From contig JBAZQK010000008.1 in NCBI GenBank assembly GCA_041645215.1, positions 1,744 through 65,743 of the forward strand: a DNA stretch of 64,000 bases, in the 5' to 3' direction. This DNA is from Patescibacteria group bacterium (GTDB lineage Bacteria > Patescibacteriota > Patescibacteriia > Veblenbacterales > UBA10138). A program made the translations under genes and the position numbers. The notes below the pieces were generated by a model. That model saw only the letters and a program-made list of their open reading frames with translations, was not told the DNA's origin and ran no database searches. Shown in pieces: positions 1 to 64,000 of this stretch; position 1 is the stretch's first letter; every line of letters begins with the position of its first letter.

Positions 1-503
1 ATTTCAAGAAAGAAGGTATTAAAAATTTCATTCTGCTGTCTGGTGATCGCGATGAAGTGGCCAAAAAAGTCGCTCTCTCGCTTGGTATTCAAGAAGCCCA
101 TGGCGATATCTTGCCTGACCAGAAACTCAAAATAATTGAGGATTTGCAGAAAAAAGGCCACAAAGTTGCGATGATTGGGGACGGCATTAATGACGCACCA
201 GCACTCAAACAAGCAGATGTGGGTATTGCAATGGGCGCGATGGGTATGGAGCCAGCCATAGAGGCATCAGACATCGCGCTGATGTCCAATGATTTAAAGA
301 AAGTTGCGATAGTGCATTCCATATCCAAACGAGTAATTCGCACTATAAAACAAAACATTATCCTCGGTCTGGGATTTACCCATGGACTCGGAATGATACT
401 TGCTCTACTTCATATTCTTAATCCAATTCAAGCGGCATTCTTTCATGCCGTTCCCGATCTTCTCATTTTGCTTAACTCCGGACGTTTGATTCAAAAAAAT
501 TAG
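1..503 (+). CDS. C-terminal part of a heavy-metal (P1B-type) P-type ATPase; its 5' end lies upstream of the window
   Basis: Frame 3 is open from base 3 and encodes ...GDRDEVAKKVALSLGI...GDGINDAPAL...GAMGMEPAIEASDIALMSNDL, the hinge and last transmembrane helices of CadA/ZntA-type pumps. Confidence 0.8.
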   Translation, partial: FKKEGIKNFILLSGDRDEVAKKVALSLGIQEAHGDILPDQKLKIIEDLQKKGHKVAMIGDGINDAPALKQADVGIAMGAMGMEPAIEASDIALMSNDLKKVAIVHSISKRVIRTIKQNIILGLGFTHGLGMILALLHILNPIQAAFFHAVPDLLILLNSGRLIQKN

Positions 504-529
504 TATAATAAAATAACGCAAAATAATTT

Positions 530-1006
530 ATGAATAAAACAACCTCAACATCTGATTCTCCACAGGTAATCGCGCCACCGCCGTTCATTTATTTAGGCGG
601 AATCGCAGTCGGATTTATTCTTCACTTGATCAAACCTTTGTCGTTTCTACCAAAGAATTTCGCATTGCCACTTGGCGTGGTATTGATTGTGATTTCGGTT
701 TTGCTTGTTGTTACTGCTATACGCACGTTTATAAGAGCGAAAACAAATATTGATGTACGAAAACCAACCACAAGCATCGTCAGCGTTGGCCCCTACCGCT
801 TCACCCGCAATCCGATTTATCTCTCCATGGCACTCCTCACCATAGGCATAGCAGTTTGGGCTAATGCTCTATGGATACTCATCACACTCGTGCCTGTACT
901 TCTTGTAATGCAATTCGCGGTAATTCTTCGAGAAGAAGATTATCTCACAAGAAAATTCGGCGGGGAGTATTTGCAATACAAAACAAGGGTTCGTCGCTGG
1001 ATATAG
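530..1006 (+). CDS. Isoprenylcysteine carboxyl methyltransferase (ICMT)/phospholipid methyltransferase family membrane protein
   Basis: Multi-TM protein with RNPIYLS...EEDYLTRKFGGEY C-terminal motif typical of the ICMT/PEMT family. Confidence 0.65.
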   Translation: MNKTTSTSDSPQVIAPPPFIYLGGIAVGFILHLIKPLSFLPKNFALPLGVVLIVISVLLVVTAIRTFIRAKTNIDVRKPTTSIVSVGPYRFTRNPIYLSMALLTIGIAVWANALWILITLVPVLLVMQFAVILREEDYLTRKFGGEYLQYKTRVRRWI

Positions 1007-1017
1007 CCGCCGTAACT

Positions 1018-2649
1018 ATGTTAAAAGATCAAAAATTTATGAAAAATAAGACACTAATAGTAGGAATAGTTACTGTGGCGATATTGATTGCCGGAGGTTT
1101 CTTTTTCTCAAACAAATTCTCAAACAAAGGGAATGTTTCCAGTCAGACATTTTCAACGAGCACACAGGGCTTGCCCGAAGCCCAAACTTCGCAAACAGTT
1201 GAACTTAAGAATGGCGATAGCTACACTCTTACCGCGAGCATAGTAAAAAAAGAGATTGGCAATACCGAAGTAAAAATGCTGGCCTACAACGGCTCAATCC
1301 CCGGGCCGCTCATCAAAGTTGTTCAGGGAGCGGCAGTTACCATAAACTTTAAAAACGGCACGGATATGAAGACACTGCTCCATTCCCATGGCGTGCGGAT
1401 GGACAATCCCTTTGACGGCTCGCAGACAACACAGGCGGAAATGGAACCCGGGGAAACCTTTGCCTACAAGCTGAAATTCCCCGATGTTGGTATGTACTGG
1501 TACCACCCGCATGTGCGCGAGGATTACGCCCAGGAGCTTGGACTGTATGGAAATTACTGGGTGGTGCCAAGTGATTTAAATTATTGGTCGCCGGTTAATC
1601 GCGAAGTACCGCTTTTTGTGGATGACATTTTGATTGAGAACGGGGAGATACGTTTAAGCAAAAAATCCGTCGACCGAACGCTTACGGGACGATTCGGCAA
1701 GGTGATGCTTATAAACGGTGAATCCGATTATATTCTTAACGCCAAGGCGGGAGAGGTAATTCGCTTCTACCTTACCAACGCGGCCAATACACGCACCTTT
1801 AATCTGGCTATCAATGGAGTAAAAATGAAACTTGTTGGCGGCGATAGCGGCGCCTATGAAAAAGAGGAATGGAAAGAAAGTGTTATCCTAGGTCCATCAG
1901 AGCGGGTGATTGTTGAAGCGCTCTTTGATCGCGCGGGAACGTATACCATACAGCACAAAACTCCCAATCGCGAATACAAGATGGGGAAGGTTGTCGTGTC
2001 CGCAGACGTTATTTCCTCTTCGTATGCGAAAACTTTTTCTATTCTAAGAACCAACAAGGCGGCGGTGGCGGATATCGATCCATTTAGGGCCTATTTCACT
2101 AAACCGATTGCTAAGCGCATTTCTCTTAGTATTGATATGAGCAGGGGTGAGATGGGTTCAATGATGATGAGCCAGATGGCCGCTGGGTCTACTAGGGGGA
2201 ATATGTCGACCGGAGACCGGCCGGCCGGTGAAGCCGGAGGAGTGAGCCCCGACGGCATTGAGTGGGAAGATACCAATCCAATGATGAACAAAACATCAAA
2301 TGCCGCCATGACTCGGTGGAAGATTGTAGATGAGGCCACTGATCAGGCTAATATGGACATTGACTGGAAGTTTAAAGTCGGCGACAAAGTAAAAATAAGA
2401 ATTACGAACGATCCGAATTCAATGCATCCAATGCAACACCCGATTCATTTCCACGGCCAGCGATTTTTAGTGCTTGATCAGAGTGGCGTACCGCCGACCA
2501 ATCTTGTCTGGAAGGACACTGTATTGGTGCCATCCGGTCAGTATGTTGATATTCTACTCGACGCTTCCAATCCAGGTACATGGATGGCGCATTGCCACAT
2601 TGCCGAGCATTTGGAGGCCGGGATGATGATGAAATTTAAGGTGGAATAA
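1018..2649 (+). CDS. Multicopper oxidase (CueO/CopA-like) with signal anchor and Met-rich segment
   Basis: HSHGVRM, WYHPHV, HPIHFHG and HCHIAEHLEAGMM copper-ligand motifs; Met-rich insert MSRGEMGSMMMSQM. Start ATG 1018 or 1039 after the upstream stop; the listed ORF start at 871 overlaps the previous gene. Confidence 0.85.
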   Translation: MLKDQKFMKNKTLIVGIVTVAILIAGGFFFSNKFSNKGNVSSQTFSTSTQGLPEAQTSQTVELKNGDSYTLTASIVKKEIGNTEVKMLAYNGSIPGPLIKVVQGAAVTINFKNGTDMKTLLHSHGVRMDNPFDGSQTTQAEMEPGETFAYKLKFPDVGMYWYHPHVREDYAQELGLYGNYWVVPSDLNYWSPVNREVPLFVDDILIENGEIRLSKKSVDRTLTGRFGKVMLINGESDYILNAKAGEVIRFYLTNAANTRTFNLAINGVKMKLVGGDSGAYEKEEWKESVILGPSERVIVEALFDRAGTYTIQHKTPNREYKMGKVVVSADVISSSYAKTFSILRTNKAAVADIDPFRAYFTKPIAKRISLSIDMSRGEMGSMMMSQMAAGSTRGNMSTGDRPAGEAGGVSPDGIEWEDTNPMMNKTSNAAMTRWKIVDEATDQANMDIDWKFKVGDKVKIRITNDPNSMHPMQHPIHFHGQRFLVLDQSGVPPTNLVWKDTVLVPSGQYVDILLDASNPGTWMAHCHIAEHLEAGMMMKFKVE

Positions 2650-2657
2650 AAAATTGC

Positions 2658-2684
2658 AAAACCAGTCGTTCCTGAGCTGGTTTT
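2658..2684 (+). terminator. Rho-independent terminator after the multicopper oxidase gene
   Basis: AAAACCAG-11 nt-CTGGTTTT hairpin directly after the TAA at 2647-2649, followed by a T-run. Confidence 0.6.
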
Positions 2685-2688
2685 AGTT

Positions 2689-2736
2689 ATCCACAGCCCT
2701 ATTTGACAGATAGGGTATAGGGGTATAGAGTATAAA
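2689..2736 (+). promoter_or_regulatory. Candidate promoter with overlapping inverted-repeat operator upstream of the CsoR-family gene
   Basis: CCCTAT-TTGACAG-ATAGGG dyad (2697-2715) with TTGACA -35 inside it, a second GGGTAT word and TATAGA/TATAAA -10 candidates. Confidence 0.45.
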
Positions 2737-2771
2737 AGAGGACGAGTTTTTACTTTTAATCTATAAAATTT

Positions 2772-3044
2772 ATGGTAGACCAAAAGTTAAAGAAACGGGC
2801 TATTCATCGAACTAAGATTATTATGGGGCAGGTTAAAGGCCTGACGCAGGCAATTGAAAAGGAACAATATTGCATTGAGCTTTTAAATCAATCGCTCTCC
2901 ATCCAGCGGTCTTTAAAGAGTTTGGACGCGTTACTGTTGGAAAATCACCTCAAAACTCATGTTCAGCACCAAATGCGGGCGACCGACGGAATTGCCAGGG
3001 CCGTTACGGAGTTAATAAAAATTTATCATTTAGCGAGCAAATAA
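2772..3044 (+). CDS. csoR: CsoR/RcnR/FrmR-family metal-sensing transcriptional repressor
   Basis: 90 aa; helical; C...H...C spacing (CIELLNQSLSIQRSL...HLKTHVQHQ) as in CsoR/RcnR. Confidence 0.75.
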   Translation: MVDQKLKKRAIHRTKIIMGQVKGLTQAIEKEQYCIELLNQSLSIQRSLKSLDALLLENHLKTHVQHQMRATDGIARAVTELIKIYHLASK

Positions 3045-3047
3045 TTT

Positions 3048-3437
3048 ATGAATTACGGTTACAAAAAACAGTTTAATGGTTCTTGGACGCAGGCCGTTGC
3101 CAAAATTAAAACCGAACTAGCCGAACAGGGCTTTGGCATTCTGACGGAGATAGATGTCAAGGCCGCTTTAAAAAATAAATTGGATATTGACTATGATAAT
3201 TATGTTATTTTAGGAGCCTGCAATCCACCATTCGCTTATCAAGCGTTGCAAGCGGAAAAAGACATCGGCCTGCTTTTGCCCTGCAATGTGATTGTGTACG
3301 AGGATAAGGGAAAGGTATTTGTGGCGGCGATTCTGCCCACGGTGGCGATGGACATGGTTGATAATTCAGCCTTGGCTGATATTGCCACCGAAGTGGAAGC
3401 AAAATTAAAAATAGCCGTTGATAATCTTAAAGTGTAA
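3048..3437 (+). CDS. DUF302 domain protein
   Basis: GACNPPFAYQAL...LLLPCNVIVYED matches the DUF302 family; frequently metal-operon associated. Confidence 0.7.
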   Translation: MNYGYKKQFNGSWTQAVAKIKTELAEQGFGILTEIDVKAALKNKLDIDYDNYVILGACNPPFAYQALQAEKDIGLLLPCNVIVYEDKGKVFVAAILPTVAMDMVDNSALADIATEVEAKLKIAVDNLKV

Positions 3438-3441
3438 CCGT

Positions 3442-3627
3442 ATGCCAGAGTTCCAATGTGAAATTTGTAAATTAAAATATAAAGATAACTTAACCGCTCG
3501 GCAGTGCTATGAGTGGTGCCGTCAACATGATAGTTGCAATTGGCATATAGCCAGCCAGGCCATAAATAAAGACGAAGCCGAAAAACAAAAATTAAATGAT
3601 AAAAGATACAATGAATTTAATAATTAA
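3442..3627 (+). CDS. Small Cys-rich hypothetical protein (zinc-ribbon-like CxxC...C...C)
   Basis: MPEFQCEICKLKYKDNLTARQCYEWCRQHDSCNWH; weak RBS; start uncertain. Confidence 0.35.
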   Translation: MPEFQCEICKLKYKDNLTARQCYEWCRQHDSCNWHIASQAINKDEAEKQKLNDKRYNEFNN

Positions 3628-3644
3628 AAATTGTTGTTAAATAT

Positions 3645-4349
3645 ATGAAAAAAATATTTTTTATAATCACGACTTTTATCATAATCGGAATAATTAATTT
3701 TACTGTAATTAGTACAGTGACGGCCCAGGCCGACAACTCTAACCAATCGCTGGACGCCCAACTTAAAGATGTTTTAGCAACCCAGAATATAACTGAAATC
3801 AGTAAAATTAACTGCGCGCAAGTTACGGATGAGCAATTTGCCAAATTGGGAGATGCTTATATGGAGCAAATTCATCCGGGCGTACAGCACGAGTATATGG
3901 ATAAAATAATGGGTGGAGAAGGTTCAACCTCTTTGCAAGCCGTGCATATTCGAATGGGACAAGCTTATTTGGGTTGCGGTTCATCGTGTTCGGCCGGCGC
4001 TATGATGGGTGGCGGTTATGGCATGATGGGCAGTGGAATGATGGGCGGGTATTATCTCAATAACGGCGCCGGATTTAATTCAACATTTAATTCTAATGAG
4101 AGGGGAGGTGTATATTCTATGATGGGTTTTCCTTTTATGAGCTTTGGTTTTGGCTGGGGTTGGCTAATAATGGTTTTATTCTGGATTTTGGTAATTATGG
4201 GAATTATTTGGCTGGTGAAATTATCGACCACTAAAAATAACGGTCAAAGTAAACCGTTAGATGCCCTGGAGATATTAAAAACCAGATACGCCAAAGGTGA
4301 AATTGGCCAGGAGGAGTTTGAGGAAAAAAAGAAGAACTTAACCAATTAA
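3645..4349 (+). CDS. Secreted/membrane Met-Gly-rich protein with C-terminal SHOCT domain
   Basis: N-terminal signal/TM, MMGGGYGMMGSGMMGGYY low-complexity Met/Gly/Tyr segment, TM helix, then LEILKTRYAKGEIGQEEFEEKKKNL SHOCT-like tail. Confidence 0.6.
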   Translation: MKKIFFIITTFIIIGIINFTVISTVTAQADNSNQSLDAQLKDVLATQNITEISKINCAQVTDEQFAKLGDAYMEQIHPGVQHEYMDKIMGGEGSTSLQAVHIRMGQAYLGCGSSCSAGAMMGGGYGMMGSGMMGGYYLNNGAGFNSTFNSNERGGVYSMMGFPFMSFGFGWGWLIMVLFWILVIMGIIWLVKLSTTKNNGQSKPLDALEILKTRYAKGEIGQEEFEEKKKNLTN

Positions 4350-4363
4350 TTTAATTCAAAAAC

Positions 4364-4585
4364 ATGAAACCATCAAAATTAATGCATGTTATCAGCATTA
4401 TCGTGGGATTCGCCGGCGTGATTACATTTGCGGCCGCGATCCTCGGCGGCGCTGATAACCTTGTATTCGGGGTTACAAAAGTAGATGCCTTGCTCTACGC
4501 CGGGATTCTTGTTCTTATCGCAATCTGGGTTCAGATTGCAACCATTCATCACATGATGCTTGAGAAAAGCGGAGAGATCGTTTAA
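4364..4585 (+). CDS. Small 2-TM membrane protein (paralog of 6938..7111)
   Basis: 73 aa; shares MK.SK..HVIS...G..GV and C-terminal MHHMMLE..GEI with the downstream paralog. Confidence 0.5.
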   Translation: MKPSKLMHVISIIVGFAGVITFAAAILGGADNLVFGVTKVDALLYAGILVLIAIWVQIATIHHMMLEKSGEIV

Positions 4586-4603
4586 TCAATTAATTTAAAA
4601 TAT

Positions 4604-4876
4604 ATGGAACAATTATCACTTAAAAAATACGGCTGGAAATGCGTGCTCGGCTCTGAAATAGTTTACTTTATTTGTCTTTTGGGCGGACTACTCCCTTGGC
4701 GTACCGCGAGGGGCCTAGAACTGCATCACACATTCTTTGAAACTCTTCCCGGATTCACGTGGCTAACTGCCGGTAGCGTGATACTGGGAGCTATCTATTT
4801 CTTTATTTTTGCCTGGATCTTCGCCTGGTACTTCGTCTGGATGCACAACTCCAGCCTGGTTGAAAACAAGAAATAA
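4604..4876 (+). CDS. Hypothetical membrane protein
   Basis: 90 aa, 3 predicted TM; present only in copy A of the duplicated module. Confidence 0.4.
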   Translation: MEQLSLKKYGWKCVLGSEIVYFICLLGGLLPWRTARGLELHHTFFETLPGFTWLTAGSVILGAIYFFIFAWIFAWYFVWMHNSSLVENKK

Positions 4877-4890
4877 TATCATTAATCACT

Positions 4891-5211
4891 ATGTACGACC
4901 ATAACAACCAGAAAAACTCTTCCCTGATATGGATGATGCTCATCTGCCTATTGCTTTTGGTTGTTCTGCTTTTTACGGGAGGCAAGTTGTTGGCCGGCGG
5001 ATACCTCTGGCCGGTTCTTATTGGCGTCTTTGTCATCGCGCACCTCTGGATGATGTTCAAAGGACATAAAGGACACAGCGGGCACAGCGACGCTAATAGG
5101 GCAGAGAAATCTAACCTGCCGGTTCCGCTAAGCCCGGCGCCGGCCGGTGCAACTTTAGCAAAACAACCCGAGGCCAAGGACGAACATAAGCACGGCGGCT
5201 GCTGTCATTAA
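4891..5211 (+). CDS. DUF2933-like small membrane protein with His-rich and C-terminal HKHGGCCH tail
   Basis: 106 aa; one TM; HKGHSGHSD and terminal HGGCCH metal-ligand-like motifs; near-identical paralog at 7130..7450. Confidence 0.55.
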   Translation: MYDHNNQKNSSLIWMMLICLLLLVVLLFTGGKLLAGGYLWPVLIGVFVIAHLWMMFKGHKGHSGHSDANRAEKSNLPVPLSPAPAGATLAKQPEAKDEHKHGGCCH

Positions 5212-5230
5212 AAAATTGAAGCAGAAATAA

Positions 5231-6115
5231 GTGACAACTATGGAATTACTTTTAAGTGCCTCAATTATTGCCGCCTTTATCGCCGGCGTGGCCGCCCTCT
5301 TCGCGCCGTGTTGCATTACCGTACTTTTGCCGTCGTACTTTGCTTCCATTTTCCGCGAAAAGCGCAAGGTATTCGTGATGACTTTTATTTTCTTTTTGGG
5401 AATTCTCACGGTCTTTCTACCGATTGGATTAGGGGCAGCGGCTCTCGGCAAATTCTTCAGCCAATATCATAATGCGGTGTTTGGCATCGGCGGTATTTTC
5501 CTCACTGTATTAGGAATGATTATTCTTATCGGCAAGCATTTTTCGTTGCCATTTCAAGTACATCCGACGCTTAAAAAACACAGTGCGGCTTCGGTATTTA
5601 CGCTCGGCATATTTTCAGGAATCGCTACTACTTGCTGCGCGCCGGTACTTGCGGGCGTATTGGCCCTCGCAGCACTTCCCGGATCGGTATTTTGGGGTGG
5701 TATCTACACCTTAAGTTATGTTTTTGGAATGGTCGCGCCCCTCTTTCTGATTTCGCTTTTCCTTGATAAAGTCAATTTTGGACAAAAGCTCCAACAAATC
5801 TTCAATAGGCCGGTCCGATATCGATTAGTCGGCAAGGGAATAAGTATTACTGTTTCCGAAGCAGTGTCGGGCATCACTTTTCTTGCCATGGGCGTTTTGA
5901 TTCTTTATCTTGCGCTTACCAATCGACTCTTTATGCAAGCTGGAGGATATCAGATAAACATCAATATTTACCTCACAAAGGTTTTGCAATCAATAAGCGG
6001 CGTCGCGCAAGCGACTCCCGAATATGTATGGGCGCTTTTATTAATCATAATCATTGGCGGAATTGTCTGGCGCGTCGTTCGCCAATTAAATAAAGAAAAA
6101 TATGAACCCCGTTAG
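5231..6115 (+). CDS. DsbD_2/CcdA-like polytopic membrane protein with paired Cys motifs
   Basis: 294 aa, 8+ TM; LFAPCCITVLLPSY and TCCAPVLAGV motifs in TM segments; the last codons and stop (YEPR*) are supplied by the flanking TIR element. Confidence 0.5.
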   Translation: MTTMELLLSASIIAAFIAGVAALFAPCCITVLLPSYFASIFREKRKVFVMTFIFFLGILTVFLPIGLGAAALGKFFSQYHNAVFGIGGIFLTVLGMIILIGKHFSLPFQVHPTLKKHSAASVFTLGIFSGIATTCCAPVLAGVLALAALPGSVFWGGIYTLSYVFGMVAPLFLISLFLDKVNFGQKLQQIFNRPVRYRLVGKGISITVSEAVSGITFLAMGVLILYLALTNRLFMQAGGYQININIYLTKVLQSISGVAQATPEYVWALLLIIIIGGIVWRVVRQLNKEKYEPR

Positions 6116-6244
6116 AAGTCCTTGGCAGAAAAATTTTATTAAAATTTTTCTGCGTTAGACAAACGGGATATTCATAACATAACAATGGGACTGTCTGAAA
6201 TTGATTATTTTGATCATATAAAGACAGACTTCTAACGGGGTGAA
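6103..6244. mobile_element. CCCCGTTAGAA-TIR element copy a (long form, GTC subtype)
   Basis: Perfect 14-bp TIR CCCCGTTAGAAGTC (6107-6120) / GACTTCTAACGGGG (6227-6240), 4-bp direct repeats TGAA at 6103-6106 and 6241-6244; internal 13-bp-stem hairpin GCAGAAAAATTTT-ATT-AAAATTTTTCTGC. Confidence 0.75.
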
Positions 6245-6890
6245 TAAAAAAATAAACGTTTCTACAATTGTTATCGCAATAGTAATTATTGCCGCCATAG
6301 GTCTTTTGATTTGGGGCGGCAGCCAGAATAAAACCAGCGCGCCGGCGGTGGATCAGCATGGGATGCCAATTGCCGCCAATACTTCGGTGGCGCCGCTTAA
6401 TGAACTGGTCAATAAATCGGCGCCGGATTTCGCGTTAGCTGACAAAGATGGCAAAATATATTCATTGAATGAATTACGGGGCAAAAACATTGTCCTCTTC
6501 TTTAACGAAGGATTAATGTGCTATCCTGCATGCTGGAACCAAATCGTTTCGCTCTCGCAAGACGAGCGCTTCAAAAATGACGACACCGTAATTCTCTCGG
6601 TTGTGGTTGACTCCAAAGAAGATTGGCAGCGCGCGGTTAACAAGATGCCCGAACTTGTTCAAGCGGCGGTAGTTTTTGATAACAACGCGTCTGTCTCAAA
6701 AAAGTTTGGCGTTCTTGCAACCCCGTCTTCTATGCACCCCGGTTCGCTTCCCGGTCATACCTATGTCTTGATTGATAAAGAAGGAATAATTAGATATGTT
6801 TTTGACGATCCGAATATGGGAATCCGCAACGATCAGTTAGTTGCAGAAATTTCGAAATTATCCCCGAGTAGTACTGGAAATACACCATAA
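6240..6890 (+). CDS. Thioredoxin-fold (redoxin/TlpA-like) protein with signal anchor and atypical CxxxC motif
   Basis: 216 aa; N-terminal TM; GKNIVLFFNEGLMCYPACW redoxin-like active-site region; candidate GTG start formed by the TIR/direct-repeat junction. Confidence 0.55.
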   Translation: MNKKINVSTIVIAIVIIAAIGLLIWGGSQNKTSAPAVDQHGMPIAANTSVAPLNELVNKSAPDFALADKDGKIYSLNELRGKNIVLFFNEGLMCYPACWNQIVSLSQDERFKNDDTVILSVVVDSKEDWQRAVNKMPELVQAAVVFDNNASVSKKFGVLATPSSMHPGSLPGHTYVLIDKEGIIRYVFDDPNMGIRNDQLVAEISKLSPSSTGNTP

Positions 6891-6937
6891 GGCCGATCAA
6901 TGCTAATTAATCAAAAGTAATCAGATTAACAATCAAT

Positions 6938-7111
6938 ATGAAATTATCAAAAGTGTTGCACGTTATTTCTGTTATCGCGGGGCTTGTTGGGGTTGCTATG
7001 TCGGCCTTCGCTGTTCTTATCTGGCCTGCTGATGTCGTGTGGTTTGGGCTCACGAGGGACATTGCGACTATGCATCACATGATGCTTGAAAATCGCGGAG
7101 AGATTATTTAA
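6938..7111 (+). CDS. Small 2-TM membrane protein (57 aa; paralog of 4364..4585)
   Basis: Not in the ORF track (<60 aa); translation MKLSKVLHVISVIAGLVGV...MHHMMLENRGEII parallels 4364..4585. Confidence 0.45.
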   Translation: MKLSKVLHVISVIAGLVGVAMSAFAVLIWPADVVWFGLTRDIATMHHMMLENRGEII

Positions 7112-7129
7112 TCAATTAATTCAAAGTAT

Positions 7130-7450
7130 ATGCACGACCATAACAACCAGAAAAACTCTTCCCTGATGTGGATGATGCTCATCGGCCTATTGCTTTTGGT
7201 TGTTCTGCTTTTCACGGGAGGCAAGTTGTTGGCCGGCGGATATCTCTGGCCGGTTCTTATTGGCGCCTTTGTCATCGCGCACCTCTGGATGATGTTCAAA
7301 GGACATAAAGGACACGGCGGGCACAGCGATGCTAATAGGGCAGAGAAATCTACCCTGCCGGTTCCGCTAAGCACGGCGCCGGCAGATGCAACTTTAGCAA
7401 AACAACCCGAGGCCAGGGGCGAACATAAGCACGGCGGGTGCTGTCACTAG
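7130..7450 (+). CDS. DUF2933-like small membrane protein, paralog of 4891..5211
   Basis: 106 aa; about 95% nucleotide identity to 4891..5211 (same length, HGGCCH tail). Confidence 0.55.
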   Translation: MHDHNNQKNSSLMWMMLIGLLLLVVLLFTGGKLLAGGYLWPVLIGAFVIAHLWMMFKGHKGHGGHSDANRAEKSTLPVPLSTAPADATLAKQPEARGEHKHGGCCH

Positions 7451-7459
7451 TATTTCACC

Positions 7460-8101
7460 ATGGAAAATTCCTACGGCCTCTGGCCGCTCGTCATTATCAT
7501 CTCCTTGGCGCTCATTGCTTTCGCGGCCAGCTTTGTTCGGCCTAAAACAGCGCGGGATTGGCGGTCGCTCGGCGTGTTTTCGGCATTCGTTGTCGCCCTG
7601 TTTGCGGAGATGTACGGATTTCCACTGACCATCTATCTCGTGTCTGGGTGGCTTGTGAAGAATGTACCCGGTATTGATTTATTTTCACACAATTCCGGCC
7701 ATCTCTTTGAAGACCTCTTCGGGTGGGGCGGCGATCCGCACTTCGGACCGTTCCACATCGCCAGCTACATTTTAATTTTTTACGGCTTCGCGCTACTCGC
7801 TAATGCCTGGAAGGCACTCTATGCGGCCCGGCGCCAGCACACACTGGCAGTCACCGGTCCATACGCTCGCGTTCGCCATCCGCAGTATGTCGGCTTCGTC
7901 ATTATTATGCTCGGCTTCCTCTTGCAGTGGCCAACACTCCTCACGCTTGTTATGTTCCCGATTTTGGTATGGATGTATGTACGATTGGCCCGACGCGAGG
8001 AAGCCGACGCCAGGAAAGAATTTGGCGAAGTATGGGAAGCATACACCCGTCAGACCCCAGCTTTCATCCCCAAATGGGAATCAAAAATTGTTAACGCTTA
8101 A
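7460..8101 (+). CDS. ICMT/phospholipid methyltransferase family membrane protein (second copy in island)
   Basis: 213 aa; ...GPYARVRHPQYVGFV...REEADARKEFGEVWEAY ICMT-family C-terminal signature. Confidence 0.65.
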   Translation: MENSYGLWPLVIIISLALIAFAASFVRPKTARDWRSLGVFSAFVVALFAEMYGFPLTIYLVSGWLVKNVPGIDLFSHNSGHLFEDLFGWGGDPHFGPFHIASYILIFYGFALLANAWKALYAARRQHTLAVTGPYARVRHPQYVGFVIIMLGFLLQWPTLLTLVMFPILVWMYVRLARREEADARKEFGEVWEAYTRQTPAFIPKWESKIVNA

Positions 8102-8108
8102 TGAAAAT

Positions 8109-8264
8109 ATGTTTCGCTCATTTTTCAATAAATTAAAAGGTGATTCCAGTAAAGAATTTCCCAAAGATCCGGTTTGTGGCAGGCGCGCAACCGCTGAAAT
8201 TATTTTAGTCTACAAAGGGCAGACTTATGCTTTCTGTTCGGATCACTGCCGAGGGGCAGTTTGA
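8109..8264 (+). CDS. Small YHS/TRASH-like metal-binding domain protein
   Basis: 51 aa MFRSFF...DPVCGRRATAEIILVYKGQTYAFCSDHCRGAV; C-x-C...FCS..C pattern of the YHS domain; the longer listed ORF 7803..8264 overlaps the previous gene. Confidence 0.55.
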   Translation: MFRSFFNKLKGDSSKEFPKDPVCGRRATAEIILVYKGQTYAFCSDHCRGAV

Positions 8265-8297
8265 AAAAGACCCTGAAGCTTATATCGCAAAATAGCC

Positions 8298-8789
8298 ATG
8301 ATCAACAACATCGCCAAATCAATCCGGTACGGAACGCTCGCCAGCGCAATCTTGCTGGGGGTTTATTTTGCCATTCTCTCGTTGGTGTCGGGATGGGGGT
8401 TCGCCCAAAGTCAATTTGCTTCCTTTTGGTATTTTATTGTCAGTTTGGTAGTAGGTTTTGGAATTCAGATTGCATTGTACCAATACATTAAAAGTCTGGT
8501 GCATAGCGGACAGGGTATGGGCAAGGTAGTCGGTGTATCCGGAACCACTTCCACCGCGGCCATGATTTCCTGTTGCGCTCACTATTTAGTGAATTTAGTG
8601 CCTATTCTTGGAGTGACCGGGCTCGTGACATTTGTCGCGCAGTATCAAATTGAACTTTTCTGGGTAGGTCTTGCTTCTAATATATTTGGTATCGGATATA
8701 TGGTTAGTAAAATTATTAAATTTTTCGCCCAACGCGCCCGCCTGCCGGACGGGCAGGGATCCGCCTTTGGCGGAAAAAAAATACCATGA
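8298..8789 (+). CDS. Hypothetical polytopic membrane protein (contains SCCAHY motif)
   Basis: 163 aa, 4-5 TM. Confidence 0.45.
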   Translation: MINNIAKSIRYGTLASAILLGVYFAILSLVSGWGFAQSQFASFWYFIVSLVVGFGIQIALYQYIKSLVHSGQGMGKVVGVSGTTSTAAMISCCAHYLVNLVPILGVTGLVTFVAQYQIELFWVGLASNIFGIGYMVSKIIKFFAQRARLPDGQGSAFGGKKIP

Positions 8790-9250
8790 AAAAAACAATA
8801 ATAACAATTTTATCATTAGTTATTTTAATTGGAAGCTTTCTTATTTTTTATAAAAATCGTCCATTAGAACAAAAGAAGCCAGTTATTAATCAGACAGATC
8901 AGCAAACGAGCACGAAACAAAATTGGGAATCAAAAATTGATGATCAAACGGCGGTCACCGTTACCATCACTCCCACTGATATTTTGTCCCAATCAAAAGA
9001 GTGGAAATTTAGTATAGTCATGGATACTCATTCGGTTGAATTGGATCAAGATTTAATAAAGTCAGCTATTCTTATAGATGATATGGGGAAAGAATATAAA
9101 CCGCGCAATTGGGAAGGACCAGTCGGTGGTCATCACCGAGAAGGCGTGTTGGTGTTCAACGCTATTCAACCAATGCCAAAATCGGTCGAAATCAAAATTA
9201 AGGATGTCGGCGGAATTCAGGAGCGATCCTTCAAATGGGATTTGAAATAA
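8786..9250 (+). CDS. Hypothetical signal-anchored extracytoplasmic protein
   Basis: 154 aa; N-terminal TM then soluble beta-rich domain with GGHHREG. Confidence 0.45.
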   Translation: MKKTIITILSLVILIGSFLIFYKNRPLEQKKPVINQTDQQTSTKQNWESKIDDQTAVTVTITPTDILSQSKEWKFSIVMDTHSVELDQDLIKSAILIDDMGKEYKPRNWEGPVGGHHREGVLVFNAIQPMPKSVEIKIKDVGGIQERSFKWDLK

Positions 9251-9259
9251 ATCCAATTT

Positions 9260-9961
9260 ATGTCAAAAATAACAAAAATAGTCTACGTAGTCCTGTTCAT
9301 TATTCTCCTCTTAATGCCCCATTTCAGTAGGCATGTAGGAGATATTTCCCAAGCTTATGTGGAATCGATTGTTATGCTGGTTATTTTTGGAATTGCATAT
9401 TTGACATACTTTTTAAACAAATACGAGTTACGTAAACACGAAGAGCAAACTCGTAAATTGGAACAAAATTTACAGATATCTGAACAAAAACTATTAGAGT
9501 CGTTTGAGTACATCGGCACGGTTAACCGCCGACTTCCCCTTTTTAAGAATTTGAGCAGCGACCTTTTAGATAACAATCAGTTTACTAAAAAGTATAAAAA
9601 GGGTATTTTTGATAACCTTCTTGCCACCGCTGTAATTTCTATCGCCCAAGCAAAATGGGGCGTATTCCGATTTGTGGAAGTGGCTAAACAGCGAACCGTG
9701 AGGGAGTTCATTTTTGCTCCTAAAAATTACGTTTTATTAACTCAACGAATCGGAAATAAGGATTTGATTGTTTGTCGCAACGATGACAGTAATATCAAAA
9801 AGGTTGGCAACTTTTATATTATTCCTACCTCAGACCAAGTTGCGCTAATTCAAAATTTTCTCATCTTGCCCCAATCGGATACGGATTTTGGAGAAGAATA
9901 TCCAATACTGCGGGCGATTACAGACCAAGCTCAGTTATTTTATAAATATTTATTTACATAA
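9260..9961 (+). CDS. Hypothetical membrane-anchored protein
   Basis: 233 aa; two N-terminal TM helices then soluble domain. Confidence 0.4.
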   Translation: MSKITKIVYVVLFIILLLMPHFSRHVGDISQAYVESIVMLVIFGIAYLTYFLNKYELRKHEEQTRKLEQNLQISEQKLLESFEYIGTVNRRLPLFKNLSSDLLDNNQFTKKYKKGIFDNLLATAVISIAQAKWGVFRFVEVAKQRTVREFIFAPKNYVLLTQRIGNKDLIVCRNDDSNIKKVGNFYIIPTSDQVALIQNFLILPQSDTDFGEEYPILRAITDQAQLFYKYLFT

Positions 9962-9973
9962 TTTTAAAAATCT

Positions 9974-12340
9974 ATGAACCAACACAATCATAATGCAATG
10001 CAAAAAGAAGAAGGAATAATATACACTTGCCCTATGCATCCGGAGGTGCGGAAAACTGAACCCGGCAAATGTCCGGGCTGTGGTATGGATTTAATTCCTG
10101 AAAAGAAAAAAATAATTACCAATGTTGATAAACATGCCGACCATGACATGCAGAAAATCAGTCATGCTGATCATGAGACAGCAATGACCAATCCGCAAAT
10201 GGCCAAAGCTATGGAGAAAGATATGCGAAAAAGATTTTTTATTTCCTTCTTGCTTTCCATTCCGATTTTTCTCTATTCGCCGGTCGGTACGAACATTCTG
10301 GGTATTGCGCTACCGTCGCCAATTCCAATCAACTGGCTGCTTCTTATCCTGACGACGCCAATCGTTTTTTGGACAGGTTCAATTTTTATCACCGGTACCT
10401 ATTACTCCCTCAAGGCCAAGAAGCTCAATATGGCCGTCTTGGTCGCTACTGGTGTTTTGGCCGCGTATCTCTTTAGCGTGCTTCTCACCTTGATTCGGCC
10501 GGACAGTGAGACCTTTTATGAAGCGGCAGCTTTGCTTGTTACTTTCGTCTTATTCGGCCACTGGATGGAAATGAAATCTCGGCGGGGCACTTCGGATGCG
10601 CTCCGCACGCTTTTCGATCTTGTTCCGCCCAAGGCAAATGTTATTCGGGGAGAGAAAGAGATAACTATTCCCAGCGCGGAAATTGTTAAAGGGGATATTG
10701 TTGTCATCCGGCCCGGCAATAAAATTCCGGTAGACGGCGAGGTGGTGGAAGGGGAGACATATATTGACGAGTCATTAGTGACGGGAGAATCGCTGCCGGT
10801 GCACAAAAAATTAGGCGGCAGTGTCGTCGGCGGGTCTATCAACCAGAACGGTTCAGTTAAATTCAAAGCGACAAAAGTGGGAAGTGACACGGTTCTCGCC
10901 CAAATTATAAAAATGGTGGAAACTGCGCAGAACTCTAAAGCACCGGGCCAGCGCCTTGCCGACACGGCGGCCGGGTGGTTGGTTATAGTGGCGATCGGCT
11001 CGGGACTGGCGGCGTTTTTCGGGTGGTATCTCGGAGCCGGAGTGGGACTTATAACCGCTCTGACGTTTGCGGTATCAACGGTCGTGATCGCTTGTCCGGA
11101 TGCTTTGGGGCTCGCTACGCCGACCGCTGTCGCCGTGGGAACCGGCATCGGTGCCAAGCACAATATTCTCATCAAGGACGCGACCACGCTGGAAAAAACA
11201 TCAAAGATCAACGCCATGATTCTTGATAAAACAGGGACATTGACAAAAGGCCAACCCGAAGTCACAGACATCGTTTCGTTTCTTGAGAGAAAGGACAAGG
11301 GAACCCAAACGCGAATTCTTCAAATTGCCGCTTCCATAGAAAAACAATCCGAGCATCCGCTCGCTCGAACGATCGTGGATAAGGCTTCCCGGGAAGGGAT
11401 TGACCTTTTCTCGGTTTCCAAGTTTGAAGCCGTAGCGGGCCACGGGGTGAAGGGATTTATCTTGGAGTCGGCGGCCGGTTTAGGGAAACAGTCATTGCCG
11501 CCGCTGGCTACGGCAGTACAGCGTGAAGCCGAGGCTAGGCGTGTTCCAAAATCTACTATCAATGATTTTAAAGTTCAACCCGGCCATGGATTGGAGGACA
11601 GACTTGCGGACGGGGGACACCTCGTGCTTTTAGGGAACGAGCGCCTTATGGAAGTTCACAAAATAAACCTTGATCTTGAGATGCGCCAAGAAATGGAGCG
11701 GTTGCAAAGCGAAGGCAAAACGGCGATGCTTCTGGCTTTGAATAACGATATTATTGGTGCCGTGGCGGTCGCGGATACCGCTCGCGAAAATTCAAAGAGG
11801 ACTATTAATGAGTTGAAACGGATGGGCATTGAGACGATTATGATAACGGGAGATAATCAGCGGACCGCCAAAGCGATTGCGAAACAGCTCGGCGTGGATC
11901 GGGTGTTTGCCGAGGTTTTGCCCGCCGAAAAGGCAAACTGGGTAAAGAAACTTCAGAGCGAAGGCAAATTTGTGGCAATGGTCGGAGACGGCATCAATGA
12001 CGCTCCAGCATTGGCACAATCGGATATCGGTATTGCTATCGGAGCCGGGACCGATGTCGCCATAGAAACTGGCAACATTGTGCTCATGAAATCAGATCCA
12101 TACGACATCGTGGCGGCTATACGCCTTTCAAAAGCAACAGTTACCAAGATGAAGCAGAATCTGTTCTGGGCGGCCATTTACAACGTGCTGGCCATTCCGG
12201 TTGCCGCCGGCGTGTTCTATAATTCCCTCGGCTGGTCGCTTCGGCCGGAAATAGCCGCGCTCCTTATGTCAGCGTCGTCAATTATTGTGGCCACCAATGC
12301 AGTGCTTCTCAAACGAGTCGAGCCCCGCCTGCGTCAATAG
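9974..12340 (+). CDS. copA: Heavy-metal (copper-type) translocating P1B-type ATPase with N-terminal CxxC metal-binding domain and His-rich stretch
   Basis: 788 aa; YTCPMHPEV...CPGCGM N-terminal metal-binding domain; HADHDMQKISHADHE; TGES, CPD (TM6), DKTGTLT, GDGINDAPAL P-type motifs. Confidence 0.9.
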   Translation: MNQHNHNAMQKEEGIIYTCPMHPEVRKTEPGKCPGCGMDLIPEKKKIITNVDKHADHDMQKISHADHETAMTNPQMAKAMEKDMRKRFFISFLLSIPIFLYSPVGTNILGIALPSPIPINWLLLILTTPIVFWTGSIFITGTYYSLKAKKLNMAVLVATGVLAAYLFSVLLTLIRPDSETFYEAAALLVTFVLFGHWMEMKSRRGTSDALRTLFDLVPPKANVIRGEKEITIPSAEIVKGDIVVIRPGNKIPVDGEVVEGETYIDESLVTGESLPVHKKLGGSVVGGSINQNGSVKFKATKVGSDTVLAQIIKMVETAQNSKAPGQRLADTAAGWLVIVAIGSGLAAFFGWYLGAGVGLITALTFAVSTVVIACPDALGLATPTAVAVGTGIGAKHNILIKDATTLEKTSKINAMILDKTGTLTKGQPEVTDIVSFLERKDKGTQTRILQIAASIEKQSEHPLARTIVDKASREGIDLFSVSKFEAVAGHGVKGFILESAAGLGKQSLPPLATAVQREAEARRVPKSTINDFKVQPGHGLEDRLADGGHLVLLGNERLMEVHKINLDLEMRQEMERLQSEGKTAMLLALNNDIIGAVAVADTARENSKRTINELKRMGIETIMITGDNQRTAKAIAKQLGVDRVFAEVLPAEKANWVKKLQSEGKFVAMVGDGINDAPALAQSDIGIAIGAGTDVAIETGNIVLMKSDPYDIVAAIRLSKATVTKMKQNLFWAAIYNVLAIPVAAGVFYNSLGWSLRPEIAALLMSASSIIVATNAVLLKRVEPRLRQ

Positions 12341-12539
12341 ACTTCCGCCGGCGCGCTGGCCAGCCAGGGGATTTCTGCTGCAGCCAGCCGCAACCGCTGT
12401 TTTAATGTCGTTGTTAACTGTTATTGTGGCTGTAAATGCTGTATTATTAAAGAAGAAGAATTTAAGCTAATAAGGACTTACGCATTTGACCATTGAGGCG
12501 CATAAATCGGCAGATGCTGAAACAAGCTAATAAGGTTTT

Positions 12540-12995
12540 ATGATGATTTATTATTCCCGGCTGATTAAGACAATAGTGGGCGCGCTGTTAGCGGTAATTG
12601 TGTTTAGCGTTGGACTATTGGGACCAATCAGTATGGCTAAAGCGATGAATCAGTGCTCGGCCTGCGCGGTTCAAACCAGCCACTCCACCGCTTGCGACCT
12701 GCCAGCCGGCGGCGGCTTATGCTATCAGTTTCATCAGGGCATTATCAACAGTTTGTCTAACAGTCTGCCAGCCAATTTAAAGTTGCTTATTTTAGTTTGG
12801 TCAATAGGGGCTTTATTTTTTATGGGGCGCTATTTAGGCAGGGAAAAATGGGTTGTCAAGATACGCCTTAGATTTAAACAATTAATTATATTAGCCAGCC
12901 AAATTTGGCAAAAACAATTTGGTCAGTGGTTAAGTTTGCGTGAGCAAAAGAGTGATACCAATCTCACCTTAACGCTGGTGCATAGTTATTCTTAA
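12540..12995 (+). CDS. Hypothetical membrane protein
   Basis: 151 aa; N-terminal TM; Cys-rich CSACAV...CDL...CYQF. Confidence 0.35.
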   Translation: MMIYYSRLIKTIVGALLAVIVFSVGLLGPISMAKAMNQCSACAVQTSHSTACDLPAGGGLCYQFHQGIINSLSNSLPANLKLLILVWSIGALFFMGRYLGREKWVVKIRLRFKQLIILASQIWQKQFGQWLSLREQKSDTNLTLTLVHSYS

Positions 12996-13068
12996 TAGCT
13001 GGTTGATACCAGAGCAAGATTCTATGCGCCAAGTTTAGGTGTGTTTTTATTTATTTTATAGTTAATTT

Positions 13069-13617
13069 ATGATGCAGTATTCCTATTATTCTTGTCAATA
13101 TAATAACCGACCAGGCAGTTCGCTTAGTTGGTTAATCGTGGGTATAGGTTTGTTTATAGCTTTGGTGGTGGTAGCTTTGGTAGCTTCGTCGCCGTCAACC
13201 CCCAACCAGTCAGCAGTTAGTCAAAAAAGTAAGCCGTCGCAATTGACGGTAGCGGAAACTAAATTTGATTTTGGCACGATTTCCATGGCCGCCGGCCAGG
13301 TTAGTAAAATTTTCAAGCTGCAAAACACCACTGACCAGCCGGTAATTATTGAGAAACTTTACACCTCGTGTATGTGCACAACAGCGTTATTGTTGATAGG
13401 TGATAATCGCTTTGGACCATTTGGTATGCCGGGGCATGGAGCCGTACCGGCAGTTAATCAGATTTTGGCGCCCGGCGCGGCGGCTGATATTGAAGTTGTG
13501 TTTGATCCAGCGGCTCACGGTCCGGCGGGTATAGGTTTTATTCAGCGCGATGTTATTGTTGAGTCGGGCGATGGCGGTCGTTTAAGTTTGGCGTTCACCG
13601 CCCAAGTAACTCCGTAA
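13069..13617 (+). CDS. DUF1573-like secreted protein
   Basis: 182 aa; signal anchor; FDFGTIS...YTSCMCT resembles the DUF1573 (SCGCT) motif. Confidence 0.5.
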   Translation: MMQYSYYSCQYNNRPGSSLSWLIVGIGLFIALVVVALVASSPSTPNQSAVSQKSKPSQLTVAETKFDFGTISMAAGQVSKIFKLQNTTDQPVIIEKLYTSCMCTTALLLIGDNRFGPFGMPGHGAVPAVNQILAPGAAADIEVVFDPAAHGPAGIGFIQRDVIVESGDGGRLSLAFTAQVTP

Positions 13618-13624
13618 AACGCTT

Positions 13625-14413
13625 ATGAAACACAAAAAATTATTTACCCTGGCGGTTGTTTTGGCAGTTGGTTTTGGATTGTTGTGGTTTTTAAAAGTTA
13701 GTCCCGGCGCGACCGGACTAGTCTGGCAATTATCAGCGGGCGGGACCAAACTTTTACCACTAGTCTCAATTGCCGCTTTGGTTGACAGCGTTAATCCGTG
13801 CGCGTTTTCTATTTTGTTGCTGACAATCGCCTTTTTATTCGCGCTCGGGACTTTTAACCGTCAGCGAATCCGGCAAATCGGCGGCGCTTATATCTTTGGT
13901 ATTTTCATGGCCTATTTAGCTATTGGTTTGGGGGTATTGGGGGCATTGCATTTGTTTAATACTCCTCATTTTATGGGTCGGCTGGGAGCCTGGTTACTAA
14001 TCGCCATGGGTGTTATCAACCTAATCAATCATTTCTTTCCAAGTTTTCCAGTTAAGTTGCGGATTCCCCGCGCGGCCCATAGTAAAATCGCGGACTTAAT
14101 GGAAAAATCATCTATCCCGGCGGTATTTGCCCTTGGTTTGCTGGTTGGGTTATGCGAGTTTCCTTGTACTGGCGGTCCGTATTTATTAGTGTTGGGATTA
14201 TTGCACGATGCTCAAACTAAGTTTATTGGTTTGGCTTATTTGATCTGGTACAACATATTGTTTGTTTTACCACTGGCCGGCGTGTTATGGCTGGCCAGCG
14301 AACAGACGGCGCTGGAGAAATTACAGTCCTGGAAGAAAGAAAATTTACAAGCCATGCGGTTATGGAGTGGAATTATTATGATCGCGCTTGGCGCTTTAGT
14401 GTTGGTTGTATAA
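13625..14413 (+). CDS. DsbD/CcdA-family thiol-disulfide transmembrane protein
   Basis: 262 aa, 6-7 TM; LVDSVNPCAFSIL and GLCEFPCTGGPY motifs. Confidence 0.55.
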   Translation: MKHKKLFTLAVVLAVGFGLLWFLKVSPGATGLVWQLSAGGTKLLPLVSIAALVDSVNPCAFSILLLTIAFLFALGTFNRQRIRQIGGAYIFGIFMAYLAIGLGVLGALHLFNTPHFMGRLGAWLLIAMGVINLINHFFPSFPVKLRIPRAAHSKIADLMEKSSIPAVFALGLLVGLCEFPCTGGPYLLVLGLLHDAQTKFIGLAYLIWYNILFVLPLAGVLWLASEQTALEKLQSWKKENLQAMRLWSGIIMIALGALVLVV

Positions 14414-14428
14414 TTAACGGTTTTCCAT

Positions 14429-14953
14429 ATGGCAGAATTATTATCACAAGCTGAATTAATACAAAAGATTACCAAGTTAAAAACTGACGGTACAATTGAT
14501 TTGTCAATGGAGGAAGATTTGAGTTTGGCGATTATGAACCTGGTCAGTTTGGAAGAGCATTTCTTTTTTACGGCCGCTAAAACCGGGCAAGACGAGTATT
14601 ATGATTTATTGCGGCAAACGCGGGAAATTAGAAAGAGTTTGTTGGCTAAAATGATAAATCAGCACGAGGGTGAAACTTGGTGCATTAGCAAGCACTTATT
14701 GGCGGCCACTATGCGTTTGATTGAGGTTGGCACCAAACTGCAGTCAAGCGACGCGATTGCGGCCAAAGATATGTTCGGTAAAGCCTATGAGCTGTATTCA
14801 TTGTTTTGGGCGTTGCGGCTAAAATTAATTGATATAACCGGCTTAAAAAAAATAAATGACCAACAAATTAATAAACACGATGTCAGTTCGCGCGACGCCC
14901 CGTGGAGTAAGGCGGATATAGTTAGGCAGTTAGTAGATTGTTGCGATGAATAA
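14429..14953 (+). CDS. Hypothetical cytoplasmic protein
   Basis: 174 aa, helical, no TM. Confidence 0.4.
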   Translation: MAELLSQAELIQKITKLKTDGTIDLSMEEDLSLAIMNLVSLEEHFFFTAAKTGQDEYYDLLRQTREIRKSLLAKMINQHEGETWCISKHLLAATMRLIEVGTKLQSSDAIAAKDMFGKAYELYSLFWALRLKLIDITGLKKINDQQINKHDVSSRDAPWSKADIVRQLVDCCDE

Positions 14954-14981
14954 CAAATTTAATTATTAGTAAATAAATAAT

Positions 14982-15983
14982 ATGAATAATCCTTTAGTTT
15001 TTTTACTTCCTCCAACCAAGCAATTGTTCCGACGGTTAATTCATAGTACATTGCTGGAGCGAGTCGGCCTAATAGCTATTATGATTTTGGTTTTTAATTT
15101 ATTTTTCGCGGTTGAAATATCAGTTACTCGTCAGCCGTTGCTTAATAAATTACTGGGTCGACCAGTCACTAACCAAGCAGTAGTTAAAGCCACCTTGCCG
15201 GCGGCGGGCAATGCGGCGGCCATTAATGATACCAATTTGGCGGCCAGTATTTTACCGCAGCAGGGCCTAAGCTTAGGGGTGTCGTGGGGAGATTTAGGCC
15301 AGCGGTTGGTGGAGGCGGGCGTTATTGACAGGCAAAAATTAGAAAGTCTTTATGCCAATAATACCGCGGCGTTACCAGTAATAACAAAATTATTAACGGA
15401 AAACAATGTTGAGCCATTAGTAATTTCGGCGGATAATTCCACTATTTTGCTTAATTTATTATGGGCGTTCGGGTTAGGCAATCAGAATGATATTTTGACT
15501 AAGGGTGAAATGACCGACACTCGTTATGGCGGGGCTGGCGGCTTTGCCTCCACCGGCGGTTGGACTCTTGCCAAGGGGAACGCGATGGATCACTATGCCA
15601 AGCATCAATTTGTGAAATTAACGCCGGAACAGCAAGATTTAGTTAGTCGTGTATCTAAAAACATTTATCGTCCGTGTTGCGGCAATTCCACTCATTTTCC
15701 GGATTGCAACCACGGGATGGCGATGCTGGGACTGCTGGAACTTATGGCTAGCCAGGGGGCTGATGAATCATTGATGTATCAATCAGCCTTGGCGGCTAAC
15801 TCATATTGGTTTCCTGATACTTATCTTACGATTGCCAAGTATTTACAAAAGCAAGGTAAGTTAGGTAAGGTTAACGCGCAGGAAATTTTAGGGGCGCAGT
15901 ATTCAAGCGCGACTGGTTATCAACAAATCTTAAGCCAAGTTGAGCCGGCTTCTAGCCAAGGCGGCTCCTCATGCTCACAGTAA
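14982..15983 (+). CDS. Hypothetical signal-anchored protein with Cys-rich C-terminal region
   Basis: 333 aa; RPCCGNSTHFPDCNHGMAMLGL. Confidence 0.4.
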   Translation: MNNPLVFLLPPTKQLFRRLIHSTLLERVGLIAIMILVFNLFFAVEISVTRQPLLNKLLGRPVTNQAVVKATLPAAGNAAAINDTNLAASILPQQGLSLGVSWGDLGQRLVEAGVIDRQKLESLYANNTAALPVITKLLTENNVEPLVISADNSTILLNLLWAFGLGNQNDILTKGEMTDTRYGGAGGFASTGGWTLAKGNAMDHYAKHQFVKLTPEQQDLVSRVSKNIYRPCCGNSTHFPDCNHGMAMLGLLELMASQGADESLMYQSALAANSYWFPDTYLTIAKYLQKQGKLGKVNAQEILGAQYSSATGYQQILSQVEPASSQGGSSCSQ

Positions 15984-16056
15984 ACTGTAAGCTGAATTAA
16001 ATAATAACAAAAATTTAAAACCAGGGAGTACAATACACTTCTTGGTTTTAAATTAT

Positions 16057-16224
16057 TAGGACTTACGCGCTTGCCGCTTTAGGGGCGGGCGCAGCCCGAC
16101 CCCTCAAGCGGCTTTGGCCAATTTCTTCGTTAAAACCTCTGCTTTTCGCTCACCGTAGTTTTACTACGGCTTGCTCAAATGCTCGGTTTTGCCTCGAACT
16201 TGGCTCAAACGCGTAAGTCCTAAT
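16057..16224. repeat. Long-range 14-bp perfect inverted repeat TTAGGACTTACGCG/CGCGTAAGTCCTAA enclosing ~140 bp of GC-rich structured sequence
   Basis: Read directly; internal hairpin CCGTAGTTTTACTACGG. Confidence 0.5.
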
Positions 16225-16419
16225 TATATTAGACCCGTTGCTTAATGAGTACTTTGGCTAAGGTTGGCCATAATTTCTAAAAGGCCTTAATAAGCAACAC
16301 ATCTATTATGTAATCGCATTTTTAATTATCCACAGGCTGGACTTGACCGTTATTTTTATTTGTGTTAACGTGTTAACACGTTGATACAAGATAAATAAGT
16401 CTTAATTTTACTGATATTT

Positions 16420-16710
16420 ATGAAAGCTGATAAAAAATGGGATAGCCCGGAGGCGGAGGAGCTTTATGGCGCTATTCTTAAGCTTAAAACCGCGGGCGAG
16501 TGTAAGCGTTTTTTTAGGGATTTGTGCACTCTATCTGAAATTGAGGCAATGATAGATCGTTTTCAGGTTGCCAAAATGGTAAAAAACAACATTCCGTATC
16601 GAGAAATTAGCGCCAAAACCGGCTCAAGTACTGCCACCGTCACCCGTGTGGCTCATTGGCTTCATCATGGGATGGGTGGCTATAAGCTGGCGCTTGAACG
16701 TATGAAATAA
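16420..16710 (+). CDS. YerC/YecD (TrpR-related) family DNA-binding protein
   Basis: 96 aa; EAMIDRFQVAKMV...REISAKTGSSTATVTRV HTH; family typical size. Confidence 0.7.
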   Translation: MKADKKWDSPEAEELYGAILKLKTAGECKRFFRDLCTLSEIEAMIDRFQVAKMVKNNIPYREISAKTGSSTATVTRVAHWLHHGMGGYKLALERMK

Positions 16711-16737
16711 GATCAATCAAGCACTTAAGTTTTAGTT

Positions 16738-16763
16738 ACCCGTTCAGATGAACGGGTTTTTTA
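16738..16763 (+). terminator. Rho-independent terminator after the YerC-like gene
   Basis: ACCCGTTCA-GA-TGAACGGGT followed by TTTTTTATTTT. Confidence 0.65.
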
Positions 16764-16786
16764 TTTTATCAATTAACTAATTATTA

Positions 16787-16874
16787 TGAACCCCGTTAGA
16801 AATTCAGTATTCAAACTGGATTTCTGCTGGGGCTAAAAAATGACTATGCTGACAAAAATTTCTAACGGGGTGAA
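16787..16874. mobile_element. CCCCGTTAGAA-TIR element copy b (short form, ATT subtype)
   Basis: TIR CCCCGTTAGAAATT (16791-16804)/AATTTCTAACGGGG (16857-16870); direct repeats TGAA 16787-16790 and 16871-16874. Confidence 0.75.
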
Positions 16875-18159
16875 CAAGATTCAACCAACAATTCTTAAGG
16901 GGACTCGCGATTTTCTTCCGCCGGAGATGATGCGGCGTAATGTTGTAATGGAAATTATCCGCAAGACGTTCGAACAGTTCGGCTATTCTCCAATTGAGAC
17001 ACCCATTATTTGTCCGGCTGAAACCATTTTAGGCAAATACGGCGAAGAAGGAGATCGGCTCACTTATTCATTCAAAGATCGCGGCGGGCGACTCATTGCT
17101 TTGCCGTATGATTTGACCGTGCCGTTCGCGCGGTTTGTCGCGGCTAATTATCAGGATTTACCTATACCATTCAAACGCTATCAAATTCAGCGTGTTTGGC
17201 GAGCAGAAAAGCCGCAAAAAGGCCGCTTACGCGAATTTTATCAATGCGATGTTGATATCATCGGATCAAAAAGCCTGGTCTGTGAAGCAGAAATTGTCAA
17301 AGTGATTACTGTAGTATTTGAGAAGTTAGGTGTTCCAAATATTACGATCAAAGCAAATTCAAGGCGATTGCTGAATGCGATATTGCAGTCTTATGGTGTC
17401 AATCAAAGCGAGATAATATCCACCATTCGCGTTATAGATAAAATCACCAAAGTTGGCGAGGAAAGTGTTATTTTAGAATTGCAAAAGATGGAAATAAACA
17501 ATGCCGAGAAGATAATCGAAACACTTAAATCAGAAGACACGAACAAAAACACGCTCAAAAAACTCTCCGAATATGACCTCTCCGAGTTGGAAGAATTTTT
17601 GTCATATTGCGGCGAGCTTGGTGTGCCAGAAAAGAATCTCCAGATTGATCCAACACTGGCAAGAGGACTTGATTATTATACCGGCCTCACCTTTGAAGTA
17701 GTTAGTGAAGATGCGGACTTCGGCTCAATCTGTGCCGGCGGCCGTTACGATAATCTCTGCGGTTTTTTTTCTGACAAGGATTTTTCCGGAGTTGGCGTTG
17801 CTTTCGGCTTTGAACGCATTATGTTGTTGCTCGAACAACTGAAACTCTTTCGCAGTAGCAATGCGCCTTCACAGGTTCTGGTAACCATTTTTGATGACAA
17901 TTCAATCAAGAATGCATTGCAAACGTATCGCCAGCTTATTGAGGCTAATGTTGCGGCGGAAATTTACTTTGAGCCGGAAAAATTATCAAAACAATTCAAA
18001 TTTGCGGACAAAAAACAAATTCCTTTTGTCCTGATTCAAGGACCGGAAGAACGAGAAAAAGGCGAAATTACAATCAAACGCCTGCAAAACGGCAAACAAA
18101 AAACTATACCTGTAAATCAACTTGTTTCTTATTTATCCAACTATTATGAACCCCGTTAG
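16840..18159 (+). CDS. hisZ: HisRS paralog; probable HisZ regulatory subunit, or a second HisRS
   Basis: Class II aaRS HisRS-like core (LKGTRDFLPPE, WRAEKPQKGRLREFYQCDVD) plus a C-terminal anticodon-binding-like domain. Lies immediately upstream of a short-form hisG. The listed ATG 16840 lies inside the TIR element; the homology-consistent start is GTG 16871 at the element junction. The stop is supplied by element c. Confidence 0.6.
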   Translation: MTMLTKISNGVNKIQPTILKGTRDFLPPEMMRRNVVMEIIRKTFEQFGYSPIETPIICPAETILGKYGEEGDRLTYSFKDRGGRLIALPYDLTVPFARFVAANYQDLPIPFKRYQIQRVWRAEKPQKGRLREFYQCDVDIIGSKSLVCEAEIVKVITVVFEKLGVPNITIKANSRRLLNAILQSYGVNQSEIISTIRVIDKITKVGEESVILELQKMEINNAEKIIETLKSEDTNKNTLKKLSEYDLSELEEFLSYCGELGVPEKNLQIDPTLARGLDYYTGLTFEVVSEDADFGSICAGGRYDNLCGFFSDKDFSGVGVAFGFERIMLLLEQLKLFRSSNAPSQVLVTIFDDNSIKNALQTYRQLIEANVAAEIYFEPEKLSKQFKFADKKQIPFVLIQGPEEREKGEITIKRLQNGKQKTIPVNQLVSYLSNYYEPR

Positions 18160-18229
18160 AAATTCAATACGGATAACACGTTTTAAGATCTATGAAACTA
18201 CAAAAATATACAATTTCTAACGGGGTAAA
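18147..18229. mobile_element. CCCCGTTAGAA-TIR element copy c (short form, ATT subtype)
   Basis: TIR 18151-18164 / 18212-18225; flanks TGAA / TAAA (one mismatch). Confidence 0.7.
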
Positions 18230-18836
18230 AATCGCAATCCAAAAAGAAGGGCGGCTCAAGATACCGAGTCTTGAGTTTCTTGAATCTTTGGGCCTTCAAT
18301 TTTCCAAAGACAATGACAGAACGCTTGTTGTTCCTTGTAAAAACGCCGATGTCGAAATTCTATATGTGCGGCACAGCGATATACCGCAGTATGTTCAAAG
18401 CGGCGCGGCTGATTTTGCTGTTGTTGGTGGCAATGTGCTGTATGAGAATAATTTTAAGGTAAGAGAAGTTAAAAAACTGGATTTTGGCAGGTGCCGTTTG
18501 GTGATTGCCATACCCATTATTTCTCCTATTCAAAAAACAAAAGAACTTGAGGGGGAGCGAGTAGCAACGTCTTACCCAAATAGTCTGCGAAAGTTTTTAC
18601 AAAAGCAAAAAATCAACGCGGCCATCATTGAAATAAAAGGCGCGGTTGAAGTTGCGCCGGTTTTGGGGCTCGCGGACGCGATTTGTGATCTTACGCAAAC
18701 CGGAAATACGCTAAAAGAAAACGCCCTGAAGCCCATAGCCACATTATTTAATTCCACGGCCGTATTTATCGAGTCGCCATTTGAAAGCAAACAAAAGAAT
18801 GAATTTATAAACAAGTTTCTAACTGCAACACTATGA
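18192..18836 (+). CDS. hisG: ATP phosphoribosyltransferase, short form (HisG-S)
   Basis: 214 aa; KIAIQKEGRLK...; lacks the C-terminal regulatory domain; start codon ATG lies inside element c. Confidence 0.85.
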   Translation: MKLQKYTISNGVKIAIQKEGRLKIPSLEFLESLGLQFSKDNDRTLVVPCKNADVEILYVRHSDIPQYVQSGAADFAVVGGNVLYENNFKVREVKKLDFGRCRLVIAIPIISPIQKTKELEGERVATSYPNSLRKFLQKQKINAAIIEIKGAVEVAPVLGLADAICDLTQTGNTLKENALKPIATLFNSTAVFIESPFESKQKNEFINKFLTATL

Positions 18837-20116
18837 AAAAATATTATTTTAAACAACTTAATGATGCCGCATTAAAAAACCTTTGTAAAAGAAAGGCCAT
18901 TCGTTTTGATGACGTTTTGCCTGTTGTCGAAAATGTCTTGCGTGAAGTCAAAATGAGAGGTGACGAGGCTATCCGTGAGTTCACAGCAAAATTCGATAAT
19001 GCAAGTCTTTCTTCTTTGAAAGTCAACAAAAAAGAAATTGAGCGCGCTTGTGAACGCATACCAAAAAATATCCGGAGTGCTTTTAGAAAAGCAACGCGCA
19101 ATATAGAGAAATTTCACAAAGCGCAGATGGTCCGGCGAAAGGAGGTAAAAACAATGTCTGGGATTACCTGTTTTGCAGAGGCGAGAGCGATTGAAAAAGT
19201 TGGGCTATACATTCCCGGCGGGACAGCGCCATTGCCTTCAACGGTATTGATGCTTGCAATTCCAGCAAAACTTGCTGGTTGCGAGGAAATTGTGCTTATT
19301 ACTCCGCCAACAAAAGACGGAGATATAGCTGATGTTATTTTATTCGCCGCCCAGCTCTGTGGAATTACACAAATTTTCAAAATTGGCGGCGCGCAGGCAA
19401 TTGCGGCGTTAGCGTTTGGGACGGAGAGCGTGCCGAAAGTTTACAAGATTTTTGGCCCCGGCAATCAATATGTGACTGCGGCAAAAATGCTGGTTTCTAT
19501 TAACCCCGATGGCGCGGCTATTGATATGCCAGCCGGACCGACGGAGGTGCTGGTTGTTGCCGACGAAAAAGCGCGGGCTGATTTTGTGGCAAGCGATCTT
19601 TTATCACAAGCAGAGCATGGTATTGACTCACAAGCGATTCTTGTTGCTACTTCTGATAAAAAAGCAAACGAAGTCCTAGTCGAGGTGAGACAGCAATTGC
19701 AGTCTTTGCCACGAAAAGAGATTGCTCAAAAATCGCTCGACAATAGTTTTGTTATCGTTGTTGATTCTGTGGATAAGGCAATTGCTTTCTCTAACATGTA
19801 CGCACCTGAACACCTTATCTTAAATGTTGGAAATGCCACAAGGTATGTTCCAGAAATTATAAACGCTGGTTCTGTATTTTTAGGTCCGTACTCTTGTGAG
19901 TCAGCCGGTGATTACGCCAGCGGCACCAATCACTCGTTGCCGACGTATGGCTATGCCCGCGTATCAGGTGGTGTTTTTGTGAGCAGTTTTCAAAAGCAAG
20001 TAACCTTTCAGAAAATTACCAAACAGGGAGCGAAAAATTTAGGGCCCATTGTATCAACCTTGGCTTCCCAAGAATCGCTGGAGGGCCACAAAAGGGCGAT
20101 GCAGTTACGCTATTAA
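18833..20116 (+). CDS. hisD: Histidinol dehydrogenase
   Basis: 427 aa; ...SQAEHG..., ...HSLPTYGYAR... conserved HisD motifs. Confidence 0.9.
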   Translation: MKKYYFKQLNDAALKNLCKRKAIRFDDVLPVVENVLREVKMRGDEAIREFTAKFDNASLSSLKVNKKEIERACERIPKNIRSAFRKATRNIEKFHKAQMVRRKEVKTMSGITCFAEARAIEKVGLYIPGGTAPLPSTVLMLAIPAKLAGCEEIVLITPPTKDGDIADVILFAAQLCGITQIFKIGGAQAIAALAFGTESVPKVYKIFGPGNQYVTAAKMLVSINPDGAAIDMPAGPTEVLVVADEKARADFVASDLLSQAEHGIDSQAILVATSDKKANEVLVEVRQQLQSLPRKEIAQKSLDNSFVIVVDSVDKAIAFSNMYAPEHLILNVGNATRYVPEIINAGSVFLGPYSCESAGDYASGTNHSLPTYGYARVSGGVFVSSFQKQVTFQKITKQGAKNLGPIVSTLASQESLEGHKRAMQLRY

Positions 20117-20130
20117 TAATAACTATTCTT

Positions 20131-21696
20131 ATGAAAAATTTAGCATTAGAAAGAATTCAAAAAATGAAATCATATAAACCGCCACTCGACGGCAGGTCGG
20201 AATATGGCGGCATGCTTTTGGATTTCAATGAGCGAACGAAACCACCGCCAAGCAACGTTGTCCGCACACTGGAAAAATTTGTAAAGGGCCAAAAACTACA
20301 GGTATACCCGGAGTATTTTGATTTGGAGAGGAGAATTGCGAAATATGCTGACGTCAAGATCAACCAAGTAATGATTACCAACGGATCCGATCAAGGTATT
20401 GATATTATTTTCCGAACATTCACTGAAAGGGGCGACAAAGTAATTATTCCCAGCCCCAGCTTTGCTATGTTTTATCAGTGTGCTCAAATTGTTGGCAATG
20501 AAATTGTTTGTCCGCTTTACAAAAAGGATGATCTTGCGTTTCCACTTGAGGAAGTATTAAGTTTGATTGACGAGCAAACAAAGCTGATTGTGGTATGCAA
20601 CCCCAATAACCCGACTGGTACCGGTGTGTCCGTTGCTGATATTGAAAAAATAGCGCGGAAGGCAAAGAAAGCGGTCGTATACGTTGATGAGGCCTATTTT
20701 GAATTCTCAAAAATTACCACTACATCTCTCATCAGGAAATATCCAAACATTATTATAACGAGAACATTTTCAAAAGCTTTCGGCCTCGCTTCTCTTAGAA
20801 TTGGATATGTTATCGCGAGAGCAGAATACATCGCTGAAATGCTGAAAATTCGCGGACCCTATGACGTAAATATGGCCGCGTACTATGCGGCATGCGCGGC
20901 ACTTGGAGACAGAAAAAGTATGGAGCGCTATGTTGACGACGTAATGACGAAAGCAAAACCACTGGTGGAAAAATTCTTTTCTCAAAATGCCGTACCTTAT
21001 TTTTTGTCCCGGTCAAACTTTATTTTATTTCGTCCCGATAATCCTGAAAACGCGATGAAGTTACTTGGTAAGGGCGGTGTCCTGGTGCGACCGCAAAATA
21101 AGCAGAATATTGAAAACACCTTGCGCGTGAGTATCGGCACGATAAAGCAAATGGAGAAGTTTATTGGGATTTATAAAAGCGTTGTGTCTAAAAATTCAAA
21201 GCGTAAGTACGCCTTTCTTGATCGTGACGGTACTCTCCTAAACGAACCTCAAGATACTTATCAGATTGACAGCTTAAAAAAACTGAAAATTCTTGATGGC
21301 GTCATTGCCGGATTACAAGAATTGAAAAAAAGAGGCTACGCGCTGATTATGATTTCCAATCAAGACGGTTTAGGAACTTCCTCATTCCCGCAAAAGGGTT
21401 TTGCGGCTCCGCAAGAAAAAATGCTGAAAATCTTTCGCAGTAATGGAATAACTTTTGACCAAATATTTATTTGTCCGCACTTGCCGCAGGAGTCATGTAA
21501 TTGCCGCAAGCCAAAAACAAGATTGGTGGATGAATTTTTGCAGAACGCAAACATTGATAAAAAATTATCTTTCGTTTGCGGCGATAGAAACAGTGATCGG
21601 AAATTCGCGAAGAATATCGGCATTAAGTTTATTCCGATGGAAACCAACGGCAATTTTTGCAAGGCGATTAAGTCATTTTTAACCAAAACTATATGA
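20131..21696 (+). CDS. hisC: Fusion: histidinol-phosphate aminotransferase (HisC) plus histidinol-phosphatase HAD domain (HisB-N/HisN-like)
   Basis: 521 aa; N-terminal PLP aminotransferase (TFSKAFGLASLRIGY); C-terminal FLDRDGTLL...ISNQDGLGT...CPHLPQESCNCRKPK matching the E. coli HisB N-terminal phosphatase domain. Confidence 0.85.
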   Translation: MKNLALERIQKMKSYKPPLDGRSEYGGMLLDFNERTKPPPSNVVRTLEKFVKGQKLQVYPEYFDLERRIAKYADVKINQVMITNGSDQGIDIIFRTFTERGDKVIIPSPSFAMFYQCAQIVGNEIVCPLYKKDDLAFPLEEVLSLIDEQTKLIVVCNPNNPTGTGVSVADIEKIARKAKKAVVYVDEAYFEFSKITTTSLIRKYPNIIITRTFSKAFGLASLRIGYVIARAEYIAEMLKIRGPYDVNMAAYYAACAALGDRKSMERYVDDVMTKAKPLVEKFFSQNAVPYFLSRSNFILFRPDNPENAMKLLGKGGVLVRPQNKQNIENTLRVSIGTIKQMEKFIGIYKSVVSKNSKRKYAFLDRDGTLLNEPQDTYQIDSLKKLKILDGVIAGLQELKKRGYALIMISNQDGLGTSSFPQKGFAAPQEKMLKIFRSNGITFDQIFICPHLPQESCNCRKPKTRLVDEFLQNANIDKKLSFVCGDRNSDRKFAKNIGIKFIPMETNGNFCKAIKSFLTKTI

Positions 21697-22283
21697 GAGC
21701 GAGAACTTCAACAATCAGGCGTAAAACAAGGGAAACCGACATTGCCGTTACTGTAAAACTTGATGGTACGGGCAAATATCAAGTGGACACCGGCATCGGT
21801 TTTCTGAATCACATGCTGGAACTTTTTTCCAGGCATTCGTTAATAGATCTCACCGTAAAAGCTAAAGGCGATCTGAAAGTAGATGAACATCACACAGTTG
21901 AGGATATTGGAATTTGTTTGGGCGCAGCGCTGCGCCAAAGCCTTGGCGACAAAAAAGGCATTGAGCGGTATGGTTTTTTGTTGCCTATGGATGAAGCTCT
22001 GGCTGAAGCAGCAATTGATTTAGGCGGAAGGGCTTGTCTTGTTTGGAACGCTTCTTTTAAGCGGGAAAAAATAGGAGATATGCCGACCGAGCTTTTCGAG
22101 GATTTTTTTAAGGCGGTAGCTGATAATCTCCAAGCAAATATCCACATCAATGTAAAATACGGCAGGAACGAACACCACATTGCGGAAAGCATATTTAAAG
22201 CGCTTGCAAGAGCCTTGAGGAATGCTGTAAGCCGCGATAAGCGAGCCAAAGATTTATTACCATCTACCAAAGGAAAATTATGA
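21693..22283 (+). CDS. hisB: Imidazoleglycerol-phosphate dehydratase
   Basis: 196 aa; TRETDI...GIGFLNHML...HH..E IGPD motifs. Confidence 0.9.
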   Translation: MRARTSTIRRKTRETDIAVTVKLDGTGKYQVDTGIGFLNHMLELFSRHSLIDLTVKAKGDLKVDEHHTVEDIGICLGAALRQSLGDKKGIERYGFLLPMDEALAEAAIDLGGRACLVWNASFKREKIGDMPTELFEDFFKAVADNLQANIHINVKYGRNEHHIAESIFKALARALRNAVSRDKRAKDLLPSTKGKL

Positions 22284-23005
22284 TTGCCATTATTGACTAC
22301 AAGGCAGGCAATATTGCGTCTGTAAAAAACGCTCTGGAACGACTTGGGCGAGCGTGTGTTGTTACATCCGAGCCGAAAGAAATTTTATCAGCTGACGGCG
22401 TAATATTCCCGGGTCAAGGCCGGGCTGGCGCCGCAATGTCGAACTTAAGAAAAACCGGCATTGATAAGATTATTCCTCAAATTACAAAACCGTTTTTGGG
22501 TATTTGTCTGGGGATGCAACTACTTGGCTCAACTTCCGCAGAAGATAAGACAGAATGCCTTGAGATTTTTCAGGGTGTGTGTCGCAAATTCCCGCCGACA
22601 TTAAAAACCCCGCATCTTGGCTGGAATAAAGTTGAATTGACGGGAGAGTCATCCTTAACCACTGGTATCCAAAACGGGGCATACTTTTATTTTGTGCACT
22701 CATATTACGTTGACCCCGTTAGAAGTCCTCGGCGTAAAAATTGCTGTGCAATTTTTACGCGGTATCAATCAGAGCTCACTACTGAAAGTTGTCGTGATAA
22801 TGACACAATGTCATTATCACGACCAAAGCCGACTTCTAACGGGGTTGATGTTGCGGAAGCTCAAATTGTCGGAAAAACAAGTTATGGTTTTGATTTTCCA
22901 TCGATTATGCAAAAAGGTAATTTTTTTGCAGTCCAGTTTCACCCTGAAAAATCAGGTGAGCAAGGTTTACGATTACTCAATAATTTTTGTGAACTATGTA
23001 TATAA
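22280..23005 (+). CDS. hisH: Imidazole glycerol phosphate synthase glutaminase subunit HisH carrying an in-frame 45-codon TIR-element insertion
   Basis: 241 aa; ...GICLGMQLL...HLGWNKV...YFVHSYYVD [45-aa insert [11 protein letters not shown]...KPTSNGV] DVAEAQ...[14 protein letters not shown]; removal of 22714..22848 restores E. coli-like spacing. Confidence 0.85.
   Translation: [241 protein letters not shown]
22710..22848. mobile_element. CCCCGTTAGAA-TIR element copy d (long form, GTC subtype) inserted in-frame inside hisH
   Basis: Perfect TIR 22714-22727/22831-22844; direct repeats TTGA 22710-13 and 22845-48; element (131 bp) + one repeat = 135 nt. Internal hairpins GCGTAAAAATTGC-TGT-GCAATTTTTACGC and a 15-bp stem GTCGTGATAATGACA-CAA-TGTCATTATCACGAC. 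Confidence 0.85.
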
Positions 23006-24471
23006 TACCAGCAATTGACATAATGAACGGCAAATGTGTGCGTTTAGCGCAAGGAAATTTTGCGAAGTCAACCATCTACAACAGCAATCCGGTTGAGGTT
23101 GCGAAAGATTTTGCAAAGCAAGGAGCGCAATCCTTGCATATTGTTGATTTGGACGGCGCAAAATCGGGCTTTCCAGTAAACTTGGAAACAGTCCTTGCCA
23201 TCGTTAAATCGGTCAACATTCCGCTTCAAGTTGGCGGCGGCATACGCTTGTACGATCAGGCGCAAAAATATCTTGAAAATGGCATTGAGAAAATTATTTT
23301 AAGCACTGTTGCCATAGAAGACCCAAAATTGCTGGAGCGTCTATTGGAGGAATTTGGAAGTTATAGAGTTACAGTTTCAGTGGATATTGATGATGGACAA
23401 GTCGCTACTCGCGGCTGGATGAAAAAGAACACAAAAACTGTTCCGGGCCTTGTTAGTTTTCTCAAAAAAGTGGGTATCACATCGGTCATTGTAACCGACA
23501 TTTCCAAAGACGGCTTACTTAAAGGGCCAAATTTTGATTTGGCAAAAGAATTTATCAACGAAGGATTCAAAACTGTTGTGGCTGGCGGCGTATCATCTTT
23601 GGGAGATTTAGAGAAGTTGAATAAGCTAGGTGCATTTGGCGCAATAATTGGGAAAGCAATGTATGAGGGAAAAGTTGATCTGCGAGAAGCGCAGGAAAGA
23701 GTCGCTTATAAAAACAATCTTGCCAAAAGAATCATTCCTTGCCTTGATGTAAAAAATGGGCGGGTAGTAAAGGGCATACGCTTTAGCGATTTGTGCGATG
23801 CTGGTGATCCGGTTGAACTGGGAAAACGATACTGCGAGTTAGGTGCGGACGAGCTTATTTTTCTTGATATAGCCGCCACACTGGAAAATCGCAAAACACT
23901 TTGCGAGTTGGTTTCAAAGATTGCCAAAGAAATAAACATACCTTTTACCGTTGGTGGCGGCATTTCAACGTTTGAGGATATAAAAAATCTCCTTAATGCC
24001 GGGGCCGACAAGGTCTCCATTGGGTCCGCGGCGGTGAAAAATCCTAATTTTGTCAAGGAGGCGGCGGAGTATTTTGGTTCTCAATGCATCGTTATTTCTG
24101 TTGACGCGAAAAGGCAAAATGAGGGCTGGAAAATTTATATAAAGGGCGGGTCAGAAAAAACAGATATTGACGCTATAGAATTTTCCAAACAAATGGAAAA
24201 ACTCGGCGCCGGGGAACTTCTGGTGAATAGTTTAGACCGCGACGGAACCAGAGAAGGATTTGATCTGGAGTTGTTAGAAAGTATTACAGACAGTGTGAAT
24301 ATTCCGGTGATTGCCTCAAGTGGTGCCGGTTCAATGCAAGATTTTCTGGCCGTTTTTCAAAAAACAAACGTTGATGCCGCTCTTGGAGCAAGCATATTCC
24401 ACTATCAAGAAGTAAACATAATGGAACTCAAGAAATTTTTATCCAATAATAATTTACCCATACGCGTATGA
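22996..24471 (+). CDS. hisA-hisF: Fused HisA (ProFAR isomerase) - HisF (IGP synthase cyclase subunit)
   Basis: 491 aa; N-terminal IIPAIDIMNGKCVRL...(HisA), C-terminal RIIPCLDVKNGRVVKG...(HisF); TIM-barrel phosphate-binding GG motifs in both halves. Confidence 0.85.
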   Translation: MYIIPAIDIMNGKCVRLAQGNFAKSTIYNSNPVEVAKDFAKQGAQSLHIVDLDGAKSGFPVNLETVLAIVKSVNIPLQVGGGIRLYDQAQKYLENGIEKIILSTVAIEDPKLLERLLEEFGSYRVTVSVDIDDGQVATRGWMKKNTKTVPGLVSFLKKVGITSVIVTDISKDGLLKGPNFDLAKEFINEGFKTVVAGGVSSLGDLEKLNKLGAFGAIIGKAMYEGKVDLREAQERVAYKNNLAKRIIPCLDVKNGRVVKGIRFSDLCDAGDPVELGKRYCELGADELIFLDIAATLENRKTLCELVSKIAKEINIPFTVGGGISTFEDIKNLLNAGADKVSIGSAAVKNPNFVKEAAEYFGSQCIVISVDAKRQNEGWKIYIKGGSEKTDIDAIEFSKQMEKLGAGELLVNSLDRDGTREGFDLELLESITDSVNIPVIASSGAGSMQDFLAVFQKTNVDAALGASIFHYQEVNIMELKKFLSNNNLPIRV

Positions 24472-25145
24472 ACCCCGTTAGAAATAATATAAAAAATATA
24501 ATAAACCCTGTTAGGAACAAAATTTCTAACGGGGTGAATAAACTTAATATCCAACAATTGGATTTTGATAAGTTGGGCGAGATTATTCCTGCAATCATCC
24601 AAGATGCTGAAACAAAAGCTGTCCTTATGCTGGGATTTATGGATAAAGAGGCACTGAACAAAACAATCAAAAGCAAAAAAGTTACATTTTGGAGTAGAAC
24701 AAAAAAACGACTTTGGGAGAAAGGCGAAATTTCGGGCAATACGCTTGAAGTAATCTCCATTGCTGCCGATTGCGATAATGACATACTTTTGGTTTTGGCA
24801 AAGCCGAAAGGACCAACGTGCCACACCGGCGCTTATTCTTGTTTTGGAACTAAAAAGCAAGGTGGGCTTGAATTTTTGCAAGAGCTTTATGATTTGCTAG
24901 TTGCAAGAAAAAAGGATTTACCGAAAAATTCTTACACGACCTCGCTTTTCAACCAGGGGTTGGTTAAAATTTTAGAGAAGGTTGAGGAAGAATCAGGCGA
25001 GGCGCTGCAAGCTGCCAGAAAAGAGACAAGAACGCGGCTTATTGAGGAAAGCTCCGATTTGTTATATCACCTGTTCGTACTGCTTGTTCAAAAAAATATT
25101 TCTCTCAACGATATTACCCAAGAACTCCAACGCCGAAAAAAATAG
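24468..25145 (+). CDS. hisIE: Bifunctional PR-AMP cyclohydrolase / PR-ATP pyrophosphatase (HisIE)
   Basis: IPAIIQDAETKAVLMLGFMDKEAL (HisI) and LYDLLVARKKD...LYHLFVLL (HisE). The listed ATG 24468 lies in the element; homology suggests the start is the junction GTG at 24534. Confidence 0.85.
   Translation: MNPVRNNIKNIINPVRNKISNGVNKLNIQQLDFDKLGEIIPAIIQDAETKAVLMLGFMDKEALNKTIKSKKVTFWSRTKKRLWEKGEISGNTLEVISIAADCDNDILLVLAKPKGPTCHTGAYSCFGTKKQGGLEFLQELYDLLVARKKDLPKNSYTTSLFNQGLVKILEKVEEESGEALQAARKETRTRLIEESSDLLYHLFVLLVQKNISLNDITQELQRRKK
24469..24538. mobile_element. CCCCGTTAGAA-TIR element copy e (short form, ATT subtype)
   Basis: TIR 24473-24486/24521-24534 (13/14); direct repeats TGAA 24469-72 and 24535-38; degenerate internal copy AACCCTGTTAGGAA. 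Confidence 0.7.
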
Positions 25146-25160
25146 TCCCGCCGCTTCCGG

Positions 25161-25189
25161 CCTTCGCAGTCTTCCTAAGGAGGACGAAG
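25161..25189 (+). terminator. Imperfect GTCCTCC/GGAGGAC-family hairpin after hisIE
   Basis: CCTTCGCAGTCTTCC-TAA-GGAGGACGAAG; weaker version of the 45278 and 58404 hairpins. Confidence 0.4.
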
Positions 25190-25356
25190 TCGGCGGCTGC
25201 GGCTTCTGAGTTTCATTTTTAAGGTGCTTTATTTATTAGCAAGGGCAAGTGAAGTCGGGCTGATTCGCCCTTGAGCCGCGTTTGGCTTAAAGCAAACTTT
25301 AGTTTTATCCTCATCCATCCGCCCTAGACGGGTGGTCTTCTGCGAAGGCGGATAAA

Positions 25357-25388
25357 AAATCTGACCCGATGTACATCGGGTCAGATTT
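25357..25388 (+). terminator. Strong 14-15 bp stem hairpin (terminator-like) in the hisIE-mfd spacer
   Basis: AAATCTGACCCGATG-TAC-ATCGGGTCAGATTT. Confidence 0.55.
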
Positions 25389-25616
25389 AATCTACTGTTT
25401 TTAAGCTTACTTACCAGCGTTAGCTAAATTGTAAAATAGAGCTGGTTTTACAGATGTTCTTGATAAGGAGGGGTCACAAGTACATCAAACTGGTAAGTAA
25501 GCCTAACTACATTAGTACTTATTTGATGATTTGTTAAGGCCTATTTTTTAGTATATTTTACTTTAGCAATGTTATGCTATATTGTCAAGAGGCCCGAATT
25601 CGCCAATCGCTAAACC

Positions 25617-28607
25617 ATGTTTTCAAAAAACCGCGATTATAAGGCAAAATACCGCCAAATCCTTAACCTGCCGCTTAATTTGTCAGCCCAGGCTTATTTT
25701 ATTTGTCAATTAATTAACCAATCAACCACCAGTCAGCTGGTCTGGAACCTAACTAATACCCGCTATCTTGAATCTGCCCAAAAACTCTTAACGTTTTTTG
25801 CCAAAGTTATTAAAATCCGGCTGTCAATATTTTTGTTTCCGCAAGACTGGCTCGATTGGCAAGCCCAACCAGCTGACACGGCCACTGTTTTGTTAGTTGC
25901 TGATGAACATTGGACGCTGGCCCTGGCCGACCCCAAAACTATTTCAGCCAATATTATCAATTTGGCGGTGGCGCAAACCATAAAACCACAACAATTAAAA
26001 GCGCGATTACTCGCCGCCGGTTATGAACCCGGTCCCTTGCCCGACGACGGCGGTTGGTTCTATCAGCAAGGGGGAATTTTATTTATAACCGATAATCACG
26101 CGACTTGGCGGATTATTTGGCAGGGCAATAAAATTGAATCAATTCGCCGTTATAATTTTTATACCGAAAACGATGACGCGCTCGTAAACAAAATAACTCT
26201 GGCTCCGCGCCAGCTGACACCACTGGCTGACTTCAGCTTGGCTGACTATTTAAGGGCCAATTATATTATAGTTAACGCCCCGGCCGCTATTAAAACCAAC
26301 CACGCCATTACCTGCCACCCGACCGCTGGTTCACCCTTAAGGGGCGTACCGACCCTTACTCAACAATGGCCCCTAATCAACGATTATATCGCCCGGCAAA
26401 TCAGCCGCGGCTATAGCGTGAAAATTTTATCAACCGAAATTCCGCTTATTAAAACTTGGCTCGCGCCCCGGGCCCCGGCGATTGACTGGCAGGCTATATC
26501 CGACCGGCTGGCTTACGAGCTGGAGGGATTTACTGACGATATCAGCCGGATGATTTATTTAACCGACCGCGAATTAATCGGTCGCCGCCGCCGCCGTTTT
26601 GCCACTAACTTAGCGTCATACGAAAAACTAAAAACCGGTGATTATGTCGTTCATATTGACCATGGCATCGGGCGTTTTAACAGCTTAATAAACCAAACTA
26701 TCGACGGGCAAGTTCGCGATTATTTATTAGTTGATTATGCTGATAATGATAAATTATACGTGCCGGTTGAACACACTGACCGATTGTCGCGTTATCGGGG
26801 CGGTCCGCACCCGATCTTACAACGGTTACACAGCGCCAGTTGGTTTAAAATCACCAAAAAAGTCAAAGCCGAAACGGCGGCGTTGGCGAACGAACTTATT
26901 AAAATTCAGGCCGCCCGGAAAATTACGTCAACTAAACCAATGTCAGCCTACCCCGAGGAGTATATACTGGCGGCCAGTTTTCCCTGGCCGCTCACGAGCG
27001 ATCAATTAAAAGCCTGGTCAGACATCACCGCTGATTTGTCGCGCCCGCAACCAATGGAGCGCTTAATCTGCGGCGATGTCGGCTTTGGTAAGACTGAATT
27101 AGCCATTCGGACCGCTTACCGCGCCGTCCTTAATGGGTACCAGGTCGCCCTACTGGCGCCAACTACTTTATTAGCTCAACAACACTACGATACTTTTAAC
27201 GGCCGACTAAACCACGCGGCTCTTACTATCGGTTTAATTTCACGACGCCAGACCGGACCGGAACAAACCAGTCTCCTTAAACAGCTGGCGCAAGGCCGAA
27301 CCGATATTATTATCGGCACTCACGCTTTACTGGCGGTCCGCGTTGAATTTGCCCGGCTGGGACTTTTAATTATTGATGAAGAACAGCGCTTTGGCGTTAA
27401 ACAAAAAGAAAAATTAAAACAATACAAACCCAGTGTCCATGTGCTGACGCTGTCAGCCACCCCCATACCACGCACGCTGAATTTGGCCGTCTCCAGTTTG
27501 CGCGATCTGTCAATTATTATGACACCGCCCGTCGGACGGCAGCCAATAACCACCACCATAGCTGTTTTTAACAACAATCTTATTAAGCAAGCCATTACGG
27601 CTGAAATTAAACGGCGCGGGCAAGTTTACTATTTGGTTAATCATATTGCTGATTTACCAGCCGCCGCCCAACGGCTTAAAAATTTAATTAAGGGCTTAAA
27701 GCTGGGAATTATTCACGGCCGTATGGCCGGCGGACAAGCGGAACAAGTTATGCGCGACTTTGACAATAATCAACTGGACCTTTTGTTGGCCACCAGCATT
27801 ATTGAAAATGGTCTTGACTTGCCCAATGTTAATACCTTAATTGTTGAACATGCCGAAAAATTCGGCTTAGCTGATTTGTACCAGCTCAAAGGCCGCGTTG
27901 GCCGCGGGACGGCTAAAGCTTACGCTTATTTTTTAGTTCCCGAGCGACTGCCGGAACTCGGCCGCCAGCGCCTGCAAGCTTTGCGCGCCGCGGCCGATTT
28001 AGGCAGTGGACTTAGTTTGGCGTTCAAAGATATGGAGTTAAGAGGCGCCGGCGCTATTCTTGGCCGGGCCCAACACGGCCAGATTAATGCGGTGGGGGTG
28101 CACCTTTATGGACAACTCCTGGCCCAAGCGGTGGAGGAACTTAAAACCGGGCAAGCTTTGCCAGGCGTACCCGAAGTTTTGTTGCGCTTGCCGTTGGCGG
28201 GCCGTTTATCAGAGCAACTAATACCCAATGAATTTAATCGCATTCAAATTTATCAACGCTTGGCCGGCCAACGTGATACCAGCGAACTTAAACATTTGGC
28301 GGAAGAATTAATTGGACGCCCGCTCAACGATACCGCGCCTGATCGCCAACTAAAAAATCTTTTGACGCTGTTGGAAATAAAAATTTTAAGCGAACGGAGC
28401 GGACTCCGTGAAGTAGCCTGTCAAACTCAAAATCAACTTGGTCGCTTTTCAATTCGTTTTATTAATCCGCTGTTACCGGCCCCAGCCGCCAAACTATACG
28501 AATTGGGTTGGCATCCGGTTGAGTCGTCTTGGCAAGCGCGACAGCCTTTGGCGGCCGGCGCTTGGATTGAGTGGCTTAAACAATCGCTAATAATGCTGGG
28601 TAATTAA
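25617..28607 (+). CDS. mfd: Transcription-repair coupling factor Mfd
   Basis: 996 aa; RNAP-interacting TRCF domain (DYLLVDYADNDKLYVPVEHTDRLSRY), SF2 helicase motifs (LLAPTTLLAQQHY, DEEQRFGV, LTLSATPIPRT), C-terminal TRG region. Confidence 0.85.
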   Translation: MFSKNRDYKAKYRQILNLPLNLSAQAYFICQLINQSTTSQLVWNLTNTRYLESAQKLLTFFAKVIKIRLSIFLFPQDWLDWQAQPADTATVLLVADEHWTLALADPKTISANIINLAVAQTIKPQQLKARLLAAGYEPGPLPDDGGWFYQQGGILFITDNHATWRIIWQGNKIESIRRYNFYTENDDALVNKITLAPRQLTPLADFSLADYLRANYIIVNAPAAIKTNHAITCHPTAGSPLRGVPTLTQQWPLINDYIARQISRGYSVKILSTEIPLIKTWLAPRAPAIDWQAISDRLAYELEGFTDDISRMIYLTDRELIGRRRRRFATNLASYEKLKTGDYVVHIDHGIGRFNSLINQTIDGQVRDYLLVDYADNDKLYVPVEHTDRLSRYRGGPHPILQRLHSASWFKITKKVKAETAALANELIKIQAARKITSTKPMSAYPEEYILAASFPWPLTSDQLKAWSDITADLSRPQPMERLICGDVGFGKTELAIRTAYRAVLNGYQVALLAPTTLLAQQHYDTFNGRLNHAALTIGLISRRQTGPEQTSLLKQLAQGRTDIIIGTHALLAVRVEFARLGLLIIDEEQRFGVKQKEKLKQYKPSVHVLTLSATPIPRTLNLAVSSLRDLSIIMTPPVGRQPITTTIAVFNNNLIKQAITAEIKRRGQVYYLVNHIADLPAAAQRLKNLIKGLKLGIIHGRMAGGQAEQVMRDFDNNQLDLLLATSIIENGLDLPNVNTLIVEHAEKFGLADLYQLKGRVGRGTAKAYAYFLVPERLPELGRQRLQALRAAADLGSGLSLAFKDMELRGAGAILGRAQHGQINAVGVHLYGQLLAQAVEELKTGQALPGVPEVLLRLPLAGRLSEQLIPNEFNRIQIYQRLAGQRDTSELKHLAEELIGRPLNDTAPDRQLKNLLTLLEIKILSERSGLREVACQTQNQLGRFSIRFINPLLPAPAAKLYELGWHPVESSWQARQPLAAGAWIEWLKQSLIMLGN

Positions 28608-28936
28608 ATTTCCACTGCTATAAAACCCTGGCGGCAAAGACCGACCCCGAATCATAATTTAAAACCATTCGTACGAGCCAAACTATTCGCGGGTACCCTC
28701 GGGCAATTCACTATTTATAGTGTGGCACTTAGAACAAACTATAGTTCCACCCTTAAGCGGCGCGTCACAATGACGGCAGGATTTTTCCTTTTTTTCGTCA
28801 TCATAGTCGCCCAAGTCACTATTAAATTCGGGATTAAAAGGCGGGTCGTATTTAAACATAAATTAAATGGTTATTTGTCTTTTTTGACAATTAAACTTAA
28901 TCTTAATCATTATAGCTTAATTTTTGAGGAGGGGCT

Positions 28937-30022
28937 ATGGCAAATAACAATTCAGACTTAATCTACTGGCTAGCCTGGCTATCACATCCTAAAATCGGTC
29001 CGACTCGCTTTGCCCTGCTGCGCCGCCATTTTTCCACTCTGGCCGAGGCTTGGCAAGCCGACAGCCAAAAATTATTACAAGCCGGGTTAGACAGCGAAAC
29101 TGTGGCCGCCTTATCCAACCACCGCCACCAAATCGACCCGGCTAAACTATGGACCCGACTTAATGAACTAAAAATCAGCGTTGTCGCCCTGTTTGATGAG
29201 GCCTACCCCAAACTGTTAAAGGAAATTGCTGATCCGCCGCCACTGTTATTTTATAAAGGCTCCGCCGCCGCTTGGCAAAACCAATGTTTAGCTATAGTTG
29301 GTTCGCGTCGCCCGACCGGCTATGGCTTACGCGTAACCAGTGAACTGGGCAAAGACCTGGCCGTCGCTGGTTTAACAATCGTGTCCGGTTTAGCTTATGG
29401 CATTGACACCGCCGCTCATCAGGCGGCCTTAGAAATAAAAACGCCGACTATCGCCGTACTGGCCAGCGGGCTTGATATTATCTACCCGGCCGCCAACCGA
29501 AATTTAGCCGACAAAATTATGGCTGACGGCGGAGCTTTGCTCAGTGAATTCACCCCTGGCCGGCCGCCGTTAAAACAAAATTTTCCTTATCGCAATCGAA
29601 TTATCGCCGGTCTGGCCCGCGGCACGCTGGTAACCGAGGCCACTCTTGATTCCGGGGCTTTAATCACCGCCAAACTGGCGCTGGAATATAACCGTGATGT
29701 TTTTGCCGTACCCGGCAGTATTTTTAGCGATCCGTCCCAGGGCACTAATGAACTGTTAAAATTAGGCGCCCGTTTGGTCACAAAATCATCTGACATCTTG
29801 GATTATTTCGGCCTTGACCAAACCAGCCACCGGCCGCGAATCAGCCTTAATGACGCCCAAGAAAAATTTTTAGAAATCTTTACGCGCGAACCAAAAAACC
29901 TCAACGATTTGATTGTTGAATCAACCCTGCCGGTCGCCAGTTTTATGGCCCAACTGACTGAATTTGAGCTAGCGGGCTGGGTTAAGGAAACTAGTCCTAA
30001 CTTTTACGCCCGGGCCTATTAA
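28937..30022 (+). CDS. dprA: DNA processing protein DprA (Smf)
   Basis: 361 aa; Rossmann-like DprA core (IVGSRRPTGYG...IVSGLAYGIDTAAH...VPG) and C-terminal winged helix. Confidence 0.85.
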   Translation: MANNNSDLIYWLAWLSHPKIGPTRFALLRRHFSTLAEAWQADSQKLLQAGLDSETVAALSNHRHQIDPAKLWTRLNELKISVVALFDEAYPKLLKEIADPPPLLFYKGSAAAWQNQCLAIVGSRRPTGYGLRVTSELGKDLAVAGLTIVSGLAYGIDTAAHQAALEIKTPTIAVLASGLDIIYPAANRNLADKIMADGGALLSEFTPGRPPLKQNFPYRNRIIAGLARGTLVTEATLDSGALITAKLALEYNRDVFAVPGSIFSDPSQGTNELLKLGARLVTKSSDILDYFGLDQTSHRPRISLNDAQEKFLEIFTREPKNLNDLIVESTLPVASFMAQLTEFELAGWVKETSPNFYARAY

Positions 30023-30092
30023 TATTTGCCAAAAACTTTTAAATCGTGGTATAACCTATTAAGTTAAATCATAGACGACAACCTCTAACCCA

Positions 30093-30207
30093 TAAAATCC
30101 AAATAACAAATTTCAAATGTCAAACCAATGACTTAATGACTAAATGCCAAAAAAGTTTTGGAATTTGGATTTGATTTGACATTTGACATTTGGATTTTGA
30201 AATTAAT
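30093..30207. repeat. AT-rich imperfect palindromic element (AAATCC/TTTGGA word family) upstream of topA
   Basis: Arms AAAATCCAAATAACAAATTTCAAATGTCAAA ... TTTGACATTTGACATTTGGATTTTGAAATT. Confidence 0.45.
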
Positions 30208-30230
30208 TGGATACTATAACTTTTCCAGTT

Positions 30231-32900
30231 ATGTCATCAGCCTTAATCATCGTTGAATCTCCCACCAAAGCCAAAACCATTGGCCGCTTTTTGGACAATA
30301 ACTATAAGGTAATGTCATCTTACGGCCATGTCCGTGATCTGCCCAAATCTAAATTGGGCATTGATGTGGACGATGATTTCAAGCCGCAGTACCAATTGAT
30401 CGCCCGCGCTAAACCAGCCGTGGCCGAACTTAAACAGGCAGTGGCCAAGGTTGACACGATATATTTAGCGACTGACGAAGATCGCGAGGGTGAGGCTATT
30501 TCCTGGCACCTCGCGCAAGTCCTTAAGCTAAACGCGGACAATTGTAAACGCATTGTTTTTCACGAAATCACTCCAGAGGCCATTGAGCAGGCCTTAAAAA
30601 ATCCGCGCGCCATTGATAATAATTTGGTGCGGGCCCAGGAAGCGCGCCGCTTACTGGACCGGCTTTATGGTTACAGCGTGTCGCCCTTGCTGTGGCAAAA
30701 AATTAAAGTCGGCTTGTCCGCCGGACGAGTGCAAAGCGTGGCTATCCGCATATTGGTGGAGCGCGAGCGCGAGCGCTTAGGTTTTAACACCGCTGAATAT
30801 TGGGATGTTTTAGCTACTTTTGCCACTTTAAAGCTCGAAGAATTCACCGCCCAATTAGTCAATTTAAATAATCAACCCCTGGCCCTTGGTAAAGATTTTG
30901 CCGGTGACACTGGTTTACTAAAAAACCACAACCCCCTTTGGCTTAAAAAAGTTGAAGCTGAACAATTGGTCGCTGAACTTAAGAACGAACCCGCTTTGGT
31001 CCAAAGTGTTGAAAGCAAACCGTTTGTAGAAAAACCGTTAGCCCCTTTTATCACCAGCACCTTGCAACAGGAATCAAATCGTAAATTACGATACTCGGCC
31101 CGACGCACCATGCAACTGGCCCAGGATTTGTATGAAAACGGTTACATTACTTATATGCGGACAGATTCCACTTTGTTGTCGGAACAGGCCATAACCGCCG
31201 CCCGGAATTGGATTAAAGAGCAATACGGTAATGAATATTTAAGCCCGAGCGCGCGTCAATACCAAACCAAAGTTAAAAACGCCCAGGAAGCGCACGAGGC
31301 GATTCGTCCGGCCGGGGCTAATTTTAAACCGCTTGACCAGGTAAAAATCGAGGTCAGTGACGACACTTACCGGCTATACGAACTAATTTGGAAACGCACC
31401 GTGGCTTCGCAAATGGCTGATTGTCGCGGCGATCGTGTAACTATTCTTGTGGAAATGAAGTCTCACCAATCTGCAACTTTAACCAATACCGCGTCTGATA
31501 ATTCCCAGAATCCAAAGGAAAGTAAAAAAACGGATAGACTCCCGTACCGTAGCGGTCTTAACAGTACTGGCAGCGGGGTTAAAAATGCTATCTTTCGCGC
31601 CAGTGGCAAGGCCATAACCTTTGAAGGTTACCGCCGGGCCTATGTGGAAGGATCAGACAGTCCGGAAACTGATTTAGCCGAACAAGAAAAAATTCTGCCC
31701 GCGGTTACGGCTCAGGAAAAATTACAAACCGTTAAGCTTGAACCTAAAGGCCATATTACCCAGCCGCCGGCTCGCCTCACCGAAGCCGCTTTGATTAAGG
31801 AATTGGAAACGCGCGGCATCGGCCGGCCATCCACCTACGCCTCCATTATCGACACGATTGAACGCCGCGATTATGCGGTTAAACGCGGCACTACCTTAAT
31901 ACCGACCTTTACCGCCTTCGCGGTTGTTAATTTAATGGAAAAATATTTAGCCAACTTGGTTGATTACAATTTTACCGCTCATATGGAAGATGAGCTTGAT
32001 GAAATCGCCGCCGGCGACTTGGACGATAAAACTTATTTAAAGGAATTTTATTTTGGCGATAATAACAACGGTTTGGTACAAATTTTAAGCGCCGTCAAAG
32101 ACAGTATTGACCCGCGCACCACCAGCGGCGTCACTATTGGCGAATATGAAGGTAAAATCGTAGAGGTCAGAATCGGCCGCTATGGACCGTTTATTAAATG
32201 GAACGATCTCACCGCGCCCTTGCCGCCAGATATAGCGCCGGACGATTTAACTATTACCAGGGCAGTTGAACTTATTAAACAAGGCAGCGCCGGGCCCAAA
32301 ATTTTAGGCGCCGACCCGCACAGCGGCCTTCAGGTTTATGCTAAAGTCGGACGCTTTGGACCATACGTGCAACTGGGCGAATCACTTAAGGCTGATAATA
32401 AAGACAAAACCGCCAAACCAAAAATGGCCTCTTTGCTTAAATCAATGACGCCCCAAACCGTCACGCTGGAGCAGGCTTTGCAGTTGTTATCGCTTCCCCG
32501 TCCGCTCGGTACCAATCCCAAAACCAATTTAGAAGTTACCGCCGCCAATGGACGGTTCGGTCCTTATATTAAATCCGGTGCGGAAACTCGGAGTATTCCC
32601 GCTACCGCCGATGTTTTGCATATCACCCTTGGCGAGGCGCTGGAACTTTTAGCCCAGGACAAAAAATCATCCCGCCGCGGCGCTGAAGTAATTAAAGAGC
32701 TGGGTAAAAATTCCGCCACTGACAAAACTATTAAAATAATGAGCGGCCGCTACGGCATGTATGTGACTGATGGTGAGACTAACGCCACGATTAACCAAGG
32801 CCTAGCCGCTGATAATATTACCCTTGAACAAGCTGTTGAACTTATTAAGGCGCGCGAAGGCGTGCCAAAGAAGCGACGCACCAGCCGCAAAAAATCTTAA
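30231..32900 (+). CDS. topA: DNA topoisomerase I
   Basis: ~890 aa from ATG 30231 (MSSALIIVESPTKAKTI Toprim start); EDREGE, active-site YITYMRTDS; C-terminal repeated GRFGPY zinc-ribbon-like/Topo_C repeats. Confidence 0.9.
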   Translation: MSSALIIVESPTKAKTIGRFLDNNYKVMSSYGHVRDLPKSKLGIDVDDDFKPQYQLIARAKPAVAELKQAVAKVDTIYLATDEDREGEAISWHLAQVLKLNADNCKRIVFHEITPEAIEQALKNPRAIDNNLVRAQEARRLLDRLYGYSVSPLLWQKIKVGLSAGRVQSVAIRILVERERERLGFNTAEYWDVLATFATLKLEEFTAQLVNLNNQPLALGKDFAGDTGLLKNHNPLWLKKVEAEQLVAELKNEPALVQSVESKPFVEKPLAPFITSTLQQESNRKLRYSARRTMQLAQDLYENGYITYMRTDSTLLSEQAITAARNWIKEQYGNEYLSPSARQYQTKVKNAQEAHEAIRPAGANFKPLDQVKIEVSDDTYRLYELIWKRTVASQMADCRGDRVTILVEMKSHQSATLTNTASDNSQNPKESKKTDRLPYRSGLNSTGSGVKNAIFRASGKAITFEGYRRAYVEGSDSPETDLAEQEKILPAVTAQEKLQTVKLEPKGHITQPPARLTEAALIKELETRGIGRPSTYASIIDTIERRDYAVKRGTTLIPTFTAFAVVNLMEKYLANLVDYNFTAHMEDELDEIAAGDLDDKTYLKEFYFGDNNNGLVQILSAVKDSIDPRTTSGVTIGEYEGKIVEVRIGRYGPFIKWNDLTAPLPPDIAPDDLTITRAVELIKQGSAGPKILGADPHSGLQVYAKVGRFGPYVQLGESLKADNKDKTAKPKMASLLKSMTPQTVTLEQALQLLSLPRPLGTNPKTNLEVTAANGRFGPYIKSGAETRSIPATADVLHITLGEALELLAQDKKSSRRGAEVIKELGKNSATDKTIKIMSGRYGMYVTDGETNATINQGLAADNITLEQAVELIKAREGVPKKRRTSRKKS

Positions 32901-33060
32901 ATCCTAAAACTTAAATCCCAACAATTTAAACTCAAAACGCAAAAGTAAAAGCTCAAAACCACTAAAAGCCTCGCTTTTACTTTGTCATTGGGATTTTGGA
33001 GATTGGGTATTATTTAGGATTTAGAAATTAGAAATTAGGATTTGTATTCGTAATTCTTAC
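32901..33060. repeat. AT-rich imperfect palindromic element downstream of topA, sharing the core TTTTGGAGATTGG-TATT-ATTTAGGATTT with the element at 37054..37170
   Basis: Read directly; ~35 bp shared core with 37095-37140. Confidence 0.45.
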
Positions 33061-33311
33061 CCAGTATAACTATTTTGTTATAGCTCGCTTGTAAAATAAA
33101 ATTTATAAACCAGGTAAGTAGCCTATGCCAGCGTTATCTCTTACTAGTTATTTAATTTAAGCTCGCTAAATTTTATTTAACAAAGTTGTTATACTGGGCT
33201 TAATTCATAATTCTATTTAGCCGTGGAACACTTTATTCCACGCTCTTTTATTTTCCCTGCTATTAGCCATAAGCTATTGGCTAATAGCTATTTTATGTTC
33301 CACGAGCCTTG

Positions 33312-33341
33312 ACAAATTGGGGCTGGGGGAGTATACTAATT
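33312..33341 (+). promoter_or_regulatory. Consensus sigma70-like promoter TTGACA-17-TATACT in a 700-bp non-coding region
   Basis: TTGACA (33312-33317), 17-nt spacer, TATACT; the G-rich spacer word GGGGCTGGGGGAG is repeated at 33418. Confidence 0.5.
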
Positions 33342-33725
33342 AGTTATTTAATGGAAAAGTCGTAGTTGACACAGGGGATGTTCTTTAACAATTAAGCCAG
33401 ATCCACCCCTCTTAATAATAAGAGGGGCTGGGGGAGTTATATTCTGCTTATTCATAACCCCCTTTAATCCCCCTTAGCTTAAGGGGGAGATAACGCTTTA
33501 AATATGCGTCTGGCACAATCTAACATTTCTCCTTACCAACTCGGGAGGGGAGAAGGGTTAATGAGCTAGGATATTGACTGGTACCATCAAATTGGCCACT
33601 GGTCTTTTCCAGACTAATTAATCTTAAAACGTCAGTCTTTTTTAGACATAAGGCGTTTTCAACTTCTCCTCCGGATTAGTAAGGAGAAATAAATCCAAAT
33701 TACTAAGACAAAAAACAAAAACTAA

Positions 33726-33920
33726 ATGGAGGTTATCATGAACAACCAATTTAATCCGCAATCCATCTTGGATTGGGCACTCATCGGCATTGGACTCATT
33801 GGTCTATTTTTTTATTTTATCGGCGATAGTAAATCTAAACCTTACCTAGAATTCGTTGGTATAGTACTAATGTTCGTCGTCGTAATGATAATCATCATAA
33901 CAAAATTACATTGGTTTTAA
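33726..33920 (+). CDS. Small 2-TM membrane protein
   Basis: 64 aa; GGAGG RBS 7 nt upstream. Confidence 0.4.
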   Translation: MEVIMNNQFNPQSILDWALIGIGLIGLFFYFIGDSKSKPYLEFVGIVLMFVVVMIIIITKLHWF

Positions 33921-33969
33921 AAACAAACAATCCCCCGGCGCCGAGGGTAAAATCGGGTAAGGAGAAAAA

Positions 33970-34704
33970 GTGAAAAAAATAATATCTGTTATTGCTATTT
34001 TAGCCACAGTCATTCTTATCTCTTGTGGCGATGCCGGCGTTGATGTTGTTAACGACATCACGCCAGTACACAACTGGTCGCCTGAAAAACAAGCTATCCT
34101 TGACAGCTTAAAAAACATTCCGGTAACAAACCGTCAACAATTTTTATCAGCCAACTGGCCATCTTTAAGCGCTGATCTAGTTTTATTTCTTAAAGGAAGA
34201 AATAAAATTGAAAGAACAGCACAGATTGACTCCATTGTTTATAAATATGGCGATGCTGAAGGAGTCAAAGCTGAAGATGCCAGTGGAAAAGTTCATGAAG
34301 GGTATTTTAAAAATCAACTAGTAGCCTTCATCTACATAGCCAACCGACAAAAACCTTTAGCTATCTTAGTTTCTTGCGTCAATGGCGGCTTCCAACTGCC
34401 TGAAGACCTTGAATACGTAAAAAGAGATACCAAATTTGAATTCACTATTGAAAAGACTCGCGGAATAGCCTACTACGTAGGCTCAAACGAAACCGCGATA
34501 TATTTAGCGGAATTCTTTGGTCGACCCCTTTATGAAGGTAAAGGGATTAACAAGAAAAGATTAATTACACCAGCACAAGCACGACAAATAAATACCAACG
34601 AACTTCAAATTACTGTGTTGGTATACACTGGTGACTACTTCAACCTCAACACCATGGAGTACCGACCGGCACGCCAGCCAAATGTAAGGTACCCTGTATA
34701 CTAG
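33970..34704 (+). CDS. Hypothetical lipoprotein
   Basis: 244 aa; GTG start with AAGGAG RBS; lipobox LISC. Confidence 0.5.
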   Translation: MKKIISVIAILATVILISCGDAGVDVVNDITPVHNWSPEKQAILDSLKNIPVTNRQQFLSANWPSLSADLVLFLKGRNKIERTAQIDSIVYKYGDAEGVKAEDASGKVHEGYFKNQLVAFIYIANRQKPLAILVSCVNGGFQLPEDLEYVKRDTKFEFTIEKTRGIAYYVGSNETAIYLAEFFGRPLYEGKGINKKRLITPAQARQINTNELQITVLVYTGDYFNLNTMEYRPARQPNVRYPVY

Positions 34705-35024
34705 ACAAAGGATAACAAAAGATTTTTCTTTCCACCCAGACGCTGAAAAGCAATTCAGCGTCTTTTATTATTTCCAATTTCCAATTTTGAATTTTGATTT
34801 GCCAGTCCTCCACAGTCCCGCCGCCGGCGGGCCCCGCTTAGCGGGGCGGGCAGGTATTTGTATTTTTAATTTTCCTTCAAAGCCTATTGACAAAACAGGT
34901 CGGAAGGGCGTAAAGTAGTATACTAAATAAACATCGATTTCCCTGGCTGTCGCGCTCATCGCTCTTTAAAAAATTGAAAGCTATTAAATAAATCAAAATA
35001 TTATCAACCATCGGGAATAAAAAA

Positions 35025-35447
35025 ATGAAAAACATTAAATTGGTTATGGTAATTTTTATTGCCATAGCAGTAGTATCGCTTATATTGTTGCTTGACTTGT
35101 TTGTCATAAAAGGATTGCTGCCTTTTAATCAAGCAATTGAAAACAGCTTATTCTCTGGCCAACTAGGACTACTATTCCTCATCACCGGTGCGGTGATTTG
35201 GAAGCATGCGGACGCAAGTTCCAGCTCAACGGACGGAATTTGGCTAACTCTTGAACCACTATTAGCCATACTGACGTGGGGAGTAGGATTATTTATTATT
35301 GGAACTGGTATATTTGTGTTGCTGCCAAGTAAAGCATCTGAATTAATACTTGGATATTACACGCCAACATTAATGTTGGCGGCAATAATACTAATATCTG
35401 TAATATTCTTGTTTTACTACTTACACATAAAAGCGTCCAAAACCTAA
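35025..35447 (+). CDS. Hypothetical 4-TM membrane protein
   Basis: 140 aa. Confidence 0.4.
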   Translation: MKNIKLVMVIFIAIAVVSLILLLDLFVIKGLLPFNQAIENSLFSGQLGLLFLITGAVIWKHADASSSSTDGIWLTLEPLLAILTWGVGLFIIGTGIFVLLPSKASELILGYYTPTLMLAAIILISVIFLFYYLHIKASKT

Positions 35448-35577
35448 AAGATTGTTGTAGCTTCAGCTGACTGACTAGTTGTTTCATTATACTAGCCAGT
35501 CTTTTTATTATCTGGCTTTATATTTAGAACCTTGAAAAAAACCGTTATAAATGCTAATCTGATGTTTATCAATCATT

Positions 35578-37053
35578 ATGGCCACTTTTGAAGATTTAAA
35601 GGTTTTAGTGCGAACCAATAATCCCGAGGCCGACCTGGGACTGCTGGAGCGCGCCTTTGAGTTCGCGGACAAAGCCCACGCCGGCCAAAAACGGCTGGAC
35701 GGCAGCGATTATATTACTCACCCCTTAGAAACGGCTTACACTTTGGCGCACATGAATTTGGATTTGGACACCATTGTCGCGGGCCTGCTTCACGATGTGC
35801 CCGAAGACACGGCGGTTTCAATTGCGGAAATTGAAAAGAATTTTGGCAGCGATGTGACTAAACTGGTTAAAGGCATTACCAAACTGGGCAAGCTCAAATA
35901 TCGCGGCCTGGAACGCTACGCGGAAAATTTGCGTAAAATGTTTATTGCCATGGCCGAGGATGTGCGGGTTATTTTAATCAAGCTGGCCGACCGACTGCAT
36001 AATCTTGCTACTTTGTCAGTCCTGCCCCCAATTAAGCAGCAGCGCATTGCGCGCGAGACTTTGGAAATTTACGCGCCGATTGCTAACCGACTGGGTATTG
36101 GTGAGTTGCGCGGCCAGCTGGAGGATATGGCTTTTAAATATGTCTACCCGGAGGAATACGACTGGGTCGTTAAACTGGCTAAAACCCGCTTAGAGGATCA
36201 ATTAGCTTACATTAATAATCAAATTAAACAGGTTAAAAAATTATTAACCGACAACAACATTGAAATCGTTCAAATTCACGGCCGCGTTAAGCACTATTAC
36301 ACCTTATACCGCAAACTTTTACGTAAAGATATGGACATTAGCAAGGTTTATGATCTGGTGGCTTTAAGAATAATTCTTAAAAATGTGGCTGATTGTTACC
36401 AGGTCTTAGGTTTGTTGCACAGCCAATGGAAGCCATTGCCGGGCCGAATTAAAGATTACATTGCCCAGCCTAAACCTAATAGTTATCGTTCTCTTCACAC
36501 CACCGTGTTTGGCGACGACGGCCACATTATTGAATTCCAAATTCGTGATCAGGAAATGCACGAGCACGCCGAATATGGCATTGCCGCCCACTGGCACTAC
36601 AAAGAAGGCGGCAAGCGCAATGTTACCCTGCCGCCGGAACAATTAAAATGGATTAAAGAATTGTTGGATTGGCAAAAGGAAATATCCGACAACGAGCAGT
36701 ATTTGCAAGCTTTAAAAATAGATATTTTTCAAAATCGCATTTTTGTATTCACCCCCAAGGGCGATGTGATTGACCTGCCGGAAGATGCCACGCCGGTTGA
36801 TTTTGCTTATTTTATTCATACTGACATTGGTAATAAGTGCAGTGGCGCTCGCGTTAACGAAAAAATCGCCGCCCTTGACACCAAACTTAAAAGCGGCGAT
36901 TTGGTGGAAATAATAGTGGACAAAAATCGCGGTGGTCCCAGTGAAGATTGGCTAAAGTTTGTTAAAACTAATCTGGCTAAAAGTCATATTAAAAACTATT
37001 TAAAACGCAAACGCGGTAGTTTGCTAAGTTTTTTCAACCGCCGGGGAAAATAA
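35578..37053 (+). CDS. rel: Short RelA/SpoT-family (p)ppGpp synthetase/hydrolase (HD + synthetase + TGS, no ACT)
   Basis: 491 aa; HD motif LLHDVPEDT; synthetase region RVKHYYTLYRK...; TGS-like IFVFTPKGDVIDLP. Confidence 0.85.
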   Translation: MATFEDLKVLVRTNNPEADLGLLERAFEFADKAHAGQKRLDGSDYITHPLETAYTLAHMNLDLDTIVAGLLHDVPEDTAVSIAEIEKNFGSDVTKLVKGITKLGKLKYRGLERYAENLRKMFIAMAEDVRVILIKLADRLHNLATLSVLPPIKQQRIARETLEIYAPIANRLGIGELRGQLEDMAFKYVYPEEYDWVVKLAKTRLEDQLAYINNQIKQVKKLLTDNNIEIVQIHGRVKHYYTLYRKLLRKDMDISKVYDLVALRIILKNVADCYQVLGLLHSQWKPLPGRIKDYIAQPKPNSYRSLHTTVFGDDGHIIEFQIRDQEMHEHAEYGIAAHWHYKEGGKRNVTLPPEQLKWIKELLDWQKEISDNEQYLQALKIDIFQNRIFVFTPKGDVIDLPEDATPVDFAYFIHTDIGNKCSGARVNEKIAALDTKLKSGDLVEIIVDKNRGGPSEDWLKFVKTNLAKSHIKNYLKRKRGSLLSFFNRRGK

Positions 37054-37170
37054 TAAAAATCCTAAATCCTAATATCTAAATCTTAAATAATACCCAAAAA
37101 TAAATCCCAATATTTTGGAGATTGGAATTTATTTAGAATTTAGGACTTAAGTTTTAGGATTTGAATTTTA
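37054..37170. repeat. AT-rich imperfect palindromic element (AAATCCTAAAT arms) after rel
   Basis: AAAATCCTAAATCCTAATATCTAAATCTTAAATAAT ... ATTTATTTAGAATTTAGGACTTAAGTTTTAGGATTTGAATTT. Confidence 0.45.
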
Positions 37171-37216
37171 CCCCGTTAGAAGCAGAATGCCCCGTGTGAG
37201 CTTCTAACGGGGTTTA
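37167..37216. mobile_element. CCCCGTTAGAA-TIR element copy f (minimal form, AGC subtype) between convergent rel and parB
   Basis: TIR CCCCGTTAGAAGC 37171-37183 / GCTTCTAACGGGG 37200-37212; 16-nt loop; direct repeats TTTA 37167-70 and 37213-16; the parB stop codon lies in the right repeat. Confidence 0.7.
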
Positions 37217-38104
37217 CTTTTTACCTGATATCTTACCAACCAGTTCCGCCAAATCGCCGCTGGAATAAAATTCAATCTCAATCTTGCCTTTTTGGTTGCC
37301 GATAATTCTAACCTTGGTCCCCAAAGTTCTTTGCAAATCAGCTTCCAGCTGGCGGAACTGCCAATTGACACCCGGCGCGCCCGCTCGCGCCCGGCCCTTA
37401 ATTTGGGCGGCCTTGGCCTCGGCCAGCCGCACCGGCAAACCCTCGGCCGTAATCAAACGGAAAAATTTTTCCTGCTCTTGGGGTGTTTCCAAACTCAATA
37501 TTACTTTGGCATGACCAAAGGTTAGTTTGCCGTCCCACAAAGCTTGCTTAATACTCTCGGGCAATTCTAACAAACGCAGAGTATTGGCTATTTGTGGCCG
37601 TGACTTGCCGACCTGTTTGGCAATTTGGTCCTGGGTTAAATTAAATTCATCGCGCAACCGGCGGTAGCCTTCGGCCTCTTCCAATGGGTTTAAATCCTGG
37701 CGCTGAATATTCTCCACCAAGGCAATCTCCAATTTTTGCTGTTCATCAAACGGGCGCACTATTACCGGCACGGTCGCCAAGCCGGCGGTTAGCGCCGCGC
37801 GCCAACGCCGTTCGCCTACGATTAAATCATAATTGCCGTCCGCCCGCTCACTTACCACCAACGGCTGTAAAATTCCATGTTCCTTAATGGAGGCCGCAAG
37901 CTCTACTAAACTGGCCTGGTCAAATTTATGGCGCGGCTGTTGGGGGTTGGCTTTTATCGCCTGGGGTGAAATCTGCCTGACGCCGCCATCAGCCACAATT
38001 TTAGTTTTGTCAGCCGCTGGCCCCGCACCCCAGTAATTATCCTTGGCTGGTTGGGACGGTATTAACGAACCCAAGCCCCGCCCGAGTTGAAAAGGTTTTA
38101 CCAT
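37214..38104 (-). CDS. parB: Chromosome partitioning protein ParB
   Basis: 296 aa; ParB box GERRWRAA, HTH, C-terminal dimerisation region. Confidence 0.85.
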   Translation of the reverse strand: MVKPFQLGRGLGSLIPSQPAKDNYWGAGPAADKTKIVADGGVRQISPQAIKANPQQPRHKFDQASLVELAASIKEHGILQPLVVSERADGNYDLIVGERRWRAALTAGLATVPVIVRPFDEQQKLEIALVENIQRQDLNPLEEAEGYRRLRDEFNLTQDQIAKQVGKSRPQIANTLRLLELPESIKQALWDGKLTFGHAKVILSLETPQEQEKFFRLITAEGLPVRLAEAKAAQIKGRARAGAPGVNWQFRQLEADLQRTLGTKVRIIGNQKGKIEIEFYSSGDLAELVGKISGKK

Positions 38105-38113
38105 AAATTAATT

Positions 38114-38222
38114 TTTATCCCGTTACATTTTAAAAACCCCGCGGTCTTGCCACGGGGATACCGCAGCAAATTCAGATCATTTCCGCGGGGTCTAATACCC
38201 CGTGGAAATGTAACGGGATTTA
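38114..38222. mobile_element. Variant TIR element (TCCCGTTACATTT termini) at the parA-parB junction
   Basis: TIR 38118-38130 / 38206-38218 (13 bp perfect); direct repeats TTTA 38114-17 and 38219-22; two internal GC hairpins CCCCGCGG..CCACGGGG and CCGCGGGG..CCCCGTGG; the last 8 codons and stop of parA are encoded by the element. Confidence 0.65.
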
Positions 38223-38986
38223 TTTTCTAAATAGCTTATTAATTCCCGGGCAAAGGCTTGATAAGCCTCGGCGCCGCGCGAGCCATGGTCATAAAGCATA
38301 ATCGGCTGGCCGTAACTGGGGGCTTCGGCCAGGCGGACATTGCGCGGTATCATAGTTTGAAAAACTTTATTGGGAAAATGCTGCTTTAGCTCGTTAACCA
38401 CCGCCTTGGCCAAGCGGTTGCGCGGATCGTACATTGTAACCAACGCCCCCAAAATACCCAAACTGGGTTTTAGATGGTTTTGAATCAGGTTAATCGTGTT
38501 AATCAGCTGACCTAACCCCTCCAGCGCGTAGTACTCGGCCTGAATCGGGATTAGCACCTGATCAGCCGCCGTCAAACCATTAATAGTCAAAAGCCCTAAG
38601 CTAGGCGGACAATCTATTAATATAATATCATACTGGTCGGATAATTTTTCCAAGGCTTGCGACAGCCGATATTCTCTGGCTTCCAGCCCCACTAATTCAA
38701 TTGCCGCGCCGGCCAAATCCGAATGCGCCGGCAAAATGTGTAGCCGCTCCAAATTAGTCGGGCGGACAATGTCGGTTACCCGCGTTGGCTCCAATAACAC
38801 CTGGTAAATATGGTTTTCACCCGTTGCCACGCGCACGCCCACGCCGGCCGAGGCGTTGCCTTGCGGGTCCATATCAACAAGCAACACGCGCTTGCCAGCC
38901 GCGCTTAAATAAGCCGCCAAATTCACGGCGGTGGTAGTTTTACCCACCCCGCCTTTTTGATTTACTAAAGCAATGGTTAAAGCCAT
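38192..38986 (-). CDS. parA: Chromosome partitioning ATPase ParA/Soj
   Basis: 264 aa; deviant Walker A KGGVGKTT, Walker B. Confidence 0.9.
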   Translation of the reverse strand: MALTIALVNQKGGVGKTTTAVNLAAYLSAAGKRVLLVDMDPQGNASAGVGVRVATGENHIYQVLLEPTRVTDIVRPTNLERLHILPAHSDLAGAAIELVGLEAREYRLSQALEKLSDQYDIILIDCPPSLGLLTINGLTAADQVLIPIQAEYYALEGLGQLINTINLIQNHLKPSLGILGALVTMYDPRNRLAKAVVNELKQHFPNKVFQTMIPRNVRLAEAPSYGQPIMLYDHGSRGAEAYQAFARELISYLENKSRYISTGY

Positions 38987-39194
38987 AAGACTTAGTTAAT
39001 TATACTGGTCAACTTGAGGTTTGACAATTAAAAAACAAACAACTTTACCTATTTTTGGATTGATTGACAACAGGAATGCCGCTTTTACCAGTTTAAAAAT
39101 ATTTCACATTAACAAATCCATAATTTATCTACAATATTAAATATAACCCCATTATAATAAATGGGGTTATTTTACAACTAAAACCATATCATTT

Positions 39195-39767
39195 TCAAGC
39201 AGGAACTTTTTCTTTTGCCACATCTTTTTCATATCTGCCGATATCACTAGTTGGTACGAGTACAGCCTCCGGAGCTAGGCTGAATTCTTTTAAATATGAG
39301 TCGTACTCATAGTCTCCAATAGAAATCAAACGACCGTTTTTATCACTTTTCAATTCAACGAAGTGTTCACCTGTTTTATACTTCATTCTTTTATTATCAA
39401 CAAAAACAGCAAATAGGGTATTGGGAGGAATATTATTCGTTGTAAAAGTTTGTAAAGGAGAGAACCGTACGTTAGGCTTAAAACAACCAGCCAAGGCTGT
39501 AGCCTTAAGGCATAGAGCGGTGCCAATTTTTAAACCTAACTCGAGCAGGAAATCTTTGTCTGGATGATCTTCCCCTAAAACAGGTAGTTCTATTAATTCC
39601 ACGGGGTGGAATTTCTTTCTCGTAGGCACCCCGCTATACAAAACTCGGAAGGCCATTGATTTGCCTGGCTCTACTTCTTCCGGTTCATTTTTACCTTCCA
39701 GATACACTACAACTGTAGCACCTACTGGCACCTCTTGTTCGGTTAAAAACAATTTGTTCTCGGCCAT
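39195..39767 (-). CDS. Hypothetical protein
   Basis: 190 aa; no recognisable motif. Confidence 0.4.
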   Translation of the reverse strand: MAENKLFLTEQEVPVGATVVVYLEGKNEPEEVEPGKSMAFRVLYSGVPTRKKFHPVELIELPVLGEDHPDKDFLLELGLKIGTALCLKATALAGCFKPNVRFSPLQTFTTNNIPPNTLFAVFVDNKRMKYKTGEHFVELKSDKNGRLISIGDYEYDSYLKEFSLAPEAVLVPTSDIGRYEKDVAKEKVPA

Positions 39768-39974
39768 AATGACCTCCTTTTTGATAGTTTATTTGATAGT
39801 GGATTGTTAATTAGCAATTTTGATATTTATAGACTACATAAAATATGTATCTTACAACCCTATAAGAAACACTAAGAAAAGTCAATACCTCTCTTCAGTT
39901 GGTGGTTATTTGGTTGGTTTTGACATTTTTGGTTAACTTTACTATATTGTGTAGGCCAATTTGATATAACTTAC

Positions 39975-40059
39975 GGGCATGTGGCGGAACTGGTATACGC
40001 ATACGACTCAAAATCGTACGGAGAAATCCATGAGGGTTCGACTCCCTCCTTGCCCACCA
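39975..40059 (+). tRNA. tRNA-Leu (anticodon CAA), type II with long variable arm, CCA encoded
   Basis: Cloverleaf: acceptor GGGCATG/CTTGCCC, anticodon stem TACGA/TCGTA with loop CTCAAAA, T-arm GAGGGTTCGACTCCCTC; TTGACA-17-TATATT promoter ~45 bp upstream. Confidence 0.8.
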
Positions 40060-40171
40060 CGCTAAGCGTGGTTATGGTTGCGCTTAGCGCGACACCAAAA
40101 AATAGTTAATAGTCAATGGACTATTGTCAGGACTCATTTAATAGGGTATCTTTAAGCAGTTAGTTTTACGA

Positions 40172-40246
40172 CGCGGGGTGGAGAAGTGGCATCTCGCCTG
40201 GCTCATAACCAGGAGATCGTGGGTTCAAGTCCCACCCCCGCAACCA
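40172..40246 (+). tRNA. tRNA-Met (CAT), initiator-like (C1:A72)
   Basis: Very similar to E. coli tRNA-fMet (CGCGGGGTGGAG...CTCATAA...GGTTCAAGTCC...CCCCGCAACCA); C1-A72 mismatch present. Confidence 0.8.
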
Positions 40247-40372
40247 ATTAACATTTAGTTCTGCATTAGGGACTTGAAGGCGACTGTACTGTTCCGCCGG
40301 TGGCGGAACGCAGACAGCGCCCGGCTGCGGAGGAAAACCGAGCCGACTGGCGGCGAGGTTTGGGGGAGCAGA

Positions 40373-40393
40373 AGTCCCACCCCCGCAACCATG
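40373..40393 (+). repeat. Partial direct repeat of the tRNA-fMet 3' end (AAGTCCCACCCCCGCAACCA), 127 bp downstream of the intact gene
   Basis: 21/21 nt identical to 40226-40246. Confidence 0.7.
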
Positions 40394-40522
40394 AACCAGT
40401 CGCTCATTACATTCGCTCCGATTCATGGCTAGCCAAGCACCACTTTTCACTATGGCCCAATAAGGGCCATTTGTTATAAAATACTGTTACAGGCTATCAG
40501 CTATTTGCTATTAGCTAATAAG

Positions 40523-40598
40523 GCAGGGTAGCTCAGTTGGTTAGAGCGAGGGACTCATAAGCCCTAGGTCGTGGGTTCGATCCCCACCCCTGCTACCA
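40523..40598 (+). tRNA. tRNA with CAT anticodon (elongator Met or Ile2-lysidine)
   Basis: GGCAGGGTAGCTCAGTTGGTTAGAGC...CTCATAA...GGTTCGATCCCCACCCCTGCTACCA. Confidence 0.8.
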
Positions 40599-40717
40599 AT
40601 ATTAAACTAAACAGGCCTTTGCCTGTTTTTTAGTTTATTATCACTTAATTACTTTTTAACCCCAATGTGCTAAAATATATATATCTTAAATATTTTTTAA
40701 AGGAAGGGGGTGACAAT

Positions 40718-40972
40718 ATGACACAAGGCAGTAAATTACATATGGTTACCTATGTATTATTGATGATTGGTGGCCTTAACTGGCTGTTAGTCGGTTTGTT
40801 CGGTTGGGATATTGGCGCATTATTTGGCGGTACGGGTGCCTATATTTCACGCATTATCTACATTCTCGTCGGTCTGTCAGCGCTGTATGAGATGTTTAAC
40901 CACAAACACATTTGCAAGGAATGTGAGGGTATGGCCAAAAGTGGCCCAACTGCTCCCACCATGTCGGTTTAA
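40718..40972 (+). CDS. DUF378 family small membrane protein
   Basis: GGLNWLLVGLFGWDIGALFGG signature; AAGGAAGGGGGTG RBS before ATG 40718. Confidence 0.65.
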   Translation: MTQGSKLHMVTYVLLMIGGLNWLLVGLFGWDIGALFGGTGAYISRIIYILVGLSALYEMFNHKHICKECEGMAKSGPTAPTMSV

Positions 40973-40983
40973 TAGCCCTAATA

Positions 40984-41016
40984 AAAAACCTTCCGCTCAC
41001 ACGGAAGGTTTTTTAT
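40984..41016 (+). terminator. Rho-independent terminator
   Basis: AAACCTTCCG-CTCACA-CGGAAGGTTTTTTAT. Confidence 0.7.
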
Positions 41017-41372
41017 CCGTTTCCGCCCCGCCGCGGCGGGACTACGGAGGACGGACGCTTAACTCCACCGCCGATGTACAAAAGGCTGGTGTGCGGGTAA
41101 GAAGAATTATTTTTTTATCTGCGCCGCGGCAACCGAAGGCTAACAATAAGAAACCCGCGACGATAAATATTGCAATTAGCGATTTGCGCATATTGTTAAT
41201 TATTTAGTTATTTAAGAATAAAATTTAAATTTACATTGCCGCTACCATAATCGGCACCAATTTCAGCATAAGACAGCCACTGGCAAATTAACAACTACCT
41301 TACCCAAAAATTTGAATCTAAATGCTTTATCAGGTAAAATTAAGTTAGTTTCATCAATTAATTGATATCTAT

Positions 41373-41831
41373 ATGTATTTAACAGTTCACAGCGCCTCAG
41401 CTTTAGTGATTGCTAAATTCATTCCCCATCCATTAGTGGCTTTACTAGCAGGTCTTGTCAGCCACTTCGTGCTGGATGCGATACCGCACGGCGATGAACA
41501 TTTAATGCGCGATCACTTCCCTAGCTGGCGCAATCTGCGTCGCCCAGTTGGCGCCGCCATGCTTGATGGTATAGTCATGCTCTTTTTACTGCTGATTTAC
41601 ATTGCCACCACGCCGCTCCCTTCTTATACTACTTTAATTTTAGCAGTGGTCGGCGCTTTGCTGCCTGATCTGCTGCAGGCAATTTATATTGTTTTCAAAC
41701 TCCGCTGGCTGAAATGGTTTTACTTAATTAATCTAAAAATACATAATTTTTCCGGGCACAAAATCCATTGGACTCAAGGCTTGCTGGTGCAAGGCATGGT
41801 TTTAGCCGCCCTGTGGCTAATGGTAATGTGA
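41373..41831 (+). CDS. Hypothetical 4-TM membrane protein
   Basis: 152 aa. Confidence 0.4.
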   Translation: MYLTVHSASALVIAKFIPHPLVALLAGLVSHFVLDAIPHGDEHLMRDHFPSWRNLRRPVGAAMLDGIVMLFLLLIYIATTPLPSYTTLILAVVGALLPDLLQAIYIVFKLRWLKWFYLINLKIHNFSGHKIHWTQGLLVQGMVLAALWLMVM

Positions 41832-42101
41832 AGCTTGTTCCGAGCCCTACGTTTTTGTCACTGCGAGTCCCGTGAGGCGGCGGCTAAAAAACCAAGCTGA
41901 ACCTTAAAGAAATTACCGAAGTCACCCCAGAAGAATTAAACGCTTTACCGAGCGCGTCGCCGATCAACGAGGGCAAATTATCGGTTAATTTGGACCAAAA
42001 AGTAAACTAACCGCCAGTTTAATCAGTGAATTTAACCGGTTCCGCTACGGCGGCGCCGGTTTTAAATTTGTTGATAACTCGTCTGTGCTATAATAAAAAA
42101 T

Positions 42102-43013
42102 ATGTTGTTAAAGGAATCATCACTTTTTTTATTGACACTATTGTTAAGCGCCTTTATCCCTTTGTCAGCTGGCGCCGTCAGCAAAAAATCTAACTATCAA
42201 GATTTTACCGCCTGGTATCAAAAAAATTTGCGCGTTAAAACCGTACCCTGGCAAGCCGCTGTCTTGCTGGACGCTCAAACTTTAGAGCCGCTCTACTTTT
42301 ACCAAGAGAACACGGTTATACCCACCGCCAGCCTGATAAAACTCATTACCGCCGGCGCGGCGCTGGAATACAAGCCGGACTGGCATCAGCGGATTGATTT
42401 TACGCCGGCCGAGAACGGCGAATTATTAACGCAATATTTAGATCCGGCCGACAAATTTTCGCGCCTGATTTTGGAACCGGGCGAAACTATGAGTCTGGAG
42501 CAGGGTTTTGCCACTATGCTTATGTCATCGGCTAATAACGCGGCGGTGGCTCTGCCACGCTGGGTCGGCGCCACGCGCGCTGAATTTATTCAACAAATGC
42601 GCGCCACCGCCGTCAAATGGGGGCTAACCAACACGACAATTGACGAACCAAGCGGCTTATCTCTGAAAAACACCAGCACGGCTTATGATATGGCCCGGGC
42701 CGCCTGCCAAGCCTTTAGCCAGTTTATGATAACGCATTATAGTTCCAAACCAAGCTACAACTACGTCTTGTCATCGGGGCGCGAAAAAATAATTAAACAC
42801 ACCGCGCACGACTTGCGCCGTTATCCGCAAAATTACTGGGGCGTCAAAACCGGCTATTTGGATGAAACCAAATTCCATATTGTTAGCGGCTTATACACGC
42901 CCAGCGGCCGCAAAGTTTGCGGCGCCGTATTATCAGTCGCGCGCCAGACTGATTCCGAACAGGCGCTGACCAAACTGGCTCACTGGGCCGACTTAATGTA
43001 CCGCTGGAAATAA
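42102..43013 (+). CDS. Serine-type D-Ala-D-Ala carboxypeptidase / penicillin-binding-protein-like (S11 family)
   Basis: 303 aa; signal peptide; SxxK (TASLIKL), SxN (SSANN), KTG (VKTGY) motifs. Confidence 0.7.
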   Translation: MLLKESSLFLLTLLLSAFIPLSAGAVSKKSNYQDFTAWYQKNLRVKTVPWQAAVLLDAQTLEPLYFYQENTVIPTASLIKLITAGAALEYKPDWHQRIDFTPAENGELLTQYLDPADKFSRLILEPGETMSLEQGFATMLMSSANNAAVALPRWVGATRAEFIQQMRATAVKWGLTNTTIDEPSGLSLKNTSTAYDMARAACQAFSQFMITHYSSKPSYNYVLSSGREKIIKHTAHDLRRYPQNYWGVKTGYLDETKFHIVSGLYTPSGRKVCGAVLSVARQTDSEQALTKLAHWADLMYRWK

Positions 43014-43085
43014 ATATACCATTCAACTATTTTTAGAAATATAAAAATGGGTTCTTGATTAGAACCCATTTGGTAATTAATCTAT

Positions 43086-44372
43086 TTATTTTACTTTCAA
43101 GGCAATGTCGCTGCGGAATTTTTTCCCGCCAACAAAATCAATTTTATCAACCGCCGCGTAGGCTTCAGCGCGGGCATCAGCCATATTATCGCCTAATCCA
43201 ACCACAGTCACAACCCGACCGCCGCTGGTAAGTAAATTAACACAATCGGCTTTTACACCAGCATAAAATAATTCAACCTCCGAAATACTGCCAGCCTCAG
43301 CCAAACCGCTAATAATATTACCAGTTTGAGGTTTTTGCGGATATCCTGGCGAAGCCAGCACTACCCCAACCGCACAACCATCTTGCCATTTTATGGTACC
43401 GGCAAATTCTTTTTGTCCGGGTTCAATGGTCCATTGAATTAATTCCAGCAAACTGCTCGCCAGCAAAGGCAAAATTACTTCCGTTTCCGGGTCGCCGAAC
43501 CGGCAATTGATTTCCAATACTTTCGGGCCATCGTCTGTTAACATCAGACCGAAATACAGTAAACCGCGATATTCAACATTATTATTTTGTAACCCCAGCA
43601 GAGTTGGATAAACAATTCCATTCATGATGGTTCCAACCAGCTCATCATCCAGATTGGTCGGCGCATAAGCACCCATACCGCCGGTCATTGAGCCTTCATC
43701 ATCGGCAAACTCGTGTTTATAATCTTTAGCCTGAAGCAGCGGTATGGCATATTTGCCATTAGTCAAAACCATAAAACTGCACTCGGTGCCAAATAATCTC
43801 TCTTCAATGATTATTCTTTCACCGGCCTGGCCGTAAATACCTTTTTCCAACGCATCAGAAGCGGCCAAGATCGCTTCCAATTTTTTAGCGCAAACTATAA
43901 CACCCTTGCCGGCACATAAACCATCGGCTTTAATAACCAAAGACGCCGTTTTGTTGTTCGTATAACCATTGATATACTTAAAAGCTTCATAAAGAGTCTT
44001 GGGCACAAAATAGCCGGCCGTGGGTACACCAGCCTTAACCAACAATTCCTTACAGCTGATTTTGCTGCCTTCGGTAACTTTAGCCGCCGCCATATTTGGT
44101 CCAAAGATTGGTAGGTTAACCGATTGAAAAAGATCAACTATGCCGTTAACCAATGGAGCTTCCGGACCCACTACAACTAAGTCGATGCTTTCATCATTAG
44201 CAATGGATAAGTATGAAACATTTGTTTCATCGGCTGGCTTGAGACAGCGAAATTTTTTAGCTATACCGGCGTTGCCGGGACTTACGATAACTTCTGTTAC
44301 GCCCGGGTCTTGGTTGAGTTTGTCAGCCAGTACGTGCTCACGCGCCCCGGAACCGATTACCATTATTTTCAT
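43086..44372 (-). CDS. purD: Phosphoribosylamine-glycine ligase
   Basis: 428 aa; ATP-grasp; MKIMVIGSGAREH N-terminus, conserved PurD C-terminal region. Confidence 0.9.
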   Translation of the reverse strand: MKIMVIGSGAREHVLADKLNQDPGVTEVIVSPGNAGIAKKFRCLKPADETNVSYLSIANDESIDLVVVGPEAPLVNGIVDLFQSVNLPIFGPNMAAAKVTEGSKISCKELLVKAGVPTAGYFVPKTLYEAFKYINGYTNNKTASLVIKADGLCAGKGVIVCAKKLEAILAASDALEKGIYGQAGERIIIEERLFGTECSFMVLTNGKYAIPLLQAKDYKHEFADDEGSMTGGMGAYAPTNLDDELVGTIMNGIVYPTLLGLQNNNVEYRGLLYFGLMLTDDGPKVLEINCRFGDPETEVILPLLASSLLELIQWTIEPGQKEFAGTIKWQDGCAVGVVLASPGYPQKPQTGNIISGLAEAGSISEVELFYAGVKADCVNLLTSGGRVVTVVGLGDNMADARAEAYAAVDKIDFVGGKKFRSDIALKVK

Positions 44373-44387
44373 GTTGCACTCCCGTAT

Positions 44388-45107
44388 TTAATGATGCTGT
44401 GAATATTTTTGTTTAGCTTCTTCAATTGCTTGTTTGTACAAATCAACTTCATTATCATGAACTACGTGTCCAAGTTTTATAATCTCAATTCTCTGGCCAC
44501 AAGCCCAGCGACGTAAAATTTCCACCACCAAATCATGCTCAATTGGTAGCAGTCTGACGGCTAAGGAATCAGCCGTATCGGTTTTAAGCACCGGTAAACC
44601 ACGAACGCCTATGATTGTACCTTGGTCGTAACAATTTGTTACTAAATGCACCGTGGCTTCCGTCATAATCGGCCGTTTGATCTTATTCATAAATCTAATG
44701 GTGGCTTCATGCACGACCTTGCCATACATACCTCGTCCGCCAAAATCATTAAAGCCGTAATTCAGTATGCCCGGATGCTGATTGATAATCCTGCCGGAAA
44801 ATTTTTCTACTACATTACTTGGTGTTTTGGCTAGCCAACCAAGCTGAGCTATAACATCAACCTGGCCAGTGGTACAAATTTCAATTATAGCTTCACCAAA
44901 AACCACCTCATCACCATTAAAATCAGCTTTGGGTCTTAATACCGTAACCGGCACGCCTAAAGCTTGGGCCTTAGCTATGCCCCCAGCCGAACTATTGCTG
45001 GCAATAACATGCGCTACCTGTGAATCTGGTATGCCGCCACTTTGGCATTCCTTTATAACTCGTTCCATGGTGGAGCCACCACCCGAAATAAGAATAACAA
45101 TATTCAT
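44388..45107 (-). CDS. purN: Phosphoribosylglycinamide formyltransferase (formyl_trans_N family)
   Basis: 239 aa; MNIVILISGGGS...INQHPGIL; adjacent to purD. Confidence 0.7.
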   Translation of the reverse strand: MNIVILISGGGSTMERVIKECQSGGIPDSQVAHVIASNSSAGGIAKAQALGVPVTVLRPKADFNGDEVVFGEAIIEICTTGQVDVIAQLGWLAKTPSNVVEKFSGRIINQHPGILNYGFNDFGGRGMYGKVVHEATIRFMNKIKRPIMTEATVHLVTNCYDQGTIIGVRGLPVLKTDTADSLAVRLLPIEHDLVVEILRRWACGQRIEIIKLGHVVHDNEVDLYKQAIEEAKQKYSQHH

Positions 45108-45277
45108 AACACCTCCAACTATACTATGATTTATTGTTTTTTTTGGCTAATCTTAGCCATATTTATTTTTTAATATGCGATTTTATATATCTAAAAGTAC
45201 TTTATCTTAATCAAAATACGTCAAAAAAGCAAATGGCCTTTTGTTTTAATTAATGAAGCCTCCACGGGCTTATCCAG

Positions 45278-45304
45278 CCTTCGTCCTCCTTAGGAGGACG
45301 AAGG
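45278..45304. terminator. Perfect 12-bp stem hairpin CCTTCGTCCTCC-TTA-GGAGGACGAAGG (GTCCTCC/GGAGGAC family)
   Basis: Read directly; downstream (minus strand) of the ZIP transporter gene. Confidence 0.55.
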
Positions 45305-45374
45305 CGGACAAAATCTAAAGAGCGCCTTCCTTGAAATAAGAAGGTGCCCTTCAAAACTAAGTTTATATTTAAAG

Positions 45375-46127
45375 TTAGTGAGCCAACGAAACCAAATAAG
45401 CAATAGATATCATACCAAAGAGGAAGCTTAAAATAATTCCATAAACCTGCTTATGGCCGGCGCGGTGGTGAATTTCCGGTATTAAATCGGACGCCGCTAT
45501 GTAAAGAAAAATTCCAGCTACGGCCGCCAGCAAAAAAGGCAGCCAAGCCGCAAATAGTTGAGCGGCGTAATAACCAATAACGGCTCCGGCTACCGTAAGC
45601 AAGGACGAAGCAATATTAACCAAAATAATTTTCGCTTTAGACCAACCCCGATCAAGTAATATGACAAAATCACCAATCTCTTGGGGTATTTCATGGGCGG
45701 CCACGGCCAAAGCAGTGGTTAAGCCTAAAGCCGGATTAGCCACAAACGATAAGGCGATTACTATGCCATCCAAAAAATTATGCAAACTATCGCCCACTAC
45801 CACTAATACTGGCAAGGATTCCGTGTGGTCATTATGGCCCTCACCTTCCAATTTATGCCGGTGGAAATAACGCATGATAAATCGCTCCATTACGAAAAAA
45901 CAAAAGTAGCCGCCTAACAACCAAGCAAAAATATAGTGGGATTCTTTAACGCCGGCTAAAGCTTCCGGCAAAATATCAAAAAAACTCACACCCATAAAGG
46001 CGCCGGCCGCAAATGACACCAGCGGTGTAATTATTTTTAAGGTTGATTTTGACTTCCAAACTATCAACAGGCCTCCGATCAAGGAAACCACTCCACCGAT
46101 TAAAGCATAAAATATCAATGTAAGCAT
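45375..46127 (-). CDS. zupT: ZIP-family divalent metal transporter (ZupT-like)
   Basis: 250 aa; 8 TM; HNFLDGI and HEIPQEIGDF signature helices. Confidence 0.8.
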   Translation of the reverse strand: MLTLIFYALIGGVVSLIGGLLIVWKSKSTLKIITPLVSFAAGAFMGVSFFDILPEALAGVKESHYIFAWLLGGYFCFFVMERFIMRYFHRHKLEGEGHNDHTESLPVLVVVGDSLHNFLDGIVIALSFVANPALGLTTALAVAAHEIPQEIGDFVILLDRGWSKAKIILVNIASSLLTVAGAVIGYYAAQLFAAWLPFLLAAVAGIFLYIAASDLIPEIHHRAGHKQVYGIILSFLFGMISIAYLVSLAH

Positions 46128-46148
46128 TACTTTAAGTAATTAATTAAT

Positions 46149-46919
46149 CTAACTATTGGCTTTAATTCGCTCGTTATTTTTAAGAATATCTTTAATAAAT
46201 TCCGCATTGTAACCAGCCTCGCTCGCGGCCTTAACAATGGCAGTCAAATCTTTAGGCAAGCATTTGCCGTCAAAACCGCGTTGCTGGGGATAAACAAAGG
46301 TGAAATACCGGCTCATCCGCGGGTCCAGCAAAAACGCTTCGCGCACCATATTGTAATCAGCCCCCCAGGCTTGGGCAATGTTATAAAATTCATTGGCAAA
46401 CGTAACCATCATCCCGACCGCCGTGTTGGCCATATATTTAACTATCTCCGCCTCGGTGGCGGTTAAAAACAATATTTTTACGCTAGAATTATAAACCGTT
46501 TGATAAAGTCGCACGGCCTTAGCGCAATCTTCCCGGGTTCCACCCAAAATTATAAAAGTCTGACTGCTTTCATCTTTCAAGGGGTGCGCCACAGTTTCGC
46601 CAATATATTCCGGCTGGAACACAATATGTTTCTGGGGATATTGCTGTTGTAACTTCTCGGTGGTGCCGGGTTTAACCGTGGAACGGATAATTATTAATGG
46701 AGTTTTTAACCAAGCGACGGATTGTTCTACGATGGAAGTGTCGCAGGAACCGTTTGGTAAGGGATTGGTCGGCACACAAATAAAAACTGCCTCGCACTCA
46801 TTTATTTCCTCTTTGGTGCTGGACACATCCTTAAACCCAGGGTCATAAATTTTAGCCGCTGGGAAAAGCTTATGCATTGCCTTCCCTACAAAACCATAAC
46901 CGATGATTGCTGTGTTCAT
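46149..46919 (-). CDS. Short UDP-glucose/GDP-mannose dehydrogenase-family protein
   Basis: 256 aa; N-terminal Rossmann IIGYGFVGKAM; catalytic-Cys-like GKCLPKDL; much shorter than canonical 390-440 aa enzymes. Confidence 0.5.
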   Translation of the reverse strand: MNTAIIGYGFVGKAMHKLFPAAKIYDPGFKDVSSTKEEINECEAVFICVPTNPLPNGSCDTSIVEQSVAWLKTPLIIIRSTVKPGTTEKLQQQYPQKHIVFQPEYIGETVAHPLKDESSQTFIILGGTREDCAKAVRLYQTVYNSSVKILFLTATEAEIVKYMANTAVGMMVTFANEFYNIAQAWGADYNMVREAFLLDPRMSRYFTFVYPQQRGFDGKCLPKDLTAIVKAASEAGYNAEFIKDILKNNERIKANS

Positions 46920-46922
46920 AGA

Positions 46923-47504
46923 TTAGTTTAAAAATAATTTTCTTAGTTCTTCCATTTTAGAGGAATCCAGCCGAGATTGCAAAACCTTCGTCCTTAGCTG
47001 ATTACTCCCCAGCTGGCCGCTGCTAATCATGTTCATAAATTCCTCAAAATCAACCTCGGTTGATTTAATTTTTTCAGCGCCGTCTAATTCCTGCTGGCCC
47101 GCCCTCTGGCAATTCTTAGCAATAAACACATAAACCGCCCAATCAATTTTCGTAACCGGCTGATAGCCAAACCAAAATTGCCAGTTATCCGAAGTATATC
47201 CGGTTTCCTCTTTTAACTCTCTTTGAGCCGCAGCTAGCGGCTCTTCGCCTTCATTTATCCGCCCGCCTTCTACTCCCCAAAAGGGTTCCCGGCCCGGCTG
47301 TTCCTGTCGGGCAACCACAATTTTACCTTCTTTGGTAACAGGAAAAACTACTACCGTATCCGGACGTTTTAATTTTTCAAACACTCGTTTTTGTCCGTCA
47401 TAGCCTGTAACTTCCCACTGATAAACCTCAAAAACTACCCCTTTAAAAACCAACCTGGCATTGGATGGCATTATTTGTCTGGATACCGGACGTTCTATTT
47501 CCAT
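46923..47504 (-). CDS. NUDIX hydrolase
   Basis: Nudix box GGRINEGEEPLAAAQRELKEETG. Confidence 0.8.
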   Translation of the reverse strand: MEIERPVSRQIMPSNARLVFKGVVFEVYQWEVTGYDGQKRVFEKLKRPDTVVVFPVTKEGKIVVARQEQPGREPFWGVEGGRINEGEEPLAAAQRELKEETGYTSDNWQFWFGYQPVTKIDWAVYVFIAKNCQRAGQQELDGAEKIKSTEVDFEEFMNMISSGQLGSNQLRTKVLQSRLDSSKMEELRKLFLN

Positions 47505-47507
47505 AAG

Positions 47508-48125
47508 TTAAACTAATGTAAATAAATCATCTTCACTCAAACGAACCTTATTATAAGCCGGGCCATGCAAACGGTGACCAATGGCTAAAAAAACCAAGGG
47601 CTTATAATGAGCGGGTAAATCCATAACTTCGGCGATTTTAGCCGGCGTAAACCCTCCCATCGGGCAAGAATCTATTTTGAGTTCCGCGCAGGCGGCTAAA
47701 CCAAAACCCAGGGCAATATAGGTTGAATTAGAAGCCCAGGTTAATAGCTCGGCCTCATTTTTACTAGCCAGAAACTGCTTAAACCTTTCCCGCCGCCCCT
47801 GTTGCGCCGCCTGATCATAACCGCTGGCAGCGGCGATTTTAATATACTCTTCAATCTTCTGGCTGATATTCGTTTCAGCACAAAACACTAAAACATATTT
47901 AGCGTCAGTTATTTGCGCTTGGTCAAAAGAATAAGGCCTCATCTTTTCTTTAAGAGTTTGATCACTAACCACATAAACATGGAACGGCTGCAAACCAAGC
48001 GAAGTCGGCGCCAGACGGATCGCGCGCAAAATTTTAGCTAAATCAGCTGGGGCGACTGATTTAGCCGGGTTAAATTTCTTGGTGGCAAAGCGCCAATCCA
48101 ATTGTGACAAAAAAGTGGTTGCCAT
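47508..48125 (-). CDS. Nitroreductase-family oxidoreductase
   Basis: 205 aa; FMN nitroreductase fold motifs (RRSxR-like N-terminus, conserved C-terminal GGF). Confidence 0.7.
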   Translation of the reverse strand: MATTFLSQLDWRFATKKFNPAKSVAPADLAKILRAIRLAPTSLGLQPFHVYVVSDQTLKEKMRPYSFDQAQITDAKYVLVFCAETNISQKIEEYIKIAAASGYDQAAQQGRRERFKQFLASKNEAELLTWASNSTYIALGFGLAACAELKIDSCPMGGFTPAKIAEVMDLPAHYKPLVFLAIGHRLHGPAYNKVRLSEDDLFTLV

Positions 48126-48214
48126 AGTCTAATGGTTTACACTCTATCATAATTTTCGCTTTTCTTAAAGCTGATAATTTTAAACAAAATGCAACTCGGG
48201 TGCCACGAACTAAG

Positions 48215-48397
48215 ATAGAGATGGTTTCAAAACCCTTTTCGTGGCGTCCGTAAGGTGGATTGAACGAGACAAGGAAGATGAGCAAAATGCCCGGAAACGT
48301 AGCAGTAGCTACGATGAGGACATTTTGGAAAATCTGACGCAGTCGCAGTCAAAAAACAGAAATTGCAGCAGAAATAGGGTTTTGAAACCATCTCATA
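48215..48397. mobile_element. 177-bp MITE copy 1 with 19-bp perfect TIRs and 3-bp TSD ATA
   Basis: GAGATGGTTTCAAAACCCT (48218-48236) ... AGGGTTTTGAAACCATCTC (48376-48394); flanking ATA/ATA. Confidence 0.8.
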
Positions 48398-48429
48398 ATA
48401 TCCGCCCCGAGGTCCATCAGCGTGGAGCT

Positions 48430-49008
48430 TCATACTTTAACCGTAGTGTTTTCCAATTTACCGGAGCCAATAAAAATACTGATGAAGTTACCGGCTATAT
48501 CAAGGACTTGGTTAAGCCTGATTTTGTCAGTGGCGTTAAATGTTTGTAACACATAGTCTTCTAGCGGTTGAGGAGTAGCGGGCCGGCCGATTCCAATTCT
48601 AAGCCGCCAGAATTTATCAGTGGCCAGATTATCAATAATGCTTTGCACGCCTTTGTGGCCAGCCGCGGAGGCAGCCCATGACGGACGAATCGCGCCGAAT
48701 GGTAAATCAACCTCATCGTTAATAATAAGTAACTGGTTAGAGTTTAGTTTAAAAAATTTCATCACTTCGGCCACGCTCAAACCCGATTCGTTCATAAAGG
48801 TTTGCGGCTTTAACAGGCGCACGGTTGTGTTCTCAACTTTGACTTTTGCCAGTAGTGATTTGGCGGAAGGTTGAGCTTTCCAGTCGAGCGTTAGATTTTT
48901 TTGCTGTAACCAGTAAGCCAACGCGCGCTCGCCAACATTATGTCGGGTTGGTTCATATTTTTTACCGGGGTTGCCCAGACCGACGATTAAAAGATTGATG
49001 GTGGTCAT
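48430..49008 (-). CDS. pth: Peptidyl-tRNA hydrolase
   Basis: 192 aa; LIVGLGNPG...YEPTRHNVG. Confidence 0.85.
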   Translation of the reverse strand: MTTINLLIVGLGNPGKKYEPTRHNVGERALAYWLQQKNLTLDWKAQPSAKSLLAKVKVENTTVRLLKPQTFMNESGLSVAEVMKFFKLNSNQLLIINDEVDLPFGAIRPSWAASAAGHKGVQSIIDNLATDKFWRLRIGIGRPATPQPLEDYVLQTFNATDKIRLNQVLDIAGNFISIFIGSGKLENTTVKV

Positions 49009-49037
49009 AAAAATAAATTAAGTAACTTTAGAGCAGT

Positions 49038-50342
49038 TTAGCTTTTGGCTCGATTTTGCAAATTAACTTTGATTGGCGTACCGCTAAAATCAAAACCATG
49101 TCTTAGTTTGCCCTCAACCCAGCGGGCGACGGCAGTGGGTAGGACAACCTTAGTGTTAAAACGAAGTTGAAAGCGCGGCGGGGCCGTGCCAATTTGTTCA
49201 AGCGCCACCAGCGGTAAATTTTTAATCGGATGGAGGCGCCGAATATAGTTGGTAAATTTAATTATTTCGGCGTCGCTTAGTCGGCGCTGCCAATTGCTTT
49301 TAATTTGTTCGGCCAGCGGTATGATTTTATAAACTTTATGGCCGCTTAGCGCCGATACCCAGAGACAAGGTGCGTAGCTTAGCATGGGCAAATAGTGGGT
49401 GATGCTTTTGGCAATGATTTTGCGTTCCTCCAACTCTACTAAATCAGCTTTGTTAAGAATTATTACAACCGGACGAGAAGTTTTGGTGGCGGCATCAGCC
49501 AGGGCCTGATCCTGCCAGCTTAATTTTTGGCGGGCGTCTATGACCAATAAGATTACGTCCACCGCCGGCAGGATTTGCATAGCTTGTTGGACGCTTTGCG
49601 TTTCTAAGGTTGGCGCTTTATTGATTTGCCGTCTAACCCCGGCGGTGTCAACCAACTCCACTAAAGTATTAAAGTGAAAAAAATAATGATGTTGGCGGTC
49701 ACGCGTGGTATGAGGCGTCGCCAGCACTAAACTGCGTTCGGCATTAAGTAAGCGGTTAAAAAGTAATGACTTGCCCACGTTAGTTTGTCCGATAATAGCC
49801 AGTTTAAGCGACGGTTTTGGCTCCTCGATTTTATTTATATGCGGCCACATTGCGTCAAGCAGGTCGCCGACGCCGACACCGGTTTTGGCGGACAGCAATT
49901 GGGTGGTAAATTTTAATATTTGTTGCGGCGCGCGGGCGCGCTGGCGCGGTCCGTCAATTTTGTTAACCGCCACGATAACATTTTTTTGCCAGCGCTGGAG
50001 TTTTTTGATTAATTCTAATTCTTTGTCAAGTAAGCCGGTTTGACCGTCAATGACAAATATTATCAGACGGCTGGTTTTAATAAGGCGATTGAGTTTTTTT
50101 AAACCCGCCTGTCCGGCGGGGTCCTGGGCCAGCGGATCAATTCCACCACTGTCGTAAATTAAAAAATTTTGTCCCCGCCAATTAACCAGGCCCAGATTAG
50201 TGTCGCGGGTGGTACCGGCTTCGGACGAAACCAGCGCTTTATTGCCGCCGACAAGGCGGTTGAATAAGGACGATTTACCGACATTGGTTCGTCCGACAAT
50301 TACAACTTCAGCTTGAGGAAGGAGTGGCATAATTTTTAACAA
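49038..50342 (-). CDS. der: Ribosome-associated GTPase Der (EngA), two tandem G domains + KH-like domain
   Basis: GRTNVGKSSLFNRL and GQTNVGKSLLFNRL P-loops. Confidence 0.85.
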   Translation of the reverse strand: MLKIMPLLPQAEVVIVGRTNVGKSSLFNRLVGGNKALVSSEAGTTRDTNLGLVNWRGQNFLIYDSGGIDPLAQDPAGQAGLKKLNRLIKTSRLIIFVIDGQTGLLDKELELIKKLQRWQKNVIVAVNKIDGPRQRARAPQQILKFTTQLLSAKTGVGVGDLLDAMWPHINKIEEPKPSLKLAIIGQTNVGKSLLFNRLLNAERSLVLATPHTTRDRQHHYFFHFNTLVELVDTAGVRRQINKAPTLETQSVQQAMQILPAVDVILLVIDARQKLSWQDQALADAATKTSRPVVIILNKADLVELEERKIIAKSITHYLPMLSYAPCLWVSALSGHKVYKIIPLAEQIKSNWQRRLSDAEIIKFTNYIRRLHPIKNLPLVALEQIGTAPPRFQLRFNTKVVLPTAVARWVEGKLRHGFDFSGTPIKVNLQNRAKS

Positions 50343-50362
50343 TCGGACGGTTAATTAAATTC

Positions 50363-50545
50363 AATGAGATGGTTTCAAAACCCTTTTCGTGGCGTCCGTA
50401 AGGTGGATTGAACGAGACCAGGAAGATGAGCAAAATACCCGGAAACGTAGCAGTAGCTACGATGAGGACATTTTGGGAAATCTGACGCAGTCGCAGTCAA
50501 AAAACAGAGATTGCAGCAGAAATAGGGTTTTGAAACCATCTCAAT
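50363..50545. mobile_element. 177-bp MITE copy 2 with 19-bp perfect TIRs and 3-bp TSD AAT
   Basis: 50366-50542, ~96% identical to copy 1; flanking AAT/AAT. Confidence 0.8.
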
Positions 50546-50914
50546 AAGTCTCATACTATTTTATCATACAGCAAACCGTCCGCTTTCGGTAATTTGGTTC
50601 CGTTCAGCCGGGCCTGGTAGGAAATTTAAAATTTACCTGCCCGCCATCGGCCTCTTGCAATCGATAATTATTATTTAGTGCTGTAGCTTTCTATTTAATA
50701 GCATCGTTTACTTTGTACAGGCTTAGGCAGGCGGGCCTGCCCGCCCCGTCATGGCTTCGCCAGATCTCGCAGAGCGATGACTTAGCAGGGCCCGCCGTTA
50801 GCCTTAGAAATATCACTATAACACTGAAACACTGGAACACTAGATCACTGGATCAAATTTGTTCAAGTGTTAAAGTGTTCCTGTGATTAAGTGTTTCTTG
50901 ATTCTTTATTAAAG

Positions 50915-52036
50915 CTACGGCAGTTGGGAATTTTTTAGACCAGTCTGCTTTTGATTTTGGTCATTAGTTGAGATTGATAAAATGTCAGCGGCCGCGGCTT
51001 TTAATTCCGAGTAATCGCCTTGGCGGGGGGTTAGTAAGTAAGCGCCATCCAGGCTAATTATTTGTTTTAGCAAGCCATCGGCGGTATCGTCTAACACCCG
51101 GTGTTGAATAGCGCCGGTGTCAACCTGGCGCAGGATGTGAGCCAAGCGAATAGCGTCGGCCGCGTCCAGGTTGGTGAGTACGCTGTTTTGGAGAGTTTGG
51201 TAAACTTTTAGCATTAGCCGCGGATTTAAGAAAGTGGCCGGTGACAGCAGTTTAGCTTTAATAGCTGATAAAATTATTTGTTGACGTTGGGCCCGGGCAA
51301 AGTCAGAATTTTGCTGGTTGTCGCCATGCCGTGAGCGGACGTATTCTAAAGCTTTAGTTCCGGACATAACTTGCCAACCAGCCGGGAAGGAAATTGTTCT
51401 GTAGCCATGGTCATCATTGGGAAAACTGTTATCGGTAAAGGCGTTTGGAACATTGACCGGTAGACCGCCTATTTGGTCCACAATTTTTACAAAACCGTCA
51501 AAGTCCAGTCGGACATAGTAGTGTATTTTTAAACCAAAAACCTCACCAATTACTTGGCTGGCCAAAACGGGCCCCTGGTTTAAGCTTTGTTGTTCACCTA
51601 GGGCGTTGGCGTAATTAACCCGTCTGGCGCCACCACCGGGAATTGGAACTACTAAATCACGAGGAATTGACATTAAACCAACTTGGGCAGTTTGCGGATT
51701 AAGACTGGCTAAAATAATAGTGTCGGTTAAATAAGGCCCGTCGTGGCCTGGTCCGCCCTGACCAAGCAAAAGAAAATTAATCCGGCCATCAGCTTCACCC
51801 TCAAGCATTTTGTCTTGCCCGCTGACCAGTTGTTTGACATTCTCCCATAATGAATGCTGGGGCCAGTTTAAAATAGTGGCTTGCACGTGAGGCTGTCGCG
51901 ACAGCCAAATTACTGTCAGGCTGACAACAATAAAAACGGTATACAAAAAAAACTTCCCCCGGTTGATTTTGCGAACAGCGGGGGACTGCTCACTTGCCGG
52001 AGTCGGCGGTAATGGTAGATTGTCTAGATTATCCAT
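50915..52036 (-). CDS. LytR-CpsA-Psr (LCP) family protein
   Basis: 373 aa; N-terminal TM; LCP core (ILLLGQGGPGHDG..DTIILASL, RHGDN..DFARAQRQQ). Confidence 0.8.
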   Translation of the reverse strand: MDNLDNLPLPPTPASEQSPAVRKINRGKFFLYTVFIVVSLTVIWLSRQPHVQATILNWPQHSLWENVKQLVSGQDKMLEGEADGRINFLLLGQGGPGHDGPYLTDTIILASLNPQTAQVGLMSIPRDLVVPIPGGGARRVNYANALGEQQSLNQGPVLASQVIGEVFGLKIHYYVRLDFDGFVKIVDQIGGLPVNVPNAFTDNSFPNDDHGYRTISFPAGWQVMSGTKALEYVRSRHGDNQQNSDFARAQRQQIILSAIKAKLLSPATFLNPRLMLKVYQTLQNSVLTNLDAADAIRLAHILRQVDTGAIQHRVLDDTADGLLKQIISLDGAYLLTPRQGDYSELKAAAADILSISTNDQNQKQTGLKNSQLP

Positions 52037-52047
52037 AAAGGGTTGCC

Positions 52048-52156
52048 TTTACCCCGTTAGAAGCAGGATGCCCCGCCGATTCGGCGGGGATGAATGCCCA
52101 ATTCTCAACAGCGAACACGGGGTTTAATGCCCCGTGTGAGCTTCTAACGGGGTTTA
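52048..52156. mobile_element. CCCCGTTAGAA-TIR element copy g (AGC subtype) upstream of the LCP gene
   Basis: TIR 52052-52064 / 52140-52152; direct repeats TTTA 52048-51 and 52153-56; interior shares ATGCCCCGTGTGA with copy f plus extra hairpins CCCCGCCG-ATTC-GGCGGGG and CACGGGG-TTTAAT-GCCCCGTG. Confidence 0.7.
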
Positions 52157-52454
52157 CCCACGCCTTAGTCCGATTTAGGGGCCCCAGCGTGGGAGTTGGG
52201 CGCTCTAAAAGTTCAAAGGAGTTGATATCGCAGTAAGATCAGGAGCGCTTCACAAGGCGCAGAAAAAATGGTAACATTTTGTATATTTATTTGTCAATTT
52301 ATCGTTTAGATTATATACTGTGGTGGCTTTAACTGCCGGTGTAGCCATAGCGGCAGCACGTTAGCTGTTATTTATTCACTTATTTAACAAGGTTGGTTGG
52401 CTTTAGGCCCAAAACGTCCGGCCCAGGAACATTTATCACCCTACTATATTCTAA

Positions 52455-52529
52455 GGACGGTTAGCTCAGCGGTAGAGCACTGCATTCACATTGCAGGGGT
52501 CATAGGTTCAAATCCTATACCGTCCACCA
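52455..52529 (+). tRNA. tRNA-Val (anticodon CAC)
   Basis: Canonical cloverleaf GGACGGT...CTGCA-TTCACAT-TGCAG...ATAGGTTCAAATCCTAT-ACCGTCCACCA; TTGTCA-17-TATACT promoter at ~52290. Confidence 0.85.
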
Positions 52530-52961
52530 CGATGTATTAAGTCAAAAGTTAAAAGTCAAAGGTCAAATCTACAACGCAAAGCTCAAAACTTTTTAGTTTA
52601 ACCAAATTAACAATTAATTATTTACTCTGCCGCTATGCCGTAGGTTCAGCTAGCAATGCGGCACCCGTGTGAAGGCTAAGCTGGCGCGTGTTGTGGTGGT
52701 TTGTGCACCCGCCTGCCTAAGCCTGTTCTTAAAGTAAGCGACGCTATTAAATAACAACGAGTAATATTAAGTTATAGTTGTTGATTACAGCAGGACTATG
52801 GCGGGCAGGTAGCGCCAGCCCTGAACGCGGGTAGCATTGCCTGAATCGAAGGCTTTAAGCGGCGACTCTTGTGTTACTTCTCTAGAGAAGTAACAAGAAA
52901 TTAATTTAGATTTAGGATTTGATGTAGAATTTAGAAATATCTATAACTTTACTAATTATTT

Positions 52962-53525
52962 ATGTGGGAAAATTTAAAAGCTTTTTTAGTATTCTTGGGC
53001 GAGGTGCTTAAGGTCGGACTAGTTTCGCTCCTAATTATATTGCCGATTCGTTATTTTTTGGTACAACCGTTTTACGTTAAAGGGGCTTCGATGGAACCAA
53101 ATTATTATGACCATGATTATTTGTTGATTGATGAAATATCATTCCGCTGGCGCGGGCCCGAGCGGGGTGAGGCGGTAGTGTTGCGCTATCCGCGCGATCG
53201 CAGCCAATTTTTTATTAAGCGGATTGTTGGCTTGCCGGGTGAGCGAGTAGTGGTCAAGAATGAGAAAGTTTGGATTGCCGCCCCGCGCGGCGAGCTGGCG
53301 CCGCTAGCCGAGCCATATTTAGGCGAGTGGGTTAGAACTCAAGGCAACCTTGATATTACCCTGCAGGCCGACCAGTATTTTATTTTAGGCGATAATCGCG
53401 CCGCTAGTCTTGATTCTAGAGCCTTTGGGCCGGTAGTGAAAGGCGAGCTTGTCGGCCGCAGTTGGATTCGCGCTTGGCCCTTTGACCGCTGGACAGTTTT
53501 TAGTCCGACGCCGCCAGCGCCGTAA
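52962..53525 (+). CDS. lepB: Signal peptidase I
   Basis: 187 aa; catalytic GASMEPN (Ser) and RIVGLPG / GDNRAASLDSR boxes. Confidence 0.85.
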   Translation: MWENLKAFLVFLGEVLKVGLVSLLIILPIRYFLVQPFYVKGASMEPNYYDHDYLLIDEISFRWRGPERGEAVVLRYPRDRSQFFIKRIVGLPGERVVVKNEKVWIAAPRGELAPLAEPYLGEWVRTQGNLDITLQADQYFILGDNRAASLDSRAFGPVVKGELVGRSWIRAWPFDRWTVFSPTPPAP

Positions 53526-53537
53526 TTAAATTATTTT

Positions 53538-54896
53538 ATGACAGCAACTGACAAAAAAAACGACAAGTTGGCCGCCAGCGAGGAGGAGCCGGTCAATAAA
53601 GTAAAAAAAGTAACTACCCCGCAATTAGTACGGGGTATGCATGATATTTTGCCGGCCGAGTGGCCATGGTGGGATACGGTTTTAAGTGAGGTGGCTACGC
53701 AGGCGGCGACATACGGTTTTGGTCGGATTGAGACGCCGGCGGTAGAAAAGACAGCTTTGTTTACGCGCGCGATTGGCACGGCCACTGATATTGTGGAGAA
53801 AGAGATGTATTCGTTTGTGGACCAATCAGACGATCATTTAAGTTTGCGTCCCGAGTATACCGCCGGTATCGCGCGCGCCTTTATTGAGCATGGTATGTTA
53901 AACTTGCCCCAGCCGGTGAAGCTGTGCGCGATCGGGCCGGTGTTTCGCCATGAACGACCGCAGGCCGGACGTTATCGCGGTTTGTGGCAGGCTGATTTTG
54001 AAACATTAGGGGACGCGTCGCCGGCGTCGGACGCGCAGTTGATAATGGTGGCCGCGTCATTGTTAGAAGGTTTACAGCTTTCGGTTACCGTGCAAATTAA
54101 CAGTGTTGGTTGTTTAAATTGTCGTCCCGCTTACAAACTGGAACTGCAAGATTATTATCGCACTAAACGTTCAGTTTTATGCGAGGATTGTAAAAAGCGC
54201 CTACCGCGCAACCCTTTGCGTTTATTAGATTGCAAACAAGACAATTGTCGTCAGATTGCGGTTAAAGCTCCCCAGTTGGTTGATTCATTGTGTCCGGATT
54301 GCCGTCAGCACTTTGTTAGCGTTTTGGAATATTTGGATGAGGTGGAAATTTCGTATCAACTTAATTCGCAACTGGTCCGGGGTTTGGATTATTATACGCG
54401 GACCGTGTTTGAATTATGGAGTCAGCAGGAGGGGCAGTTAGCTTTAGTCGCCGGCGGGCGCTATGATAATTTAGTGGAAGAATTGGGCGGGCCACCGACG
54501 CCGGCAATTGGTTTCGCGGCCGGGATTGAGCGTTTGATTATTGAAATGAAATCACGCGGCGTGGCGCTGCTAGCTCCGGCCGGAGCCGAAGTATTTGTGG
54601 CTTGTTTGGGCGAGCCGGCTCGTAAACGGGCTTTTAAACTGTTTGATGATTTGCGGCGCCAGGGTGTAAGAGTGGCGGAAAATTTTGCCAAGGACGGTCT
54701 TAAAAGTCAGCTTGAAATTGCTAATCGTCTAAAAGTTAAATTTACTTTGGTGGTCGGGCAAAAAGAATTGATGGACGGCACGATTATTGTGCGCGATATG
54801 GAAAATGGCATTCAGGAGGTTGTTGATTTTAATAAAGTCGTGGCTGAAGTACGGAAACGTTTAGCGGCCCAACAGTCTAATGTGATTTCAACTTAA
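53538..54896 (+). CDS. hisS: Histidyl-tRNA synthetase
   Basis: 452 aa; class II motifs (VRGMHDILP, FRHERPQAGRYRGLWQAD, GGRYDNL), HisRS insertion with Cys cluster, C-terminal anticodon-binding domain. Confidence 0.85.
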   Translation: MTATDKKNDKLAASEEEPVNKVKKVTTPQLVRGMHDILPAEWPWWDTVLSEVATQAATYGFGRIETPAVEKTALFTRAIGTATDIVEKEMYSFVDQSDDHLSLRPEYTAGIARAFIEHGMLNLPQPVKLCAIGPVFRHERPQAGRYRGLWQADFETLGDASPASDAQLIMVAASLLEGLQLSVTVQINSVGCLNCRPAYKLELQDYYRTKRSVLCEDCKKRLPRNPLRLLDCKQDNCRQIAVKAPQLVDSLCPDCRQHFVSVLEYLDEVEISYQLNSQLVRGLDYYTRTVFELWSQQEGQLALVAGGRYDNLVEELGGPPTPAIGFAAGIERLIIEMKSRGVALLAPAGAEVFVACLGEPARKRAFKLFDDLRRQGVRVAENFAKDGLKSQLEIANRLKVKFTLVVGQKELMDGTIIVRDMENGIQEVVDFNKVVAEVRKRLAAQQSNVIST

Positions 54897-55298
54897 ATAG
54901 GACTTAATGAGTCTTTTCCGTCATGCTGAACTTGTCCGCCCAAGGCGGATCTGCCTCGGGCATGATTTCAGCATCTAGTTGTCCACGCCTCCCTCGGCCC
55001 GCCTGCGGCGGTGATTTCAGAATCCCCGATATTAGCCAACAAGAATTACGCCATTATCACTGACAGAATTGTCAGTAGCCACACCGTCAATATGTATGAC
55101 ACCGATCCCACATGGTCGCCGTAAATAAGTATGACACTTAAATATAGAGATTTATCATTAATTTACCCTTAACCACTTAATTAATTTAGTAGGTATGTGA
55201 CCCGGTTATGGCCCCCGCTTGTATTAGCTGATTTGCCTTCCCTATCCTAGAATGATCTATAAGCAGTTGTGATTTTATCCGTTGTAATTTTACGGCCA

Positions 55299-55327
55299 TT
55301 GACAAAACGGCCTGTATACGCTATAGT
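55299..55327 (+). promoter_or_regulatory. Sigma70-like promoter TTGACA-17-TATAGT upstream of the DGR target gene
   Basis: Read directly. Confidence 0.5.
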
Positions 55328-55408
55328 ACTTTGTTACTGTATTGGTACGTACATTGACAATTAACCCCCGAAATAACGGGGACATCATAACACAAATAAA
55401 AATAAAGG

Positions 55409-56047
55409 ATGACGCCAATGAAAAATATCATTGCCCCCATCGAGACCATAACCAAAGGCCAAGCTGGCAGAGCCGCTGACCGATTTATGGAATTCTGTTA
55501 CAAAAACGCCGCATCGCTTCCCAAGGATACGGTGCAACAAGTCCTTGAGGAAGAAGGAGACCAACTGTCGCAGGAGATGTTCGAAGCCTTGCGCAAACGC
55601 GTCGAAGCTCGCTCATCAATGATTGTGCGCCATGTGAAGGTCAATCGCAAGCAGTCACCCGTACAGGTGATTGATGCAACCGGCCGCGTAAAGTACATAA
55701 ACGATGATACCCTGGCAAGTATGCCAAGTGAAGGAGCGGAAGAGGTTGATATGTACTTTTTCAAGCTCGATAAGTACGTGTCCGTCGATGATCTTGACCG
55801 CGAGTATGAACGCTGCGGTCTGGTACCCGACCCCTATGTGCAGTTACAGGCGAATACCGACGACCCTGCTTTTGCCGATGAGCACCCAAATGGTGGTCAG
55901 TGGCGAGACAGCCAGGGCCGTGCCTGTTACATCGCTTTCGGCCGGGACGGCGACGGGCGCAACGTCGGCGTGCGCCGCAGCAGCCTCGACTGGCATGACG
56001 ACTGGTGGTTCGGTGGCGTCCGCAAGCCTCAGACGCTTGGACAATAA
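55409..56047 (+). CDS. DGR target protein with C-terminal variable region
   Basis: 212 aa; the C-terminal ~34 codons (55924-56026) are the variable-region counterpart of the template repeat; ends ...DWHDDWWFGGVRK. Confidence 0.8.
   Translation: MTPMKNIIAPIETITKGQAGRAADRFMEFCYKNAASLPKDTVQQVLEEEGDQLSQEMFEALRKRVEARSSMIVRHVKVNRKQSPVQVIDATGRVKYINDDTLASMPSEGAEEVDMYFFKLDKYVSVDDLDREYERCGLVPDPYVQLQANTDDPAFADEHPNGGQWRDSQGRACYIAFGRDGDGRNVGVRRSSLDWHDDWWFGGVRKPQTLGQ
55924..56026 (+). repeat. DGR variable region (VR)
   Basis: ~93 nt alignable to 56363-56456; 15 differences, all at positions where the template has A. Confidence 0.85.
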
Positions 56048-56082
56048 GTCCTTGGATCGGAATTTTGATCCTTGGTCGTTTC

Positions 56083-56122
56083 AAAAACCCTCTAAGCATA
56101 AGTTGCAGAGGGTTTTATTTTT
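56083..56122 (+). terminator. Hairpin + T-run downstream of VR (terminator; possibly the DGR VR-proximal stem-loop)
   Basis: AAACCCTCT-AAGCATAAGTTGC-AGAGGGTTTTATTTTTT. Confidence 0.6.
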
Positions 56123-56350
56123 TACCACGAGCCTGCTAAGCTAAGTTACAGATAAATCCGAACCTGCGGTTACGGCTCCAGGTTATTTATCCCGCACTGC
56201 CGATAACCAGAGTGGCGCATGGGTACTGCTTGTGGCCAGGGTGTTGCCGGTAGCTCCTTAAAGGAGAGACTTGGTGTAGCGCACTAGGGGATAAGATCCC
56301 AAATACTATACAGCCCCGAGAGTACTCAAGGGGTAGTGCTACGGATGGTG

Positions 56351-56456
56351 TGTTGTACATTCCGCTTTCAACCGGAACGGCGACGAGCGCAACGTCAACG
56401 TGAACCGCAACAACAACGACTGGAATGACAACTGGTGGTTCGGTGGCGTCCGCAAA
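56351..56456 (+). repeat. DGR template repeat (TR)
   Basis: AAC-rich (FNRNGDERNVNVNRNNNDWNDNWWFGGVRK in the VR frame); identical to VR except at 15 adenines; shared GC-rich 3' end GGTGGTTCGGTGGCGTCCGCAA (IMH-like). Confidence 0.85.
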
Positions 56457-56482
56457 TTTCTCCTAATCTCCTGGTTTACCAA

Positions 56483-56824
56483 CTAGGGGATTTTTGTTAG
56501 TTGTTTTTTCCAACCACCCAGCATTTTGCCGGATTCATTGAGTGGCTCTGACAATTGTGCTATTTTTTTATTGTCAATGGCTTTTATTTCCCAGGCTATT
56601 TGTAGAAAGTATTTTAACAGGTCCAGTTTAATGCAGGCTTTGTCTACGATGATAATTTTTTGTTCCCTGGCGGAGTAGGTAGCTATAATGACGAGTTCAA
56701 TAAGTTCTATAAAGAGCAGATTTATTTTTTCTCCCAGCGAATATCTTGTCAGTCGTTCAATATGTGGCAGATAAGAATGCCATAGTTTGTAGGCTTGAGT
56801 TATTTTTTGCAACACCGGTAACAA
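56483..56824 (-). CDS. avd: DGR accessory variability determinant (Avd), four-helix-bundle family
   Basis: ~113 aa; four predicted helices; C-terminal ESGKMLGGWKK resembles the bAvd EVGRILGSWI region. The start is non-ATG (TTG/GTG) because the ORF track M corresponds to TTG. Confidence 0.7.
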   Translation of the reverse strand: MLPVLQKITQAYKLWHSYLPHIERLTRYSLGEKINLLFIELIELVIIATYSAREQKIIIVDKACIKLDLLKYFLQIAWEIKAIDNKKIAQLSEPLNESGKMLGGWKKQLTKIP

Positions 56825-56842
56825 TTTTGCTTGAAAGTAGTC

Positions 56843-56851
56843 GGGGGGGGG
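56843..56851. repeat. G9 homopolymeric tract in the 40-bp divergent avd/RT intergenic region
   Basis: tcGGGGGGGGGtat read directly. Confidence 0.9.
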
Positions 56852-56864
56852 TATAGTTAGGATT

Positions 56865-57899
56865 ATGGGAAATAAAATTCAGTTGCTTCATAATTATCAG
56901 TATATCATTTCTTTGGAAAATTTGCTTGGTGCTTGGCAAGAGTTTGTCAAAGGTAAAAAATCAAAACGGGACGTGCAGCAATTTGAATTGCACTTATTGG
57001 ATAATGTTATTGCTCTGCACAATGACTTAGCCGCCAGAGTATATTGCCATTCCACTTATCAGGCTTTTAGGATTTCCGACCCCAAACCCAGGCATATTCA
57101 TAAAGCTAGTGTCCGAGATAGATTGTTGCATCATGCTGTTTACCGGATACTTTATCCGTTTTTTGACAAAACCTTTATAGCCGATTCTTATTCTTGCCGT
57201 CTTAACAAAGGGACGCATAAAGCCATTAACCACTTTAGGAAGTTTGCTTATAAAGTCAGCCGTAATCATACCAGAACTTGTTGGGTGCTAAAATGCGATG
57301 TTAAAAAATTTTTCGCCAGTATTGACCAGGCAATACTTAAGAACATTCTGGAGTATTATATTCCTGATGGAGATATATTGTGGCTTTTGAGGAGGATAAT
57401 AGACAGTTTTAGTTCTGGTCAGCCGGGCAAGGGCCTGCCTTTGGGCAATTTAACTTCGCAACTTTTCTGTAATGTTTATATGAACGAGTTTGACCAGTAT
57501 GTTAAGCACGGGTTAAAGGTAAAATATTATATCCGCTATGCTGATGATTTTGTTGTTATGTCGCATGATAAATATCAGCTAATAAAACAGCAGGAAGAAT
57601 TAGCCAAGTTTTTAGCAGGCAAGCTTAAACTTAGATTGCATGAAGATAAGGTAATTATTAAATCTTTGGTTTCAGGCGTTGATTTTTTAGGGTATGTTTG
57701 TTTGCCTCATTACCGGGTACTGCGCACCAAAACCAAACGGCGAATATTTGGCAAGTTACAACGAAAACAGTTAGCGGTGCGGCAAGGTTTAATACCGCCA
57801 GCGTCACTTAACCAATCAATTCAGTCTTATTTAGGCGTGGTTAAACACTGTAACGGTTTTAAGATTGCGCGCCGGATTAAGGAATTAACAGGTAGTTAG
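56865..57899 (+). CDS. DGR reverse transcriptase
   Basis: 344 aa; RT motifs incl. YADDFVV (motif C) and LPLGNLTSQLFCNVYM (motif 4 as L-G-x-x-x-S-Q, the DGR-RT hallmark instead of QGxxxSP). Confidence 0.85.
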   Translation: MGNKIQLLHNYQYIISLENLLGAWQEFVKGKKSKRDVQQFELHLLDNVIALHNDLAARVYCHSTYQAFRISDPKPRHIHKASVRDRLLHHAVYRILYPFFDKTFIADSYSCRLNKGTHKAINHFRKFAYKVSRNHTRTCWVLKCDVKKFFASIDQAILKNILEYYIPDGDILWLLRRIIDSFSSGQPGKGLPLGNLTSQLFCNVYMNEFDQYVKHGLKVKYYIRYADDFVVMSHDKYQLIKQQEELAKFLAGKLKLRLHEDKVIIKSLVSGVDFLGYVCLPHYRVLRTKTKRRIFGKLQRKQLAVRQGLIPPASLNQSIQSYLGVVKHCNGFKIARRIKELTGS

Positions 57900-58114
57900 T
57901 TCACCATTTTGATTTTTTGACTTGACGAGAGACTTTAAAAACGGTACAATATATGTATTGATTTATTCGGTTTGTCATTAATTATATTTATAGATAAGGA
58001 GGTGACCCCGCAGTAGTCCGATGTCCATCGGACACTACGGGGCGAGACGAAGTGATAAACAATCAACTCGTTTAATCAACTTATATAGGTTTATAATTTT
58101 TTAGAGAAAGGAAG

Positions 58115-58399
58115 GTGACCAGCGTGATAGAAGTTAAGCGTAAAGAGGGCGAGTCGGTGGACAGTTTAATTCGCCGTTTTTCCAAAAAAGTTCAGCAGTC
58201 GGGTCTGATTATCCGTACCAAAAAGCGCCAGCATTTTGTTGCTCCATTATCTAAAGGTGAACAGCGGGTCGGAGCCCTGCGGCGGCAAAATATTCGCGAG
58301 CGCAAGGAGTACTTGCGTAAGACCGGGCAGTTGGATGAAGAAGAATTACGTAGCCGTAATCCGCGGGTACGGGCTTTAATTAAACGCGGTTTGCGTTAA
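58115..58399 (+). CDS. rpsU: 30S ribosomal protein S21
   Basis: VIEVKRKEGESVDSLIRRFSKKVQQSGLI...KRQHF; basic tail. Confidence 0.8.
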   Translation: MTSVIEVKRKEGESVDSLIRRFSKKVQQSGLIIRTKKRQHFVAPLSKGEQRVGALRRQNIRERKEYLRKTGQLDEEELRSRNPRVRALIKRGLR

Positions 58400-58403
58400 T
58401 TTA

Positions 58404-58439
58404 TCCGCCTCCGTCCTCCCAAGGAGGACTACGGCGGAT
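58404..58439 (+). terminator. GTCCTCC/GGAGGAC-family hairpin after rpsU
   Basis: ATCCGCCTCCGTCCTCC-CAA-GGAGGACTACGGCGGAT. Confidence 0.5.
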
Positions 58440-58469
58440 TATACCAAATTAATTTAGTGACTTGAGTAT

Positions 58470-58940
58470 ATGGTCGAATTGACAGTTAGCCAAAAAATTG
58501 AACAGGCTATGAAAACGGCCGCTCGGGCGCGCTCGGCTGATTTAGCGACCCTGCGTTTATTAAAGGCGGCCTTACAAAATGAAGCCATCGCCTTTCGCGG
58601 TAAGGGGCAAACGCTGACGGCGACGGATGAATTAACCGTCGTCCGGCGCGAGTTAAAGCGGCGTCAAGAAGCGGCGGAATTGTACAAAAATAATAATCGT
58701 CCCGAGCTAGCCGCCCGGGAGGAAGCCGAAGTCCAGGTTTTACGGCGTTATTTGCCGCCGGCGCCGGCAATTGAAGAGGTCCGGCAGACTATTAAGAATT
58801 TGCAACAGCAATTGGTTTTGAGCGGGCCAGCCGCCGCCGGCCAGCTAATTAAAGCCGTGCTGGATTACTACCACGGAGCAGTTGATGGTTCCACTGTTAG
58901 CCAAGAGGTCCGTCGTATTTTAACTCCAGACAGCCGATAA
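58470..58940 (+). CDS. GatB/YqeY domain protein
   Basis: 156 aa; helical; YqeY family pattern (LKAALQNEAIAFRGKG...). Confidence 0.7.
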   Translation: MVELTVSQKIEQAMKTAARARSADLATLRLLKAALQNEAIAFRGKGQTLTATDELTVVRRELKRRQEAAELYKNNNRPELAAREEAEVQVLRRYLPPAPAIEEVRQTIKNLQQQLVLSGPAAAGQLIKAVLDYYHGAVDGSTVSQEVRRILTPDSR

Positions 58941-58957
58941 AAATTAAACTACGTTCC

Positions 58958-61900
58958 ATGGCCAAATGGTTTAAAGCCAACACCTTCCTGATTTCATACC
59001 GCCGGCGACTGATCGGCGGGGTGAGTATTTTAATCGGCGGGCTGTTTGGGTTTGCTAAACCAGCCTGGGCGCAAAATGCCGGTTTAGAAAATTTGAGCCA
59101 GGCCGGGGTTAACTTGGGCAATCAGGATTTAATTTATACCGTCGCCCGCCTCATTAATATCGGCCTGGGCGTGTTGGGCGTTATCGCCGTGTTGTTAATT
59201 TTGTACGCCGGCTTTATTTGGATGACCTCGCGCGGCAATGAGGAAAAAATTACCCAGGCTAAAAAAATACTTTCGGGCGCGGTAATCGGTTTAGTTATAA
59301 TTTTAGTCAGTTTCGCGGTGGCGTCTTTTATAATTAATAAATTAATTGGCGCCACCGGCGGCCGTAATGGCGGCGGGCCGGTAGTCTGCGCTGATGGTTT
59401 GCCGCCGCCGTGTGTTGGCTTTGACAGATTGCAGGTAGTGTCAACTTCGCCTAAGCCCCAAGCCGAAGGTGTTAAATTGTGCAAGCGGGTGCAGGCGCAG
59501 TTTAATGAGAAGCTCGACCCCGGCACGGTAAAGAATAGTGCCGTCAGAATAGTTGATACCAAAAACACGGCGGTGGCCGCCGATGACGAGACTGTGGCCG
59601 GAACGTTCGCGGTTAGCAATAAATCATTTAGTTTCCGCCATCCTGATTTTGCCCCCGGTAGTCGTTATCAGGCGACAATTGCCAGTGGCAGCGCCGGCGT
59701 TAAAGATATTCGCAATCGCTCGTTGCGAGAGGATAAAAAATGGTATTTTACCACCGGTACCGAAACTGACGCGGTTTTGCCGCAAGTAGTCAGGGTTGAG
59801 CCCGCGCCAGCGTCAACTACGGTTTGTCGTAATACGCCAATTCAAGTGGTGTTCTCGGAAGAAATGGATGCAACTACTTTGAACAGCAATAATATTATTC
59901 TTAAGGATAGCGCCGGTTCTGTTATACCGCTGGCGGATGTGGACGCGGGTAGTGACTTTAAATCAGTGACGATTTACGCCGCGGCGGTGTTGGCCGCTAA
60001 CAGTAGTTTTACCGTAACTTTAAAAAGCGGTCCGGATGGCATTGCGGACGCTTGCGGCAACCAGCTTGATGGTAACAAGAATGGTAAAGTTGACGGTACG
60101 CCGGCCGATGATTATTCTTGGAGCTTTACCACTGGTGAAATCACTGAATGTAAGCCAGTGCTGAATGACTTGTTGCCTAGCAGCGGCTATTACGGCGATG
60201 AAACAATTTTGAGCGGAAAAAATTTTGGCATTACCGGTGAAGTGATGTTCAATAATTTTCCGGCTGATAGCAACAGTTGGGGCGGCAGTGATAATGTTAT
60301 TTGTTGGGGCAGCGGCGCTTGTCTGGCTAACACCATTAAAGTTAAAGTGCCGGTCGGTTTTGAGCTTGGTCGATTTAATGATGTCGCTGTCAAAGTTAAG
60401 GTCGGACGGGAATCAAGCGCTGACAAACCATTCGCTTTGTTGTCGCCATACGTGCGGGCGCTTAGCCCTAATCACGGCCCGCCGGGGCAATTTATTACCG
60501 TGTTTGGTTTGAATTTTGGCACTACCGTGGGCACGGTTAAATTTGGCACGGTGTCAGCCGAACTCGCTTGCAGTGCCAGTAACAGTTGGTCGGATCGTGA
60601 AATCGTGGTTAAGGTGCCGGCCAGTTTAGCTGTGGGCGATTATGAAGTACAAATTTTAACAACGGCTAATAAACCCAGTAACAAGAAAGATTTTACGGTT
60701 GATAATAGTCTTTTAGCCCCGGGTTTATGCGAAGTGCGGCCGCAGTGCGCCGCGACCGCCGGCGGAGCAATTGATGAAATTGCCGGCACGCGTTTTGGCG
60801 CCAGCCGCGGCCGTAGTGTTATAAATTTAGCTGGCTATAATATCGCGCCCACCGGACAATGGCGCGACAATTTAATTAAGACTACGCCAGTGCCGGCTGA
60901 TTTGAGCGATGATAATCACCTGGCGCGGGTGGTGGTTAATAATTTAATGAGTAATGCCAGGTATTATGACATTCCTTGCGTCGGTGTAATTTATCCCGAG
61001 GTGGTGGAAGAGCGAACTTGTGAATTGGAAACGCAAACCCCCAGCCCCTGGAAAGATAGCAGTGAGGCGTGTAAGAACGGTCTTATTTCCGCGCGTTTTA
61101 CGGTGCCGATGGCCGCCGCGACTTTAGCGCCGGTTAATATAGTTTTGCAAAAATGCGGGAGCGGCGCCAATTTTGACGCCAGCGCCTGCCAGCAAACAGT
61201 TAATTTAGTTGATATGGATACAATTCCGGCGGGCGAGGATTCTAATCCGATTGGTTTTTTTGCCGCGCCGGCCGGCGGCTTGGCGGCTAATACCTGGTAT
61301 CAAACAACTATTAAGACCGCCGTTACCAGTTCAACCGGCAGACCCTTAAGGTCGGAATACAAATGGCATTTTAAGTCGCGTACTGATACAACCAATTGCG
61401 CCATCAATAAAGTCAGTTGCGCGCCGCCGACAGCTTATATTAGATCACTAGCCGGTCCGGATAATACTCAAGCCTATAACGCCAACGCGGTCGCTAATAA
61501 TTGTAATTTATTAAACCAACAATCTTACAATTATACTTGGACCTCGTCGGATAATTCTAAGGCGACTGTCAGCGCCGGGGTTTTGAATTATAAAGCGGAG
61601 GCCGAGGCCAAGGATTGGACCAGCGCTGACAATCCAGTTAAAATCAAGGCCCGCATTGATAGTGAAAATAAAGAAGGTTTATGTAATTTAAATATTTCTA
61701 CCACCGCCTGTCGGGAGAATAAGGATTGCCAAGCTTGCGGGCCCGGCGTATCAAGTTGCGTCGCCGGCAGTTGCACGCCGGTAATAAAAGATTTTTCGCC
61801 GGCCGATGGCGCGGTCGGAACCTGGATTACTATAGATGGCTGTTACTTTGGCGAAACTCAAGGCCGGGTGCTCTATACTAAGGCCGGCAGTGGAACAGTT

Positions 61901-64000
61901 GCGGGTAAATGGCCGGATCCGGCATTGTGCGGACAAATGTGGACAAACAAACAAATTATCAGCGAGGCGCCAGCCACGGCCGCGACCGGCGTTTTTATAG
62001 TTGAACGGCCGCCGGCTAATGAAGGGCAAGCCGTATCGCCCGCCGCTTTCACAGTAAACAACAATCATTATCCGGGATTGTGCAAGGTAGCGCCGACGTT
62101 TGTTTATAAGAATCAGTTGGGTACTAACCTGGCTGAAGTAACTCTGACGGGCAAGGGGTTTGGCGGAATGCGAGTTACTGATGATGGTGTTTATTATTTT
62201 AAAAGTGACGGCGGCGCATTGACCGGAAAGGCGAGCAGTTATATATCGTGGGCTGACAATAAGGTCGTAGCTGTAACACCGGCCGGAATAGCTGTCGGGC
62301 CGGGTAAAATAGCGGTCAATAAAATTTATCCCACTAATAAACTTAATTTTGAAATTAAAGATTTTGTGCAGAGCCAAAAACCCATAGTCAAGGGCATCTC
62401 GCCGGAAAACGGTATGGCGCGGGCTGACATTGCCACCACCCTGATTACCGTTAGCGGCGAGAATTTTGGCGCCAGCCAGAGCGGCGGGCAAGTATGGTTG
62501 CGCGCCGCGGTTAAGAGCCAAGATTGGGACAACGCGAAAAAATATGATTTTAATTCAGATAAAATTTTAAATCAAGCGGATGGGGATTTATTGGCCAGCA
62601 AAAAAGGCGCTGATGTCAATTACGAAGAAGAGCAGATGATTAATGGTCAAAAAGTTAAAGTCAAAATTAATAAACCGTTTGACATTAATAACGACGGCAA
62701 AATTGATGAGGCTGATAAGACAGTAGTGGTTAATTATTTAAGTTCTTCTCCGTTTGAACATGATGTTGACTATACTTTGGTCGCCGGCATAGGTTGTACT
62801 TGGTCAGATAAAGAAATTGTCGCCAAGGTGCCGACTGGTTTAACTATTAACGAGACTTGGCGGGTATATGTTAAGACCAGCGGCGGCGTTAGTGTTTATA
62901 ATAATGCAATTTTTACCGTTAGTAATATTATCCACCCGGGGATTTGCTCTCTTACTCCTAATCACGGCGCCGAGGGCACAATTGTGACAATTAATGGTTT
63001 GAATTTTGGCGACCTTAAATCTAACAGCCAATTAACCTTTACTAAAGTTGGCGGCGTAGTTGAGGTGGATAGTAAGTACATTAAATCTTGGCGCAACCAA
63101 AACATCGTAGCCGCCGTGCCAGATAAGGATTACATCCAGCTTTGCGGCCAACCACCGGCGCCCTGCGCCATCAAGATTAAAACCGGTGATGTTAAAGTGA
63201 CAGTTACTTTTCCAGTTGTTCCAATTAATTATGGCGGTACGCAGACATCTAACCCGGTAACTTTTACGGCTGATCCTTATATAACCAGTATCACGCCGGC
63301 GCAAGGCCCGGCTGGCAGCTGGCTAACTATTAAGGGCGGCAATTTTGGTGAATGTTCAGCTCGCGGCAATACCCTGACTGATCCTTGCGTGGTTACATTG
63401 GCTGGTAGCGGTGGGCGTGTTTTAGAGGGGGCCTTGCCGTCAATTTGTGGAAATACTTGGACTGATAGTCAAATTATTGCTAAGGCGCCGTCCGGCGGCG
63501 AAACTGGCTTGGTTAAAGTTGTGAATGAACAAGGCTATGAAACTAGCGATAGTGCCAGCAAAATCTTTACCTATGACAGCAAATTGCCAATCGCGCCGGG
63601 CTTGTGTAAATTAACGCCGGCCGAGTCTGGACAGCTGCCGGTCGCGGTGGCTTTGCAAGGCGATAATTTCGGTTCGGAACCACATCAATCGGACAAAAGT
63701 GGCGGTGTTAAGTTTTCTAACAAAGAATTTACTTCTGATAGCAGTTTGTTAAAATGGTCAGCTTGGGGTAATAATTCCATTAGTTTAACCGCGCCCGTAG
63801 GGACAACCAGCGGCGAAGTCTATGTTAAGCGCAAGCAAGAGGTTCAGACTGGCGCCAAATGTAATGGCATCACGGTAGCGGGTAAATGTCTGGGCGCGGA
63901 AGAGCCGGTTTATAAAACTGAAATTACGGTTTCTAATCCGCTGGAATTTAAAATTAGCGACAAACCGAAAGTGGTGAGCGTTTTGCCGGTCAACAACCAA
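58958..64000 (+). CDS. Giant secreted/surface protein (>1680 aa, continues past window end) with signal peptide, hydrophobic hairpin and multiple IPT/TIG and Ig-like Cys-pair repeats
   Basis: Single + frame open from ATG 58958 to the window end (no + ORF terminates here; only short antisense ORFs are listed). It carries an N-terminal signal peptide (FAKPAWA-QN) and two long hydrophobic helices. It has repeated xSPxxGPxGxxITIxGxNFG...W.D..I...VP IPT/TIG-like modules and many Cys pairs. Confidence 0.75.
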   Translation, partial: MAKWFKANTFLISYRRRLIGGVSILIGGLFGFAKPAWAQNAGLENLSQAGVNLGNQDLIYTVARLINIGLGVLGVIAVLLILYAGFIWMTSRGNEEKITQAKKILSGAVIGLVIILVSFAVASFIINKLIGATGGRNGGGPVVCADGLPPPCVGFDRLQVVSTSPKPQAEGVKLCKRVQAQFNEKLDPGTVKNSAVRIVDTKNTAVAADDETVAGTFAVSNKSFSFRHPDFAPGSRYQATIASGSAGVKDIRNRSLREDKKWYFTTGTETDAVLPQVVRVEPAPASTTVCRNTPIQVVFSEEMDATTLNSNNIILKDSAGSVIPLADVDAGSDFKSVTIYAAAVLAANSSFTVTLKSGPDGIADACGNQLDGNKNGKVDGTPADDYSWSFTTGEITECKPVLNDLLPSSGYYGDETILSGKNFGITGEVMFNNFPADSNSWGGSDNVICWGSGACLANTIKVKVPVGFELGRFNDVAVKVKVGRESSADKPFALLSPYVRALSPNHGPPGQFITVFGLNFGTTVGTVKFGTVSAELACSASNSWSDREIVVKVPASLAVGDYEVQILTTANKPSNKKDFTVDNSLLAPGLCEVRPQCAATAGGAIDEIAGTRFGASRGRSVINLAGYNIAPTGQWRDNLIKTTPVPADLSDDNHLARVVVNNLMSNARYYDIPCVGVIYPEVVEERTCELETQTPSPWKDSSEACKNGLISARFTVPMAAATLAPVNIVLQKCGSGANFDASACQQTVNLVDMDTIPAGEDSNPIGFFAAPAGGLAANTWYQTTIKTAVTSSTGRPLRSEYKWHFKSRTDTTNCAINKVSCAPPTAYIRSLAGPDNTQAYNANAVANNCNLLNQQSYNYTWTSSDNSKATVSAGVLNYKAEAEAKDWTSADNPVKIKARIDSENKEGLCNLNISTTACRENKDCQACGPGVSSCVAGSCTPVIKDFSPADGAVGTWITIDGCYFGETQGRVLYTKAGSGTVAGKWPDPALCGQMWTNKQIISEAPATAATGVFIVERPPANEGQAVSPAAFTVNNNHYPGLCKVAPTFVYKNQLGTNLAEVTLTGKGFGGMRVTDDGVYYFKSDGGALTGKASSYISWADNKVVAVTPAGIAVGPGKIAVNKIYPTNKLNFEIKDFVQSQKPIVKGISPENGMARADIATTLITVSGENFGASQSGGQVWLRAAVKSQDWDNAKKYDFNSDKILNQADGDLLASKKGADVNYEEEQMINGQKVKVKINKPFDINNDGKIDEADKTVVVNYLSSSPFEHDVDYTLVAGIGCTWSDKEIVAKVPTGLTINETWRVYVKTSGGVSVYNNAIFTVSNIIHPGICSLTPNHGAEGTIVTINGLNFGDLKSNSQLTFTKVGGVVEVDSKYIKSWRNQNIVAAVPDKDYIQLCGQPPAPCAIKIKTGDVKVTVTFPVVPINYGGTQTSNPVTFTADPYITSITPAQGPAGSWLTIKGGNFGECSARGNTLTDPCVVTLAGSGGRVLEGALPSICGNTWTDSQIIAKAPSGGETGLVKVVNEQGYETSDSASKIFTYDSKLPIAPGLCKLTPAESGQLPVAVALQGDNFGSEPHQSDKSGGVKFSNKEFTSDSSLLKWSAWGNNSISLTAPVGTTSGEVYVKRKQEVQTGAKCNGITVAGKCLGAEEPVYKTEITVSNPLEFKISDKPKVVSVLPVNNQ

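Follow-up and report, generated by a model that had tools for sequence, protein, structure and literature searches.

A very probable diversity-generating retroelement of Patescibacteria with its TR inside a conserved structured RNA

Diversity-generating retroelements (DGRs) have been catalogued in the tens of thousands, and the CPR are the most DGR-rich bacteria known. To our knowledge, the DGR of the Bordetella phage BPP-1 is the only one that is mechanistically understood; it depends on a structured RNA 3' of its template. The DGRs of the CPR are said to have been surveyed first by Paul et al. in 2017 (Nat Microbiol).

For BPP-1, Handa et al. describe the RNA flanking the TR on either side as essential, together with a Stop duplex and a stem-loop bound by Avd; for 207 DGRs, respective stem-loops of about 9 bp were predicted directly 3' of the TR (Handa et al.). 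Structured RNAs beside bacterial RT genes, for which a role in priming has been proposed, are collected as RT-1 to RT-19 (Weinberg et al. 2017, PMC5737381). With regard to the CPR, Wu et al. (2018, NAR, PMC5758913) assign the order TR-(avd)-RT to “Architecture B3”, which makes up 90% of their CPR DGR set. Roux et al. (2021, Nat Commun, PMC8144416) describe the Patescibacteria DGRs as DGR clade 2 and small targets without signal peptide or recognisable domains as typical of CPR DGRs. The inverted avd of the CPR layout leaves no room for such an RNA on the 3' side of the TR.

Here, we analysed a window of 64,000 nt from the genome of a Patescibacteria group bacterium (contig JBAZQK010000008.1), whose features are listed in Table 1. 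Judged from its sequence, the region 55299-57899 is with high probability a complete and probably functional DGR of the cellular CPR lineage that carries its TR inside a conserved structured RNA. All parts of the cassette that a first-pass annotation of the window had named, i.e., a target gene with VR, a TR, Avd and a DGR-type RT, are present, and all three ORFs (target, avd, RT) are intact. The gene order (target, TR, avd on the reverse strand, RT) matches Architecture B3. The locus is an ordinary DGR of a kind already catalogued in ultra-small Patescibacteria and belongs to their Architecture B3/DGR clade 2 group. The same cassette occurs in dozens of other CPR genomes, and a search of protein collections found a protein identical to one from the locus in a Patescibacteria MAG. 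The setting is chromosomal rather than phage-borne (one viral-contig match vs. more than 120 metagenome matches). The first-pass annotation had taken the layout to be less common and possibly undescribed, neither of which agrees with the 90% share given for it by Wu et al. Compared with the CPR DGRs as covered there and in the respective parts of Roux et al., host group, gene order, strands and chromosomal setting are all alike, the target is likewise small and without transmembrane segment or recognisable domain, and the gene content shows no difference. As a DGR, the locus is one more example and leaves the general picture unchanged. The one new point is the conserved folded RNA around the TR, for which we find neither an Rfam family nor, within the consulted parts of these papers, a published description.

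Table 1. Positions of the DGR features within the window.
Feature	Position	Strand	Remark
Target promoter-like site, predicted	55299..55327	+	TTGACA-17-TATAGT, 11/12; consensus scan
Target (variable protein) gene	55418..56047	+	209 aa; 212 aa from the alternative ATG at 55409
VR	55933..56025	+	last ~31 target codons before ...GVRK; 93-nt repeat of the TR
Post-VR element, candidate target-site recognition region	56026..56082	+	CTNNG/CCTTGG repeats and inverted repeat
Target gene intrinsic terminator	56084..56123	+	hairpin 56084-56116, then T-run
Extended -10-like box TGCTAAGCT, putative DGR RNA promoter	56134..56142	+	consensus of alignment A2
Structured 5' leader (~215 nt)	56146..56362	+	three covarying domains P1, P2, P3
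Leader P1	56151-56187	+	
Leader P2	56200-56250	+	
Long-range duplex, 5' strand AGGAGAGA	56262-56269	+	in leader
Conserved leader linker (A)CUUG	56269-56273	+	
Leader P3	56274-56358	+	12-bp closing helix; inner hairpins 56288-56300, 56313-56334
TR	56363..56455	+	AAC-codon-rich; ends in lineage-conserved CGCAA
Long-range duplex, 3' strand UUUCUCCU	56457..56464	+	pairs with leader 56262-56269
3' hairpin and U-run, terminator-like	56465..56502	+	overlaps avd stop codon (other strand); terminator scan
avd (accessory variability determinant), 113 aa	56483..56824	-	Pfam bAvd PF22296
DGR reverse transcriptase, 344 aa	56865..57899	+	closest PDB entry is bRT of BPP-1

First, we compared VR and TR. The 3' end of the target gene is repeated downstream in direct orientation, as noted in the first pass, with an offset of 430, an ungapped register over 93 nt and 85% identity. 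The starts proposed at ~55924/~56351 have to be corrected to 55933/56363, where the ungapped homology begins. When tabulated by TR base, all 14 mismatches (10 A>G, 3 A>C, 1 A>T) fall on adenines, i.e., 14/26 TR adenines are altered compared to 0/67 other positions (hypergeometric P=6.5e-10). The claim of adenine-only divergence thus stands, with 14 instead of 15 differences, since the supposed 15th (56026 G vs. 56456 A) is the first base beyond the homology. Similarly, the TR does hold the ten Asn codons (AAC/AAT, with adenines at codon positions 1 and 2) reported for it, but only nine rather than ten are recoded in the VR; one additional change is GAG>GGG. The GC-rich end GGTGGTTCGGTGGCGTCCGCAA is identical between both repeats. 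Its CGCAA is kept across TRs encoding different target families, and in related loci VR (CGCAA followed by G) and TR (CGCAA followed by C or A) part just past it. A search of both strands of the 64-kb window with the non-A skeleton of the TR revealed no second VR.

Such a repeat could in principle have arisen by simple duplication of part of a gene, or the RT could be that of a retron, group II intron or defence system, with the adenine pattern being coincidental. The P-value given above, which is that of all 14 mismatches hitting adenines by chance, argues against this, as does the recurrence of the bias in 40 independent loci: layout and adenine bias are the same in 40/83 related loci, and 613/686 mismatches pooled from related loci are at TR adenines, although adenines provide only 27% of the TR bases. 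The RT does yield matches to group II intron, retron and DRT profiles, all of them sub-threshold. On the other hand, it is far nearer to bRT of BPP-1 (best PDB match, 8ub7, E=1.3e-40) than to any other solved RT, group II intron RTs reaching 1e-19, an Avd gene is present, and Rfam reports no group II intron, retron or RT-motif match. We thus regard a duplication or another class of RT as effectively refuted.

Both RT motifs named in the first pass, YADDFVV and LGNLTSQ, were recovered in the alignment to bRT: the catalytic RYADDFVV is aligned with RYMDDIVV and LGNLTSQ with IGSLTSQ, and LGNLTSQLFCNVY is matched with IGSLTSQLFANVY. Further support comes from RVT_1 (77.7 bits) and PHROG 1423 (E=6e-110). 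The minus-strand gene is indeed avd, as had been proposed, with 53.4 bits for Pfam bAvd PF22296 (gathering cut-off 40) and a match to PHROG 3206 (‘Avd protein of DGR’). Its NCBIfam DivGenRetAVD score of 63 bits is under the equivalog cut-off of 80, and no sequence match was found in the PDB. About 35 related loci share the position and strand of avd, as do about 95 metagenome loci that bear the leader. Avd accompanies most DGRs, though not all.

Next, we studied the target protein, whose gene starts about 90 nt downstream of its predicted promoter. The protein is soluble and acidic, without signal peptide, lipobox or transmembrane segment. It is thus small and soluble as annotated earlier, while the length of 212 aa given then would require the upstream ATG and is otherwise 209 aa. 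It is not unusual, however, given that small targets without domains are typical of Patescibacteria DGRs according to Roux et al. Nor is the target family a rarity: it comprises 102 protein clusters, and at least 102 of its loci were counted among species-representative genomes, which include RIFCSP groundwater MAGs of the kind used in published CPR surveys. Across the family, the protein segment encoded by the VR is hypervariable on a fixed scaffold. The family is often multi-copy per genome and diversified in trans by one DGR; even remote paralogues match the same TR except at A (L065 vs. L016 with 1 non-A and 15 A mismatches).

The target sequence has no match in Pfam, NCBIfam, PHROGs or PDB. 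Its structural model shows an N-terminal helical hairpin and a C-terminal alpha/beta domain, which bears the VR and, according to the model, appears weakly C-type-lectin-like. That is, the lectin fold anticipated for the C-terminus finds a weak resemblance in the model, while Foldseek provides no significant match in PDB or BFVD. Compared to the lectin-fold variable proteins Mtd, TvpA, TaqVP and archaeal AvpA, no sequence similarity is detectable, structural scores of the model are only modest, and its long N-terminal helical hairpin and the preceding domain are unmatched. A compact, soluble variable protein of 200 aa offers a tractable handle on the ligands of intracellular or non-membrane DGR targets in ultra-small bacteria.

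We also investigated the sequence following the VR. All three target families that share this DGR lineage keep the post-VR element after their VR. CTNNG occurs 5.0 times per 66 nt after the VR compared to 1.2 times in shuffles, mostly with a spacing of 7-8 nt. Within the window, the inverted repeat is formed by GGATC (56054-56058) and GATCC (56067-56071). Respective inverted repeats of at least 5 bp were observed 16 times vs. about 6.5 expected, and in about 26/44 loci they start 29-33 nt past CGCAA. On these grounds, the element is a candidate for what distinguishes VR from TR as recipient. A covarying cruciform-like hairpin after the VR was considered as well; RNAalifold gave no consensus and an alignment-free test showed a modest enrichment, such that it is kept as a candidate only.

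The hairpin with T-run that had been reported downstream of the VR is present at 56084-56116 (-16.3 kcal/mol, z=-4.6), and 29 related loci have a hairpin of varying sequence followed by a T-run in the corresponding place. Since its position but not its sequence is kept and a promoter-like box follows, it is the terminator of the target gene and not a DGR-specific element. The extended -10-like box sits between the T-run of this terminator and the leader, where relatives carry a conserved TGnTAnAAT; a generic sigma-70 scan missed it because there is no -35.

The approximately 300 nt between target and TR are not spacer: they form a conserved structured RNA that continues directly into the TR. 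We assessed the leader based on alignment A3, i.e., 26 loci gathered by protein similarity. Among its 50 predicted pairs, 40 show compensatory changes, and 96.8% of the alignment cells are paired, compared to 80.5% in shuffles (0/500 reach the observed value) and 35-54% for slid partners. While the leader of the window is the most divergent of the set, it retains 46/50 consensus pairs; of the four unformed ones, three belong to P2 (two to helix 5, one to helix 4) and the last is at a gapped column of a P3 inner hairpin. A profile HMM built without the window (about 232 leader positions) matches 56209-56361 with E=3e-20, which is its sole match in the 64 kb. More than 120 metagenome loci carry the scaffold, their TRs encoding at least three target families, and in every locus it is contiguous with the TR, whatever target family the latter encodes. 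Between the end of the P3 3' strand and the TR lie 4 nt in the window and 3-10 nt across loci. At gathering thresholds, Rfam 15 identifies only tRNAs and nothing for the leader. Permissive E-values (E<=10 for the window, E<=1 for five consensus-like loci) gave no relevant match either, and none of RT-1 to RT-19, including RT-10, which is the BPP-1 Spacer, matches the leader or its relatives. Within the available text of the CPR DGR papers (Wu 2018, PMC5758913; Roux 2021, PMC8144416), leader, long-range duplex and post-VR repeats are unmentioned. The first-pass annotation had overlooked the structured RNA between target and TR.

The leader is furthermore linked to the sequence 3' of the TR by a long-range duplex of eight pairs in the window (consensus AAUGAAGA:UCUUCAUU). 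The duplex shows 91.7% paired cells, and 5/8 pairs are changed on both sides, e.g., ACAAAGA/TCTTTGT in L070, ATGAAAA/TTTTCAT in L001 and GAAGC/GCTTC in L022 and L036. Its 5' partner precedes the TR by about 95 nt in the window and by about 125 nt in the consensus. The 3' hairpin directly following the duplex (-14.1 kcal/mol, called by the terminator scan) has 87.2% paired cells across 52 loci, with 8/9 pairs being compensatory. Combined controls for duplex and hairpin show 0/500 shuffles reaching the observed value and 47-53% for slid partners. By analogy to the stem-loops of Handa et al., the hairpin is a likely candidate for the Avd-binding stem-loop. Since TACTTGGT was part of the search pattern, its invariance in alignment A5 is partly circular; the independent evidence is alignment A3. 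More speculatively, the clamp duplex may be extended by UUG:CAA, which would pair the invariant linker with the end of the TR; per pair, this is compatible with 42-52/52 sequences, with both sides near-invariant and a U-U mismatch in nine sequences. A local CUUC/GAAG hairpin that would rival the long-range duplex reaches 95.7% pairing, but so do 42/500 shuffles; it is too invariant to be informative and was rejected.

These data also bear on whether the leader belongs to the DGR RNA at all. It could instead be an independent small RNA or a cis-regulator, e.g., a riboswitch or an avd antisense RNA, that merely adjoins the TR: it has its own promoter-like box with a terminator before it, and the transcript would terminate within sequence antisense to the 3' end of avd. 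We consider this very unlikely, given that the leader stays contiguous with the TR regardless of the target family, that the covarying duplex joins it to the sequence immediately 3' of the TR, and that the BPP-1 DGR requires analogous flanking RNA (Handa et al.). With the duplex 3' of the TR and P3 ending just before it, the TR is structurally enclosed by the leader, which is the reading we follow below.

In comparison with the DGR of BPP-1 (mtd-VR, avd, TR, Spacer, brt), both systems have a homologous RT, an Avd accessory protein and adenine-specific mutagenesis in common. The VR is likewise C-terminal on a lectin-like scaffold, although here the likeness is weak and taken from a model. Counterparts of the duplex between upstream and downstream TR flanks and of the stem-loop just 3' of the TR are predicted for our locus, too. 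However, the 5' partner of the duplex is adjacent to the TR in BPP-1 but well upstream of it here, and avd, which in BPP-1 is on the same strand and upstream of the TR, is inverted. The large structured RNA of BPP-1 is the 140-nt Spacer (Rfam RT-10) 3' of the TR, which supplies the priming adenosine, while that of the CPR locus has about 215 nt and is 5' of the TR. On the 3' side, the CPR locus has only about 45 nt after the TR before the terminator-like hairpin and U-run, and no large Spacer is found there. In contrast to BPP-1, IMH and IMH* are identical up to CGCAA. Finally, the target is a phage tail fibre in BPP-1 and a cellular soluble protein here.

Given these elements, the following mechanism can be envisaged. 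The RNA consisting of leader, TR and hairpin would be made as its own short plus-strand transcript from the predicted promoter, and its fold would clamp both ends of the ~93-nt TR at one junction, i.e., the long-range duplex would hold the TR 3' end while the P3 closing helix abuts the 5' end. This RNA would assemble with RT and Avd, the latter probably via the 3' hairpin. The RT would then copy the TR from the conserved CGCAA end, misincorporate opposite adenines and stop at the P3 helix, and the mutagenised cDNA would replace the VR. The VR would be told from the TR by the sequence past CGCAA, i.e., CTNNG repeats and the short inverted repeat. The expected outcome is variation at about ten codons of a ligand-binding surface.

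Tentatively, and with less than even expectation, we further suggest that the DGR RNA of this CPR lineage may be a circular permutation of the Bordetella phage DGR RNA, with cDNA being primed from the leader. The strand order at the locus is leader duplex strand, invariant linker UACUUG, the 5' strand of P3, its inner hairpins and its 3' strand, followed by TR, duplex strand and hairpin. A candidate primer strand would thus stand directly before a helix whose partner is immediately 5' of the TR, which resembles the way Sp A56 relates to the cPRT-Stop duplex of BPP-1, yet from the 5' side and not from a 3' Spacer. Priming would occur from the leader at the junction of the linker with the conserved CGCAA end of the TR, with the stop at P3. 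If true, such a modular scaffold would also explain how one chassis of RT, Avd and RNA can serve at least three unrelated target families via TR exchange. In any case, leader, clamp duplex and 3' hairpin provide a concrete secondary-structure model from more than 150 natural sequences with rich covariation, which is open to reconstitution or cryo-EM tests and could become a covariance model for finding CPR TRs and their boundaries.

Finally, we evaluated whether the cassette is active. It could be an inactive relic, i.e., the VR was written once and then frozen while genes and RNA persist without function. The 90%-identity protein cluster of the target contains the same VR only (one copy with alternative start), and a collection of about 15 billion proteins yielded no variant of the VR for this exact gene. 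In addition, the Avd score is under the NCBIfam cut-off, and in sister clusters 3 and 4 the VR stays constant whereas the remainder of the protein drifts, so silent copies do occur in the target family. P0029, a near relative of P0002, is frameshifted and uninformative as to VR turnover. Still, we deem a relic unlikely. All three ORFs are intact, as are the catalytic and DGR motifs of the RT, and a frozen VR/TR pair should gather non-A differences, of which there are none at the 67 respective positions. The pairs that the leader keeps despite its strong sequence divergence point to ongoing selection on structure. For the family, sister clusters show diversification: in clusters 6, 7 and 9, 14-16/34 VR columns vary compared to 0-6 of about 170 others, and in sister cluster 8 five VR columns vary vs. 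0/208 others. Such VR-confined variation between near-identical sister proteins indicates that the family has been diversified in nature.

A repeat search of the window returned a single long direct repeat, in which 93 nt of VR and TR align in register at 85% identity; no further copy of the TR skeleton was found on either strand of the window. The direct orientation given in the first-pass annotation stands, while its starts at about 55924 and 56351 have to be moved, since the ungapped homology begins a few bases inside these estimates. The aligned repeats differ at 14 positions (A>G 10, A>C 3, A>T 1), which cover 14 of the 26 TR adenines and none of the 67 other TR bases (hypergeometric P=6.5e-10). 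That is, the adenine-only divergence reported earlier is reproduced, but with 14 rather than 15 differences. The supposed 15th (56026 G vs. 56456 A) is the first base past the homology and marks a boundary instead of a mutagenised site, since in related loci the VR continues after CGCAA with G and the TR with C. Read in the target frame, the TR is indeed rich in Asn (10 codons). Nine of these codons, and not all ten as had been stated, are recoded in the VR (to G, D, G, R, S, S, L, H and D), along with a change from GAG to GGG.

The RT reading frame matches RVT_1, and its nearest solved structure is bRT, i.e., the enzyme of the Bordetella-phage DGR BPP-1 (8ub7, E=1.3e-40); E-values for group II intron or retron RTs are roughly twenty orders of magnitude poorer. 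Within this alignment, LGNLTSQLFCNVY is placed on IGSLTSQLFANVY and RYADDFVV on RYMDDIVV, such that the catalytic YxDD is present and the proposed DGR type of the RT is confirmed. The Avd-like gene predicted on the minus strand likewise holds, given that its product exceeds the Pfam bAvd threshold (53.4 vs. 40 bits) and matches the PHROG "Avd protein of DGR", although it stays under the NCBIfam equivalog cut-off (63 vs. 80 bits); a sequence comparison with the PDB gave no match. The cassette was correctly identified as a DGR. The GC content is 36-40% in the avd and RT genes (56450-57950), 50-58% in target gene, VR, leader and TR, and about 45-55% in the surrounding genes.

The interval between target and TR contains a structured RNA, which we call the leader and which the first-pass annotation missed. 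From target stop to TR, the interval measures about 315 nt in the window and 308-439 nt across all but one of the loci. Its elements are listed in the table together with the remaining features. The hairpin with T-run noted earlier downstream of the VR is present and is assigned here as the terminator of the target. To obtain a consensus structure, RNAalifold was applied to the leaders of 26 loci collected by protein similarity, which resulted in 50 base pairs in three domains (P1, P2, P3), 40 of them with compensatory double changes. The respective alignment cells are 96.8% paired. Shuffling lowers this to 80.5%, with none of 500 shuffles attaining the original level, and displacing the partners by 1-3 columns lowers it to 35-54%. 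The leader of the window is the most divergent copy in sequence and still retains 46/50 pairs. A profile built without it recovers it at E=3e-20 as the sole match in the window, and a single-sequence centroid fold independently provides P2, P3 with inner hairpins, and the hairpin located 3' of the TR.

Coordinates of the DGR cassette, its RNA elements and flanking features within the window
Feature	Position	Strand	Remarks
hisS	53538-54896		
Target gene	55418-56047	+	start probable
VR	55933-56025		
CTNNG-type repeats			first element after target stop; organisation conserved across loci
Target terminator	56084-56116	+	variable-sequence hairpin and T-run; -16.3 kcal/mol, z=-4.6
Extended -10-like box	56134-56142	+	TGCTAAGCT in the window; consensus TGnTAnAAT in related loci
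Strongly conserved stretch			about 230 nt after the -10-like box, running into TR; conserved across loci
Leader (P1, P2, P3)	56146-56362		
Alternative local hairpin	56250-56269		consensus ACACUUC-AAAAAAU-GAAGA
Clamp duplex, leader strand	56262-56269		AGGAGAGA
TR	56363-56455		
Clamp duplex, 3' strand	56457-56464		TTTCTCCT
3' hairpin	56465-56492		followed by T-run; terminator-like in a generic scan
avd	56483-56824	-	
RT	56865-57899	+	
Promoter-like site	57922-57950		TTGACG-17-TACAAT
Near-duplicate of rpsU start	57987-58007		81% identical to 58100-58120
Strong hairpin	~58006-58042		
rpsU ribosome-binding site and start	58100-58120		
rpsU (S21)	58115-58399		

On the 3' side of the TR, we find a short linker, UCUUCAUUU, a hairpin of about 9 bp with variable sequence, and UUUUGUUUU; the avd stop codon lies inside the 3' arm of this hairpin. 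UCUUCAUUU is complementary to AAAUGAAGA of the leader, and the pairing covaries between loci, e.g., ACAAAGA/TCTTTGT (L070), ATGAAAA/TTTTCAT (L001) and GAAGC/GCTTC (L022, L036). In an alignment of 52 sequences, this long-range duplex (clamp duplex) is 91.7% paired with double changes in 5/8 pairs, and the 3' hairpin is 87.2% paired with double changes in 8/9 pairs. Taken jointly, 0/500 shuffles reach the observed pairing, and slid partners result in 47-53%. The leader strand of the clamp has a possible second partner in a short copy of its own motif further upstream (CUCCU/AGGAG in the window, CUUC/GAAG in the consensus). The resulting local hairpin, which is 95.7% paired but too invariant for covariation testing, may be a co-transcriptional switch.

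A leader-specific DNA pattern recovered at least 120 metagenome loci and a single contig of the viral collection; the latter (IMGVR_UViG_3300042876_001093) carries leader, avd and RT. Among the matches listed, nearly all loci show avd on the minus and RT on the plus strand directly downstream, as well as a VR that lies about 430-550 nt ahead of the TR and has at most one non-A mismatch. The target family of the window occurs in 17 of the 121 leader loci among these matches. When VR-bearing reading frames of the listed matches were clustered, 60/89 fell into a dominant family ending in RFVFRSRK, 10 into the window's family and 4 into a third; representatives of the dominant and third families are without Pfam domains. 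Judged by these sequences, the targets served by this one RT/Avd/leader chassis fall into at least three unrelated families of small proteins. Leader and 3' tail remain conserved from one family to the next, whereas the TRs, apart from the CGCAA end, are different. We thus consider the RNA to belong to the RT/Avd lineage, as its modular scaffold, and not to the target of the window. Rfam 15 provides no match to the leader, RT-1 to RT-19 included, of which RT-10 is the BPP-1 Spacer (Weinberg et al. 2017, PMC5737381). The survey accompanying the bRT-Avd-RNA structure of Handa et al. was confined to 40 nt before and 100 nt after the TRs, and the phyla it illustrates are non-CPR. The predicted scaffold is robustly supported by covariation and appears previously unremarked in the literature consulted. 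It offers a testable model of the way in which reverse transcription is arranged in the CPR DGRs with inverted avd.

In such a model, leader, TR and 3' hairpin would be made as a separate short transcript. The clamp duplex would hold the 3' end of the TR and the 12-bp P3 helix, formed by 56274-56285 and 56347-56358, would abut its 5' end, such that the TR would be presented as a loop of about 93 nt at one junction. RT-Avd would bind this RNA, where the 3' hairpin resembles the Avd-binding stem-loops of about 9 bp predicted by Handa et al. Synthesis of cDNA would start near CGCAA, misincorporate opposite adenines and be halted by P3, after which the mutagenised cDNA would replace the VR. Because VR and TR are identical through CGCAA, recognition of the recipient would have to use sequence beyond it. 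There, CTNNG repeats conserved in the lineage occur 5.0 times per 66 nt (1.2 expected) at a spacing of 7-8 nt, often with a short inverted repeat 29-33 nt downstream of CGCAA; RNAalifold found no consensus structure in this post-VR stretch, which corresponds to 56026-56082 in the window. The strand order (clamp strand, invariant UACUUG, P3 5' strand, hairpins, P3 3' strand, TR) mirrors that of BPP-1 but is supplied from the 5' side. This would fit a DGR RNA that is circularly permuted relative to BPP-1, a reading we regard as rather less likely than not, since no covariation supports the UUG:CAA pairs by which the primer would be positioned.

Activity of this DGR type shows in VR variability among relatives. 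The 90% cluster of the window's target holds only start variants of 209 and 212 aa with one and the same VR. For clusters 6, 7 and 9 of the family, 0-6 of about 170 N-terminal positions vary compared to 14-16 of 34 VR-zone columns, and in cluster 8 five VR-zone columns vary vs. 0/208 positions elsewhere. The family as a whole is diversified in nature. Clusters 3 and 4 (P0065, P0066) show an invariant VR while their N-terminal bodies differ at 11-13 positions, which suggests copies that are no longer diversified, i.e., the family would also include silent copies. For the window, the absence of non-A differences at 67 positions, the intact reading frames and the kept RNA pairing argue indirectly for a live element.

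For about 40 of the 83 fetched family loci, neither TR nor avd nor RT lies within 4 kb. One of these (L065) lies about 206 kb from the DGR of L016 on the same Moranbacteria contig (CAVURJ010000001.1), and its VR shows 1 non-A and 15 A-site mismatches to the TR of L016. Similarly, the VR of L067 differs from the TR of L063, both on contig DATDWN010000015.1, at 4 non-A and 17 A-sites. At least some of the family members without adjacent TR, avd and RT are second targets that a DGR serves from a distant site of the same genome.

The target itself has no sequence match in Pfam, NCBIfam, PHROGs or PDB. It is acidic (pI 5.1) and without hydrophobic segment (maximum KD(19) of 0.11). Its start is probably at 55418, which is also the start used for an identical protein of a Patescibacteria MAG in NCBI (MFA4819052.1). 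Of the two ATGs in 55409-55420, the Shine-Dalgarno-like AAGGA abuts the first and is about 9 nt from the second, which favours the latter. Many family members offer a choice of two in-frame starts at a distance of three codons (M-[TPAK]-P-M), on which gene callers disagree. Among 5.8 billion protein clusters, 102 relatives of about 200 aa were identified, none with a Pfam domain; the few named ones are Patescibacteria, Minisyncoccia or Nomurabacteria. Species-representative genomes, RIFCSP groundwater MAGs among them, contain at least 102 family loci, almost all in CPR lineages; mis-binning probably accounts for the few bins with other labels. The family alignment shows a well-conserved body of about 165 aa and a hypervariable tail on the fixed scaffold AF.R...R.V.V.R...DW...WWF[AG]GVRK.

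With regard to layout, 40/83 fetched loci share the arrangement of the window. Target and RT are on the plus strand, the TR is located 410-555 nt downstream of the VR (1,311 nt in L006), and avd begins on the minus strand about 40 nt after the TR, with the RT following. In these 40 loci combined, 613/686 VR/TR mismatches are on TR adenines, which provide 27% of the TR bases. The first-pass annotation considered both layout and target type possibly undescribed. Neither novelty is supported, since Wu et al. 2018 (PMC5758913) and Roux et al. 2021 (PMC8144416) already describe them, the latter with a cellular DGR clade 2 restricted to Patescibacteria. The window locus is an ordinary member of a well-documented CPR DGR clade, and its interest lies in the RNA scaffold instead.

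Neighbourhoods of the cassette vary between genomes; in the window it is placed between hisS and rpsU. In L003/L009 (contig_4149, 594,792 bp; locus coordinates 7044-9551), TR and avd are separated by an insert of about 2.5 kb, which includes a split SIMPL-domain gene and another gene that weakly matches a Y1 (IS200/IS605-type) transposase. The VR/TR pair persists despite the insert (15 A-site and 1 non-A mismatch). Downstream of the promoter-like site between RT stop and rpsU, the window carries a near copy of the ribosome-binding site and start of rpsU. A mini-ORF of 4 codons (GTG ACC CCG CAG TAG) begins with this copy, and the strong hairpin comes next. A 171-nt region within 57922-58125 folds at -43.3 kcal/mol (z=-2.5) and is without Rfam match; 57922-58125 may be an S21 leader or attenuator.
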